From assembly GCF_006345805.1 (NCBI RefSeq), contig NC_043017.1, positions 24,800,001-24,864,000 on the forward strand: 64,000 bases of DNA, in the 5' to 3' direction. Below the pieces are notes generated by a model. That model was not told the DNA's origin, did not search any database, and saw only the letters and a program-made list of their open reading frames with translations. Source of the stretch: Octopus sinensis. Lineage: Eukaryota. Both the position numbers and the translations under genes were made by a program. Shown here piece by piece: positions 1 to 64,000 of this stretch. Numbering within the stretch: position 1 is the first letter of the stretch; the number at the start of each line of letters is the position of its first letter.

Positions 1-87
1 CTGTCCTCTCTGTGTTTAGCCCCTTGTAGGCAATAAAGAAATATATATCTCTTGAAAATGGGGGAGGAAAAGACTTCGTTATTTCAA

Positions 88-425
88 CTACGAGGGATTG
101 TTTCCCTTTGACCGCGATCCGTAATTGAACCTGTTGGTTTGTAGGTCCGAGGATGTTAGAAGGAATTTCCTGAAGTGCAAGCAGGGTTCATAAGCTTCTG
201 TCCAGGAGTTAAGGATGTTCCATGGGTCGAGGGAGTCTTTTAATATCCTCGTCTGTTCGGCTATGCACAGCTTACAACGTTTGATCCCATTGATGTAGTG
301 GCCTGGATTTTCTGGAATCTTCCGTATTACGTGTAGAGTTTCTTCATTTTCAATTGCCAAAAATGGATGGCTAATGACGTAGCGTATCTCCTCTCTGGGA
401 TCTTGAATGAGGATCTATGGTTGGA
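88..425 (-). mobile_element. Penelope-like element, C-terminal GIY-YIG endonuclease remnant
   Basis: Minus-strand translation gives NHRSSFKIPERRYATSLAIHFWQLK, then after a frameshift KRCKLCIAEQTRIL...LNSWTEAYEPCLHFRKFLL. This matches the PLE endonuclease C-terminal pattern (NHxxSF...LSxxIWxLK...RCxLCxxE...LNxRxE...CxH). Confidence 0.7.
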
Positions 426-854
426 AAAATACTGCAAGAGGCCTTAGGATATTTTTGTTGATGCTGATGTTGTTGCTGAAGCTAATGTTGGTATTGGTGC
501 GGATGCTGTCAATCCTGGGGTAGGGGACATCATCGGTGGCAGTGCTGTTGTCTTCTTCCAATCAAGACTCACGCCATTAGCCACAAAGAATAATCTCTAA
601 TTCGAGCCTACTCTAAGCTACGAAGAATGCGTGCGGCAACTTGAAGATTCACCCACCGCACGCGATAGACTGGCGGTTGCACGGACGCGAAAGCTACGTT
701 GTTATCCTCATTCCGTAAATCGTAAAGGATAGCTTTTAACGGGTGGAGAACTGAACCATCCTGGGGTACAGAGGATTTGCAATCTAGACTAGGGTCTGAA
801 AGTTTACCACACCATATTGGGTTACACCATGGTTCCTCTGCTTTGTGGCAGAAG

Positions 855-1005
855 TAGGAAGAAAGAGTGAGAGAAAGTTGTGGTGAAAGAGTACAGCAGG
901 GTTCAACCCCCGCCGCCGGAGCCTCGTGGAGCTTAGGTGTTCTTGCTCAATAAACACTCACATTGTGCCCAGTCTGGGAATCGAAACTGCGTTCTTACGA
1001 CCACG
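855..1005 (-). mobile_element. SINE family C, partial copy
   Basis: Matches the 5' half of the element at 7911-8279 and 13103-13475 (gagtgagagaaagttgtggtgaaagagtacagcaggg...ggagcctcgtggagc). Confidence 0.75.
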
Positions 1006-1184
1006 AGTCCTGTTGTTGGCACTATGGTGTTATCGGTGCTATTGCAGTAGCTGATGTTGTCACTGTTATCGTTGTTATCATTGGCAATGGTGCTGCTGCT
1101 ATTTCTGTACAGGTTGTTATCGATACTGCCATTCCTGCTAGTGTAGTTGTCATTGAAAAAAGCCATGGCTGTCGCTCCTACCAC

Positions 1185-1400
1185 CTCAGCTTCATAGATG
1201 ACTCCCTTGGTTTCACAATGACCTCCCACTGGGCTTCTGTTGTGGTGCCTGAACGAGCATCCCACCTCCGTTCATGGCCTTGAATGTTCTTAATATTAGG
1301 GGCGCAGCTACAAGAAACCCTTCGGTTGTGTCTGTTGAATATGTATCCCTACCTACATAAACATGTAGATGTGTTATTAAAATTACGTCAACGAGTCTCA
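1185..1400 (-). mobile_element. Penelope-like element, Cys-linker/GIY remnant
   Basis: Translation CSFRHHNRSPVGGHCETKGVIYEAEV resembles the CxC...CPxxGxCxxxxVIYxAxV linker that precedes the PLE endonuclease. It is colinear with 88-425. Confidence 0.55.
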
Positions 1401-1427
1401 TGCGAACTCTATACTTCACTGATAACA

Positions 1428-1655
1428 GATGTTTTCAGTTTGAATGGCAGTTTTTAAACATAATTTCTAGGTAACTAAGAAATTTTAAACTTTGTATACT
1501 GGTAGAATGTGTTTATAAAACATCTTTTTCTCTTGGCTTTATTGAGAAAATTCTATAGTTTGTAAGATATTTGTTGTTTTTCTTCTTCAATTTCAACGAA
1601 TCAATGACGTCCATTGAGGTAAAAACATTCTGTGCCGTATGAATATGTCCATATC
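1428..1655. mobile_element. GGATC-family MITE, partial copy
   Basis: Begins with a degenerate TIR (gatgttttcagtttgaatggcagttttt) and matches the first ~230 bp of the complete copy at 53032-53448. Confidence 0.75.
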
Positions 1656-2088
1656 TGCTACCCTAAGGAATATCCTAACTACACACATTTCTATGTTGAC
1701 GGAGAAGGAGCGGGGCAAACAAAATTATATTTCTGCCGTTCTTCCTTCTGTGGGTGTTAGGGCCTAGCATATAGCTAGCAGCTAGTGCCTCATTATAGTA
1801 GGGGACTGTAGCATCAAAAATCACTTGGCTAGAAGAAAGGTTCGTGACTCTCATGTACGTGTCCCCTTCCCCCAGAATTTCTTTCTTTATAGCTTTTGTA
1901 AAAATATGGATTTTTCAATGAAATTTTCTACTAGTTCACTTTAGTGTAAATTATGATTATATTGGAATTAGATGTGGGGGGAAAAAAGTGGGCATGCACA
2001 CATGCATAGTAACACATATCACTAATATTGATACAAAATGAAACTTGAAATGTTGAAGACAGTTGTGATGTATGTCAGTATGTATCAA

Positions 2089-2548
2089 GCCGGCGAGCTG
2101 GCAGAAACGTTAGCACACCGGGCGAAATGCTTAGCTGTATTTCGTCTGCCGTTACGTTCTGAGTTCAAATCCCGCCGAGGTCGACTTTGCCTTTCATCCT
2201 TTCGGGGTCGATAAATTAAGTACCAGTTAACGTGGGGTCAATGTAATGGACTGAATCCGTTTGTCCTCTCCGTGTTTAGCCCCTTGTGGGCAATAAAGAA
2301 ATATATATTTATTAAGGCGGCGAGCTGGCAGAAACGTTAGCACCCCAGGCGAAATGCTTAGCTGTATTTCGTCTGCCGTTACGTTCTGAGTTCAAATTCC
2401 GCCGAGGTCGACTTTGCTTTTCATCCTTCTGGGGTCGATAAATTAAGTACCAGTTATGCACTGGGGTCGATGTAATGGACTGAATCCGTTTGTCTGTCCT
2501 TGTTTGTCCTCTCTGTGTTTAGCCCCTTGTGGGTAGTAAAGAAATAAA
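2089..2548 (+). mobile_element. SINE family A, tandem dimer
   Basis: Two head-to-tail copies (ggcgagctggcagaaacgttagcac...gagttcaaattccgccgaggtcgac...aaagaaata) with a B-box-like GAGTTCAAATTCC. One 10-bp TSD TATGTATCAA (2079-2088, 2549-2558) flanks the pair. Confidence 0.85.
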
Positions 2549-3589
2549 TATGTATCAATGCACACCCATGTAGTCTTTTATTTTTTCCTCATGCATTTTG
2601 CAATACGATTTTAATCTACACCATTTGAAAAGTATTCTGTGTGGTAAGAAGTTTGCTTCCCAACCACATGGCTCCAGGTTCAATGTGTGGCACCTTGAGT
2701 AAGTGTCTTCTACCATAGCTTTAGGCCAACTGAAGCCATGTGAGTGGACTTGGTAGACAGAAGCCCATTGTACATATATATATATATATCTGTGTTTGTT
2801 GTCTTTGAGATGATGCTCTGACTTTGTGGTGTGATCTGCAGCAAGCTAATGGCTTGATAGAGTGTACACATTACACATATAAATTGCATATTTCAGTTGC
2901 AGTTCACTCATGGCACTAACCTGATAACTTACAGAAAGAGTAACAAAAATTATCTAATATCTCTAAGGATCTTCCTGTGCACACAAATAGACTTTAAAAA
3001 GAAAATCCTAAAAAACAGGATTTTCAGAGTGAAATTTTTTTTCATTCTTATTTTCTTTGTATTTATAATCAGATACACAAGACACAAAATGCACATATGA
3101 ATGTCTATAAAGGAAGAAACACCTACCTACCTGCCCCCCCCCCCCTTCTCTGTTACCAATATTCTTCCTCTCAGAAATACTGCTTTTAATATACTATCAC
3201 TTGTAGAGCTCTTGTATAAACAATCTATTGGCTATCTGCAGAATAATAGTGCTATAATATTTGTTTTCTTTTGGCACTAACATTATAACCATCATTGTAT
3301 TAGTATAATATTTCTTAAGGAATATTATTTAAACTCAGAGAAAAAAATCAAGAAACAATACTTTCATATGAAAATAAAATAACAAAACAATAATATAATA
3401 TTTGAAGTTTATTTATTTGTGGAGGATACGTAGCTTGGAGGTTATGGTGTTGCTGTGTGTTCTGGAGCAAAGCTTCATCTGACATTGTTCTGCGATAACT
3501 TTCATACATGATGTGTAACACATCGTGCTACTGTTCAGTCAATCTCAATTTGGCAGACGGAGTCAGCTAATATACAGCACATACATTTG

Positions 3590-3940
3590 ATCATCATCAT
3601 CATCATCATCGTTTAACGTCCGTTTTCCACGCTAGCATGGGTTGGACGGTTCGACCGGGGTCTGAGAAGCCAGGGGCTGCACCAGGCTCAAGTCTGATCT
3701 GGCAGAGTTTCTACAGCTGGATGCCCTTCCTAACGCCAACCACTCCGCGAGTGTAGTGGGTGCTCCTTACGTGCCACCTGCACAGGTGCCAGGGGAGTCT
3801 GGCATCGGCCATGATCAGTTGGTGCCTTTAACGTGCCACCGGCACGGAAGCCAGCCAAGGCGGCGCTGGCATTGGCCACGTTTGGATGGTGCTTTTTATG
3901 TGCCACCGGCACTGGAGCCAGTCGAGGCAGCGCTGGCATC
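3590..3940 (-). mobile_element. SINE family D with (GAT)n tail
   Basis: (cat)n followed by cgtttaacgtcc...ggatgcccttcctaacgccaacc. Six or more copies occur in the window, and the paralogous site near 58105 is empty. Confidence 0.8.
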
Positions 3941-4260
3941 AGTATAAACAAATTATTTGTGCAGTTTCTGCAGCAAAAAAACTTTTTGGGAATACGAGAG
4001 ACTACCATCCACACATCCATCCATTTACTTGTAAATGAATCTACTTTAGTTGTAGTCATATATCAAATATATTGTTAGAATACCCTTATCATATTGTTAT
4101 AGCATGTTTTTTTGTGTCTACAGATACCACAGTGATATGGCTTCTCTTTCATTTTAATATATTTGTGTCTTGTTTAGCCATCACCAACAGAAATTAATTT
4201 ACTACAAATATGAAGCTGATACTGCTTCTCTTCTGTTTAAATAAATGTGAGTTGTTTTAA

Positions 4261-4481
4261 CCCTTTAGTGTTCACATTATTCTGCCAAAATTAATCCTTT
4301 TTTATCCACATTGTCTTGAACTAATCATGCATTATCTTGTAGCTATGAGATTTTGATGAGGTAACTGTTAATTTTTAAAACGATATTGTAGGGCTGGTGT
4401 GAGAGACCAGATCTGGCCAGTTTGAACATAAAACAGGTAGAATACTTTTTGTCGGATATGGCCGGTTTAAATGCTAACGGG
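4261..4481. mobile_element. piggyBac-type MITE (221 bp)
   Basis: TTAA|CCCTTTAGTG...ATGCTAACGGG|TTAA. The paralogous site near 19345 has a single TTAA, and a second 221-bp copy lies at 59577-59797. Confidence 0.9.
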
Positions 4482-4715
4482 TTAAGCCACCCATTTCCAT
4501 AAAAAAAATAGCCAAACATGTCTGTGATATGGTTACTCCTCAGTATGAAGACATTTGTGTTTAGTTACTTCAAAATTCCTAGAGAATGATTTACCAAATA
4601 TCACAAACGTACAGCTTTTGTTCTGTTCTGTGAATGTATTTGAGATTAGATAAGATACTTATTTGAGAGCATGATTTCTCACAGTTGGCAAACTGATATA
4701 GCTTATTAGTATATA

Positions 4716-5045
4716 TAATATATAATAATAATGAAATTATTGTATACAGTGCTCAGGTGCACCACAACTTGTCAGAAAGTGCATATAGAGTATATGCAGT
4801 AATGTATAAATGTCTGGAAAGCGAACAATGTATGAGTCAGATACATGCTTGCATGTGTATGGAGGGGAGAAAATCAGGTGCAATGTTGGTGAATCTCAAA
4901 AAGCATAGAAGTTTTGAAGGATGCAGTGCTCCGACAACTAACAACTGATGCTGGCAGTTTGTTCCATGCTTCAGCAACTCTCAGCGTGAAAAAATGTTTC
5001 CGAAAGTCATGGGAGCTGTGCTGTTTTCTGACTTTGTAAATATAT
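4716..5045 (-). mobile_element. CR1-type LINE 3' fragment
   Basis: Same sequence as 62900-63150 ([29 protein letters not shown]), with a (taa)n tail at 4716-4738. Confidence 0.8.
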
Positions 5046-5297
5046 CCACGGGTGTGTATGTTTGTGTAGAGCTAAGTTAACATTTTGAGAGAAAGGTTTT
5101 CCACAGATAACACAAGGATATGGCTTCTCACCAGTATGGGTGTGTTTGTATATAATTGAAGCTCAACCAGGAGAGAATGATTTAATGTGAACATCATGGG
5201 CATGTGGTCCCTCTCCTGTATGAATATATTGATGTTTAGTTAAATATCAATTGGTACAGAATGATTTCTCACAGATGTGGCGTCCAACCTGTATACT

Positions 5298-5690
5298 CTT
5301 TTACTCGTTTCAGGCATGTGACTGTGGCCACGCTGGAGCACCGCCTTTAGTCGATCAAATCGCCCCCAGGATTTATTCTTTGTAAGCCTAATACTTATTT
5401 TATCGGTCTCTTTTTTGCCGAACCGCTAAGTTTACAGGGACGTAAACACACCAGCATTGGTTGTCAAGCGATGTTGGGGACACAAACACAGACACACAAA
5501 CACGCACATACATATATATATACGACAGGCTTCTTTCAGTTTCCGTCTACCAAATCCACTTACAAGGCTTTGGTTGGCCCGAGGCTATAGTAGAAGACAC
5601 TTACCCAAGGTGCCACGCAGTGGAACTGAACCCGGAACCAACCATGTGGTTGGTTAGCAAGCTACTTACCACACAGCCACTCCTGCGCCT
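5298..5690 (-). mobile_element. SINE family B, full copy
   Basis: tRNA-like head (gcaggagtggctgtgtggtaagtagc...gggttcagt/gagttcca), central (AT/GT)n linker and a (TAAAAGAG)n tail. About 15 copies or fragments are present in the window. Confidence 0.85.
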
Positions 5691-6173
5691 ATTGTCTATT
5701 TTTTTTTTAATATACATACATATATATACACATATATTATATGAGCAACCCTCTTCGGGAATCGGGCCGCATGAGCCGTGATTCATCGTCAAATAGGCAA
5801 AAATACTAAAAAAAAGTAGAAGACACTTACCCAAGGTGCCACGCAGTGGGACTGAACCCGGAATCATGTGGTTCGTAAGCAAGCTACTTACCACACAGCC
5901 AATCCTACACCTGTATGTGTGCGATTGTGTAGAGCTAAGTTAACATTTTGTGAGAAAGGTTTCCCACAGACATGAAAATGGTGTGGTTTCTCAGCTGAAT
6001 GAATATGTCTATGCTAACTTAAGGAACCACTTTCAGAAACTGATTCACCACAGATATCACACTGATATGGCCTCCCACTTGCCTGAGATTGCTTATGCCT
6101 AGTTCAGGTACAACCTCCCGAAAATGACTAAAAGCAGGTGATATAGTGAAATGGTTTTAATTGTATATGAATA

Positions 6174-6558
6174 CTAGCAGTATCGCCCGGCGTTGCTCGG
6201 GTTTGTAAGGGAAATAACTATAAAGCATTTTTAGAGAGTTATAGCCAAAAAATGCATTAAAAATGGAAAAAAAATTATGGTAATTTTAAAAAAAGAATCG
6301 TTGACTCATCGTAGACATTTTTAGAGAGTTACTTCCCTTATATATGCCAAAAATGCATTAAAAATGGGAAAAATTGATGGTAAATTATTTTTAAAATCGT
6401 AGACTCATCGTAGACATGCGCTAATACCCAGAAGGGCTCGATATGAATCACGACTATAAGATACCCAGTTTTGGTTAAACTGCACCGCAAAATGTGGGAG
6501 TAGTTAGGAATCTAAATCGGAGTAGACAGACACACAACCTTACTTTTATATATAAAGA
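6174..6558 (-). mobile_element. Non-autonomous Helitron, family H1
   Basis: On the minus strand: A|TCTTTATATATAAAAG...CCCGAGCAACGCCGGG hairpin...CTAG|T. These are canonical Helitron termini inserted at an AT site with no TSD. Confidence 0.9.
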
Positions 6559-6604
6559 TTTAACACACCACTACTAGAATAGGATATTCAACAGATACAC
6601 TCAC

Positions 6605-6765
6605 GGAGTGGTTGGCGTTAGGAAGGGCATCCAGCTGTAGAAACATTGCCAGATTAGACTGGAGCCTGGTGCAGCCTTCTGGCTTCCCAGAACCCCGGTC
6701 GAACCGTCCAACCCATACTAGCATGGAGAACGGACGTTAAACGACGATGATGATGATGATGATGA
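6605..6765 (+). mobile_element. SINE family D, 3' part
   Basis: ggagtggttggcgttaggaagggcatccagctg...ggacgttaaacgacgat(gat)n. Confidence 0.8.
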
Positions 6766-7027
6766 TCACAGTGAAATGGTTATTCTGCTGTGTGAACATG
6801 CTTATGTTCAGCGTGACAAGGCCGGCCCTTTGAAATACAGGTACAACAGAAACAGGAAGTAAGAGTGAGAGAAAGTTGTGGTGAAAGAGTACAGCAGGGA
6901 TCACCACCATCCCTGCCGGAGCCTCATAGAATGAGATTTACCAGAAATATGACACTGAAATGGCTTTTCTCCCATTATGAATCTGTATGTCCTTGTTTAA
7001 ACAAACATTTTCACAGAATGGTTTGCC

Positions 7028-7442
7028 GGAGTGGCTGTGTGGTAAGTAGCTTGCTAACCAACCACATGGTTCCGGGTTCAGTCCCACTGCATGGCATCTT
7101 GGGCAAGTGTCTTCTGCTATAGCCCCGGGCCAACCAATGCCTTGTGAGTGGATTTGGTAGACGGAAACTGAAAGAAGCCCGTCGTATCATCATCATCATC
7201 ATCGTTTAACGTCCGTTCTCCATGCTAGCATGGGTTGGACGGTTCAACTGGGGTCTGGGAAGCCAGAAGGCTGCACCAGGCTCCAGTCTTATCTGGCAAT
7301 GTTTCTACAGCTGGATGCCCTTCCTAGCGCCAACCACTCTGTGAGTGTAGTGGGTGCTTTTTACGTGCCACCTGCACAGGTGCCAGGCGAGGTTGGCAAC
7401 GGCCACGGTCGGATTGGTATATTTTATGTGCCACCAGCACAC

Positions 7443-7486
<44 letters not shown>

Positions 7487-7700
7487 GTATGTATGTATGT
7501 GTGTGTGTTTGCCCCCCTAGCATTGCTTGACAACCGATGCTGGTGTGACTACGTCCCCGTCACTTAGCGGTTCGGCAAAAGAGACCGATAGAATAAGTAC
7601 TAGGCTTACAAAGAATAAGTCCCGGGGTCGATTTGCTCGATTAAAGGCGGTGCTCCAGCATGGCCGCAGTCAAATGACTGAAACAAGTAAAAGAGTAAAG
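7028..7700 (+). mobile_element. SINE B with an antisense SINE D (about 7187-7440) nested in its central linker
   Basis: SINE B head at 7028-7185 and tail at 7505-7700 are separated by a minus-strand SINE D and an (AT)n tract. Confidence 0.8.
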
Positions 7701-7724
7701 AGAGCCACAAGTATTAAATGACTA

Positions 7725-8254
<530 letters not shown>

Positions 8255-8279
<25 letters not shown>

Positions 8280-9879
8280 CCTGTATGAATATGTGTGTGT
8301 CTATTTAAGTTACTACTTTCAGAGAATGATTTACCACATATGTCACAGTGATATGGTTTCTCTCCTGTATGAATACGTTTGTGAGAATTTAAGATGCAAT
8401 TTTCAGAGAATGACCTACCACAGATATCACAGTGATATGGTTTTTCTCCTGTATGTACACGTTTGTGACTATTTAAATTACAACTCTTCGAAAATGATTT
8501 ACCGCAGATATCACAGTGATATGGTTTTTCTCCTGTATGTGTACGTTTGTGACTATTTAAATTACAACTCTGAGAAAATGACTCACCACAGATATCACAA
8601 TGATATGGCTTCTCTCCTGTATGAATACGTCTGTGCCTGTTTAAGGTACTACTTATAGAAAATGATTTACCACAGATATTACACTGATATGGCTTCTCTC
8701 CTATATGAACATATTTGTGTTTGGTTAAGGTACTATTTTCAGAGAACGATTGACCACAGATATCACAATGATATGGTCTCTCACCAGTGTGAACGCGTTT
8801 GTGAGTATTTAATTTACTACTTGTGGGAAAGGATTTACCACAGATATCACACTGATGTGGCTTTTCTCCTGTATGGATACGCATATGTGTAAGTAATGCA
8901 CTATTTCTTGAGAAACATTTACCACAGATATCACAGTGATATGGTGTCTCTCCTGTATGAACACGCTTATGCTTAGTTAAATCACTACCTTTAGAGAAAG
9001 ATTTACCACAGATATCACACTGATATGGCTTTTTCTCCTTATGGATACGCATATGTGTAAGTAATGCACTATTTCTTGAGAACATTTACCACAGATATCA
9101 CAGTGATATGGTGTCTCTCCTGTATGAACACGCTTATGCTTAGTTAAATCACTACCTTTAGAGAAAGATTTACCACAGATATCACACTGATGTGGCTTTT
9201 CTCCTGTATGGATACGCATATGTGTAAGTAATGCACTATTTCTTGAGAAACATTTACCACAGATATCACAGTGATATGGTGTCTCTCCTGTATGAACACG
9301 CTTATGCTTAGTTAAATCACTACCTTTAGAGAAAGATTTACCACAGATATCACACTGATATGGCTTTTCTCCTGTATGGATACGCATATGTGTAAGTAAT
9401 GCACTATTTCTTGAGAAACATTTACCACAGATATCACAGTGATATGGTGTCTCTCCTGTATGAACACGCTTATGCTTAGTTAAATCACTACCTTTAGAGA
9501 AAGATTTACCACAGATATCACACTGATATGGCTTTTCTCCTGTATGGATACGCATATGTGTAAGTAATGCACTATTTCTTGAGAAACATTTACCACAGAT
9601 ATCACAGTGATATGGTGTCTCTCCTGTATGAATACGTTTGTGTAAATTTAAGGTGCCACTTTTAGAGAATGATTTACTACAAATGTCACAATGATATAGT
9701 TTTCCTCCCGCGTGAATATGTTTGTGCTCAATTAAGCAACGTCTTTCTGAGAATGACTTTTTACACACGTTACAGAAATATGACGTTTTTTCTGTCTCTT
9801 TTCGCATCTCATCAGGAATATTAATACTCTCAGACTCTGTTTTGATTTGAATTGGATTCTTAGAGTATTCATTTTCCAT
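8255..9879 (-). CDS. C2H2 zinc-finger protein A, about 18 fingers, with an apparent 1-bp frameshift near 9081
   Basis: ORFs 8977-9879 and 8255-9085 overlap in different frames. Repeats are CxxCxxxFxxxxxLxxHxxxH with TGEKP linkers. The stop codon is supplied by SINE C. Confidence 0.85.
8860..9625 (-). repeat. Near-identical 168-bp (two-finger) tandem repeat, about 4.5 copies
   Basis: Finger helices alternate RNSALLT (x5) and KGSDLTK (x4), with near-identical DNA including synonymous sites. Confidence 0.95.
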
Positions 9880-10086
9880 AATTACTCCCCTCTTGTTCTT
9901 GTATTTTCTTTAGTTATTTCTGCTGCTATATTTCCATGGAACGCGATCCTTGCTGATGATTGAAGATACTGCAAAAATCTTTCGTAATAATGTCCAACTT
10001 TAATTAGAACATAACATACTCTTGAATGTATTTCAGGCAGTGAAGTAGTAAAACCTTACTAATGATATCACCAATTTTCTCAGATT

Positions 10087-10110
10087 TCAAAGAAACGGGA
10101 TTATATCCAT
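10087..10110 (-). promoter_or_regulatory. uORF MDIIPFL* in the ZNF-A leader
   Basis: ATG GAT ATA ATC CCG TTT CTT TGA, downstream of the predicted acceptor (tctattatttcag; exon starts at 10206). Confidence 0.6.
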
Positions 10111-10294
10111 TCCATGTAGCAACTTCCTTTTCTTTTTAGATTATGATAAATATCGATGAAACATCTGATGTATGAGATACCTGTATGCCAATGGCATCTG
10201 ATATTTCTGAAATAATAGAGAAACGGTGTAAGATATACAGGATTTTAAAAGTAGTTTCAGCGATGAAAAATTTACTAAATCAAATCAAACCAAA

Positions 10295-10790
10295 TCAAAA
10301 TAGATGAACATCAATGGAATTTGTATCCTTGTGGTACCAGTGCTGGTGGCACATAAGAAAACCATCCGAACGTGATCGTAGCCAGTACCGCATCGACTGG
10401 CCTCCGTGCTGAGGGCACGTAACAAACACCATCCGAGCGTGGCCGTTCGCCAGCCTCGTCTGGCACCTGTGTCGGTGGCACATAAAAACACCATCCGAGC
10501 ATGGCCGTCTGCCAGCCTCGTCTGGCACCTGTTTTGGTGGCACATAAAAACACCATCCGAGCGTGGCCGTCTGCCAGCCTCGTCTGGCACCTGTGTCGGT
10601 GGCACATAAAATCACCCACTACACTCTCGGAGTGGTTGGCGTTAGGAAGGGCATCCAGCTGTAGAAACACTGCCAGATCTGACTGGCCTGGTGCAGCCTT
10701 CGAGCTTGCCAGACCCCAGTTGAACCGTCCAACCCATGCTAGCATGGAAAGCGGACGTTAAACGATGATGATGATGATGATGATGATGAT
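10295..10790 (+). mobile_element. SINE family D with an internal 62-bp tandem triplication
   Basis: ccatccgagc ends at 10438, 10500 and 10562 (period 62). (gat)n tail at 10763-10790. Confidence 0.85.
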
Positions 10791-11015
10791 TGATAAACTG
10801 TAAATGTAAACATTTCCGTCGATATTTGAACTTTAAATTTGTTAAAATTATAACTCATATGAGGTTTACACATCATAGACGACAGCAACACGACCAGATT
10901 ATTTATCTTAAATTACAGAGTGGTGGACATGGGGCTTTCTGACCAGGAAGGTCTTCCATCGTTGGTCAATTACTCTTTAAACCCAGGTCAATTCAGACAG
11001 AGCAGAACAAGTCCA

Positions 11016-11423
11016 GCATCTTTTCGGTTTGAACGGCAGTTTTTTCTAGCGGTGTCATATGAAATTGTCACCCATAATTATGACCCTAGTATCGATCTAT
11101 TGCATTTCAATCCGTTTTAGGGTTAGGGGTGAGGGGAAGGGTATCTTTTTTTCTTCACAAATGTAAATAAACCCAATCTGTTTCTTAAACGAGGGACATA
11201 TTCATACGGCACAGAATGTTTTTTTTTTTACCTCAATGGACGTCAGTGATTGGTTGAAATTGCAGAAAAAAAAACAACAAATACCTTACAAACTATAGAA
11301 TTTTCTCAATAAAGCCAAGAGAAAAATTTGTTTTATAAACACATTCTACCAGTATACGAAGTTTAAAATTTTTTAGTTACCTAGAAATCATTTTAAAAAC
11401 TGCCGTTCAAACCTAGAAGATCC
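11016..11423. mobile_element. GGATC-family MITE, about 408 bp
   Basis: TIRs gcatcttttcggtttgaacggcagtttt and aaaactgccgttcaaacctagaagatcc. 8-bp TSD CAAGTCCA/CGAGTCCA (1 mismatch). Confidence 0.85.
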
Positions 11424-11444
11424 CGAGTCCATGCAAGTTACTCT

Positions 11445-11806
11445 TACTCTTTTTTTACTCTTTTACTTGTTTCAGTCATTTGACTGCGGCCATGCTGGAG
11501 CACCGCCTATAATCTTTTTTTTTTATAAGCCCAGTACTTATTCTATCGGTCTCTTTTACCGAACCGCTAGGTAACGGGGACATAAACACACCAGCATCGG
11601 TTGTCAAGCAATGCTAGGGGGACAAATACAGACACACACACGCATATATATATACGACGGGCTTCTTTCAGTCTCCGTCTACCAAATCCACTCACAAGGC
11701 ATTGGTCGGCTCGGGGCTATAGCAGAAGACACTTGCCCAAGATGCCACGCAGTGGGACTGAACCCGGAACCATGTGGTTGGTTAGCAAGCTACTTACCAC
11801 ACAGCC
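11445..11806 (-). mobile_element. SINE family B
   Basis: Family consensus, with a tail of (ctcttttta) repeats. Confidence 0.85.
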
Positions 11807-11972
11807 AGTACTGTATTTTTTTTTGTATTATCCTTATACACGTGCTTTTAAAATGAAAATATCTTCTCCCCGTAGTAAACGATATTTCGTTTCCCTTCCA
11901 AAACAAAATCAGGAACACAATTTTACGATGCAACAATATTTAAGAGTTAATAATGTTTCCATTATAAAACAA

Positions 11973-12364
11973 GTAGCAGTATCGCCCGGCGTTGCTCGGG
12001 TTTGTAAGGGAAATAACTATAAAGCATTTTAGAGAGTTATAGCCAAAAAATAGCAAAAAATGCATTAAAAATGGAAAAAATATGATGGTAAATTTTTTTT
12101 TAAATCGTTGACTCATCGTAGACATTTTTAGAGAGTTACTTCCCTTATATTAAAAAAAATATGCATTAAAATGGAAAAAATGATGGTAAATTTTTTTTTT
12201 AATCGTAGACTCATCGTAGATGCGCGCTAATAACCAGAAGGGCTCGATATGAATCACGACTATAAGATACCAGGTTTTGGTTAAACTGCATTGCAAAATG
12301 TGGGAGTAGTTAGGAATCTAAATCGGAGTAGACAGACACACAACCTTTCTTTTATATATAAAGA
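11973..12364 (-). mobile_element. Non-autonomous Helitron H1
   Basis: Colinear with 6174-6558. The 3' end is mutated to CTAC. Confidence 0.85.
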
Positions 12365-13034
12365 TATGTAGTAGAGGAAGAAAAAAATCTCGATTCAAAT
12401 ATAATTACAGGCAATTAATTCAATACCGACCTATGGGAAAAACATTAATTGTAAGATACAATAACAATAATAATCAGAAATTATGAACTTCCAATTTTTC
12501 TGATCATTGTAAATTCACGAACGTAGTGAACAATGATTCGATTTCATTTCACAATGTCAAGTAAAACCCATCGTGGTTTTATACATTCCTCATCTTTGAA
12601 ATTAAGCCTTAATTCGTCATATTCACCAAAAGTTATATTAATGAAAGCAATAAGAAAAAAACCCCTATTGAATCAAGAGAAGAACATTAAGCAAAATACC
12701 TCGTGTTATTAAGAAGTCAGTAATGTTAGTCTTGTGTTATTATATGCACTCATTAAAGTCAGAAGCCCCCATCAGGGATTAATTTATCAATATTTAGCAT
12801 CGAATCAGGCGACAGAATCGTTTGTAAGACCGGGCAAAATATTTGGCGGCATTTCGTGTCCTTACGTTCGGATTTTCAAATTCCAGCGAGGTTGACTGTA
12901 CCTTTCCTTCAGTGGGCTCGATAAAAAATATGTACTAATTGAGTGCTGGGATCGATGTGATCGACTGAACCCCTCCACCGAAATTGCTGGTGTTCTGTCA
13001 AACTTAGAAATCGATATTTCGTATCGGGAATAAA

Positions 13035-13053
13035 CATCCGGTTACACATGCGC
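13035..13053 (-). promoter_or_regulatory. Candidate promoter motif of ZNF-A; exon-1 donor at 12699
   Basis: GCGCATGTGTAACCGGATG on the minus strand, the same motif as at 23876, 47333 and 51390. The donor reads gag|gtattttgc. Confidence 0.5.
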
Positions 13054-13102
13054 TGCTTGAAATATCAGTTGGAGAGATAGACATGTGGGAATCTGTTGAC
13101 AG

Positions 13103-13475
13103 TGGAGGCGCAATGGCCCAGTGGTTAGGGCAGCGGACTCGCGGTTTCGATTCCCAGACCGGGCGTTGTGAGTGTATATTGAACGAAAAACACCTAAAAT
13201 TCCACGAGGCTCCGGCAGGGGATGGTGGTGATCCCTGCTGTACTCTTTCACCACAACTTTCTCTCACTCTTACTTCCTGTTTCTGTTGTACCTGTATTTC
13301 AAAGGGCCGGCCTTGTCACTCTCTGTGTCACGCTGAAAATCCCCGAGAACTACGTTAAGGGTACACGTGTCTGTGGAGTGCTCAGCCACTTACACGTTAA
13401 TTTCACGAGCAGGCTGTTCCGTTGATCGGATCAACCGGAACCCTCATCGTCGTAATCGACGGAGTGCTTCCATCC
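13103..13475 (+). mobile_element. SINE family C, near-full copy
   Basis: 12-bp TSD ATCTGTTGACAG at 13091-13102 and 13476-13487. Confidence 0.9.
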
Positions 13476-13567
13476 ATCTGTTGACAGATCGGCTGCAATT
13501 AAGTTTGGCTTTATTTGTGTTGAAAAAACTGCTTGTTGTTAAATATTTGGTCCAGATGGAGGATATG

Positions 13568-14458
13568 GGATCTTTTCAATTCTGAAGCCAGGACCACAGA
13601 TCTTTCTACTTAACTAAATAATCTGAAACTTCGTATGCTGATAGAGTCTAGCAAAACAAGACACAGGTTGGAACTAGTTTATTTGAGAAAAATCTATTTT
13701 ATGACTTTAATCGTAGATTAAAACTGCGAATTTTAACCAATCAGATTGTTTGTTTTCATGTGTAAAACTTGACTGCATTCTATTAGTGTGACGTAGAAAG
13801 CGCTTTTGTGACGTACTAACGTTCGTTTGAAAACTGTAAACAAACACAGAACGTAACGGCAGACGAAATACGGCTACGCATTTCGCCCGGCGTGCTAACG
13901 TTTCTGCCAGCTCTTTGTTTTTTTAATATTAAATTTCTTGCCTTTTGCACAAATAAATACAATAAGTGAAATGAAACGCATTAGCTTAGAAACGAAATCT
14001 TGTTAGAAGCCTCGTCACTGAGATGCTACTTCTTAATAGCAAACGAAAGCAAGTACTAACAGAATGGAAACATTTTCAATTTAATACATGTGGCTTATTA
14101 ACTAGTTTTAAATATTGTTATTAGAAGGTGGCTGACTATAGGATCCTGGAAACATGAGTACGTTAAATAATTAGAAGGAGATTTCACGGAGACATGCGGT
14201 CTGTTTACATTTAAGATGTTTAATACGTCACCAAATTGGTGGTCGAGACGGAGTAAATAAAATAAAGCCGAATGACGGAATATCATTGGTTAAAATTCTA
14301 ATTATTAAACAACGTTAAACTTAGAAGTTACAATTCCGTTTTCATTCTGGTTTACAATTAAGTTTACTTTTGACACATTCTACCAGTATACGAAGTTTCA
14401 AATTGTTTGGTTCTGTAGGAAAAATTTGAAAAAACTGGCTTCAGAATTGAAAAGATCC
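13568..14458. mobile_element. 891-bp non-autonomous DNA transposon with GGATC-type TIRs
   Basis: Perfect 24-bp TIR GGATCTTTTCAATTCTGAAGCCAG (13568-13591, 14435-14458). 8-bp TSD AGGATATG. Confidence 0.9.
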
Positions 14459-14819
14459 AGGATATGTAAACGGAACCCTTGTCCCGCCAATTTTTTTTTT
14501 TAACGAAATCTCACGTTTTTGGCTACGGAGATTCAGATTCTGAAAAAAAAAAAAAAAAAAAAACTTTCAAAAATCGCAACTTCAAAATTTCAGTTCCCCT
14601 TTCCCCAGGAGAGAATGATTTAATGTAAAAATCATGGGCATGTGGTCCCTCTCCTGTGTGAATATATTGATGTTTAGTTAAGTATCAATTGGTACAGAAA
14701 GATTTTCGCTTTTTCTGGAATTTTTTTTTTGGCGAAATACATACAAAAATACAGAGATTGTGATTTTGAAAAAAAAAAAAAAAAAAATTGCATGAATGGG
14801 TATCTATCCAGACCTATTT

Positions 14820-15043
14820 CTTTATTACCCACAAGGGGCTAAACACAGAGGGGACAAACAAGGACAGACATAGGTATTAAATCGATTACATCGATCCCAG
14901 TGCGTAACTGGTACTTAATTTATCGACCCCGAAAGGATGAAAGGCAAAGTCGACCTCGGCGGAATTTGAACTCACAACGTAACGCAGACGAAATACCGCT
15001 GAGCATTTCGCCCGACGTGCTAACGTTTCTGCCAGCTCGCCGC
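14820..15043 (-). mobile_element. SINE family A
   Basis: Reverse complement of the consensus at 2314-2545. Confidence 0.85.
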
Positions 15044-15119
15044 CATTTGATACTGCACGTTCAGTACGTCAGGGATGTTCCATCTTCTTGCTTCTGTACG
15101 TATTGACTCTCAAGCCACT

Positions 15120-15500
15120 ACTGCGGAAGCTGGCGATGCTGAGAGGCATCCCACAAGAATGTCTCCATTTGCAGACCGATGTCACCATCATAGTGTCTAG
15201 CCACAGCTATATCAACCTGTCGGCAAGACACTAAAAGAATACAAAGTGGTAACGAGAGCGAAAATTAACCAGGAAAAGTCAATGGGGTTGCAGCTTAGCA
15301 CCGGGAGAAGCAAGCCCATGCCATCCAACAGTGTCTCCCTCGTGGGATGCTGGACTGATGGATTGCTTAAATTGCTTGGGGTCTGGTTCGGTCCAGACCT
15401 CCAAATGGAGAAGAACTGGGACAAGATAACAAGTGGGGTAGTGACTCTCACTCAGCAATGGGCTGAGAGGAAGCTATCCCTAAAAGGTTTGGCGGAAGTG
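15120..15500 (+). mobile_element. L1/Tx1-clade reverse transcriptase fragment
   Basis: Degenerate FADD region, then AKINQEKSMGLQL...KLLGVWFGPDLQMEKNW...WAERKLSLKG, typical of the L1/Tx1 RT C-terminus. Confidence 0.7.
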
Positions 15501-15939
15501 TTCTGATTTGGCAAGGTTTCTCTGGCTGGATGCCTGTTCTGACACCCACCACTCCAAGAGTGTAGCGGAGGCTTTTTATGTGCCACTCGCACGAGTGCCA
15601 ATGACTTGACACTGGCATTGGCCCCCAACTACGGTCTCACTTGGCTCGACAGGTCTACACAGGCACGGTGTATTACCGAAGGTCTCAATCACCTATCACT
15701 GCGTCCATGAGGCCCAATGCTTGAACGGTCTTTTTTTTTTACGTGCCAGTGGCATAAGTGTTAGTAAGTCAGCACTAGCATTGGCCACGACTACGATTTC
15801 ACTCGGTTCAACAGCCCAGTATATCGCCCAACGATTGAAGAATGCTTTTAATAGACCAATTACACGACACTGGCATCAGCCATGACTATGATCTTACTTG
15901 GCTTGATAGCTCTTCTCAAGCATGGCATCTCTCCAAACA

Positions 15940-16300
15940 TCTTGGTCACTTATCATTGGCTCTGTAAGGTCCAACATTCGAAGATCATGCTTCACTACCT
16001 CGTCCCATGTCTTCTAGGGTCTACCTCTTCCATAGGTTCCCTCTACTGCCGGAGTGTGACACTTCTTCACATGGTTGTCCTCGTCCATATGCATCACATG
16101 ACCATACTAGCAGAGTCATCTCTCTTGCACACCACATCTGATGCTTCTTATGTCCATCTTTTCTCTCAGGACACACTTTGTCATGCATACACACTGACAT
16201 TACACATCCAGTGGAACATACTAGCTTCATCTTTACAAGCCTATGCATGTCCTCTGCAGTTACAGCCCATGTTTCATGGCTGTGTAGCATAGCTGTTTGC
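15940..16300 (-). mobile_element. RTE-clade LINE 3' fragment
   Basis: TAMLHSHETWAVTAED resembles the RTE motif SAMLYGSETW, followed by degenerate RLxWxGHVxR and GRPxKTW segments. Confidence 0.7.
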
Positions 16301-17199
16301 ATAATACAGTCTGCCTTTCACTGTCCAAATTTGAAACCATAATATATATATACAGACAAAGGAACAACTACTTACCTATGTACCCTCCCTTCTTTACTAT
16401 CCTGCATTTCCTTCCCCGCCACCCCAGAAATATTGCAACTGTTACTCTTATAGCTCTTGCATAAATCATTTATTGTCTCTCTCTATCCAAATAATCTGTA
16501 TTGTAATATTGCTGTAATATTTGTTTTCTTTTGGCACAACAACCATCATTATATTTGTATCTCTTACTGATTACTATTGAAAGACTATCAATTTGGAGAG
16601 AGAAAAAAAAAAACAAAGTTTCATGTCAAAAACAGAAATGAAATAAAAGAAAAAAAACCAATATTTTTTTTTTTTAGTTTATTTACTTGTAGAGGTTATG
16701 GTGAGACCATGGTTTCAATTCCTGGGCTGGGCAGTGTCCTAACATACTCTCCTCTGAGCCATGCAAGCACAGAAAAGTAGACGTTACAATGATGATGGTG
16801 AATATATATATATATATGTATGTATGTGTAAGGAATAGGCACAGGAGTAGCTGTCGACTTAAGAAGCTTGCTTCTGAACCAGGTTTCCCTGGTTTTGGTT
16901 CCACTGTATAGCACCTTCAGCAAGTCTTTTATAACAGCCCCATCTGACCAAATTCTTGCAAGTTCATTTGGAAGTACATGCAAGAGTAAAAATCATGCCA
17001 AAATTAACCTTGCCTGTGCTAATGCCACATGAAAAGCACTCAGTCCACTCTGCAGAGTGGTTGGTGTTACAAAGGGCATCAAGCCACAAAAACCCTGCCA
17101 AAACACAGTAGCTTGAGTAGTCTACCTGGCTGGCTCCTGTCAACCGTCCTACCCATGCATGAATGGAAGACAAATGTTAAACGATGATGATCCTTCCTT

Positions 17200-17440
17200 C
17201 CTATCCGCTCAGTCGAAGTCGACTCTCGGTTACTCGTTGGATCAGTGTCCTCCAGTCAGTTCTATCCTGGGCCGCTTCTTTCAGATTGGCTTTGTCCCCC
17301 TCCAAAGCCCAACCGTTCTCCTCACCGTGGTGCTGGGGGTGGCAACGGCATATGGTAAGTATGCTGGCTAAATGGCTCTGGCCCGGGGAAAGACCTGGCC
17401 ACCTACCCCAGTATCCTGGCCAATATACTCTATGGATCAA
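17200..17440 (-). mobile_element. RTE-clade LINE extreme C-terminal fragment
   Basis: LKEAAQDRTDWRTLIQRVTESRLRLSG matches the RTE AxDRxxWR terminal motif. Confidence 0.6.
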
Positions 17441-17656
17441 AAGTGTAAGAATTCTAATATGATGGTACCAAACACTGGGACCCCCGGGCTGCGGGATACC
17501 ACGATGATGATAAATACATGTAAATGAGTAAGTTAAAATTGAACTTATTTGCATGTGCAATGGCCTCTCTGATGGAGTTGGCTTGCTTGCAGTTCACTGT
17601 AAAAGCATGTCCATGTTTCTTAACATGCTTTAACATGTTGCACTATCATTGTAAAC

Positions 17657-17858
17657 TAGTGCTTTTCAACATTTTTGTTGGAGCGGAACCCCAAGGAATC
17701 ATTCCACTGGCTCGAGGAACCCCTGTGCAATAATTTAATAGTCTTATGCACACATATCTGCACAGGAGAATTAAAAATTACTGCCGATTTTTAGCAGTTT
17801 TGTAACTTCTTGCGGAACCCCTGGACTGTACTGGCGGAACCCTGGTTGAAAACCACTG
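17657..17858. mobile_element. hAT (Charlie-like) MITE, 202 bp
   Basis: TIRs TAGTGCTTTTCAAC and GTTGAAAACCACTG, internal GGAACCC motifs, and an 8-bp TSD TTGTAAAC. Paralogous sites near 28345, 39432 and 57590 are empty. Confidence 0.9.
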
Positions 17859-18767
17859 TTGTAAACAAAAGGCTTGTCCATACTGTATTGTTTGTTTTAG
17901 TTTCTCCACAACAGATCTGAGTCAGAATAAGTCTTTAAATCAAGAGTCAATAAATATATTTTGCTACATGGTTTGAGAATTTTCTACCATTTTAACGGTG
18001 AAATATGTGTGTTTGTCTATATCATAGGGCATGCCTGTAGGCGCGGGCATGGCTGCGTGGTTAGGGAGCTTGCTTCCTAACTACATGGTTTCGGGTTCAG
18101 TCCCACTGCATGGCACTTTGGGTAGGTGTCTTCTGCTATAGCCCCGAGTCGACCGAAGCTTTGTGATTGAATTTGGTAGGTGGAAGTTACTGCCGTGTGT
18201 GTATAGCTGCTCAGTGCCTCTCCGAAAGAGAGAGAGGGATAGTTATTATTTAAATATCTACTTTTCTGTGCCTGCCTGGGTCAAACATTTCATTGATGCA
18301 AAGTTACACATCACTGTGGCTAACTAAGTTCTTCATGGAAGATTTGAAACAAATGGCATTGCTTGTATGGCAGGGACACCTCACTTCCAAACATCACAAT
18401 ATCAAGACAAGGACACACACACACACACAAGGGAGCTGGGTTGAACTACTAGGAGACTTGAAAGAGAATATCCATCACATGAGCAAAACTTTATTCATGG
18501 ATACACCAGGTAGAGAATGCCAATAACATTGACAGGAATAGTAGCCTCTTCTGGACATGCAATGTATGCATCGTATTTCATCTAGGCAATTGCTCTCTAA
18601 CAACAGGAAGTGGCAACTAAATACCTGATTCATGAAACATATACATTTGATTCTAAACTCCCAGACTAGTAGAAAATGATGATTATGCCATGCCAGTGTT
18701 GAAGATATCACCCATATCATTAGTAGAAGTACAAAACTCATTAACATCACCAGTTGTAGTTATATAC

Positions 18768-19160
18768 TCTTTTACTTGTTTCAGTTATTTGAATGTGGCC
18801 ATGCTGGAGCACTGCCTTTAGTCGAGCAAATTGACCCCAGGACTTATTCTTTGTAAGCTTAGTACTTATTCTATCGGTCTCTTTTGCCGAACCGCTAAGC
18901 TACGGGGACGTAAACACACCTGCATCAGTTGTCAAGTGATGTTGGGGGGACAAACACAGACACAAAAACATATACACACACACACACACATATATATATA
19001 CGACGGGATTCTTCCAGTTTCCGTCTACCAAATCCACTCACAAGGTTTTGGTCGGCCCGAGGCTATAGTAGAAGACACTTGCCCAAGGTGCCACGCAGTG
19101 GGACTGAACACAGAACCATGTGGCTGGTAAGCAAGCTACTTACCACACAGCCACTCCTGC
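18768..19160 (-). mobile_element. SINE family B
   Basis: Family consensus. Confidence 0.85.
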
Positions 19161-19379
19161 GTTTATATATAAAATATATTGTTAGAACACCATTATGACA
19201 TTGTTGTAGCTTCTTTCTTGTGTCTACAGATATCACAGTGATGTGGCTTCTTTTTCATCTTGTTCAGCCATCACCAACCGAAGTCAATTTACCACGAATA
19301 TGAAGCTGATACTGCTTCTCTTCTGTTTAAATAGGTGTGTGTTGTTTTAAGCCACCCATTTCAGGAAAAGAAATAGCCA

Positions 19380-20348
19380 AACATGTCCCTCAGATATGGT
19401 TACTTCTCTGTATGAAGACGTTTCTGTCTGGGTAATTCAAAATTTCTACAGAATGGTTTACCACAAACATCACAAAGTTATAGTTTTCAGCTCTGTGGAT
19501 GTATTTGTGATTAAGACAAGGTACTTATCTGAGAGAATGATCTGCCACATACGTCACAGTGATGTGACTGCTCACCTGTATCAGTGTGTTTGTGTATAGT
19601 TAAATATTATTCAGTATCACACTGATACGTCTCCTCAGCTGCAGGATTGGGTTTGTGTATAATTGAAGCTTCACCAGAAGAGAATGATTCACTATAAATA
19701 TCATGGACACCCGGTCCCTCTCCTGGTGAGCTGGCAGAAACATTAGCACGCCAGGTGAAATGCGTAGCCGTATTTCGTCTGTCGTTATGTTCCGAGTTCA
19801 AATTCTGCCGAGGTCGACTTTGCCTTTCATCCTTTCGGGGGTCGATAGATTAAGTACCGGTTACGCACTGGGGTCGATGTAATCGAATTAATCCCTTCGT
19901 CTGTCCCTGTTTGTCCCCTCTGTGTTTAGCCCCGTGTGGGTAGTAAAGAAATATATACTTATGTTTAGTTAAGTATCTATTAGTAGAGAATGATTTCTCA
20001 CAGATGTCACACTGATATGGCTTGTCACTTATATGAGTGCGTTTGTGTTTGGATAAGTCATTACTTTGAGAGAAAGATTTCCCACAAGTAGCACAATATG
20101 TTTTCTCACCAATATGTGTGTATTTGTGTTTAGCTAAATATCCATTCCTGGAAAATGACTGGCCACAGGTGTCACATTGTTATGGTTTACTCCTGTATGG
20201 ATATGTTTATGCTTAGTTAAGGTAGGACTTTTAGAAAATGATTTACCACAGATATCACACTGATATGGTTTTTCTCCTGTATGAATCAATATGTATCTAT
20301 TTAAGTCACCATTTTCACTGAATGATTTTCTGCAGATATTACAGCAAT
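19380..20348 (-). pseudogene. Decayed 3' fingers of ZNF-B, containing a SINE A at about 19727-19951
   Basis: ORFs 20134-20352 (two fingers) and 19607-19801 ([36 protein letters not shown], almost identical to ZNF-G). Confidence 0.8.
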
Positions 20349-21377
20349 TCATACGGGTTTATCTCCTGTATGAACATATATGTGTCTCTGTAATTTACTT
20401 TTATATGGGAATGATTTACCACAAATCTCACAGTGGTATGGTCTCTCCCCTGTGTGGGTATGTCTGTGTTTAATTAGGGGAGATGTGTGAGAGAATGATT
20501 TGCCACAGATATCACAGTGATATGGTGTCTCTCCTGTATGAATACGTCGATGAATATGTAAGGCACTGCCTTCAGAGAAAGACTTGCTACAGATATCACA
20601 CTGATATGGTTTCTCTCCTGTATGAACACGCTTATGTTTAATTAAGTCACTACTTTGAGAGCAAGATTTACCACAGATATCACAGTGATATGGTTTTTCC
20701 CCTGTATGAATTCGTATGTGTTTATTTAAATCATTCTTTTGGGAGAATGATTTACCACAGATATTACAGCAATGGGGCTTTTCTCCTGTATGAATATATA
20801 TATGTCTTTGTAATTTACTTTTATCTGGGAAGGATTTACCACAAATCTGACACTGGCACGGTCTCTCTCCTGTATGAATACTTCTGTGTTTAGTTAGGGA
20901 TGATGTGTGAGAGAAGGATTTAGCACAGATATCACACGGGTATGGTCTCTCTTCAGCATGAGTAAATTTGTGACTGTTTAAGTTACCATTTGTAGAGAAT
21001 GATTTACCACAGATATCACAATGATATGGTTTCTCTCCCGTATGAATACGTTTGTGAGTATTTAAGGAACTACTCGTGGAAAAGGATTTACCACAGATAT
21101 CACAGTGATATGGTTTCTCTCTTGTATGAATATGTTTATGGGTACTTAAAGTACCACTTGTAGAGAATGACTTACCACAGATATCACAACGATATGGCTT
21201 CTCTCCTGTATGAATACGTTTGTGATCATTTAGGTGGTGTTTCTGAGAGAATGACTTTGTACAGATGTCACAGGAGTATGGTTTTTCTTCTCTCTCATTC
21301 TGAATCTCATCATGAGAATCAACTCGCTCAGTCTCTATTTTAATTTCAATTGGTTCCTCACAGAATTCATTTTCCAT
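20349..21377 (-). CDS. C2H2 zinc-finger protein B, 342 aa, 11 fingers
   Basis: Open ORF that ends at a frameshift in a linker (GDKPV*). Predicted acceptor at 21602 and uORF MDIFPHL* at 21485-21508. Confidence 0.9.
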
Positions 21378-21919
21378 AATTTTACTTCCAACTCTTGAAG
21401 ATATTCCTGGCAGTGAAATAGAGAAATTTTGCTAATGGTGCCAAGTCACAACAACAATTATGTAACACCAATTCTATCACAGATTCATAGATGTGGGAAT
21501 ATATCCATTTTGTGTAGCAACCTCTTTTACTTTGTGTAAGATGATAAATATCAATGATACATCTAAGTTAAGTACTATTAAGCCAATGTCATTTTGATAT
21601 TTCTGAAATAAAAGAGAAACAGTATAAGATGTAGGCAATATTTCAAATAGTTTCAATTATGGAAATTATACATATTGGTAAACTGTAAATACAAATATTT
21701 ATGTCCACATTTGAGCTCCAAATTTCAGTGGAATCCTAGTTTATGCACCACATATAATCCCTCATAACTTTTTTGTATTTTGAAATTTAAAAAAAATTTC
21801 CAATCTTGTGTTATACACACAAGAATTCATATTATGGAAAAAAAATCAAAAACAAGATTGTTTTTGTTCTAGGCACATCTTATAATCAACTGATACCTTT
21901 CTTGTTTCTTTATAAACGA

Positions 21920-22308
21920 CTAACAGTATCGCCCGGCGTTGCTCGGGTTTGTAAGGGAAATAACTATATAAGCATTTTTAGAGAGTTATAGCCAAAAAGT
22001 AGCAAAATAATGCATTAAAAATGGAAAAAAAATGATGGTAAATTTTTTAAAAAATCGTTGACTCATCGTAGACATTTTTAGAGAATTACTTCCCTTATAT
22101 AATAGCGAAAAAATGCATTAAAATGGAAAAAAATGATGGTAAATTTTTTTTAAATCGTAGACTCATGCTAATACCCAGAAAGGCTCGATATGAATCACGA
22201 CTATAAGATACCCGGTTTTGGTTAAACTGCACCGCAAAATGTGGGAGTAGTTAGGAATCTAAATCGTAGGAGACAGACAGCACACAACCTCACTTTTATA
22301 TATAAAGA
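21920..22308 (-). mobile_element. Non-autonomous Helitron H1
   Basis: Colinear with the other H1 copies. Confidence 0.85.
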
Positions 22309-22613
22309 TGTATTCATGTTTACCAATATCTTCCTCCACATAAACACATTTAATGGTCCTTCGCTGGGAGTTAAGCAAAAAATTCAGACTGTCAGCACAA
22401 AAAAGTTATGTGTAGTTATATGAGGTGTTTAAACCATAAATCCACCTACATTTAAAATAGTAGTACTAGGAGTAGTAGACGGTATTATGTTTCCTTTTCA
22501 AAACATAGGTAACAGAATTTGGTAAATTTAATTTACGAGTTAACAATACTTCCACGGTAAAAAAAAAAATACATATTACGGAAGAGAAAAAAAACAACAA
22601 TATTAAATACATA

Positions 22614-22999
22614 TCTTTATATATAAAAGAGAGGTTGTGTGTCTGTCTCCTACGATTTAGATTCCCAACTACTCCCACATTTTGCGGTGCAGTTTAACCA
22701 AAAGCCGGTATCTTATAGTCGTGATTCATATCGAGCCCTTCTGGGTATTAGCGCGCGTCTACGATGAGTCTACGATTAAAAAAAAATTACCCTCATTTTT
22801 TTTCCATTTTAATGCATTTTTTCTCTATTATATAAGGGAAGTAACTCTCTAAAAATGTCTACGATGAGTCAACGATTTAAAAAAAAATTTACCATAATTT
22901 TTTTCCCATTTTTAATGCATTCTTTTGCTATAACTCTCTAAAAATGCTTATATAGTTATTTCCCTTACAAACCCGAGCAACGCCGGGCGATACTGCTAG
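22614..22999 (+). mobile_element. Non-autonomous Helitron H1
   Basis: A|TCTTTATATATAAAAG...CCCGAGCAACGCCGGG...CTAG|T. Confidence 0.9.
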
Positions 23000-23875
23000 T
23001 TTAGGGATAAAAATGTTAATTCTAAGATGAAGGGTATAAGAGCCATCAGAAATTATGAACTTATGTTTGTAACCTCTGCAATATCCCGTTGGAAGTAAAC
23101 AATGTTTTGATTTGATTTGATTTGATTTGATTCTTTTTTTTTTTTCTCTAGTTTTAGCTCAGAGCTGTGGCCATGCTGATGCACCGCCGTTTTGCTCCAC
23201 TGTTATTACTAAGAGCCTCCTCCAATATGTGGCACTTGGTGAAGCATGGAGTTTGATACAGCTACCCTCATTTGCACCTCTTGCGGTGAGGTAGGTTCAT
23301 CTGGGACTCTCGACAGGAAGATGTTCAGCTTTGATAAAAAAAACCCCTACATCTACTTTGTGCAAGTTCCTCAGACTCTTTGGGAGAATATTATAAAGCT
23401 GTGGGCCCTCGAAACCCAGGCTGTTTTGCAGTAACTGGTCCTGAAGCGTGATGGCATTGCTGGGACATTTGGCACTATGCAGTGTCGTCCCGTTCTGGAA
23501 TTGGTGTAGCTTTCAATGCCAAAATTTGGCACAATTCCTTCCAGGATCTTCCAGATATATATTACCGCATAGTCTTAACTGTTTCATTAAGAAAAAAACC
23601 CCATATTTTTATACATTCCTTCTATATTCGAAATTACGCTGCAATTCCATACATTACACACAATTCATATTAATGAATTTGAAAAGCAAAACGATCGAAT
23701 GACTAGAAGATCATTAAGAAGAATACCTCATATAAATCACAGCTGTTATTGAAAAATCAGTGATACAAACTCATCAGATGTGTCGTTACTATGACCTGTT
23801 CGAAGCGAGAAACTCATCAGCAATTCTTTGGTCGATGTTGGGAAGCGAAACTGAAAATGCGTTAGCGAAAATTGA

Positions 23876-23895
23876 CATCCGGTTGCACATGCGCA
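23876..23895 (-). promoter_or_regulatory. Candidate promoter motif of ZNF-B; exon-1 donor at 23726
   Basis: TGCGCATGTGCAACCGGATG on the minus strand. Confidence 0.55.
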
Positions 23896-24008
23896 GTGTG
23901 AAACGTCAGAATGTGGCGTCTGCTAATTCTAGGCTGGCCTTTTTACACGTGTGTGAATTTACATTGCTGTCGAATCTGTGTGCATATTTGTGTGTTCCTA
24001 GATATATA

Positions 24009-24397
24009 TCTTTATATATAAAAGTCAAGTTGTGTGTCTGTCTCCTACGATTTAGATTCCTAACTACTCCCACATTTTGCGGTGCAGTTTAACCAAAAGC
24101 GGGTATCTTATAGTCGTGATTCATATCGAGCCCTTCTGGGTGTTAGCGCACGTCTACGATGAGTCTACGATTTAAAAAAAAAATTACCATCATTTTTTTT
24201 CCATTTTAATGCATTTTTTCGCTATTATATAAGGGAAGTAACTCTCTAAAAATGTCTACGATGAGTCAACGATTTAAAAAAAAATTTACCATAATTTTTT
24301 TTTCCATTTTTAGTGCATTTTTTTGCTATAACTCTCTAAAAATTCTTATATAGTTATTTCCCTTACAAACCCGAGCAACGCCGGGCGATACTGCAAG
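24009..24397 (+). mobile_element. Non-autonomous Helitron H1
   Basis: 5' TC and hairpin are intact. The 3' end reads CAAG|T. Confidence 0.85.
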
Positions 24398-24579
24398 TAT
24401 ATATATATATGTGTGTGTGTGTGTGTATCTTGTCTAGAGATATGGAGATATGGGAGCACGAATATACTAGCACTATGACCAGGTGTTGCCTGGTCATAGT
24501 GCTAGTGCATGCATATACAGCTGCGTGCGTGTGCACATACACGCGAGTACTGTCCAAATCTCCAACCAATCACATACAG

Positions 24580-24829
24580 CTAGCTGGCATTCAATTAACG
24601 TATCAACTTTCGGGCATTTTGATTGGGTTTTGGATAGAAAATTCACTTAAAGTCACTTCTATTGATTTTTTAATGGCTTTGCAGGGTGACTGGGGAAACG
24701 TAAAGATGTGCACGACCACCCTTGGACGGTTTTGAATGACCATAGAAAGTGCAAGCCCTCTAACTGAAAAATTGTGGATTTGTATAAAGGACACACACAC
24801 AGATATTTTGCCGTTTATATATATAGAGA
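24580..24829 (-). mobile_element. Probable second Helitron family
   Basis: The minus strand starts A|TCTCTATATATATAAACGGCAAAAT. There is a CTAG at 24580-24583, but the 3' end is uncertain. Confidence 0.45.
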
Positions 24830-27800
24830 TATGTGTCTTGTTTCCTCTGGAAGAACATCTTATTCCATTATTACAATCCAATATGTGGACACTGTTGCTG
24901 CTATATGTTAGTCAAAATACAAAATTATGGGCTTGTTATTTAGGGAGTTATTATAGAAAAAAACAGGAAATTGGGATATTATTTTGGTATTATTTATTTA
25001 CATGCGTTTCATTTGCTTACAGGAATTACAAACATGTACGTTAGATAGATATGCAATGAATTTCATCAAAGAGAGAAACAGAATAAATAAGGACAAAAGG
25101 TCGATTTCCTGTTTTAGTATTCACTAGCAGGCCCCGTGCTGTCAAAAATGACGGCTAATTGTAGTATTTCATATATAAATATAGATCGTAAATCACAGTA
25201 ATACACTTGTCAATGTTCACACACATTTATATCCCTTGTACATGCACACACATATACTTAGAGTTGAAACGCTGTTTGATTTTTCTTTTCAGCATTGAAT
25301 GTTCACTATCCCACTTCTATTGCACACACACACATACACAAACATCCACATACTTCCCTTTTACATACGCACACATATGCTCAGAGTTAAACGCTCCCAC
25401 TTTCACTTTGCCATCACCCCTTCCTTTCTCATTCATATGCTGTGACAGAGGAAAACACGAGTATTATAGTAGATTTATTTATTAATGTATGTATTGTAAC
25501 AAGTTTGCTTGTCTGCCTTTAATGAGACGAATAGCAGCTATCACGCCTGTTTTCTACAGAGTTTAAGTGATGGGTAATACATCGATCTAACCTTTCTGGT
25601 TTTATGCTGGTTCCCATCCCATCATGTGACTGATCAGCCAAGCATGGGCAATTTATGTCTATTTGCTAGAGCTCGTCATAAGCTATATAAGGAGAACCCA
25701 TTCTGCTATTCTCTAGTGAGGTGGTTTTGCACAGTCGAGTTTGGATCTCAAGAGAGAGGAAGTTTATTCCATAGGTAGCTTTTGATGTGTACATCTTTTC
25801 CTGTCTTCCAGCAGAAGTCATGTCATGTATTTGTTTTCTTGCTCTACACTTCCTTACACCAACCACTCAGCAGAGTGGACTTAGAGCTTTTTATGTGACC
25901 CAAGTACAGGTGAGGTCAGTTTTAGTAAGGTTTTTACAACTGGATGCCCTAACAAATGCCAACCACTTTACAGTGTGGACTGGATGCTTTTTAAGTGGCG
26001 CCTGCACTGATGAGGTCACCAAGTAACTTGCAAGACGAAAATCTTTTGCAAAGAGAAGGGGCATTGGAGGAGGTGATCTTATATCAGATGATGATAGGTT
26101 ATAGTGAGACAGAGAGACAGAAATAGGTGCCTTGCTGTAGAGGAGGCACAAAGTTACCCAGCTGGAGAGAGAGAGAGAGATCAACAATGAAGACAGACAC
26201 AGGCGTGCTGCCACAAAGGAGATATATGGTTACCCAACCTGAGGGAAGAGAAGGAGAGAGAAAGAGAGAAAGAGAGAGAGAGTGGGAGACAGCAGGATAG
26301 AGATGGTGGCAAAGTGCTGGCCATACACATAAAGGACAGGGATCAGAATGTAAATGGGATGGTTGAGTAAAGGAAGAGAGAGATATAGATGCTGGCAAGT
26401 GCCGGGGCATACTCTTGAGGTTCGAACTCCGTAATATAAGTGGAATGATATGGCAAAAGAAGCGGGATTAGAATGTAAAGAAGGGTGGGGAAGTGAGTGG
26501 TGAAAACTTGGGCACATTTAGTGTAGGTACTGGATAGCAGTGTTACTGAGAAACAGGGCTGTGAGGACAGGATTGAGGAGTGAGAGGTAGGCAGTATATG
26601 AAGGAGGGAAGGTGAGGAAGAGAAGAGATATAGATTGGTTTGTTGGGATAGGGTGTATGAAAAGTTTTCTTGTCATGTGTTGGTGGAACTTGGGAGTGAG
26701 ACAGGGCCCAGAAACTTAGGGTAAGGTGCAAGTCCATCACATCAACCCTGTGCTAAACTGGTACTTATTTTATCAACTCTGAAAGGATGAAAGACAAAGG
26801 TGACATCGGTGGAATATCAATTCGGAATGTAAAGATGGATGAAATGCCGCTAAGCATTTAGCCTGGCATACTAACAATCCTGCCAGCTTGCCGCCCTAAT
26901 TTTACTACTAATATTACACAGGTCAGGGGCTAGCCGATGGCAATGATGCAGTGAGACAGGGTGTGTGGGTGGAACACAAAGGTCAGGGACAGGCAGGTAG
27001 CAATGAAATGATACAGTGAGTGAGACAGGGCCAAGAGGATAGGATTGGGGAGTGGGAGGTAAGCATGGTACATGAAGTGGAAATACACAAGGAAGAGAAG
27101 AAATGCAAGCGGTGTAGTTTGCTTTGTTGTTTCGGAGTGTGTGAGAAGTTTTCTTGTTAATGTAGGTTAGACACTCAGCACTTCTAGAACTCAGTTTCGC
27201 TGACACGAGTGGACCTTCTCAAAATCCTCATACTGCCAGATATCTTTCTTCATTATTATTTCCTCTATGAGGCCCAACATCCTGATATGCTTTTTAATTT
27301 TGTTTCTGTTGTTATTTTTTATACATAATTGATACACAGGTTATCATACAGATATTATATATAAAGATAAAGCAGGTGAGCTGGCAATATCGTACTACAC
27401 TGGACAAAATGCTTCAGGTCATTTCTCTAGACATTATGCGCTGGGATACCAGTTGAGCGATCGTGGAAATTAACTAGACCTCCTTCTCCAAAATTGCAGT
27501 CCCTGTGCCCAAATTCGAAACCATAATATTTGATAAATACGTAGAAACAACTACCTACCTATCTGCCCTCCCTTTTTCTCAGAAATATTGCTATTACTAC
27601 AGGTTTCAAAGTTTAGCACAAGGACAGACACTTGGAGGAAAGTGCAAGTCGATTACATCAACCCCTGTGCTAAACTGGTACTTATTTTATCAACTCTGAA
27701 AGGATGAAAGACGAAGGTGACATCGGTGGAATACTGATTCAGAATGCAAAGATGAACGAAGTGCTGCTAAGCATTTTGCCTGGCATACTAACAATTCTGC

Positions 27801-28589
27801 CAGTCCACCGTCCTAATAATGCTATTAATATTACAACTATCATTCTTATAGCTCTGGCATAAATCATTTCTTGCCTTTCTACCCAAATAATCTGTATGGT
27901 AATATTGCAGAAACACTTGCTTCCATTTGCCAGTAACACAATAACCTTCATTATATTTGTATAATATTTCTCAATGAATACTGTGTAAAAGCTTTCAATT
28001 TGGGGATAATAAAAACAAAAGCAATAGTTTCATATCAACAACAGAAATGAAATTAAAGATAAAACAAATAATTTAATTTTTTTGGTTTGATTTATTTGTG
28101 GAAGAATCCTGGAAAAGTCTTTGACGTTTTGAGTCTACGCTCTTCACCAGAAAGGATTAAATGGAAAAAAAATGGAGGGAGAATGAAAAAAAACCTGTCT
28201 TAGAGATTAAGTTCAGATTGACCCTGTTTGCATGTGCATTCACTGTTTGTGACCAATGGCCTCTCTGATGGTGTTGGTTTGCTTGCAGCCCACTGTGAGA
28301 GTATGTCCATGTTTCTTAACATGCTTTGATGTGTTGCACCATTATTGTAAACAAAAGTCTCATCCATAGTGTCATTATCACATTGTTATAGCATAGTTTT
28401 TGTGTCTACAGATGTCACTGTGATACGGCTTGTATTTCAATTTCATGTTTGTGAATTGTTTAGTCATTGCCGAAAGAAATTAATTTACCACAAATATCAA
28501 GTTGATACTGCTTATCTTCTATGTGAATAGGTTTGAGGTATGTTCCAGAGTAGTAGTAGCGAAAAAAAAAATATCTCTGTAATTACATT

Positions 28590-29014
28590 CACTCCTGTGT
28601 ATGAAGATGTTAGTGTGTAGTTAACTGCAAATTTCTAGAGAATGATTTACCACAAATATCACAGAGAAACAGCTACTCTGCTCTATGAACACGTTCATGA
28701 CTAGACGACTTACCACTTTGAGAGAATGATTCTCCACAGAGAACAGAGTGATATGGTTTCTCACTTGTATGTGTATGTTTGTGTTGAGCTAAACTTGTAT
28801 TCCTAGAGAATAAATTGATGATAGATACCACAATGATACGGCTTCTCTCCTGTATGAATACGTTTGTGACTATTTAACTTGAGTCCTGCAGTGAGTGATA
28901 ACCACGGATATAACAATGTTATGGTTTCTCTCCTGTGTGAAAAAGTTTGTGATGATTGAAGTGACCGATTTGAGAGTATGATTTACCACACACGTCACAG
29001 TGATATGGCGTCTC
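28590..29014 (-). pseudogene. Decayed 3' fingers of ZNF-C
   Basis: Finger codons continue past the stop and match the D, E and F termini. Confidence 0.75.
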
Positions 29015-30112
29015 TCATGTATGAATACGTCGATGTATATGTAAGGCACTGCTTTCAGAGAAAGACTTGCCACAGATATCACAGTGATATGGTTTCTCTC
29101 CTGTATGAACACGCTTATGTTTAATTAAGTCACTACTTTGAGAGCAAGATTTACCACAGATATCACAGTGATATGGAGTCTCACCTGTATGAATACGCCG
29201 GTGTATATGTAAGGCACTACTTTCATAGAAAGACTTGCCACAGATATCACAGTTATATGGTTTCTCTCCTGTATGAACACGCTTATGTTTAATTAAGTCA
29301 CTACTTTGAGAGCAAGATTTACCACAGATATCACAGTTATATGGTTTCTCTCCTGTATGAACACGCTTATGTTTAATTAAGTCACTACTTTGAGAGCAAG
29401 ATTTACCACAGATATCACAGTGATATGGTTTTTCCCCTGTATGAATCCGTATGTGCTTATTTAAGTTAACATTTTGAACGAACGATTTACCACAGATATT
29501 ACAGAAATGGGGCTTTTCCCCCGTATGAACATATTTGTGTCTCCTTAATTTACTTCTATCTGGGAATGATTTACCACAAACCTCACAGTGATATGGTCTC
29601 TCACCTGAATGGACAGCTCTGTGATAAGTTAAGGACGATTTGTAAGAGAAGGATTTATGGCAGATATCACAATAATATGGTTTGTCTCCTGTATGAATAC
29701 GTTTGTGACTATTTAAGTTACCATTTGTAGAGAATGATTGACCACAGATATCACAGTGATGTGGTTTTTCACCTGTATGAATAAGTTTGTGTGTCTTTAA
29801 TGCACCCCTTGTGGAAAAAGATTTACCACAGATATCACAGAGATATGGTTTCTCTCCTGTATGAATAAGTTTGTGTGTCTTTAATGCACCCCTTGTAGAG
29901 AATGATTTACCACAGATATCACAATGATATGGCTTCTCTCCTGTATGAATACGTTTGTGATAATTTAGGTGGGGTTTCTGAGAGAATGACTTACCACAGA
30001 TGTCACAGGAATATGGTTTTTTCTCTCTCTCATTCTGAATCTCATCATGAGAACCAACTCGCTCAGTCTCTATTTTAATTTCAATTGGTTCCTCACAGAA
30101 TTCATTTTCCAT
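29015..30112 (-). CDS. C2H2 zinc-finger protein C, 365 aa, 12 fingers
   Basis: Open ORF ended by GGA>TGA in an HTG linker. Acceptor at 30454 and uORF MDIFPHL* at 30337-30360. Confidence 0.9.
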   Translation of the reverse strand: MENEFCEEPIEIKIETERVGSHDEIQNEREKKPYSCDICGKSFSQKPHLNYHKRIHTGEKPYHCDICGKSFSTRGALKTHKLIHTGEKPYLCDICGKSFSTRGALKTHKLIHTGEKPHHCDICGQSFSTNGNLNSHKRIHTGDKPYYCDICHKSFSYKSSLTYHRAVHSGERPYHCEVCGKSFPDRSKLRRHKYVHTGEKPHFCNICGKSFVQNVNLNKHIRIHTGEKPYHCDICGKSCSQSSDLIKHKRVHTGEKPYNCDICGKSCSQSSDLIKHKRVHTGEKPYNCDICGKSFYESSALHIHRRIHTGETPYHCDICGKSCSQSSDLIKHKRVHTGEKPYHCDICGKSFSESSALHIHRRIHT

Positions 30113-30714
30113 AATTTTACTTTTATTCTCATTTATTCATCTCTTGTTCTTGTGTTCTTTGATAAAGCATGACCTCTATTAATGTGTGAAGATGCTGCAG
30201 CCTCCTTTCTAAACATGTCCAAGTTTAAACAGAAAGCAACCAACTCTTGAAGATATTCCTGGCAGTGAAGCAGAGAAATTTTGCTAATGGTCTCAAGTCA
30301 CAACAACAATTATGTAACACCAATTCTATCGCAGATTTATAGATGCGGGAATATATCCATTTTGTGTAGCAACTTCCTTTACTTTGTGAAAGATGATAAA
30401 TATCAATGATACATCTAAGTTAAGTACTATTAAGCCAATGTCAGTTTGATATTTCTGAAATAATAGGGAAACAGTATAAGATGTAGGGAATATTTAAAAC
30501 AGATTCAACGATGGAGAATATACATTTCAATAGCGATAAAGTATAAATTTAAATATTTACATCCACATCTGAGGTTTTAACTTTGGTGGAATCCTAGTTT
30601 ATGCACAACATATAACCCCTTATAACATTTTTATATGTTGAAAATTTTCAATCTTGCGTTACACACACAAGAATTCACACTATTATGGAAAAAAAGAAAT
30701 AGGAAATTGATTTT

Positions 30715-31505
30715 ACTCTTTACTCTTTTACTTGTTTCAGTCATTACACTGCGGCCATGCTGGAGCACCGCATTTGGTTGAGCAAATCGACCGCAGGACT
30801 TATTCTTTGTAAGCCTAGCACTTATTCAATAGGTTTCTTTTGCCGAATCGTTAGGTTGCGGGGACGTAAACACACCAGCATCGGTTGTCAAGCGATGTTG
30901 GGGGGGGGGACAAACCCACACATATCTCTCTCTTTACTCTTTTACTTGTTTCAGTCATTTGACTGCGGCCATGCTGGAGCACCACCTTTAATCGAGCAAC
31001 TCGACACCAGAACTTATTCTTTTGTAAGCCCAGTACTTATTCTATCGGTCTCTTTTTGCCGAACCGCTAAGTAACGGGGACATAAACACACCAGCATCGG
31101 TTGTCAAGCAATGCTAGGGGGACAAACACAGACACACAAACACACACACGCATATATATACATATATACGACGGGCTTCTTTCAGTTTCCGTCTACCAAA
31201 TCCACTCACAAGGCTTTGGTCGGCCCGAGGCTATAGTAGATGACACTTGCCCAAGGTGCCACGCAGTGGGACTGAACCCTTAACCATGTGGTTGGTAAAC
31301 AAGCTACTTACCACACAGCCACTCCTATATACACATACATATACACGACGGGCTTCTTTTCAGTTTCTGTTTACCAAATCCACTCACAAGAATTTGGTCG
31401 GCCAGAGGCTTTAACAGAAGACCCGTGCCCAAGGTGTCAGGCAGTGGGACTTAACCCGGAACCATGTGGTTCGTAAGCAATCTACTTACCACTCAGCCAC
31501 TCCTA
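30715..31505 (-). mobile_element. Cluster of overlapping SINE B copies
   Basis: Two tail halves and two head halves in tandem. Confidence 0.8.
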
Positions 31506-34067
31506 CGCCTTTTGTGGGATTTAAGTGTTATTTAACTGATATTTTTAGCACATCTTACAACCACCTGATACTGTTCTCGTTTCTTTATCACTGACGTACA
31601 GTTTCTCCACATAAACACATTTAACGATCTTTTACTGAGATTTAAACAAAAAATTCATACTCTTTATATAAAAAAAAAGTTACTTGCGGTTATGAGGTGC
31701 TTACACCATAAACGCGCCAACTTCTGTTATTAAAACTATATCGAAGAATCACATGTGTGGTCTATATATCAATGGTTACGGCAACACTATTATATTATTT
31801 GTTAAACTATTAAATAGTGGACATGGGGCTTTCTGTTCAGAAACTGATGCGTCATCTTTCGAATACTGTTTAATTGGGACAGAGCAAAAAAATTCGTTGC
31901 AGACATACTAGATCCGTTATTTCTGCTGAAAATTACACGTTATTCCACCTTTATTTCTTTTCGTTAACGTTGTTTATAATTAAACACAAATTAGTATAAT
32001 GTATTGTTCTATTCCCGTAATACACATGCTTTAGAATGGAAAATATTTCCTCATAGCATAAAGTATTTGGAAAATATTTCCTTGTAGTATAAAGTGTTTA
32101 ATTTCCTTTTCAAAACATACGGAACAAAATTTTGCGATGTAACAATGTTAAAGATTTAATTAATAATACTTCCACAGTAAAAGAATGTGCATTACGGGAG
32201 AGAAAAACTTAGAAGTTATTAGTTAAATACAGACGTAAGGATAACAATATTAATTAATATTAATTGTAAAGTACAATAAGGTATAAGTGTAATCAGAAAT
32301 GATGGACTTCTTATGTTTGTAACCTCTACAATTACCACGTCGGAAGTAAACTTTGGCAATGTTTCGTTTGTAGTACAAACGAAACATTGCCTAAACTTTG
32401 ATTTCACTATTTCATAACAATGCCATGCATTTATAGGTTCCTTACCATCTTCGAAATTATGCTGCAATTCTTTACGTTACACAAAATTCATATTAATGAA
32501 AATGAATAGAAAAACGATCGAATAAAGGAAGTACATTAAGAAAAATACCTCTAATACATCACAGCTGTTATTAAGAAGTGAATAATGCTTGTCATATATA
32601 TTGTTACTACATACTCGTTCACTGAGGAATTCCTCAGCGGATTCTGACTGGCGATTGTCGATGGTAAAAGACTTACAAAGAATTTGCTTAGAATTAGAAG
32701 GAAGGAGGGGGGGGGTTTCTCTCAAGGGGAGAGAACTGCTCAGAGCTTATAATCTTTTACTTTTCTTAATTGCTTTTGCGTATTATAATTATTTAGCAAG
32801 GTTATTTTCTAATGAGAGAGAGAGAGAGAGAGAGAGAGCATAAGAATTAATATTTCCATATAAATTTTTTTCTTGCTTCTCATTTTCGGTGTTCGAGAAC
32901 CTGCAGGTGACATTATTTCGCTCTTATTGGAGCTTATCGACACAACGTAAGCTAGGGTCACGAAACTAGTTGGTGTATGTACCTTTAAAACTATACAAGA
33001 TGGAAATTTTTTTCTTGTGTTTTTCTTTCTGACACCACTAAGAGCGAAGCAAATGAGTCGAGACAAAGAAGGAAAGCAATGAGATCCTCAGAGTCATTTA
33101 GAATTAAAATTGCATTATACAATAGTTCGATCAATATTTTCTGTTTTCTTTACATTAAACAGTGGAGGAGAGACGAAGAAGGAAATAAATTAGAAGTAAA
33201 AATAGAGTTAATTACAGACAGTGTAAAGATGGACGAAATACCGCCAAGCATTTTGCCTAGCATACTAACAATTCTGCCAGCACACCGTCCTAATAATGCT
33301 ATTAATATTGCAACTATCACTCTTATAGCTCTGGCATAAATCATTTCTTGCCTTTCTGTCCAAATAATCTGTCTGGTAATATTGCAGAAACACTTGCTTC
33401 CATTTGCCAGTAACACAATAATCTTCATTGTATTTGTGTAATATTTCTCAATGAATACTATTTAAAGGCTTTCAACTTGGAGATAATAAAAACAAAAGCA
33501 ATAGTTTCCTATCAACAACAGAAATGAAATTAAAGATAAAACAAATAATTTAATTTTTTTGGTTTGATTTATTTATGGAAGAATCCTGGAAAAGTCTTTG
33601 ACGTTTTGAGTCTATGCTCTTCAAAAGACTCAAGAGGTAAAAAAAATGGAGAGAGAATGAGAAAAACGTGTCTAAGCAATTAAGTTCAAATGGATCCTGT
33701 TTGCATGTGCATTCACTGTTTGTGACCAATGGTCTCTTAACTCCAACATTGTTACAGAAAATGATGATTCTGCCATGTCACGCATATCTTCAGTGGAAGT
33801 ACAAAAATCAATAACATCACCAGTTGTTATACAAAACATATTGTTAGAATACCCTTATCACATTGTTATAGCATATTCTTTCTGTCTACAGATGTCACTG
33901 TGATACGGCTTGTATTTCAAGTTCATATTTGTGAATTGTTTAGTCATTGCCTAAAGAAAGAAATTTACCACAAATATCAAGTTGATACTACTTATCTTCT
34001 ATGTGAATAGGTTTGAGGTATGTTCCAGAGAAGTAGTAGCGAAAAAAAAGATATCCCTGTAATACAT

Positions 34068-34950
34068 TCACTCCTGTGTATGAAGATGTTTGTGTGTAGT
34101 TAGCTGCAAATTTCTAGAGAATGATTTACCACAAATATCACAGAGAAACAGCTTCTCTGCTCCATGAAAATACTTGTGACTAGACAAGTTACTTCTTTGA
34201 GAGAATGATTCTCCACAGAGAACAGAGTGATATGGTTTCTCACCTGTATGTGTACGTTTGTGTTGAGCCCAGCTTGTGTTCATATAAAATAAATTGACCC
34301 TAGATATCACACTGATACGGTTTTTATCCCATATAGATATGTTTGTGCCTAGTTACAGTAGACCTATCAGAGAATGTATTGTCATAGATATCAAAGTGAT
34401 ATGGTTTTCATCCTGTATGAATTGTTTACAAAGGTTAAGGTACTACCAGCAGCAAAAAGATTTACCATAGATAACAGTGATAAGGTGTCTCTCTCTCTTG
34501 TATGAATATGCCTATGTTTATGTAAGGTAGTGCCTCAGAGGAAGACTTGCTACAGATATCACACTCTCCTGTATGAACATGTATGTGTCTCCATAATTTG
34601 CTTTTATCTGGGAATGATTTACCACAAATCCCAGAGTGGAATGGCCCTTCTGTATGGATACATATGTGTTTAATTAGGAGAGATGTGTGAGAGAATGATT
34701 TACCACAGACAACACAGTGATATAGTGTCTTTATTGTATGACTACGTCAATGTAGACATAAAGTACTGCCTTCAGAGTAATACTTGCCACAAATGTCACA
34801 GTGATATGGTTTTTTGCCTGCATAAGTCCGCATGTGCCTATATAAGCTATCATTTCAAAAGAATGATTGCCACAGATATTACAGTAATACAGTTTTTCTT
34901 CTGCATGAATATATATGTGTCACCCAAATTTACTTTTATCTGGAAATAAT
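34068..34950 (-). pseudogene. Decayed 3' fingers of ZNF-D
   Basis: ORF 34068-34310 ends HKHLHTQE*, like the ZNF-G terminus. The fingers in between are frameshifted. Confidence 0.8.
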
Positions 34951-36078
34951 TTACCAGAGGTCACAATGGTACACGTTCTGATCTGCATGAACAGATTTGT
35001 GATTATTCAAGGTCTGACTACTAGAAAATGATTTACCACAGATATCACAATGATATAGCTTTTCTTCTGTATGAATATGTTTGTGGTTATTTAAGGTATC
35101 ACTTCTACAAAATGACTTACCACAGATACCACAATGATACGGTTTCTCTCCTGTATGAATACGTTTGTGACTATTTAACTTACCACTTGTAGTGAGTGAT
35201 TTACCACAGATCTCACAGTGATAGGGTTTCTCTCCTGTGTGAAAACGTTTGTGATGATTTAAGTGACCGATTTGAGAGTATGATTTACCACACACGTCAC
35301 AGTGATATGGAGTCTCTCCTGTATGAATACGTCGATGTATATGTAAGGCACTACTTTCAGAGAAAGACTTGCCACAGATATCACAGTTATACGGTTTCTC
35401 TCCTGTATGAACACGCTTATGTTTAATTAAGTCACTACTTTGAGAGCAAGATTTACCACAGATATCACAGTGATATGGTTTTTCCCCTGTATGAATCCGT
35501 ATGTGCTTATTTAAATCATTCTTTTGAGAGAATGATTTGCCACAGATATTACAGCAATGGGGCTTTTCTCCTGTATGAATGTATATGTGTCTCTTTAATT
35601 TACTTTTATCTGGGAAGGATTTACCACAGATCTGACAGTGGCACGGTCTCTCTCCTGTGTGAATACTTCTGTGTTTACTTAAGGATGATGTGTAAGAGAA
35701 GGATTTACCACAGATATCACAATGATATGGTTTCTCTCCCGTATGAATACGTTTGTGAGTATTTAATGCACTAATTGTGAAAAATGATTTACCACAGATA
35801 TCACAGTGATTTGGTTTCTCTCTGGTATGAGTATATTTATGGGTATTTAAAGTACCACTTGTAGAGAATGACTTACCACAGATATCACAATGATATGGCT
35901 TCTCACCTGTATGAATACGTTTGTGATCATTTAAGTGGTGTTTCTGAGAGAATGACTTTTTACAGACGTCACAGGAATATGGTTTTTCTTCTCTCTCATT
36001 CTGAATGTCATCATGAGAATCAACTAGTTCAGTCTCTATTTTAATTTCAATTGGTTCCTCACAGAATTCCTTTTCCAT
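34951..36078 (-). CDS. C2H2 zinc-finger protein D, 375 aa, 12 fingers
   Basis: Open ORF that ends at a frameshift (HCDLW*). Acceptor at 36394, uORF MDIFPHL* at 36282-36305, exon-1 donor at 37815. Confidence 0.9.
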
Positions 36079-39000
36079 AATTTTACTTCTCCATCAAATT
36101 CCTCTCTTGTTCTTGTGTTCTTTGATAAAGCATGTCCTTTATTGATGTGGGAAGACACTACAGCCTCCTTTAAACAGAAAGCAACCAACACTTGAAGATA
36201 TTCCTGGCAGTGAAGCAGAGAAATTTTGCTAATGGTGCCAAGTCACAACAACAATTATGTAACACCAATTCTATCGCAGATTTATAGATGCGGGAATATA
36301 TCCATTTTGTGTAGCAACTTCCTTTACTTTGTGAAAGATGATAAATATCAATGATACATCTAAGTACTATTAAGCCAATGTTGTTTTGATATTTCTGAAA
36401 TAATAGAGAAACAGTATAAGACGTAGGGGATATTTAAAACAGATTCAACGATGGGGAATATACATTTCAATAGCGATAAAGTATAAATTTAAATATTTAC
36501 ATCCACATCTGAGGTTTTAACTTTGGTTAATCCTAGTTTATGCACCACACATAATCCCTCATAACATTTTTATATTTTGAATGTTTCCGAACAATTTTTC
36601 AAGCGTACGTTATACATACAAAACTTCATATTATTATGGAAAAAAGCAAAAAGATTGTTGTTATGGGATTCAAGTGCTATTTAGCTGTTATAATAATAAT
36701 AATGATCATCTGATACTGTTCTCGTTTCTTTATCACTGACGTACTCTTTCTCCAGAAATATTTTAAATGATCCTTTACTGAGATTTAAGCAAAAAAAATC
36801 GTACTGTCCGCATAAAAATGTTATGAGTGGTTGTGGGGTGCTTAAACCGTGAATCTGCCTACATATTTTATTAAAACATTCAAAAATATAAGGAATGGCC
36901 ATAATAGGACATTCGACTCACTAGAAAGAGCAGCCAAACTCAAACCGCTAAAAGTTGTAATTCTGAAATTGAAAGAGAAATAAAAACGTTGACTCAGGCC
37001 TGTCATGGAGAAACTGAAACAAACAAAACTCTATAGATGAGAATTTTTTGCTACCCTTATATTTATATATTTTATTAAAACTATATCGAAGAATCACATG
37101 TGAGGTCTATATATCACTGGTTATAGCAACACCATCAAATTAGTCGTTAAATAGTTGACCTGGGGGCTTTCTGTTCGGAAACTCATCCGTCATCTTTCGA
37201 TCACTGTTTGAGACAGAGCAAAAACATCGTCGCAGAGATACTAGATCCGTTATTTCTGCTAAAAATTGCACATAATTCCACCTTTTTTTTTGTGTGTGTG
37301 TTCATTAACGTTGTTTATAATTAGACACATTAAAGTTAGTATAATGTATTGTTCTATTCTCATAATAAACATGCTTTGGAATGGAAAATATATCCAAGTG
37401 AAAAGTATTTCATTTCCTTTTCAAAACATACGGAACAGAATTTTGCGATTTAACTATGCTTCAGAGTTAAGTAACAATACTTCCACTGTAAGAGAATTTG
37501 CATTACGGGAGAGAAGGGAAAAAAGGCAATTTGGGAAACTTAGAAGTTATCTGTTAAATACACACCTACGGGTACCAATATTAATTGTAAGGTACAATAA
37601 GGTATAAGTGTCATCAGAAATGATGGACTTCTTATGTTTATAACCTCTAACGTCGGAAGTAAACAATGTTTTGATTTCACTATTTCATAGCAATGCCATG
37701 CATTTATAGGTTCCTTACCATCTTCGAAATTACGCTGTAATTCTTTACGTTACACAAAATTAATGAAAATGAATAGAAAAATGATCGAATGAAGGAAGTA
37801 CATTAAGAAAAATACCTCGTATAAATCACAGCTGTTATTAAGAAGTGAGTAACGCTTGTCATATGTATTGTTATTACACATTCATTAACTGAGGAATTCC
37901 TTAACGGATTCTGACTGGCGATTGTCGATGCTAGGACTTAATTGTTGCTTTTTGAGTAAGAAGAGCCAGAGAGAAAGAAATTGCTCAGAAATAAAAGGGA
38001 GGGGAATTTTCCCTCAAGGGGAGAGAACTGCTCAGAGCTTATAATCTTTCATTATTTAACAAGGTCATTTTCTTATGAATGAGAGAGAGAGAGCATATGA
38101 AATAATATTTCCATATTGATTAATTTTGATGCTTCTCATTTTCGACGTTCGAGAACCTGCAGGTGACATTATTTCGCTCTTATTGGAGCTTATCGACATA
38201 ACGTAAGCTAGGGGCATGAATTAGTTGGTGTGTGTGCTTTTAAAACATTGGGAAACTATACAAGATGGAATTTTTCTTCTTGTGTTTTCCTTTCTGACAC
38301 CACTAAGAGCGAAGCAAATGAGTCAAGAGATAGAAAGAAAGCAATGAAATCCTCAGTCATTTAAAATTAAAATTGCATTATACAACAGTTCGATCAATAT
38401 TTTCTATGTTCTTTACTTTTAACAGTGGAGGAGAGACGAAGACGGAAAGACACTGGAAGTAATAACAGAGTTAATTACAGATACTAACGCTTGGACGCGT
38501 ACAATATATGAATATATATATGCATGCCCACACTCATGTACATACGTACCAGATTTTAAAATAAATGTGCTTTTCAGCTGTGATATTATAAAACGTCCAA
38601 ATTCGAAATCATAATATATGATAAACATATAAACAACTACCTACCTATCTGTCCTCCCTTTTTCTCAGAAATATTTGCTATTACTACAGGCTTCAAAGTT
38701 TAGCACAAGGACAGACACTTGGGGGAAGGTGCAAGTCAATTACATCAACCCCTGTGCTAAACTGGTACTTATTTTATCAACTCTGAAAGGATGAAAGACG
38801 AAGGTGACATCGGTGGAATACTGATTCAGAATGCAAAGATGAATGAAGTGCCGCTTAGCATTTTGCCAGGCATACTAGCAATTCTGCCAGCTCTCCATCC
38901 TAATAATGCTATTAATATTGCATCTATCACTCTTATAGCTCTAGCATAAATCATTTCTTGTCCCTCTACCCAAATAATCTGTATGGTAATATTGCTGAAA

Positions 39001-40434
39001 CACTTGGTTCCTTTTGGCAGTAACACAATAACCAGCATCATAATTGTATAATATTTCTCAATGAATACTATTTAAAGGCTTTCAATTTGGGGATAATAAA
39101 AACAAAAGCAATAGTTTCCTATCAACAATAGAAATGAAACTAAAGATAAAACAAATAATATAATTTTTTTGGTTTGATTTATTTGTGGAAGAATCCTGGA
39201 AAGTCTTTGACGTTTTGAGTCTACGCTCTTCACCAGAAAGGATTAAATGGAAAAGAAATGGAGGGAGAATGAAAAAAAAACGTGTCTGAGCGATTAAGTT
39301 CAGATTGACCCTGTTTGCATGTGCATTCACTGTTTGTGACCAATGGCCTCTCTGATAGAGTTGGTTTGCTTGCAGCCCACTGTGAAAGTATGTCCGTGTT
39401 TCAAAACATGCTTTGATGTGTAGCACCATTATTGTAAACAAAAGGCTCATCCATACAGTGTTGTTTGTTTCAGTTTCTCTATGACAGGCCTCAGTCAAAA
39501 TGAGTCCTTAAAACAAGAGTCAGTAAATATACACAGCTACATGTCTTGAGTACTATTCTACCATTTTAACACTGAAATGTGTGTGTTTGTGTGTATATCA
39601 TAATTATTATTTGAATGTCTACTTTTCTATGCCTGCATGGGTCAAACAATTCAGTGATGCAAATTTCCTACAGTCATATACCTTTCATGTCACCAATCCT
39701 CACCCGTTTTGAAGCAAGGTAAGACATTGCTGTGGCCAACCCAGTTCTTCATGGAAGGTTTGAAACAAATGCTATATCTTGTATCACAGGGACACTTCAC
39801 TTCCAACTACCACATAATGTCAAGACAAGGATGCATACACACACACAAAGGAGCTGGATTGCACTAGTTAGAGACTTGGAAGAGAAATACCCATATGGAC
39901 AGAAGGTTATGCATGGATATGCTAGCTACAGTTTGTGAGCAACATTGACAGGAATAATAGCCTCTCCTGGACATGCAATATATACATAACTCATCTGGAA
40001 GACTAAGCAACTGCTCACCAAGAACAGAAGATAGCAACTAAATACTTGAGTAACAAAACATGTGTGACTCTAAACATACACATTTGACTCTAAGAGTCAA
40101 CACTGTAACAGAAAATGATGATTATGCTATGCCAGTGTTGAACATGTCATGCATATCTTCAGTGGAAGTACAAAAATCAATAACATCACCAGTTGTTATA
40201 CAAAACATTGTTAGAATACCCTTATCACATTGTTATAGCATATTTTTTGTGTCTACAGATGTCGCTGTGATACGGCTTGTATTTCAATTTCCTGCTTGTG
40301 AATTGTTTAGTCATTGCCTAAAGAAATTAATTTACCACAAATATCAAGTTGATACTACTGATCTTCTATGTGAATAGGTTTGAGGTATGTTCCAGAGAAG
40401 TAGTAGCGAAAAAAAAAATCTCTCTGTAATACAT

Positions 40435-41004
<570 letters not shown>

Positions 41005-41344
41005 TTAATTAAAGACACTCACGCTTGAATGCTTTGTGCATAAGTAGCAGATTTTAAAATAAAATTAAAACAAACTTGCTTTTCAGCTATTTCAATGTGA
41101 AATACCTTTTTATTTTTGCATAATACAGAGGATATCATATACAGATATTATATATAATGATAAAGAAGGCGAGCAGGCAACCTCGTTACTACTCCGGATG
41201 AAATGCTTCATGGCATCACTTCTAACTTTATGCTCCGAGTTGAATTTCTGAATTTCACACACACACACACACACACATATTTAATTATATATATTTTTTC
41301 CCTTTTATTTATATGTATGTATGTATATATATATATATATATCT

Positions 41345-41607
41345 AGATGCCAGTGCCGACTCCACTGGCACATAAAATACACCAATCCGACCGTGGCCGT
41401 TGCCAGCCTCGCCTGGCACCTGTGCAGGTGGCACGTAAAAAGCACCCACTACACTCACGGAGTGGTTGGCGTTAGGAAGGGCATCCAGCTGTAGAAACAT
41501 TGCCAGATAAGACCGGAGCCTGGTGCAGCCTTCTGGCTTCCCAGATCCCCGGTCGAACCGTCCAACCCATGCTAGCATGGAGAACGGACGTTAAACGATG
41601 ATAATGA
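41345..41607 (+). mobile_element. SINE family D
   Basis: Family consensus with a gat tail. Confidence 0.8.
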
Positions 41608-42947
41608 TATATATATATAGATCTAAAATTAAATAATGAGGGTAGAAATTGATATTAATCAATTAAAACCAGTGGCTTAGCATATTTTTCAAAAATCCGA
41701 AGATTAAAAGTTGTGTTTTGTAAGCGACAGACTACGCTGACGATCTTGCAGATATTTACATACATAAATATTAACAAGTGAAACCATGGTACGTAGGTAA
41801 TCGGTTTTTATTTCATATATTTTCATTTGTCTTGCTCATTTTTACATTTTGGCATTCTGCTGAAATTTTTTTATTGAGAACACACTCTTCGTGGTAATGG
41901 CGATTTGACGTCTATATTTAGCACATTAAGAGTCCACTTTCGTGGTCATTCCTCTTAATTTTATATGTAATATATATATATAAAGATCTATCTATTTGTC
42001 TACATAATAGATATCTCTCTCTCTCTCTCTATATATATATATACACACACACAAAGGAGCTGGACAATACCTTTTGGACACTTGGAAGAGAAATAACCAT
42101 CATTTGGGCAGAAAGTTATGCGTGAATACACTCTAGAGAATGCCAGCAACATGGAAAGGAATAGAAACCTCTCCTAGACATGCAATATATACATCATGTC
42201 TCATCTAGAAGTCTAAGCAGCTGCTCCACAAGGACAGGAGACAGCAACTAAATACTTGATTAACAAAACATATGACTCTAAACCTCCACACTGTCACAGT
42301 ATATCTTATGGCACACCAGTGTCGATGACATCGCCCATCAGTTGAAGTGCAAAAATTAGTAACATCACCAGTCATCATCATTTAAAGTGCATTTTCCATG
42401 CTGGCAAGGGTTAAATGGTTTGGCAGGACCTCACCAGCTGAAAGGCTGTTCAGGCTGCATTTGTCTGTTTTGGCATGGTTTCCACACCTGGTTGCCATCC
42501 ACTTTACAGAGTGTCCTGGGTACCCTTATGCAGCACCAGCACAGGTGTCTTTTGCATGGCACTAGCGCTTACAAACCAGCAAGATTAGGAATACTCAGCC
42601 GGAGAGGATTGTAAGTGACAAGACTGTATGCAAGGGCAACCAAGCTTTTACTTAGCTTTATGTCTTTCCAAACAGCAAATTGCAAGAGTCTCGGCCCCCT
42701 GTCATCCCTTATCTCTTTTGTGTCTACAGATGTTACTGTGATATGGTTTGTCTTTCATTTTAATGGCTGTGTCTTGTTTAGTCATTGCCTAAAGAAATTA
42801 GTTTATCAAGTTGACATGACCTCTTCTGTTTCAAGAGGTATTCAGAGGAGCAGCCAAAAAATATATCTGTGATATGGTCACTCCTGTGTATAAAGACGAC
42901 TGTGTCAAGTCAATTGAAAATTTCTAGAGAATGATTCACCTCAAATA

Positions 42948-44147
42948 TCAAAGAAACAACTTCTCTGCTCTATGGACATATTTGTGTCGAGATAAGTTCC
43001 TTCGTTGAGAGAACGATTCTCCACAGAGAACACAGTGATATGGTTTTTCACTTGTATGAGTACGTTTGTGTAGATTTAAGCTTGTATTCCTGGAGAATGA
43101 CTGACCACAGATATTACACTGATATGGCTTTTCTCCTGTATGGATACGCATATGTATAAGTAAGGCACTATTTCTTGAGAAACATTTACCACAGATATCA
43201 CAGTGATATGGTTTTTCTCCTGTATGAACACGCTTATGCTTAGTTAAATCACTACCTTTAGCGAAAGATTTACCACAGATATCACAGGGAAACGGTTTTT
43301 CTCCTGTATGAACTCGTTTATGGTGAATTAAGGTACTACCATCAGAAAATGATTTACCACAGATATCACAGTGATACGGTTTCTCTCCTGTATGAACACG
43401 CTTATGTTTAATTAAATCACTACTTTGAGAGCAAGTTTTACCACAGATATCACAGTGATATGGTTTTTCACCTGTATGAATCCGTATGTGCTTATTCAAG
43501 TCAACATTTTGACTGAATGATTTACCACAGGTATTACAGCTATAGGGTTTTTCTCCTGTATGAACATATATGTGTCTCCTTAATTTACTTTTATCCTTAA
43601 ATGATTTACCACAAATCTCACAGTGAAATGGTCTCTCACCTGAATGGACACCTCTGTGAGTACTTAAGGATGACATGTGAGAGAATGATTTACCGCAGAT
43701 ATCACAATGGTATGGTCTCTCTCCTGTATGAATACGTCTGTGACTTGTTAACATACCATTTGTAGTGAGTGATTTACCACAGATATCACATTGATATGGT
43801 TTCTCCCCTGTATGAAAACGTTTGTGATTATTTAAGTGACCAATCTGAGAGTAAGATTTACCACAAATATCACAATGGTATGGCTTATCTCCTGTATGAA
43901 TACGTTTGTGAGTAATTAAGGAACTACTTTTAGAAAATGATTTACCACAGATATCACAATGATATAGTTTCTCTCTGGTATGAAAAAATTTGTGATCAGT
44001 TAGGCGACTTTTCTGAGAGAACGACTTTTTACAGACATCACAGGAGTACAATCTTTTTTTTCTCTCATTCTGAATCTCATCAGGAAAATCAAGTCTGTCA
44101 CACTTTGTTTTAATTTCAATTGATTCCTCACAGAATTCATTTTCCAT
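42948..44147 (-). CDS. C2H2 zinc-finger protein F, 399 aa, 13 fingers
   Basis: Open ORF lacking only the last ancestral finger. Acceptor at 44507, uORF MDISLHL* at 44395-44418, exon-1 donor at 46410. Confidence 0.9.
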
Positions 44148-45050
44148 AATTATTCTTCTCTGTCAACTTTCGTCTCTTGTTCTTGTACTCTTTGAAGTAT
44201 TTCTACGACTATATCTCCATAAAGCGTGACCTTCGTTGATGTTTGAAGATACTGCAACTTCCGTTATAAATATGTCCAAGTTTAAAATGGAAAGCAACCA
44301 ACTCTTGAAGATGTTCCAGGCAATGAAATATGAAAATTTTGCTAATGGTCTGAGGTCACAACAACAATTATGTCACACCAATTCTATCGCAGATTTATAG
44401 ATGCAGGGATATATCCATTTTGTGTAACAACTTCCTTTACTTTGTGAAAGATGATAAATATCAATGATACATCTAAGTACTATTTAGCCAATGTCATTTT
44501 GATATTTCTGAAATAATAGAGAAACAGTATGAGATACAGGGTATGTTTAAAAGTAGATTCAACGTTGGGAAATATATTACATTTGAACAGAGATAAAGTG
44601 TAAATATAAACATTTATGTCAACATATGAGCTGTAAAAAATGAGGGTGGAATTCTGGTTTAAGAGCCCTATGTAACCCCTTATACTTTGGAATCCTCAGA
44701 AAATTTTTGTAAATTTGTGTTCAATACAGGAGAATTATTGAAAAACAAAGCAACAAATTCTGTTTGTGGGATTGAAGGGCTATTTAGCTGTTATTTTTAG
44801 CACATCTTATGACCACCTGATACCTTTATCATTTCTTTTTTCACTGACGTATAGGTGTTTACTAATATCTTTCTCCGCATAAACATATTTAATGGTCCGT
44901 TGCCAAGATGTAACCAAAAACTTTGTACTGTCCGCATTTCAGATTCTGATTTCGAAAAATTCGAAAGTTTAAAAAACATTTTGTTTATAAATTTGAAAAA
45001 AATTTTTCATATTTTTAATAACTGTATGAATTCTTGTGTGTAGAATACAG

Positions 45051-45539
45051 GGCGGAGGTAATGATCATGGACAGCACCCCCTTTGGGACTTTTTGGGGGT
45101 TTTACTTTTACATGAACACACTACATCGAGGGCAGAGATTCTGAATTTGCAAAAAAATCTGCATTTCAAAATTTAAATCCCCCACCTTCCCTAAATTTCT
45201 TAAATTTTCACTTTCTTAAAAAAAGTTTTTGGGTGATATACATATGCAAGAAATTAATGACCAAATATCTTACAAACTATAGAATTTTCTCAATAAAGCC
45301 AAGAGAAAATGATGTTTTATAAACACATTCTACCAGTATACGAAGTTTAAATTTTTTTAGTTACCTAGAAATTATGTTACAAACTGCCGTTCAAACCGAA
45401 AAGATCCGATTTAAATTTTGGAATGCAGATTTTCTTTTTGCAGATTCGGAATGTCCACTCTCGATATAGTGTGTTCATGTGGAAATAACCCCACCTCTAA
45501 ATCCCAAAGGATGTGCAATCTATGACCTTTACCTCCGCC
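45051..45539. mobile_element. MITE with ~130-bp imperfect TIRs, holding a GGATC-family right end
   Basis: Ends are GGCGGAGGTAA and TTACCTCCGCC, with an 8-bp TSD GAATACAG. The nested end aactgccgttcaaaccgaaaagatcc lies at about 45408. Confidence 0.85.
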
Positions 45540-46681
45540 GAATACAGGAAAGTGGTTTGAAAATTTGGGAGAAATAAGAAAAATTACGCGAGATTTTACG
45601 GGGGACTTAAAACCACAATTCCACCAACATTTGTTATTAAGATTACGTAAGAATCACACGTGAAGTTTATATATATAACTAGCTACAGCAACACTATTAT
45701 ATTATTTGTTAAACTATTAAATAGTGGACATGGGGCTTTCTGTTCAGAAATTCATGCGTAATTGAGACAGAGCAAAAAAATTCGTTGCTGACATACTAGA
45801 TCAGTTATTTCTCTTTAAAATTACACGTTATTCCACCTTTATTTCTTTTCTTTAAGGTTGTTTATAATTAAACACATTTAAGTTAGTATAATGTATTGTT
45901 CTATTCTCGTAATACACATGCTTTGGAATGGAAAATATTTCCTCATAGTATAAAGTATTTGGAAAACCTTTCCTTGTAGTATAAAGTATTTAATTTCCTT
46001 TTCAAAACATACGGAACAAAATTTTGCGATGTAACAATGTTAAAGAGTTAATTAATAATACTTCCACGGTAAAAGAATGTGCATTACGGGAGAGAAAAAA
46101 TACAATTTAGGAAACTTAGAAGTTATTAGTTAAATACAGACGTAGGGATAATAATATTAATTAATATTAATTGTAAAGTACAATAAGGTATAAGTGTCAT
46201 CAGAAATGATGGACTTCTTATGTTTGTAACCTCTACAATTTAACATTGGAAGTAAACTTTGATTTCACTATTTCATAACAATGCCATGCATTTATAGGTT
46301 CCTTACCATCTTCGAAATTACGCTGCAATTCTTTACGTTACACAAAATTCATATTAATGAAAATGAATAGAAAAAACGATCGAATAAAGGAAGTACATTA
46401 AGAAAAATACCTCTTATTACCTGTAATTAAGAAGTGAGTAACGCTCGTCATATGTATTGTTACTACATACTCATTCACTGAAGAATTCCTAAGCGGATTC
46501 TGACTGGCGATTGTCGATGCTAGGACTTAATAGTTGCTTTTTGAGTAAGAAGAGCCAGAGAGAAAGAATTTGCTCAGAAATAAAAGGGAGGGGAATTTTT
46601 CCTCGAGGGGAGAGAACTGCTCAGAGCTTATAATCTTTTACGCTTCTTAACCTCTTCTGTGTATTATCAGTTACCAAGGTA

Positions 46682-47170
46682 AGGCGGCGAACTGGCAGAC
46701 ACGTTAGCACGTCGGGCGAAATGTTTAGCGGTATTTCGTCTGCCGGTACGTTCTGAGTTCTAATTCCGCCGAGGTCGAGTTTGCCTTTCATCCTTTCGGG
46801 GTCGATAAATTAAGTGCCAGTTACGCACTGGGGTCGATGTAATCAACTTAATACCTATGTCTGTTCTTGTTTGTCCCCTCTATGTTTAGCCCCTTATGGG
46901 TAATAAAGAAATAGGTATTTCGTCTGCTGTTACGTTCTGAGTTCAAATTCCGCCGAGGTCGACTTTGCCTTTCATCCTTTTGGGGTCGATTAAATAAGTA
47001 CCAGTTACGCACTGGGGTCGATATATTCGACTTAATCCGTTTATCTGAACTTGTTTGTCCTCTCTTGTGGGTAGTAAAGAAATAGGTATTTCGTCTGCCG
47101 CTACGTTGTGAGTTCAAATTCCGCCGAGGTCGACTTTGCCTTTCATCCTTTCGAGATCAATAAATTAAGT
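46682..47170 (+). mobile_element. SINE A multimer (one full copy plus two 5'-truncated tandem copies)
   Basis: Copies restart at ggtatttcgtctgc near 46914 and 47085. Confidence 0.85.
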
Positions 47171-47332
47171 CCCATTTAAGGCGATGTTACGGTATAAAGT
47201 ACCGGTATTAATTTTACATTAAACAAAAATTCATTTATCCTAGAAAAGAAGGCATGCGTTGCATATAATACACACACAGATGAATGAACCCCATTCAGAT
47301 GTCAACAATACAGCCTCCACTATTATTGGTAA

Positions 47333-47352
47333 TGCGCATGTACAACCGGATG
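47333..47352 (+). promoter_or_regulatory. Candidate promoter motif of ZNF-H; exon-1 donor at 47520|47521
   Basis: TGCGCATGTACAACCGGATG. The donor reads tttatacgag|gtattttttc. Confidence 0.55.
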
Positions 47353-48670
47353 TCTAATCTAATATTGGCAATGGAATGTCTGCTAAACAATTTCGGCAGA
47401 AATCGTAATTTACTGACAGACAAGTACTCATGTTTATACAGTGCATTGTAGGACACATATGTGTTTACTAACAACGTAGATCACTATCAATGACTAAATA
47501 ATTACTGTGATTTATACGAGGTATTTTTTCTTAATGTTCTTTTCATTCATTCTTTTTCTTTTTTGTTTTCATTCATTCATGTTATCATTTCTGAAGAATT
47601 GCCGGCGTAATTTCGATGAGGCAACAAAAGTCGTTGGGTGGGCGGGATTTACACATTTGTAGTTATACCGATTCTTATATATTATTGTATCTTACAATTA
47701 ATATATTTTTGTCCTAGGTCTGTATTTAATTAATAACTTCTAAGTTACCTAAATTGTTTTTTTCTTCTTCCGTAATACACAGTCTTAAACATTGTTACAT
47801 TGCATAATTCTGTTCCCTATGTTTTGAGAAGGAAATACAATACTGTTTACTACGAGAAAATAGTTTCCATTCCAAAACATGCATTACGAATATAGACCAG
47901 TACATTATACTAACTTAAATGTGTTTAATTATAAACAGTATTAAATAAAAATGAAGATGGAATAACGTGTAATATTTAAGAGAAATAATGGATCATGTAT
48001 ATCTGCAACAATGTTGGGTAAATTTATAGTTTCACATTAGATTCAATGTTCTGCTCAGTCAGAATTGATCTAGGGTCAAACAGTAATCGATCGCCGATGA
48101 ATGATCGGTTAATATATAGTTTAACACCCAGTCACCAAAACAAAAAGAACCCATCTAATAGGTGTAAAAAAAATTTAATATTCATTTTCTACACTTTTTT
48201 TTACACCTATTTGTGTTTGTCCCCCTAGCATTGCTTGACAACCGATGCTGGTGTGTTTATGTCCCCGTCACTTAGCGGTTCGGCAAAAGAGACCGATAGA
48301 ATAAGTACTGGGCTTACAAAGAATAAGTCCCGGGGTCGAGTTGCTCGACTAAATGCAGTGCTCCAGCATAGCCGCAGTCAAATGACTGAAGCAAGTAAAA
48401 GGGTAAAGAGAGTAAATGTTTATATTTACAGTTTACCAATATTGAAATGTAGTGAATTTTCCATCATTGAATCTACTTTTAAGTATCTCCTGTATCTTAT
48501 ACTGTTTCTCTATTATTTCAGAAAAATATCAGATAACATTGGTATAAAAGTATTTCTTCAGATGCATCATCAATATTTATCATCTTTCAAAGGAAGTTGT
48601 TACACAGGATGAATATAATCCTGTTTATAAATTTGTGATGGAATTAGTGTGAAATGTTGTGACCTGAGAC

Positions 48671-51181
48671 TAGGGGTTGTAAAAAATTAATTGCACTATA
48701 TTGGTCCAGTTATTTGATTGGAGTCATATTGCCAATTAAATAATTGATTGCTATCATATCAATTAATTGCAATATTGTCATCGAAAAAATTTTTTAAATG
48801 GCTCATACTCCATTCGACGTTCAATTATTATTGGAAGTATTGTGTTGACTGCTGAGAATGATCCACACATTCTGTCACGCTTAAGAATTGACTATTATGT
48901 CTGTTGTCAAGTGTTGATGCTTGATTCGGACTGCTGAGAATGATACACATTCTATTGTGCTTCGGAATTGGCTATTGTGTATGTTGTCAAATAATTGCTG
49001 TCAAGTGTTGACTCTTGTTTAGGACTGCCGAGAACAATTCACACATTCTGTCATGTTTGGGAATTGGTTGTTGTCAAATAATCACTGTTGAGTGATTCTT
49101 GGTTCTGATTGTCAAGAACGATTCACACATTCCGTCTTCAAGTCATTAAATCGTAACTTCGTCTGCATCGCAGTTTATATCTTGAATTTCACTCCAATAT
49201 ATTAACTGAATCAGACTTTCATCAATGGTGTGGTGAAATATCTTCTATTTTAAACTGTAGCGAAACATCTTCTATTTTAAACTAACCCATGCCGCGTGAA
49301 AATGAGCAAATCGTCAGAAAATATTTTAACCAAACAGACAGTGAACATGTATGGAAATGCAAGTGTGGAAAAAAGTTGACCCAGAAAAAAGGAACTGGAT
49401 GGACAAACCTTATGAATCATATAAAAAACCAGCACCCAGAGTATTCTACTACACAAGCTACTGGACAACCGTCTTCATCGAGTTTTCTTTCACCAAGAAG
49501 TAGTTTGGTCAGTCGCTCGGCTTTAAATTTTTATGGTTGGATTGAGTGGGTTTGTGTTGGTTTAAAACCATTTTCCTTTACTGAAGACCCACTGACTCAT
49601 AAGTACACAAACTTGGGAAGTATAACAAATGTGGCCTTAAAGAAATACATGGAGAAACTTACTCAAGAAGTGGAAAAGAAAATATCTGATGAACTTCCAA
49701 GTAAATTTTTGTTGGTAATCGATGGCTGGACTAAGGGCTCGACGCATTTCATTGGACTTTTTGCATCGTATTCGTGCAATTATCAAAATGACTATTGTAC
49801 TGTTTTGCTAGCATTTTCACCAATGGTAAGTGAAACATCAATCACTGCTTCTGATTATGTCGAATTTATAGAGTATGTGTTAAGTGTCTATAACAAAAAT
49901 TTAGAAAATGTTGTAGCTATTACAGGCGATAACACCGAAGTGAATAAATCTATAGCAAATCTGTGTAGAATACCATTGATTGGATGTGCCTTTCATAAAT
50001 TCAATCTAGCTGTTTCTGCTTATCTTGACAAGCAGGAAGTTCTGCTTAATAAAATTAATACGTTGATGGGCAAGCTAAAGTCATTAAAACTGGCAGGTAA
50101 ACTTCGGGAAAAAACGCCTTTGCAACCTATACAAAGAAATAAAACCCGTTGGACCACTACTTATGACATGATTGAAAGGTACATCCAACTCAAGCCGTTT
50201 TTAGATCCTTTTCAAGACGATCCAAAGCTGGTCGATTATCTGTTGACTCAACTCGATCATAATGATCTGCAGACTCTAAAAGACAATTTAGGAAAGTTAC
50301 GCTCAGTAACAATTGCCTTGCAAAGAACAGAATTAGATTTGGGAGATGCTCGAATTCTTTTTGACGAAATTCTTGCATTGTATCCTTACGAGGAGTTTAA
50401 AGAATATTTGCTTCCATCGGCAGCAATTGTGCACAGCCCAAATTTTGAAAGTGGAGCTGTGAAAATTTTACAACATGCAGAAGCAGAGCTAACTGCGGAT
50501 GAAGTGGCTGCTCTCCATCAGCTGAAAGTGGTGACGGATACATCACAACAGTCTGATTTACCTGTAGAAGATGATGATTTTGCTTCAATTTGTTTGAAAA
50601 AACAAAAGAAAAATAAAATTTCACCTCAGCAGTACCTGAACTGTAGATTTTTGTTACCAACATCCAACATCTTGGAACGTTTCTTCAGCTCAGCAGGTTA
50701 CGCTTTTAATGATTTTTGGCAATACTTAACACCGATGAATTTAGAAATGCAATTATTTCTAAAAGTCAATCGCGCTTTCTGGGATGAAGACCTAGTTTCA
50801 GAAATCTGCAATCGTTCATGACATTTTGCTATATTAGAAAATTCTAATTGTGCTACTCTTTTGAGAGACTCTTTCAATTAAAGACCTTCAATTTGTTTTA
50901 CAACCACTGTACAATGTAGAGTATACATGTTGCTTGTTCCCCTATACCAAATCAAGAAAATTGAACTTTGAACATTTTCTGATAATAAAGTTTTTTAAAA
51001 CTATAAGATGTGTCTTTATTTTCCTGTAATTTTGGCTCTTATCTAAATCGAAGCTAACTCTACAAAATATATGGTGTTTTTATGCTGGCTAAGGCTAATT
51101 GACAATTCATTGCAATAATTGATTGGCCTGTATCCAAATTGATTGATTGGAAAGGTTCCAATCAATTATTTACAACCCCTG
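48671..51181 (+). mobile_element. Full-length hAT DNA transposon, 2511 bp
   Basis: TIRs TAGGGGTTGTAAAAAATTAATTG and (reverse complement) CAGGGGTTGTAAATAATTGATTG. 8-bp TSD CCTGAGAC at 48663-48670 and 51182-51189. The paralogous G leader has one copy (gtgacctgagaccattag, about 54195). Confidence 0.95.
49289..50821 (+). CDS. hAT transposase, 510 aa, apparently intact
   Basis: N-terminal BED-like CxC...HxxxxH; catalytic D (IDGWT), D (TGDN), CxxH (CAFH), RW (KTRW) and E (PTSNILERFFS). Confidence 0.92.
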   Translation: MPRENEQIVRKYFNQTDSEHVWKCKCGKKLTQKKGTGWTNLMNHIKNQHPEYSTTQATGQPSSSSFLSPRSSLVSRSALNFYGWIEWVCVGLKPFSFTEDPLTHKYTNLGSITNVALKKYMEKLTQEVEKKISDELPSKFLLVIDGWTKGSTHFIGLFASYSCNYQNDYCTVLLAFSPMVSETSITASDYVEFIEYVLSVYNKNLENVVAITGDNTEVNKSIANLCRIPLIGCAFHKFNLAVSAYLDKQEVLLNKINTLMGKLKSLKLAGKLREKTPLQPIQRNKTRWTTTYDMIERYIQLKPFLDPFQDDPKLVDYLLTQLDHNDLQTLKDNLGKLRSVTIALQRTELDLGDARILFDEILALYPYEEFKEYLLPSAAIVHSPNFESGAVKILQHAEAELTADEVAALHQLKVVTDTSQQSDLPVEDDDFASICLKKQKKNKISPQQYLNCRFLLPTSNILERFFSSAGYAFNDFWQYLTPMNLEMQLFLKVNRAFWDEDLVSEICNRS

Positions 51182-51389
51182 CCTGAGACCATTAGCAAAA
51201 TTCTCCTACATCCCTGTCAGGAATATATTTGCAAGTTGGTGGTTAAATTTTCACAAGAGGTTATGAAAAATGAATTCTGTGAGAAGTCAATTCAAATTAA
51301 AACAGAGACTGAAAGAGCCCGTACACTCAGACATACACGAATGAGACACACCCTCATGTGAACACGACAGCTTCCACTGACATTCATAA

Positions 51390-51409
51390 TGCGCATGTGC
51401 AACCGGATG
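51390..51409 (+). promoter_or_regulatory. Candidate promoter motif of ZNF-G; exon-1 donor at 51591|51592
   Basis: TGCGCATGTGCAACCGGATG, identical to the ZNF-B copy. Confidence 0.55.
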
Positions 51410-51885
51410 CCTAATTCATTATTCGCAGAAATCTCTTTGCTAGATTTTTATTATTTTTATTTCAGCAGAAATCATAATTTACTGACGGACAAGTACTCAT
51501 ATTTATTTACACAGTGCATCGCAGGACATATATGTTTACTAACAATATATACCACCATCGGTCACTTAATAATATCTGTGATTTATACGAGGTATTTTTT
51601 TTCTTAATGTTTCTTCATTCAATCGTTTTCTTTCATATTACAACTTTGGGAAATGTGAAGAATTCGGTACTAGGGGACCACTCTACGATACTAATACCAA
51701 GAATTCTGGCATAATTTCGAAGATATGAGGAATGTATAAAGACATGATTGTTTACTTGACATAGTGAAATGGAGTCGACCCGTTGTTTGCTACCAACATG
51801 ATATTGCGGTGGTTACATCCATAAGAAGTCTGTAATTTCTGGTGCACTTTTGTGCATGCATTCGTATGCGACTAGCAATATTTGT

Positions 51886-52104
51886 GGTTAAACTAAAGCA
51901 TTAAACTCGGTCAAAAAAACAACAAAAAAATATTTGTGTAATAGGTGTAAAACAACTTCCTCTAAACGAATATGAACAAAAAAAAAATGCGCGCACGCGA
52001 AAGGGGAGTGGGGGAGAGGCCTCGGAAAATTCACATCGGGAATTTCCGAAAGCGTCTGAGGGGCTGACCCGGACAGCACCTCAGTTTAACGCTTTAGTTT
52101 AACC
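51886..52104. mobile_element. 219-bp MITE with GG-ended TIRs
   Basis: 22-bp TIR GGTTAAACTAAAGC(A/G)TTAAACT and an 8-bp TSD ATATTTGT. Confidence 0.85.
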
Positions 52105-53031
52105 ATATTTGTACTATTTGGAAAGAGGTTTTTTCGACGTCGATCTCGTTTTCTTCTTGAAAATTCACATACACAAATGAAGGGGCGGAGGTAAAGGACA
52201 TGGACCGCGGTTAAACTAAAACGGGTAGTGAGAACGAACCCATGTCGCATATACATACATGCACAAAAGTGCATAGCATGGCCGCGGCCTTCGGGCTAAA
52301 ACATTTTAAAGGATTTTAAGGATATATGCATCACTTGCACATTATAAATATGCAACGCTTTTCTCAAGTTTAAAATGCGATGTTGCTTTTGTTATCTACG
52401 TACCACACATGCACACATACATACAGAAAAGAAGTATGTATAGCATATATGTACGTCGAAAAAGCCGTATTATTAGTGATAATATTTCATGTGTTTACAG
52501 TTGACATGTTCTGTCACGCACACGGAATTTAAAGAACGAATCTTGACAAGTCGATGACAAGTTTGAGACTCAAAACGATTGATTACCAATTGTTTTTGTT
52601 TTTGATTTTTTCTCCCGCAATACACATTCATTTACGATTTCAATCTTGAATTTATTCTCTAACATTCTTTACATCGTAAATTCTAGTTCCTGGTGTAGTT
52701 TTGAAACGGAAACTCTATTTTTGTTTGCACCAGGGAGAAAATATTTTCATTTCTTGTAATAACTTGTAATAATTAGGAGAGATGATGGAGCTTGTGTGTC
52801 TGCAACGATGTTTTGCTCAGTCAGAATTGACCTGGGGTTAAACTTTAATCGACCGACGATGATTGATCTTCTTAGCCAGAAAGCCCCATGTCCCCTACTT
52901 TATAATTTAATATAAATAATCTCATCGTGTTGCTGCAGCCAGTGATATATAAACATCACATGTTATTTTTTAATGTAATCTTAACAAATTTAGGCGGAAT
53001 TCTTGTATAAGCACCCCATATAACTTTTTAT

Positions 53032-53448
53032 GGATCTTTTCGGTTTGAACGGCAGTTTTTAACATAATTTCTAGGTAACTAAAAAATTTTAAACTTCGTA
53101 TACTGGTAGAATATGTTTATAAAACATCTTTTTCTCTTGGCTTTATTGAGAAAATTCTATAGTTTGTAAGATATTTGGTCCTTAATTTCTTGCATTTCGG
53201 CAATTTCAACCAATCAATGACCGTCTATTGAGTTGAAAACATTCTGTGCCGTATGAATATGTCCCTCGTTTAAGAAACAGATTGGGTTTATTTACATTTG
53301 TGAAGAAAAAAAGATACCCTTCCCCCCACTCCTAACCCTAACCCTAAAAGAGATTGAAATGCAATAGATCGATTCTAGGGTCATAATTATGGGTGACAAT
53401 TTCATATGACACCGCTAGAAAAAACTGCCGTTCAAACCGAAAAGATCC
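53032..53448. mobile_element. GGATC-family MITE, 417 bp
   Basis: TIR GGATCTTTT(T)CGGTTTGAACGGCAGTTTTT and an 8-bp TSD CTTTTTAT. Confidence 0.9.
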
Positions 53449-54133
53449 CTTTTTATTATTGGGAATTTTCAAAACATGTGTACAACAGAAATTAGCAAAA
53501 TTTTCTGAAGATTCCAAAATATAAAAAGATTAGGAAAGGTGCTAAAACCAGAATCCATCCAAATTTAGAGCTGAAATGTGGACGCCAATGTTTACTCTGC
53601 ACGCGTAAGAGAAAGCAGGGTATGGTAGTCGCTCGTCTTTGTGTGTTTGCAAAATTACTAGAAAACGGCTGAATGGATTTTCACCAAATTTGTCAGAAAT
53701 ACTCATTGGGTGAGTGTTTCGAACTCATGATTTTACTTTATCTTCAGAACTGGCGGACGGGTGAATCAAAATGATTTTTTTCTTCGATACATATGTATAA
53801 ACGATAAGCAGGGGAAATAACTCTTGATGTAATTTTGTTGAAATATGAATTCAGCAGAGACTATATTTTTATTAAATAAAATTCTATTTTATCGTTGTGT
53901 TCGTGTAGGGTAGGCCTTGCCCATCCGATGCCATTTTTTTCTTTATATTTACAGTTTATCAATATTGAAATGTAGTGAATTTTCCATCACTGAATCTACT
54001 TTTAAGTATCCCCTGTATCTTATACTGTTTCTCTATTATTTCAGAATTATCAGATGACATTGGTGTAAAAGTATTTCCTCAGATGTATCATCAATATTTA
54101 TCATTTAAAAAGTAAAAGGATTTGTTACACAGG

Positions 54134-54157
54134 ATGGATAACATTCTGCTTCTATAA
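54134..54157 (+). promoter_or_regulatory. uORF MDNILLL* in the ZNF-G leader
   Basis: ATG GAT AAC ATT CTG CTT CTA TAA. The predicted acceptor is at 54044. Confidence 0.6.
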
Positions 54158-54392
54158 ATTTGTGATGGAATTGGTGTGAAATATTGTTGTTGTGACCTGA
54201 GACCATTAGTAAAATTCTTCTACATCCCTGCTAGGAATATGTTTGCCAGTTGGTTGTTTTGTTATTAAACACAGAGATGTTTTCACAAGAGATTGCAGTA
54301 TCTTCAGACACCAACAAAGATCACGTTCTATGGAATTGTAGCAGTTGAAATAATTGTTAAGAAAATACAAGAAGAAACGAGGAGGAATAATT

Positions 54393-56417
54393 ATGGAAAA
54401 GGAATTCTGTGAGAAGCCAATTCAAATTAAAACAGAGATTGAAAGCATTGATTTTGCTGATGAGATGCTGAAAGAGATAAAAGAAGGATCATGTTCCCCT
54501 GATATCTATACAGAGTCATTCTCTCAAAAACGTAACCCAACTGATCCCAAATATATTCATACCAGAGGGAAACCATATAATTGTGACATCTGTGGCAAAT
54601 CATTCTCTAAAAATAGTAACTTAAATACTCACAAACGTATTCATACAGGAGAGAAACCATTTCATTGTAATATCTGTGGTAAATCATTCTCTACAAGTGG
54701 TAACTTAACTAGTCACAAACGTATTCATACGGGAGAGAAACCACATCACTGTGATATCTGTGGTAAATCCTTTTCTGAAAGAGGTACCTTAAATAGTCAC
54801 AAACGTATCCATACAGGAGAGAAACCATACTCCTGTGGTACCTGTGGAAAATCATTCTCCGAAAGAGGTACCTTAAATACTCACAAGCATATTCATACAA
54901 GAGAGAAACCACATCACTGTGATATCTGTGGTAAATCATTTTTTAACATCGGTGCCTTAAATACCCATACACGTATTCATACAGGAGACAAGCCATATTA
55001 TTGTGATATCTGTGGTAAATCATTTTCTAGAAGTGATACTTTGAATACTCACAAATCTGTTCATGCTGGACAGAAACCATACCCGTGTGATATCTGTGGT
55101 AAATCCTTCTCTCACACATCGTCCCTAACTAAACACAGAAGTATCCACACAGGGGAGAGACCGTACCATTGTCAGATTTGTGGTAAATCATTCCCAGATA
55201 AAAGCAAATTACAGAGACACATATATGTCCATACAGGAGAAAAACCCTATGGCTGTAATATCTGTGGCAAATCATTCAGTCAAAATGTTGACTTAAATAA
55301 GCACATACGGATTCACACAGGGGAAAAGCCATATCACTGTGATATCTGTGGTAAATCTTGCTCTACAAGCAGTGACTTAATTAAACATAAGCGTGTTCAT
55401 ACAGGAGAAAAGCCATATCACTGTGATATCTGTGGCAAGTCTTTCTCGGAAGGCAGTGCTTTACATAAACATAGGCGTATACATACAGGAGAGACACCAT
55501 ATCACTGTCATGTTTGCGGTAAATCATTTTCTGATGGTAGTACCTTAACTAAGCACAAAAATATTCATACAGGGGAAAAACCATATCAGTGTGATATCTG
55601 TGGTAAATCATTTTCTAAAAGCCATACCTTAACTAAGCATAAACGTATCCATACAGGAGAAAAACCATATCAATGTGATATCTGTGGTCAGTCTTTCTCC
55701 AGGAATGGCTATTTAGCTAAACACAAACACACTCATATTGGTGAGAAAACATATCACTGTGTTATTTGTGGGAAATCATTCTCTCAAAGTAATGACTTAT
55801 CCAAACACAAACGCACTCATACAGGTGAACGACCATATCATTGTGCTATCTGTGGAAAATCTTTCTCTCAAAGTAACGACTTATACAGACACAAACGCAC
55901 TCATACAGGTGACAAGCCATATCAGTGTGACATCTGTGAGAAAGCATTCTCTACCAATAGATACTTAACTAAACATAAATATATTCATGCAGGAGAGGGA
56001 CCGGATGTCCATGATATTTATAGTGAATCATTCTCTTCTGGTGAAGCTTCAATTATTCACAAACCCAATCCTGCAGCTGAGGAGACGTATCAGTGTGATA
56101 TCTGCGGTAAATCATTTTCTCAACAATATTTAACTATACACAAACGCACTCATACAGGTGAGAAGCCATATCTCTGTGTCATCTGTGGGAAATCTTTCTC
56201 TCAAAATGTTCACTTAACTCTACACAAACGCACTCATACAGGTGAGAAGCCACATCACTGTGACATTTGTGGAAGATCATTCTCTCAGATAAGTACCTTG
56301 TCTAATCACAAATATGTTCACAGAGCAGAAAAACTGTACCTCTGTGATATTTGTGGCAAATCATTCTCTAGAAAGTTTGAATTAACTAGACACAAACGTC
56401 TTCATATACAGGAGTGA
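54393..56417 (+). CDS. C2H2 zinc-finger protein G, 674 aa, about 21 canonical plus 2 degenerate fingers; the only full-length copy
   Basis: Uninterrupted ORF from aattATGG, homologous to the paralog starts. It ends HKRLHIQE*. Confidence 0.93.
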
Positions 56418-56633
56418 CCATAACACAGATATTTTTTGGTTATTTCTCTTGAACATGCCTCACACCTGTTTATACAATATAGAATACACATCAACTTGAT
56501 ATTTTATAAATAAATTTCTGTTGGTGATGGCTAAACAAGACACGAACATATTAAAATGAAAGAAAAGCCATATCACTGATATCTGTACACAAGAAAGAAG
56601 CTGTAACAATGTCATAATGGTGTTCTAACAATA

Positions 56634-56820
56634 TCATCATCATCATTTAGTGTCCGCTTTCCATGCTAGCATGGGTTGGACGGTTCAACTGGGGTCTGGG
56701 AAGCCAGAAGGCTGCACCAGGCCCAGTCTGATCTGGCAATGTTTCTATGGCTGGATGCCCTTCCTAACGCCAACCACTCCGTGAGTGTAGTTTGTGCTTT
56801 TTATGTGCCACCGGCACGGA
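56634..56820 (-). mobile_element. SINE family D
   Basis: (cat)n plus family consensus in the G 3' region. Confidence 0.8.
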
Positions 56821-58306
56821 TATATTTTATATATAACTACAATTGGTGATGTTACTGATTTTTGTACTTCTACTGATGCTATGGGTGATATCTTCAACAC
56901 TGGCATGGCATAATCAATTTTTTGTATTACAGTGTGGGGGTTTTGAATCAGATGTATAAGTTTCATTAATTGAATATTTAGTTCCTCAATCCTGTTCATG
57001 GAGAGTAAATGGTTAGCCTTCTAGATGAGATGTGATGTATATATTGCATGTCCAGGAGAGGCTATTATTCCTGTCAATGTTGCTGGCATTCTTTAGCTGG
57101 TGTATCCGTGCATAACCTTCTGTCCATATGGGTATTTCTCTTCCAAGTCTCTAACTAGTGCAATCCAGCTCCCTTGTGTGTATGTGTGTATGTATCCTTG
57201 TCTTGACATTATGTGGTAGTTGGAAGTGAAGTGTCCCTGTCATACAAGATATAGCAGTTGTTTCAAACCTTCCATGAAGAACTGGGTTGGCCACAGCAAT
57301 GTCTTACCTTGCTTCAAAACGGGTGAGGATTGGTGACATGAAAGGTATATGATTGTAGTAAATTTGCATCACTGAATTGTTTGACCCATGCAGGCATAGA
57401 AAAGTAGACACTAAAATAATAATTATGATATACACACAAACACATACATTTCAGTGTTAAAATAGCAGAAAAGTACTCAAGACAAGTAGCTGTGTATATT
57501 TACTGACTCTTGTTTTAAGGACTCATTTTGACTGAGGCCTGTCATGGAGAAACTGAAACAAACAAAACTCTATAGATGAGCCTTTTGTTTACAATAATGG
57601 TGCAACACATCAAAGCATGTTTTGAAACATGGACATACTTTCACAGTGGGCTGCAAGCAAACCAACACCATCAGAGCTTCCAATCAACTAGGTGATAAGA
57701 CTGAAACATATATGTAGGTTTCTTTATTTTATTTTTCCGGGTTTTACAACTTGTAACCAATTTATTTGTAATGTTATGTTTTTTAAAAGAAATTTTCATC
57801 ATTTTATAACATACAAATAAATTATTCATACATCCACTTTTCCTCCGTTTTCTTTTTTCTTCAATATTAATAATATATATAATTTTAGTAATCCGTAGCA
57901 TATACCAGTGACTTTTGCATTATATGATAGAGATTAACCAGTGGAATATCTTGGATTATATAATCCCTAATGAGGATATAATTTCCTCAAATTAACTATG
58001 TATATGTATATATAGACACAAGTGTGACTGTGTGGTCACACGGAAGAGAAAAAGATGGTTCTGCAGTTTTTTTGCTGCAGAAACTGCACAAATGATTTGT
58101 TTATACTGATCAAATGTATGTGCAGTATATTAGCTGACTCTGTCTGCCAATTTGAGATTGACTGAACAGTAGCAGGATGTATTACACATCATGTATGAAA
58201 GTTATCACAGAACAATGTCAGATGAAGCTTTGCTCCAGAACACACTGCAACACCATAACCTCCAAGCTATGTGTCCACCACAAAGAAATAAACTTGAAAT
58301 AAACAT

Positions 58307-58512
58307 AAGGCGGCGAGCTGGCAGAAACGTTAGCACGCCAGGCGAAATGCTTAGCAGTTTTTCATCTGTCTTTACGTTCTGCCTTTCATCCTTTCGGGGT
58401 CGATAAATTAAGTACCAGTTAGGCACTGGGGTTGTTATAATCGACTTAATCTGTTTGTCTATCCTTGTTTGTCCTCTCTGTGTTTAGCCCCTTGTGGGCA
58501 ATAAAGAAATAA
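58307..58512 (+). mobile_element. SINE family A
   Basis: Family consensus. It is absent at the paralogous site near 3410. Confidence 0.85.
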
Positions 58513-58911
58513 GAAATAAACTTGAAAATATTATATTATTGTTTTGCTATTTTATTTTCATATGAAAGTATTGTTTCTTGATTTTTTTCTCTGAGTTTAA
58601 ATAATATTCCTTAAGAAATATTATACTAATACAATGATGGTTATAATGTTAGTGCCAAAAGAAAACAAATATTATAGCAATATTATTCTGCAGATAGCCA
58701 ATAGATTGTTTATACAAGAGCTCTACAAGTGATAGTATATTAAAAGCAGTATTTCTGAGAGGAAGAAAAATAGGTAATAGAGAAAGTAGGGAGAGCAGGT
58801 AGGTAGGTGTTTCTTTATATATATCTGCATATTGTGTACTGTGTATCATCTGATTATAAATTAAAGTATTTCACTTAATGACAGTTGCAAAACACACTCA
58901 AGCACATTATT

Positions 58912-59300
58912 CTCTCTCTTTTACTCTTTTACTTGTTTCAGTCATTTGACTGTGGTCATGCTGGAGCACCGCCTTTAGTCGAGCAAATCGACCCCGGCAC
59001 TTATTCTTTGTAAGCCCAGTACTTATTCTATCAGTCTCTTTTGCCGAACCGCTAAGTGACGGGAACGTAAACACACCAGCATCGTTTGTCAAGCAATGCT
59101 AGGGGGACAAACACAGACACACAAACATATACATATATACGACAGGCTTCTTTCAGTTTCCGTCTACCAAATCCACTCACAAGGCATTGGTTGGCCCGAA
59201 GCTATAGTAGAAGACACTTGCCCAAGGTGCCACACAGTGGGACTGAACCCGGAACCATGTGGTTGGCAAGCAAGCTACTTACCACACAGCCACTCCTGCG
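58912..59300 (-). mobile_element. SINE family B
   Basis: Family consensus. Confidence 0.85.
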
Positions 59301-59576
59301 TGTTTGTGTGTATACATACACACAAATGTATGTGTGTGTGTATAATTTAACTCTATCACTAAATAATCTGCTTTAGGTTCACTGAGAATCACTAGTTTCT
59401 ACATGAATCTCTTCATATTGAGATGCCTACATAAACCATTATGTGTTTGTCTATACATACATACATGTATCATTGTCATTGTCTAAATTTAGTGTGCAGC
59501 TAGGAGCTCACCAAGGCTCATTTCTCAGCGCTCACCAATTTATCATAGTCTTCCATGCCATAACAGAAGTGTTTAA

Positions 59577-59797
59577 CCCTTTAGTGTTTGCATTATTCTG
59601 CCAAAATTAATGCTTTTTCATCCTCATTGTTTTGAACTAATCATGCATTATCTTGTAGCTATGAGATTTTGATGAGGTAGCTCTTAATTTTTAAAACAAT
59701 ATTGTAGGATTGGTGTGAGAGACCAGATCTGGTCAGTTTGAACATAAAACACACAGAATACTTTTGGCCGGATATGGCCGGTTTAAATGCTAAAGGG
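59577..59797. mobile_element. piggyBac-type MITE (221 bp)
   Basis: TTAA|CCCTTTAG...CTAAAGGG|TTAA. A partial third copy runs from about 63875 to the window end. Confidence 0.9.
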
Positions 59798-59809
59798 TTA
59801 AGATGGGTT

Positions 59810-60130
59810 ACCTGTGGGGACTCCTCTATGCTGATGACCTTATTCTTATAGAGAAGTAATTTCATGTGTGGAGGCAAAACCTGAAATCAAAGACCTTCGA
59901 GTTAACTTAGCAAAGGCCAAAATCCTAGTAAGCAGATAACCTTTAAAGAAATGGGCCTGTTCAATATGTAAAAAAAAGTGGAGGGAGAAATTCCATTTGG
60001 TGTACCAAGTGGAAGCTGTGGACATAGATGGTGCAATGGATTGAAAATATTAACAGAAAGTAGTCATTGTGTGTAGCAGATGTTCAGGAACATCTGACAA
60101 CACACAAAACTGATTTCCACAAATACACAG
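59810..60130 (+). mobile_element. RTE-clade RT fragment
   Basis: WGLLYADDLIL (YADD at 59827-59838), followed by LRVNLAKAK and a Cys-rich CSIC...NSIxC segment. Confidence 0.7.
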
Positions 60131-60137
60131 GAGATAT

Positions 60138-60929
60138 TACTCTTTTACTTATTTCAGTCATTTGACTGCGGCCATGCTGGAGCACCTCCTTTAGTCGAGC
60201 AAATCGACCCCGGGACTTATTCTTTGTAAGCCCAGTACTTATTCTATCGGTCTCTTTTGCCGAACCGCTAAGTGACGGGGACATAAACACACCAGCATCG
60301 GTTGTCAAGCAATGCTAGGGGGACAAACGCGCACATATATATACATATATATGACAGGCTTCTTTCAGTTTCCGTCTACCAAATCCACTCACAAGGCAAT
60401 TGTCGGCCCGGGGCTATAGCAGAAGACACTTGCCCAAGATGTCATACAGGGGGACTGAACCCAGAACCATGTGGTTGGTTAGCAAGCTACTTACCACACA
60501 ACCACTCCTGCGCCTATTAGATATTAGATACTTTTTGTTACCCTTTCTGTAAGTTATCAAGTTAGTGCCATGAGTGAACCACAATTGAAATATGCAATTT
60601 ACGTGTGTACACTTAACTCATTAGCTTGCTGGAAATCACACCACTAAGTCAGAAAATCATCTCAAACACACACAATCTACATCATTTGAAATGTAGTGTG
60701 GTAAGAAGCTTCCTTTCCAACCAGAAATAACTGGTCTAAGGGAGATACACTGACCCCGGACTTTTTATTTTTTGGTGATCTCTGACCAAATGACCTTAAC
60801 GGATTTCTGCCTCTCAGAGGTGTAGAGTTACATTTGTTTTTGGGTTTAGAATCCGACAAAATGTCTGCGAGGCTAAGGCTTTTGTGGATGCGGAACCATT
60901 GGTCATTCTACGACTGGTCATTAACTTCA

Positions 60930-60971
<42 letters not shown>

Positions 60972-62165
60972 ATATATTAGGCACAAGAGTGGCTGTGTGG
61001 TAAGTAGCTTGTTTACCAACTGCATAGTACTGGGTTCAGTCCCACTATGTGGCACCTTGGGCAAGTGTCTTCTACTATAGTCTTGGGCCGACCAAAGCCT
61101 TGTAAGTAAATTTGGTAGACAGAAACTGAAAGAAGCCCGTCATATATATATATATGTATGTATATGTTTGTGTGTCTGTGTTTGTCCCCCCCCCCCCAAC
61201 ATCGCTTGACAACCGATGCTGGTGTGTTTGTGTCCCCGTAACTTAGCAGTTCAGCAAAAGAGACAGCTAGAATAAGTACTAGGCTTACAAAGAATAAGCC
61301 CTAAGGTTGATTTGCTCAACTAAAGGAGGTGCTCCAGCATGGCCACAGTCAAATGACTTAAACAAATAAAAGAATATATATATATATATATATATATATA
61401 AACATACAATGGGTTTTTTTCAGTTTCTGTCTACCAAATCTACTCAAAGCTTTGGTTGGCCCAAGGCTTTAGTAAAAGACACTTGCTCAAGGTGCCACAC
61501 AGTGGGACTGAACTTGGAACCATGTGGTTGGGAAGCAAACTTCTTACCACACAGAGTACTTTTCAAATGGTGTAGATTAAAATCATATGGGAAATACACG
61601 AGGAAAAAATAAGACTACGTGGGTGTGCATTCATACATACTGACATACATCACAACTGTCTTCAACATTTCAAGTTTCATTTTGTAGCTATATCAGTGAC
61701 GTGTTACTATACATGTGTGCATGTCCAATTATTATTATTTTTTTTTTCACATAAGCGCAGGAGTGGCTGTGTGGTAAGTAGCTTGTTTACCAACCACATG
61801 GTTCCGGGTTCAGTCCCACTGCGTGGCACCTTGGGCAAGTGTCTTCTACTATAGCCTTGGGCCAACCAAAACCTCGTGAGTGTATTTGGTAGATGGAAAC
61901 TGAAAGAAGCCTGTCATATATATGAATATATATATATATATATGCATGTGTGTGTTTCTGTGTCTGTGTTTGTCCCCCTAGCATTGCTTGACAACCGATG
62001 CTGGTGTGTTTATGTCTCCGTTACTTAGCGGTTCGGCAAAAGAGACCGATAGAATAAGTACTGGGCTTACAAAAGAATAAGTCCCGGGGTCGAGTTGCTC
62101 GATTGTAGGCGGTGCTCCAGCATGGCCGCAGTCAAATGACTGAAACAAGTAAAAGAGTAAAGAGT
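60138..62165. mobile_element. Four SINE B copies in alternating orientation
   Basis: About 60138-60512 (-), 60983-61375 (+), 61405-61552 (-) and 61757-62165 (+). Confidence 0.85.
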
Positions 62166-62829
62166 ATTAAATTCCGATATAATCATAATTTACACTATCT
62201 GAAGTGAATTAGTTGAAAATTTCAGATGCACTGGAACAGCCATTCTGACTCACAGGGCTCACACATGCAGCCATTTCCACCCTGATAGTGGCGAGCAGGG
62301 ATATAGTATGGGGTCCAAGAACATGCCATACATAATTAAACGGAAGCTTCTCAAACAACCACAGACATACTTCAATGGGAGCAAATGACGTAAGCCATGT
62401 TTGGGAGAGAGAGCATGAATCCTACAGTATTTCTTGATTAAATTCGTCCCTTTCTTAAATGAATTTGTCTTTTTCTCAAATGAATTCGTCGCTTTGATAT
62501 CAAAGCCAATTTAGATCTTAAATATTTAAAAAATTAGACATCTATAAGTTTAAACCAACATACAAAATAATATCTTAACATGACAATAGTGAAAATAAAC
62601 AAAAAACTAAACTTAAAATGATTTATATTTATTTTAAAACTCTTGTAATCATAGATATTTCACAAATCCATATTCAATGCTTTTGGGATGAAAAATGTTT
62701 AATGCTGATCATATCTTGCACCATTTACAGCAGCTGTTGAATCCATTGCAAGATACATTGCTGTTTTTAAAATATTCATTCTAGAATTGTCATGGGCAAA
62801 TTTTCTGGTCTGTTGTAGAGATCATTTTT

Positions 62830-63209
62830 ATAATAATAATAATATAATAATAATAATAATAATAATTGTGTACAGTGCTCAGGTGCACTACAACTCATCT
62901 AAAGTGTATATATAATCAGGTGTAGTTTCGACGGATTTCGGAAAGCATGAGGGCCTTAAAGGATGCAGTGTCATGGCAGTCAACAACTGATGCAGGCAGT
63001 TTATTCCACGCTTCAGCAACCCTGAGCGTGAAAAAATGTTTCCGAAAGTCATGGGAGCTGTGCTGTTTTCTGACTTTGTAGGCATGTCCACGTGTGTTAG
63101 ACACATGGAGATCAAAAAGGTGTTCAGTGTTATTGTTGGTGAGGTGGTTGATAACCTTGTGGGTGTTTACCAAGTCTGTCGCTAGACGCCGGAGCTTCAG
63201 TGAATCCAT
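62830..63209 (-). mobile_element. CR1-type LINE 3' end with a (TAA)n tail
   Basis: LKLRRLATDLVNTHKVI...TRGHAYKV...RKHFFTLRVAEAWNKLPASVV is the CR1-group RT C-terminus. Confidence 0.85.
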
Positions 63210-63315
63210 GCCCAGGGAAACAAGGCACTCAGAATATGATTCTATTGATTATGCTTCACAAAAGATTTCAATTTGTTGAACATTTCCTCAATGGGATTAA
63301 ACATTAACATAAGCC

Positions 63316-63855
63316 AAGGAGTGACTGTGTGGTAAGTAGCTTGCTTACGAACCACATGGTTCCGGGTTCAGTCCCACTGCGTGGCACCTTGGGCCGACCA
63401 AAGCCTTGTGAGTGGATTTGGTAGATGGAAACTGAAAGAAGCCCGTCGTATATGTATGTGTGTGCTTGTCCCCCCCAACATCGCTTGACAATTGATGCTG
63501 GTGTGTTTACGTCCCCGTAACTTAGCCTTTAGTCGAGCAAATCGACCCCTGGACTTATTCTTTGTAAGCCTAGTACTTATTCTATTGGTCTCTTTTGCCA
63601 AACCGCTAAATTATGGGGACGTAAACACACCAGCATTGGTTGTCAAGAGATGTTGAAGGGACGAACACAGACACAGAAACACACATATATATATATATAT
63701 GTACATATATACAACAGGCTCCTTTCAGTTTCCGTCTACCAAATCCACTCACAAGGCTTTGGTCGGCCTGAGGCTATAGTAGAAGACACTTGCCCAAGGT
63801 GTGTGATGCAGTGGGCCTGAACCTGGAACCATGTGGTTGGTAATCAAGCTACTTA
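63316..63855. mobile_element. Tail-to-tail fused SINE B pair (fold-back)
   Basis: A plus copy at 63316-63525 is joined directly to a minus copy at 63526-63855. Confidence 0.8.
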
Positions 63856-64000
63856 CCACACAGCCACTCCTGCGCTCAATCTATTCACATTATCTTGTAG
63901 CTTTGAGATATCGATGATATGGTTGTCTAAAATGACATTGCAAGGCAAGTGTGAGGGGCCAGATCTGGCAGTTTGAACATAAAACAGGCAGAATACCTTT

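Follow-up and report, generated by a model that had tools for sequence, protein, structure and literature searches.

A short acidic leader with a SUMO-consensus motif in a tandemly duplicated Octopus C2H2 zinc-finger subfamily

Short N-terminal leaders and SUMO in zinc-finger proteins

About 700 zebrafish zinc-finger proteins (ZNFs) carry FiNZ, a Glu-rich N-terminal sequence of 28 amino acids that is described as "highly conserved" and has a separate exon, which precedes that of the fingers (PMC10547256). Knock-down of FiNZ derepresses LTR elements, and the published translation-blocking morpholino, which matched 447 zebrafish ZNFs without a mismatch, decodes to MAFIKEE (PMC10547256). In another study, FiNZ-ZNFs co-precipitated with TRIM33, and binding through a KRAB-like fold was proposed (PMC11603059). 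SUMO is mentioned in neither of these papers (PMC10547256, PMC11603059), and an N-terminal effector or motif is not mentioned in a paper on the expansion of cephalopod C2H2 genes (PMC12513265).

The first-pass annotation of the locus described here stated that SUMO often confers repression on transcription factors, and SUMO-dependent repression is established (PMC3554661, PMC7915335, PMC8604812). Transcription is restrained by synergy-control (SC) motifs, in which Pro or Gly lies within a few residues on both sides of a SUMO site (PMC3554661), and SETDB1, Mi-2, and HP1 are recruited by Sp3 when it carries SUMO (PMC7915335). Few proteins are as heavily SUMOylated as ZNF transcription factors, and modification with SUMO2 is favored in acidic contexts (PMC8604812). 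KRAB silencing also runs through SUMO, in that auto-SUMOylated TRIM28 recruits SETDB1 (PMC7915335).

In this study, a cluster of Octopus genes was analyzed whose C2H2 proteins open with a short leader containing psi-K-x-E. The leader was shown to be acidic and predicted to be unstructured, and the subfamily that carries it was shown to be young, tandemly duplicated, restricted to Octopus, and without a known effector domain.

The leader copies of the Octopus cluster

The window, meaning the whole analyzed stretch of 64,000 nucleotides, is an Octopus C2H2 zinc-finger cluster; the record of its gene G matches O. sinensis GCA_006345805.1 (CM016879.1) with an offset of 24,800,000. Exactly seven copies of a leader of ~32 amino acids that opens C2H2 genes were found in a pattern scan of all six frames and by tblastn, for which three leaders served as queries (Table 1). 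The stretch 9790-9879 of the reverse strand encodes the first 30 residues of ORF 8977-9879, and the leader peptides are identical to those listed in the first-pass annotation. That annotation had described every start as an acidic leader of ~30 amino acids with no other domain, a description borne out by the seven copies, which are real N-termini in proteins where Pfam finds fingers only. In each of the six full copies, the ORF runs without interruption from the leader into the fingers. A further ZNF fragment in the window is without a leader.

Table 1. Positions of the leader copies and of other features of the window
Feature	Positions	Strand	Remarks
Leader of gene A, codons 1-32	9784-9879	-	IKTE at 9835-9846
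ORF of gene A, 300 aa	8977-9879	-	Finger array runs on in another frame (ORF 8255-9085)
Gene A, both overlapping frames	8255-9879	-	Contains three identical copies of a 56-aa two-finger unit
Leader of gene B	21282-21377	-	IKIE at 21333-21344; full ORF 20349-21377
Leader of gene C	30017-30112	-	IKIE at 30068-30079; ORF 29015-30112
Leader of gene D	35983-36078	-	IKIE at 36034-36045; ORF 34951-36078
Leader of gene F, natural variant IKTK	44052-44147	-	Motif position 44103-44114; ORF 42948-44147
Copy H, 18 leader codons (MKNEFCEKSIQIKTETER) and homologous upstream DNA	51263-51316	+	No finger array after
Leader of gene G	54393-54488	+	IKTE at 54426-54437; ORF from Met to 56417, 674 aa
Degenerate first finger of gene G	54489-54560	+	One Cys and one His ligand lost
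ZNF fragment	near 40.2-41.0 kb		
Pyrimidine tract and CAG (TTTCTCTATTATTTCAG)	10207-10223	-	About 330 nt upstream of the ATG of A
Equivalents of the TTTCTCTATTATTTCAG block	21603-21619, 30455-30471, 36395-36411, 44508-44524	-	
Further equivalent of the TTTCTCTATTATTTCAG block	54028-54044	+	
Orphan part-copy of the ZNF upstream block	48412-48670	+	76% identical to -450 to -180 of C
ORF with BED zinc finger, 510 aa	49289-50821	+	Between F and H; Pfam E=3e-5
SINE-like repeat, examples	5294-5684, 11447-11816, 18765-19158, 58911-59297, 60137-60509, 61759-62164		About 400 bp

The leader was shown to be the true N-terminus of these proteins: a start at its Met is backed by a strong context, upstream stops in frame, and three independent annotations. 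The initiation context, ATTATGGAA, is conserved among the copies, with A or G at -3 in all of them and G at +4 in all except H, and in-frame stops lie upstream of every leader ATG. The annotated CDS of G in O. sinensis begins at the leader Met, as do B and a 365-aa gene at the position of C in the O. vulgaris annotation and the NCBI model of a relative in O. bimaculoides. An identical copy of the B protein is annotated in O. vulgaris as a single-exon CDS (OX597834.1), and the ORF of G is an annotated O. sinensis gene. A 21-kb stretch of O. vulgaris is 99.3% identical to window positions 10321-31382 and hence uninformative for divergence. Exact-sequence look-ups of A, C, D, and F, and of P0125, the O. 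bimaculoides ortholog of a BED-finger ORF of the window, matched no record.

Upstream of the start codons, non-coding DNA is homologous among the copies over about 500-600 nt. The best-conserved stretch of the repeat unit is the TTTCTCTATTATTTCAG block, a pyrimidine tract with CAG that lies 225-360 nt before each ATG with an identity of 0.94 across lineages and is a probable 3' splice site for an exon in the 5' UTR. An upstream coding exon joined in frame was ruled out by the stops between this block and every ATG, and a splice acceptor within the leader or directly ahead of it was ruled out as well, the sequence there being purine-rich with no conserved pyrimidine tract and AG. The orphan part-copy of the upstream block adjoins a SINE-like repeat and has neither leader nor fingers.

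Several copies carry changes. A single GAG-to-AAG change at codon 15 of F replaces E by K in an ORF that is otherwise intact (399 aa). The homology of H, a truncated duplicate that precedes G by 3 kb, stops after codon 18; the leader of G itself is intact and is followed by the degenerate finger. The frame break in gene A is a frameshift or an assembly error; the triple 56-aa unit together with the split frames indicates, from the sequence, a probable recent internal duplication plus frameshift or assembly error.

Other elements are interspersed with these genes. The BED-finger ORF, an annotated gene of O. sinensis, shares an identity of at least 90% with its counterparts in O. vulgaris and O. 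bimaculoides, the three forming one cluster; it possibly represents a domesticated hAT-type transposase. More than 15 copies of the SINE-like repeat, with 78-94% identity, take up much of the DNA that separates the ZNF genes of the window; the repeat also occurs upstream of the O. bimaculoides relative.

Searches for known domains returned the fingers only. Pfam-A hmmscan of B and G matched C2H2-type families only, and the leader alone had no match in Pfam-A. A KRAB, SCAN, BTB, or ZAD domain was thus rejected for the leader, as Pfam finds none, and the sequence fits no classical SIM, CtBP (PxDLS), or eh1 motif. AlphaFold2, run on residues 1-90 of B with five paralogs as the alignment, predicted a coil for residues 1-30 (pLDDT 47-51) and gave 83-90 for the fingers. 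This predicted model fits a linear motif in a disordered tail, not a folded domain.

Occurrence and conservation of the motif

Psi-K-x-E is the consensus of Ubc9. In its strict form, [VILMF]KxE, it occurs exactly once per protein and always at residues 12-15 (I12-K13-x-E15), so that the canonical motif followed by acidic residues, as reported in the first-pass annotation, could be confirmed. I-K-[I/T]-E is found in six of the seven copies (A, B, C, D, G, and H), all of them IKTE or IKIE, and it is correct that F alone has lost it within the window, through E-to-K (IKTK). The same six copies hold the SUMO core psi-K-x-[E/D], where psi is a large hydrophobic residue, and this core is absent from F and from the O. 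bimaculoides relative (YKMQ). Acidic residues lie within about 10 positions downstream of the core (E17, D20, D23, and E24 in B and G; E17, D23, and E24 in A), and the segment with the candidate acceptor lysine is predicted by the AlphaFold2 model to be accessible and unstructured. P9, three residues upstream of I12, is present in A, B, C, D, and G (5/8), with Ser in F, H, and the O. bimaculoides relative. A downstream Pro, P22, seven residues after E15, occurs only in A, F, and that relative, and C has G20. In 14-33% of trials, a composition-shuffled leader holds [VILMF]KxE; a motif in the ancestor is therefore unremarkable.

The distribution of the leader was assessed with a profile of seven leaders (36 positions) searched exhaustively against 1.84 billion cluster representatives at a cut-off of E<=0.001. 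It found one further carrier, the "zinc finger protein 626-like" protein of O. bimaculoides (XP_052833728.1, here P0121), in a library that does include O. bimaculoides proteins, at a database size where a 36-position profile sees close relatives only and with clustering at 50% identity that may hide carriers. A homologous-protein search with the leader alone gave no candidate, that with full-length B was dominated by vertebrate ZNFs and gave no cephalopod leaders, and a leader-plus-half-finger profile gave 4 candidates and one irrelevant 46-aa match, again with no cephalopod leaders. Such scarce profile matches argue against the leader as the module of the whole cephalopod expansion; the role of effector module proposed for it in the first-pass annotation is not supported at that scale, and the single further carrier has a degenerate YKMQ.

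The leader of P0121, MEKELCEDSVEYKMQLKRVNFPDD, keeps the Lys, has Tyr for Ile and Gln for Glu, and carries a net charge near zero. Homology between its locus and the window starts 4 nt before the ATG and spans the leader at 68-71% identity; the DNA upstream is unrelated to that of the window apart from SINE-like repeats. Compared to the window genes, P0121 has a leader pN of about 0.35 and pS of 0.2-0.44, and a finger pN of 0.20-0.27 and pS of 0.47-0.66.

Comparison of the copies showed that the presence of the motif in all of them reflects shared ancestry, the copies being young tandem duplicates, since they descend from one duplicated unit whose upstream non-coding DNA is equally conserved. 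Across the four divergent window lineages A, B, F, and G, identity is 0.68-0.94 in the upstream region from -420 to -150, 0.87, 0.76, and 0.79 in successive 30-nt windows of the leader, and 0.66-0.88 in the fingers; by this measure, conservation of the leader does not exceed that of the non-coding flank. Among the window paralogs, dN/dS (Nei-Gojobori) of the leader is scattered around 1 (0.4 to 7), and that of the first two fingers is 0.2-0.7. The first-pass annotation had called the SUMO consensus conserved, a claim that is not supported by a leader dN/dS of about 1 and an identity no higher than that of the flank. Within the leader, codons 2-16 (A: 9832-9876, reverse strand) differ at about 0.13 of synonymous sites, which number only about 7.5, and at about 0.2 of non-synonymous sites; for codons 17-32, the values are 0.24-0.48 and 0.23-0.36 (comparisons with A). 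The low divergence of codons 2-16 at both site classes hints at a nucleotide-level constraint or gene conversion.

For residue-level conservation, the 8 sequences were collapsed to five lineages (BCD, F, A, GH, and P0121). Four columns are invariant, E2, E4, K13, and D23, with K13 kept in 8/8 sequences and 5/5 lineages; I10 and I12 are each kept in 4/5 lineages. E15 is kept in 3/5 lineages, compared to a column mean of 3.16/5, so that the motif survives in about the proportion that neutral decay would leave. In these 8 sequences, K13 thus appears to be conserved above its neighbors and E15 does not. Mean lineage conservation is 3.75/5 for columns 2-13 and 2.79/5 for columns 14-32, and only residues 1-13, M-E-x-E-[FYL]-C-E-x-x-[IV]-x-[IY]-K, were shown in this alignment to lie above the leader average. 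As this conserved core ends at the lysine, x-E and the acidic patch fall in the variable half. The 96 nt of the leader contain no indel in any copy, compared to an indel-rich adjoining upstream flank, a pattern that argues against a functionless stub.

Psi-K-x-E was also counted in 64 non-redundant pre-finger regions of unrelated animal poly-ZNFs, taken from the 120 best finger-based matches to B with the N-termini disregarded and covering mammals, reptiles, amphibians, fish, coelacanth, insects, and a crustacean. This set with control motifs replaced an earlier test that was confounded by about 40 ZNF263 orthologs. The motif was found 75 times compared to 24.0 +- 4.8 in composition shuffles, a 3.1-fold enrichment reached by 0 of 500 shuffles. 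None of the controls was enriched (ratios of 0.99 for K-psi-x-E, 0.88 for the inverted motif, 0.84 for psi-R-x-E, 0.84 for psi-K-x-Q, and 0.98 for psi-K-x-K). EIKIEDTEE and DNIKIETLDF are examples from these regions, and enrichment of psi-K-x-E in pre-finger regions may be a general feature of animal poly-ZNFs.

A putative SUMO mechanism, its alternatives, and known systems

SUMO acceptance at K13 with recruitment of repressors is the most likely single mechanism for the leader, although its chance is well below even. In the copies that keep the Glu, K13 would be the acceptor of Ubc9-mediated SUMO conjugation. SUMO on the leader would recruit SIM-containing repressors of the SETDB1/MCAF1, Mi-2/NuRD, and HP1 type, and these would be brought to the DNA sequence recognized by the fingers. 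The leader would act as a synergy-control or NDSM-type linear motif, not as a folded effector domain, and the motif would be dispensable in some members, namely F and the O. bimaculoides relative.

This mechanism is favored by the single strict psi-K-x-E per protein and the invariant K13; by the specific enrichment of psi-K-x-E in pre-finger regions and the MAFIKEE of FiNZ; by the indel-free leader and its homology to the O. bimaculoides paralog despite unrelated upstream DNA; by the finding of fingers only by Pfam and of a leader coil in AlphaFold2; and by the SUMO literature (PMC3554661, PMC7915335, PMC8604812). It is weakened by the loss in two of the five lineages (F, in an intact ORF, and P0121) of the Glu that Ubc9 needs, by the leader dN/dS of about 1, the equally conserved flank, and the 14-33% rate of chance motifs, and by the position of the acidic patch in the poorly conserved half, with a charge near zero in P0121.

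Three other explanations have to be weighed. It is possible, if somewhat doubtful, that the leader is a hitch-hiking stub, that is, a start-codon region copied with each duplication that has no effector role and in which psi-K-x-E arose by chance from a composition rich in E, K, and I. In that case, only the finger arrays would be active in these proteins, or decay may be under way in many copies. A dN/dS of about 1, a motif that arises by chance in 14-33% of shuffles, the equal conservation of the non-coding flank, and the loss of E15 in 2/5 lineages would all be in keeping with a stub, as would the damaged copies (the frameshift of A, the truncation of H, and the dead first finger of G) and the finding of only one further carrier among 1.84 billion representatives. 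However, the leader is free of indels in 8 copies next to an indel-rich flank, its homology reaches a distant paralog with unrelated upstream DNA, residues 1-13 are above average with K13 invariant, and ZNF pre-finger regions in general show a specific enrichment of psi-K-x-E.

The same conservation of residues 1-13 bears on a different short linear motif, an unlikely reading in which the core MExE[FYL]CExx[IV]x[IY]K would bind a cofactor directly, like the proposed binding of FiNZ to TRIM33, or would form an acidic-hydrophobic strand for activation or dimerization, with K13 as part of an interface and not as a SUMO acceptor. Columns 2-13 stand at 3.75/5 compared to 2.79/5 for columns 14-32, and the alternating I-E-I-K-I-E suits an amphipathic strand; for the cofactor, the co-precipitation of FiNZ-ZNFs with TRIM33 offers a precedent (PMC11603059). 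Yet AlphaFold2 predicts no structure for the leader, Pfam and the profile search showed no similarity to FiNZ, KRAB, or others, and synonymous conservation of codons 2-16 is as strong as non-synonymous conservation, with no pointer to selection at the protein level. The remaining explanation appears improbable: the first ~48 nt of the ORF would be kept for a function in DNA or RNA, such as a translation-initiation region, a promoter-proximal element, or a gene-conversion tract, with the peptide motif as a by-product. Codons 2-16 are indeed low at both synonymous (about 0.13) and non-synonymous (about 0.2) sites, identity across lineages is 0.87 in the first 30 nt, and the ATTATGGAA context is conserved. 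On the other hand, these very small numbers come from only about 7.5 synonymous sites, an element in the first ~48 nt leaves the intact frame and length of codons 17-32 unexplained, and no RNA or DNA motif was identified.

A broader extension of the SUMO mechanism, improbable on present evidence, is that independent KRAB-less ZNF families have converged on a disordered acidic psi-K-x-E leader that is directly SUMOylated. The octopus leader, cyprinid FiNZ, and many pre-finger regions of fish and insects would then be the same minimal effector, recruiting SETDB1-type silencers without KRAB or a TRIM28-like adaptor, with the octopus leader as the smallest natural example and F as a natural loss-of-function allele. 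Octopus genomes contain very many C2H2 genes, and a SUMO-acceptor leader of 13-15 residues, if sufficient for repression, would provide an adaptor-free route from a DNA-binding array to heterochromatin and would link the octopus genes to FiNZ and to the psi-K-x-E enrichment across animal poly-ZNFs. What the present evidence shows is a leader that evolves fast and is confined to one lineage and, within it, to one small subfamily.

Among known types, the leader is probably best filed as a SUMO-consensus linear motif in a disordered transcription-factor N-terminus. It resembles the synergy-control and NDSM motifs of GR, AR, Nurr1, Sp3, and Elk-1 in having a psi-K-x-E core in a disordered region, an upstream Pro in 5/8 octopus copies, and acidic residues within 10 positions downstream, and repression would come via SIM-containing co-repressors in the octopus proteins as well (PMC3554661, PMC7915335). 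It differs from them in that its modification is putative, a nearby downstream Pro or Gly is missing in most copies, and the Glu is not conserved across lineages. With KRAB-TRIM28 of vertebrates and ZAD of insects, the leader shares the N-terminal position on tandemly expanded C2H2 arrays. Those domains are folded, 40-90 amino acids long, and detected by Pfam, whereas the octopus leader is Pfam-negative and a predicted coil.

FiNZ is the closest described analog of the octopus leader, and the two are analogous, not homologous. There is no sequence similarity between them: the leader profile matched no fish protein, and the octopus leader starts with MENEFCEE. FiNZ has its own exon, whereas the octopus leader shares an ORF with the fingers, and FiNZ is conserved in about 700 genes, compared to a dN/dS of about 1 and the 8 sequences found for the octopus leader. 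What they have in common is that both are short (28 compared to about 32 amino acids), Glu-rich, lineage-specific N-terminal leaders on massively duplicated KRAB-less poly-C2H2 families, that neither resembles a known domain, and that both carry a psi-K-x-E near the N-terminus, which in FiNZ lies within MAFIKEE.

What the first reader, a model, noticed from the sequence alone, without database searches (positions are those of the whole stretch)
47333..51189. Intact hAT transposase trapped in sense orientation downstream of a ZNF promoter and first exon
Seen: the element lies inside the leader exon of the fingerless paralog H, proven by the TSD and the empty site in G. It retains all catalytic motifs in a window where every other TE ORF is ruined. 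A candidate acceptor (tcttctattttaaactgtag|, 49260) sits 28 nt before the transposase ATG. Inference: ZNF exon 1 (donor 47520) spliced to 49261 would give a clean transposase mRNA under ZNF-cluster control. That could be an early domestication step or a local source of rearrangement. Caveat: unspliced read-through crosses many upstream ATGs, and intact TIRs also fit a merely young insertion.
Basis: partly seen in the sequence, partly recalled or inferred. Interest (0 to 1): 0.72.

Follow-up and report, generated by a model that had tools for sequence, protein, structure and literature searches.

The report
Octopus hAT transposase kept by selection
A jumping-gene (hAT) insertion inside a truncated zinc-finger gene of Octopus sinensis is real, is shared with Octopus vulgaris, and its transposase gene has been protected from mutation as strongly as a neighbouring host gene, so it looks like a transposase being adopted by the host rather than a young insertion; the proposed splice to the zinc-finger promoter is untested.

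Summary
The window is Octopus sinensis (GCA_006345805.1, CM016879.1). The hAT element is real, but it spans 48671-51181 (2511 bp), not 47333-51189. It has a perfect 8-bp TSD (CCTGAGAC), 23-nt TIRs matching at 20 of 23, and an empty paralogous site at 54196-54203. It lies 149 nt into exon 2 (5'UTR) of a truncated ZNF duplicate "H", in sense orientation.

The 510-aa ORF (49289-50821) is a BED-finger hAT transposase. Its profile and predicted fold match Hermes. D145, D214, E463, CxxH and RW are present.

O. vulgaris carries the same insertion at the same locus. Between the two species the ORF has 21 synonymous and 8 non-synonymous changes (omega about 0.10) and no indels. Neutral decay would give about 54 non-synonymous changes and about 10 indels. 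Non-coding parts of the element and its flanks diverge neutrally (4.9%). A paralogous copy elsewhere is dead. O. vulgaris has also lost about 16 nt of the left TIR.

This is a fixed, selectively maintained transposase gene, that is, a domestication candidate. It is annotated only as uncharacterized LOC118767407.

The proposed 47520-to-49261 splice cannot be tested here. That acceptor is one of 14 comparable AG sites.

The parts
47332..47352 (+). Promoter-type motif of ZNF paralog H (ATGCGCATGTACAACCGGATG). It is shared with G (51389) and with two minus-strand paralogs.
   Evidence: 4 matches in the window, 0 expected by chance. Identical in O. vulgaris.
47353..47520 (+). Putative non-coding exon 1 of H, ending at the donor ACGAG|GTATTT (47520|47521). 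The transcription start is unknown. The stretch contains 5 ATGs.
   Evidence: the donor 19-mer recurs at 5 paralogs, 0.03 expected. Conserved in O. vulgaris. ATG count.
47521..48521 (+). H intron 1. It contains a SINE-like repeat at 48212-48412 and ends at the conserved acceptor CTGTTTCTCTATTATTTCAG|.
   Evidence: the acceptor 22-mer occurs at 7 ZNF paralogs, 0 expected. Paralog alignment. Repeat copies.
48522..48670 (+). 5'UTR part of H exon 2 upstream of the insertion. Its last 8 nt (48663-48670, CCTGAGAC) are the left copy of the TSD.
48671..51181 (+). The hAT element proper (2511 bp), present once in the window.
   Evidence: TIR, TSD and empty site. No other copy in the window.
48671..48693 (+). 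Left TIR, TAGGGGTTGTAAAAAATTAATTG. Position 1 is T here, whereas the right TIR and the paralog L003 have C. About 16 nt of this TIR and 5 nt of the TSD are deleted in O. vulgaris.
48833..49136 (+). Four tandem copies of an 82-94-nt repeat in the element's 5' non-coding region. O. vulgaris has three. This may be a promoter or enhancer region (inference).
   Evidence: families D1, D3; 84-nt gap in O. vulgaris.
49229..49282 (+). A 27-nt direct repeat, two copies. The AG is derived: the first unit and the dead paralog L003 have GG.
   Evidence: (D10). Conserved in O. vulgaris. It is 1 of 14 comparable sites.
49289..50821 (+). Transposase ORF, 510 aa. BED zinc finger at aa 11-50. Catalytic residues D145 (49721-49723), D214 (49928-49930) and E463 (50675-50677). 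C233xxH236 and R287-W288 are present. Derived substitutions F235 (49991-49993) and W477 (50717-50719).
   Evidence: Purifying selection shown.
50984..50989 (+). AATAAA poly(A)-signal candidate in the element's 3' non-coding region. ATTAAA also occurs at 50877.
   Evidence: Sequence match only.
51159..51181 (-). Right TIR (reverse complement CAGGGGTTGTAAATAATTGATTG). It is intact in O. vulgaris, where it is part of a 140-nt x4 tandem array.
51182..51361 (+). Right TSD copy (51182-51189), followed by the remnant of H exon 2. The remnant holds a 32-codon ORF, MKNEFCEKSIQIKTETERA... (51263-51361), which ends in G's upstream region.
54196..54203 (+). Empty target site (CCTGAGAC) in the 5'UTR of the intact paralog G. 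G's CDS is 54393-56417.

Best explanation
An Ac-clade, BED-finger hAT transposon of a compact family inserted into the 5'UTR part of exon 2 of a truncated C2H2-ZNF duplicate (H). Elements of this family are 1.9-2.5 kb, have the TIR CAGGGG[T/C]TGT..AAAAATTAATT and AATTAATTGCA subterminal repeats, and encode a transposase of about 505-520 aa. The insertion happened after the H/G duplication and before O. sinensis and O. vulgaris split, and it became fixed.

Since then the transposase ORF at this one locus has been held under host-level purifying selection. That selection is about as strong as on the neighbouring functional ZNF gene G. Meanwhile the element's ends and non-coding parts drift. So this is a transposase on the way to being, or already, a host gene (molecular domestication, ZBED-like). 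It is not a merely young or free-living copy.

Shown: the insertion anatomy, the orthology with O. vulgaris, the selection signature, the hAT fold and the catalytic residues.

Inferred: the protein is expressed, most simply from the element's own 5' region, and read-through from the H promoter is possible. It acts through its BED finger and RNase-H-like core, either as a DNA-binding regulator or as a nuclease. S235F and R477W may have attenuated transposition.
For: - Anatomy: TSD, TIRs and empty site.
- Orthologous filled site in O. vulgaris between the same two ZNF genes.
- ORF, O. sinensis versus O. vulgaris: 29 differences, 21 synonymous and 8 non-synonymous. dS 0.068, dN 0.0067, omega 0.098.
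- Neutral yardstick from 7859 aligned non-coding nt: p = 0.049 and 6.6 indel events per kb. That predicts about 75 substitutions (54 non-synonymous or stop) and about 10 indels in the ORF. P(at most 8 non-synonymous of 29) = 6e-7. P(no indel) = 4e-5.
- Neighbour gene G has omega 0.058 and dS 0.075.
- Non-coding parts of the element diverge at 3.7-4.5%, like the flanks.
- Internal control: the paralogous copy L003 on another O. vulgaris chromosome has three frame changes. Its branch shows 54 non-synonymous to 11 synonymous changes, against 8:20 on the two terminal branches of the ZNF-locus copy (Fisher P = 7e-7).
- O. vulgaris has lost about 21 nt covering part of the TSD and the first 16 nt of the left TIR, yet its branch still shows 4 non-synonymous to 13 synonymous.
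- The 90% protein cluster holds exactly one intact 510-aa member each from O. sinensis, O. vulgaris and O. bimaculoides. Differences are 8, 18 and 18, fitting the species tree.
- hAT identity: family profile versus Hermes E = 1.7e-8. AF2 model pLDDT 84. Foldseek top 12 hits are all Hermes, best E = 6.5e-11, TM about 0.57. zf-BED found by Pfam.
Against: - There is no expression or functional evidence of any kind. No transcript contig carrying the ORF was found.
- Both TIRs and a perfect TSD survive in O. sinensis, so that copy could still be mobile.
- Only two species could be compared at the DNA level, with 29 substitutions in all.
- Orthology of the O. bimaculoides protein could not be tested because its DNA is not on record. 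Published split times are 2.5 and 34 Mya (PMC10700109). These would predict a far larger difference than the observed 18 versus 8 residues. Either the dates, the rate constancy or the orthology is off.
- The O. vulgaris TIR deletion rests on one assembly.
- No whole-genome copy census was possible. Other intact copies that could act as gene-conversion donors are not formally excluded.
Confidence: 0.72

Rival explanations
1. The transposase is expressed as a chimeric mRNA from the H promoter: ZNF exon 1 (donor 47520) spliced to an acceptor at 49260/49261 inside the element. This puts a clean transposase ORF under ZNF-cluster control. It can coexist with the domestication reading as the way the gene is expressed.
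For: - H keeps the cluster's promoter motif, donor and acceptor, all identical in O. vulgaris.
- H has no ZNF body left, so the transposase is the only long ORF in the H transcription unit.
- The orientation is sense.
- The AG at 49259-49260 is derived relative to the dead paralog and to the adjacent repeat unit, and both species share it.
- There is no ATG between 49261 and the start codon.
- An AATAAA follows the ORF.
Against: - The acceptor is one of 14 crude pyrimidine-rich AG sites in 47521-49288. Its tract is interrupted by AAA.
- The strong, paralog-conserved acceptor at 48521 would normally be used. That would give a leader with 4 + 8 upstream ATGs.
- The putative exon 1 itself holds 5 ATGs.
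- The H promoter and exon 1 diverge at 4.0% between species, near neutral, against 1.9% for G's.
- The 147 nt just upstream of the ATG is the most diverged part of the element, at 8.8%.
- hAT elements normally carry their own promoter in such a 5' region (general knowledge).
- An in-frame TAA lies upstream of the ATG, so no fusion protein is possible.
Confidence: 0.15
2. It is simply an autonomous hAT copy that is still active or was active recently. The intact ORF reflects youth or TE-level selection, not host function.
For: - O. sinensis has intact TIRs (20 of 23 matching) and a perfect TSD.
- The catalytic triad is intact.
- The family has been mobile in octopods. L003 is a second insertion with its own TIRs. 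L005 carries several copies. Two relative clusters have 20-31 members.
Against: - The insertion is fixed at the same site in two species whose neutral divergence here is 4.9%. At that age a neutral ORF should carry about 54 non-synonymous or stop changes and about 10 indels. It carries 8 and 0.
- Selection for transposition does not act on a copy sitting at a fixed orthologous locus (established population-genetic reasoning).
- The left TIR is lost in O. vulgaris.
- The only other copy found in these genomes is dead.
Confidence: 0.1
3. The low dN/dS is an artefact of gene conversion from other, selected copies, or of assembly or annotation error. It would then not reflect selection at this locus.
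For: No whole-genome census could be run. TE copies can exchange sequence.
Against: - dS in the ORF (0.068) equals the local neutral level, and G has 0.075. The element's non-coding parts are as diverged as the flanks. Recent conversion would erase synonymous and non-coding divergence too.
- Protein databases show only one intact copy per species.
- Sequencing errors would push omega towards 1 and add frameshifts, not remove them.
Confidence: 0.03

Closest known systems
Hermes / Ac-type hAT transposons (Hermes transposase, PDB 2BW3, 4D1Q, 8EDG)
   Same: 8-bp TSD and short TIRs starting YAGGG, as in Ac. BED finger, then an RNase-H-like DDE core with an inserted helical domain, then a C-terminal SER.FS...R..L block. 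D145, D214 and E463 align to the Hermes motif blocks that hold its catalytic triad (D180, D248, E572 from memory of the literature). CxxH and RW are conserved.
   Different: Only 13-15% identical to Hermes. Shorter (510 aa). Pfam's hAT dimerisation model does not reach threshold. The copy is fixed and selectively maintained at one locus rather than multi-copy. The superfamily-conserved Arg of the C-terminal block is Trp (R477W).
Domesticated hAT transposases: vertebrate ZBED genes and plant DAYSLEEPER/SLEEPER
   Same: BED-finger hAT-derived ORF, single copy. Syntenic across species and under purifying selection. Relatives hit Pfam PF27039 'ZBED1_RNase-like_helical'.
   Different: Those genes have long lost TIRs and TSD, are ancient, and usually have mutated catalytic residues. 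Here TIRs and TSD are still intact in one species, the triad is intact, and the age is only somewhat older than the sinensis/vulgaris split. No function or expression is known.
Kat1 and alpha3 of Kluyveromyces lactis (domesticated hAT and MULE transposases that still cut at TIR-like ends)
   Same: A host-retained transposase with preserved catalytic residues, coexisting with recognisable element ends (Kat1: PMC4763223, listed; alpha3 from my own knowledge).
   Different: In yeast the cleavage has a demonstrated role in mating-type switching. Nothing of the kind is shown here.
Host-transposase fusion genes formed by exon capture (Cosby et al. 2021, from my own knowledge)
   Same: A DNA transposon lies in sense orientation inside a host transcription-factor gene, downstream of a host splice donor.
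   Different: No protein fusion is possible. H exon 1 is non-coding, and an in-frame TAA precedes the transposase ATG. Only a promoter or UTR swap is conceivable.

Membership tests
hAT superfamily DNA transposon | 8-bp target-site duplication | tested here: met
   CCTGAGAC at 48663-48670 and 51182-51189. A single copy lies at the empty paralogous site 54196.
hAT superfamily DNA transposon | Short terminal inverted repeats beginning YAG/YARNG | tested here: met
   TAGGGGTTGTAAA... and CAGGGGTTGTAAA..., 20 of 23 matching. The same TIR is found in L003 and, slightly diverged, in the 49%-identical relative L007.
hAT superfamily DNA transposon | DDE RNase-H-like transposase with CxxH and RW motifs, homologous to Hermes/Ac | tested here: met
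   Family profile versus Hermes E = 1.7e-8, with the motif blocks aligned. Foldseek top 12 hits are all Hermes. D145, D214, E463, C233, H236 and W288 are present.
hAT superfamily DNA transposon | C-terminal hAT dimerisation domain (Pfam PF05699) | tested here: inconclusive
   The query has no Pfam hit, and only 3 of 20 relatives hit weakly (best E = 0.0016). The block LPTSNILERFFS...LEMQLFLKVN aligns to the Hermes C-terminus (stretch 4). The conserved Arg is replaced by Trp.
hAT superfamily DNA transposon | N-terminal BED zinc finger | tested here: met
   PF02892, E = 3e-5, 24.4 bits against a cut-off of 20.6, aa 11-50.
Domesticated (exapted) transposase gene | Same (syntenic) locus in different species | tested here: met
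   O. vulgaris OX597834.1 carries it between the same 399-aa and 674-aa ZNF genes, with the same right junction. O. bimaculoides could not be tested.
Domesticated (exapted) transposase gene | Purifying selection between orthologous copies (dN/dS well below 1, no disabling mutations) | tested here: met
   omega 0.098, P = 6e-7, and 0 indels where about 10 are expected. The dead paralog gives a neutral pattern.
Domesticated (exapted) transposase gene | Loss of mobility (TIRs degraded, single copy) | tested here: inconclusive
   The left TIR is deleted in O. vulgaris, but both TIRs are intact in O. sinensis. Only one intact copy per species appears in protein databases. No genome-wide DNA census was possible.
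Domesticated (exapted) transposase gene | Expression and a host function | not testable with these tools
   No transcript data were reachable. No paper mentions LOC118767407 or LOC106880990.
Host-transposase fusion gene (exon capture) | Host coding exon spliced in frame to the transposase ORF | tested here: not met
   H exon 1 is a non-coding leader, because the ZNF ATG lies in exon 2. An in-frame TAA sits 6 nt upstream of the transposase ATG.

The most novel reading that the evidence does not exclude
This is a transposase caught midway through domestication. The same orthologous gene is still flanked by usable TIRs and TSD in O. sinensis, so it could in principle excise itself. In O. vulgaris it is already immobilised by loss of the left TIR. 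In both species it is under host-level constraint as strong as a neighbouring ZNF gene, and the catalytic triad is intact. It may be a new cephalopod BED-finger regulator or nuclease sitting in, and possibly transcribed from, the expanding C2H2-ZNF cluster. If the O. bimaculoides gene is at the same locus, it has been retained for tens of millions of years.
Probability: 0.35. Interest if true: 0.75.

Novelty: new member of a known kind. Interest (0 to 1): 0.58.

Why it matters
Domesticated hAT/ZBED genes are well known in vertebrates and plants. They are nearly always seen long after the event, when element ends and often the catalytic residues are gone. Here the ends, the target-site duplication and an empty paralogous site are all still readable, and a sister species shows the next step, loss of one end. 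The order of events in transposase domestication can therefore be read directly and tested.

The gene sits in the lineage-specific C2H2-ZNF expansion that is a hallmark of octopus genomes. This gives a concrete locus at which to ask whether ZNF-cluster promoters supply expression to captured genes.

Databases list the gene only as an 'uncharacterized protein'. No paper naming it was found.

Tried and rejected
1. A single-sequence search of the transposase against PDB found nothing. A family profile was needed.
2. Pfam gives only zf-BED for the query.
3. DNA for the O. bimaculoides protein P0039 is not on record, so its synteny and dN/dS could not be tested.
4. I tried to calibrate bimaculoides versus sinensis divergence with the neighbouring ZNF G. 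The hit list was swamped by unrelated poly-ZNF proteins and listed no octopus orthologue, so that search was wasted.
5. A profile search for named relatives added only one distant unnamed hAT. The family has no curated name in the sources searched.
6. I looked for the same flanks around the 71%-identical gene on L005 to test deeper orthology. No flank similarity was found. That copy has degenerate TIRs and a D145E change, and its species is unknown.
7. The 1879-nt Logan contig L006 might have been a transcript revealing a spliced leader. It starts in subterminal AATTAATTGCA repeats and carries the ORF without introns, so it reveals no spliced leader; whether it is genomic or a transcript cannot be told.
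8. A search for MITE relatives with the same TIR in the window found none.
9. TRF finds no tandem array in window 47-52 kb at default score, because the 82-94-nt repeats are too diverged.
10. Literature searches found no report of this gene.


Full report
**Source and setting**

The exact 510-aa product of the ORF is encoded on Octopus sinensis GCA_006345805.1, CM016879.1. Window position 45289 corresponds to record position 24845289. The window is 37.5% G+C and is a C2H2 zinc-finger (ZNF) cluster. ZNF ORFs lie on the minus strand between 8 and 44 kb, and one lies on the plus strand at 54354-56417 (paralog G). The hAT ORF is the only long non-ZNF ORF.

**Observation check: the element**

The mobile element proper is 48671-51181 (2511 bp).
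- It is bounded by TAGGGGTTGTAAAAAATTAATTG on the left. The reverse complement of the right end is CAGGGGTTGTAAATAATTGATTG, matching at 20 of 23.
- It is flanked by an exact 8-bp duplication, CCTGAGAC.
- That 8-mer occurs only three times in 64 kb: at the two junctions and at 54196-54203 in paralog G.
- Joining the H flanks aligns colinearly with G across that point, which makes it a clean empty site.

It is the promoter-type motif of the host ZNF paralog H.

**Observation check: the host gene**

Three short sequences define the cluster's gene architecture, and all three recur far above chance.
- A promoter-type motif, ATGCGCATGTRCAACCGGATG: 4 sites, 0 expected.
- An exon-1 donor, TGATTTATACGAG|GTATTT: 5 sites.
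- An acceptor, CTGTTTCTCTATTATTTCAG|AA: 7 sites, one upstream of each ZNF coding exon.

H has all three, at 47332, 47520|47521 and 48521|48522. The insertion is therefore 149 nt into exon 2, in the 5'UTR, on the same strand as H. After the element, H continues with its start codon and 32 codons (51263-51361). It then runs into G's upstream region (D2).

**The protein**

- Pfam reports only the BED finger, aa 11-50.
- A profile of 20 family members matches Hermes transposase at E = 1.7e-8. IDGWT, GDN, CxxH, TRW and LERFFS align to the Hermes motif blocks that hold its D180, D248, C265/H268, W319 and E572 (Hermes residue numbers recalled from the literature, not read from the tool).
- An AlphaFold model (pLDDT 84, pTM 0.74) has Hermes structures as its 12 best PDB matches. 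The best has E = 6.5e-11 and TM about 0.57. P-element transposase comes next.
- D145, D214 and E463 are present.

Relatives of 45-50% identity from unnamed eukaryotic contigs are also about 505-520 aa. Some of their clusters have 20-31 near-identical members. One relative, L007, has TIRs CAGGGGCTGTCAAAAATTAATT and AATTAATTGCA subterminal repeats like those at 48685 and 48761. This is a genuine, compact hAT family with Ac-like termini.

**Comparison with O. vulgaris**

O. vulgaris (GCA_951406725.2, OX597834.1; locus L002) has the element at the same place. It lies between the orthologues of the 399-aa and 674-aa ZNF genes and has the same right junction. The insertion therefore predates the species split.

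I used 7859 aligned non-coding positions around and inside the element as a neutral yardstick. The two species differ at 4.9% of these sites and by 52 indel events, or 6.6 per kb.

| Measure in the 1533-nt ORF | Expected if neutral | Observed |
|---|---|---|
| Substitutions | about 75 | 29 |
| Non-synonymous or stop changes | about 54 (about 3 stops) | 8, no stops |
| Synonymous changes | about 21 | 21 |
| Indel events | about 10 | 0 |

- Nei-Gojobori gives dS 0.068, dN 0.0067 and omega 0.098.
- With the local mutation spectrum, P(at most 8 non-synonymous of 29) = 6e-7 and P(no indel) = 4e-5.
- Synonymous divergence equals the neutral level, so the ORF has not been homogenised recently.
- The element's 5' and 3' non-coding parts diverge at 4.5% and 3.7%, like the flanks, and differ by a whole 84-nt repeat unit.
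- The functional neighbour G gives omega 0.058 with dS 0.075. The transposase ORF is thus constrained about as strongly as a host gene.

**Internal control**

A second copy lies on another O. vulgaris chromosome (L003). It is 88.5% identical, has its own TIRs and carries three frame changes. I used the 82%-identical gene on L006 as outgroup.
- The L003 branch carries 54 non-synonymous and 11 synonymous changes, a neutral pattern.
- The two terminal branches of the ZNF-locus copy carry 8 and 20.
- Fisher P = 7e-7.

**Decay of the ends**

- In O. vulgaris about 21 nt are missing at the left junction. This removes 5 nt of the TSD and the first 16 nt of the left TIR.
- In O. vulgaris the right TIR end, the TSD and the H remnant have been amplified into a 140-nt x4 tandem array, 97% matching.
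- In O. sinensis the first base of the left TIR is T, where the right TIR and L003 have C.

The ORF is conserved while the transposition machinery in cis is eroding. This is the classical signature of domestication.

**Derived changes in the protein**

The proteins of O. sinensis, O. vulgaris and O. bimaculoides form one 90% cluster with one intact 510-aa member each. They differ at 8 (S-V), 18 (S-B) and 18 (V-B) residues. The eight S-V differences polarise 4:4 against O. bimaculoides.

All three share derived residues at positions that are nearly invariant in the rest of the family. These include S235F, inside CxxH, and R477W. R477W replaces the Arg of the C-terminal hAT block, which aligns to an Arg of Hermes ...EKRNRI. 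The dead paralog L003 still has S and R at these positions. Whether these changes weaken transposition is inference only.

**Limits on the O. bimaculoides evidence**

Its DNA is not on record, so synteny is untested. Published split times are 2.5 Mya (sinensis/vulgaris) and 34 Mya (bimaculoides) (PMC10700109). These fit poorly with the 18:8 residue ratio. Either the dates, the rate constancy or the orthology is off. An attempt to calibrate with the neighbouring ZNF failed.

**The splice hypothesis**

The sequence tcttctattttaaactgtag| does end at 49260. No ATG lies between it and the start codon, and it is identical in O. vulgaris. The AG is derived: the adjacent 27-nt repeat unit and L003 have GG.

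Several points count against reading much into it.
- It is one of 14 AG sites with at least 12 of 18 upstream pyrimidines between 47521 and 49288.
- The strong canonical acceptor at 48521 lies upstream of it.
- The putative exon 1 has five ATGs.
- H's promoter and exon 1 evolve at 4.0% between species, against 1.9% for G's.
- The 147 nt before the ATG is the most diverged stretch of the element, at 8.8%.
- A 618-nt 5' region with tandem repeats is what a hAT with its own promoter looks like (general knowledge).
- An in-frame TAA precedes the ATG, so no ZNF-transposase fusion protein can form.

No transcript evidence could be reached, so the mechanism stays open and, in my estimate, unlikely (about 0.15).

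**Verdict**

The 'merely young insertion' alternative is rejected. 'Early domestication' is supported by orthology, omega of about 0.1, absence of indels, neutral decay of everything but the ORF, and loss of a TIR in the sister species. The proposed ZNF-promoter splice is unproven.

The closest known cases are ZBED and SLEEPER-type domesticated hAT transposases. Kat1-like cases, where a retained transposase coexists with element ends, are also close. The unusual point is the intermediate state.

The gene is listed only as uncharacterized (LOC118767407; LOC106880990 in O. bimaculoides), and no paper naming it was found. A survey of transposon-derived transcription factors mentions two truncated O. 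bimaculoides ZBED genes that lack a transposase domain. That description does not fit this gene (PMC10027918).

Noticed in passing
L002 9861-10418 (O. vulgaris; corresponds to window 51153-51278): O. vulgaris carries a 140-nt x4 tandem array (97% matching). Its unit is the last 28 nt of the hAT right end, the TSD and the H exon-2 remnant up to H's start codon. O. sinensis has one unit. It could be replication slippage or a by-product of aberrant cleavage and repair at the right TIR.
   Followed up: partly
window 48212-48412, with about 12 more copies (e.g. 7504-7704, 30928-31130, 58914-59115, 60137-60328, 61965-62172): A SINE-like repeat of about 200 bp, with copies 84-96% identical and scattered through the ZNF cluster on both strands. 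One copy lies in H's intron. O. vulgaris has an extra 342 nt next to it.
   Followed up: no
window 46730-47178: Tandemly arranged units of about 90-190 nt containing a tRNA-like B-box (GAGTTCAAATTCCGCCGAGGTCGAC). Further copies lie at about 2137, 14905, 19770 and 58380. This is probably a tRNA-derived SINE family.
   Followed up: no
window 48157-48211: A perfect 17-nt inverted repeat (AATAGGTGTAAAAAAAA / TTTTTTTTACACCTATT) separated by 21 nt, just upstream of the SINE-like repeat in H's intron. It may be a tiny MITE-like palindrome.
   Followed up: no
window 8255-9879 (minus strand): This ZNF paralog is split into two overlapping ORFs (8977-9879 and 8255-9085), which suggests a frameshift. It also contains near-perfect internal repeats of a two-finger unit, suggesting recent intragenic duplication.
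   Followed up: no
L005 9128-11945 (ENA ERZ25067582, species unknown): A 71%-identical 512-aa gene (P0003) has an intact ORF but clearly degenerate TIRs, and Glu in place of the first catalytic Asp (IERWT). Better-preserved ends of the same family lie on the same contig. This may be a second, independent case of a retained but immobile copy.
   Followed up: partly
window 47674-48015 vs 45777-46165 (minus strand): Part of H's intron is homologous, in inverted orientation, to sequence upstream of the minus-strand 399-aa ZNF (42948-44147). The cluster therefore switches orientation head-to-head around 46-47 kb. No promoter motif or donor for the 399-aa gene was found by the pattern searches.
   Followed up: no
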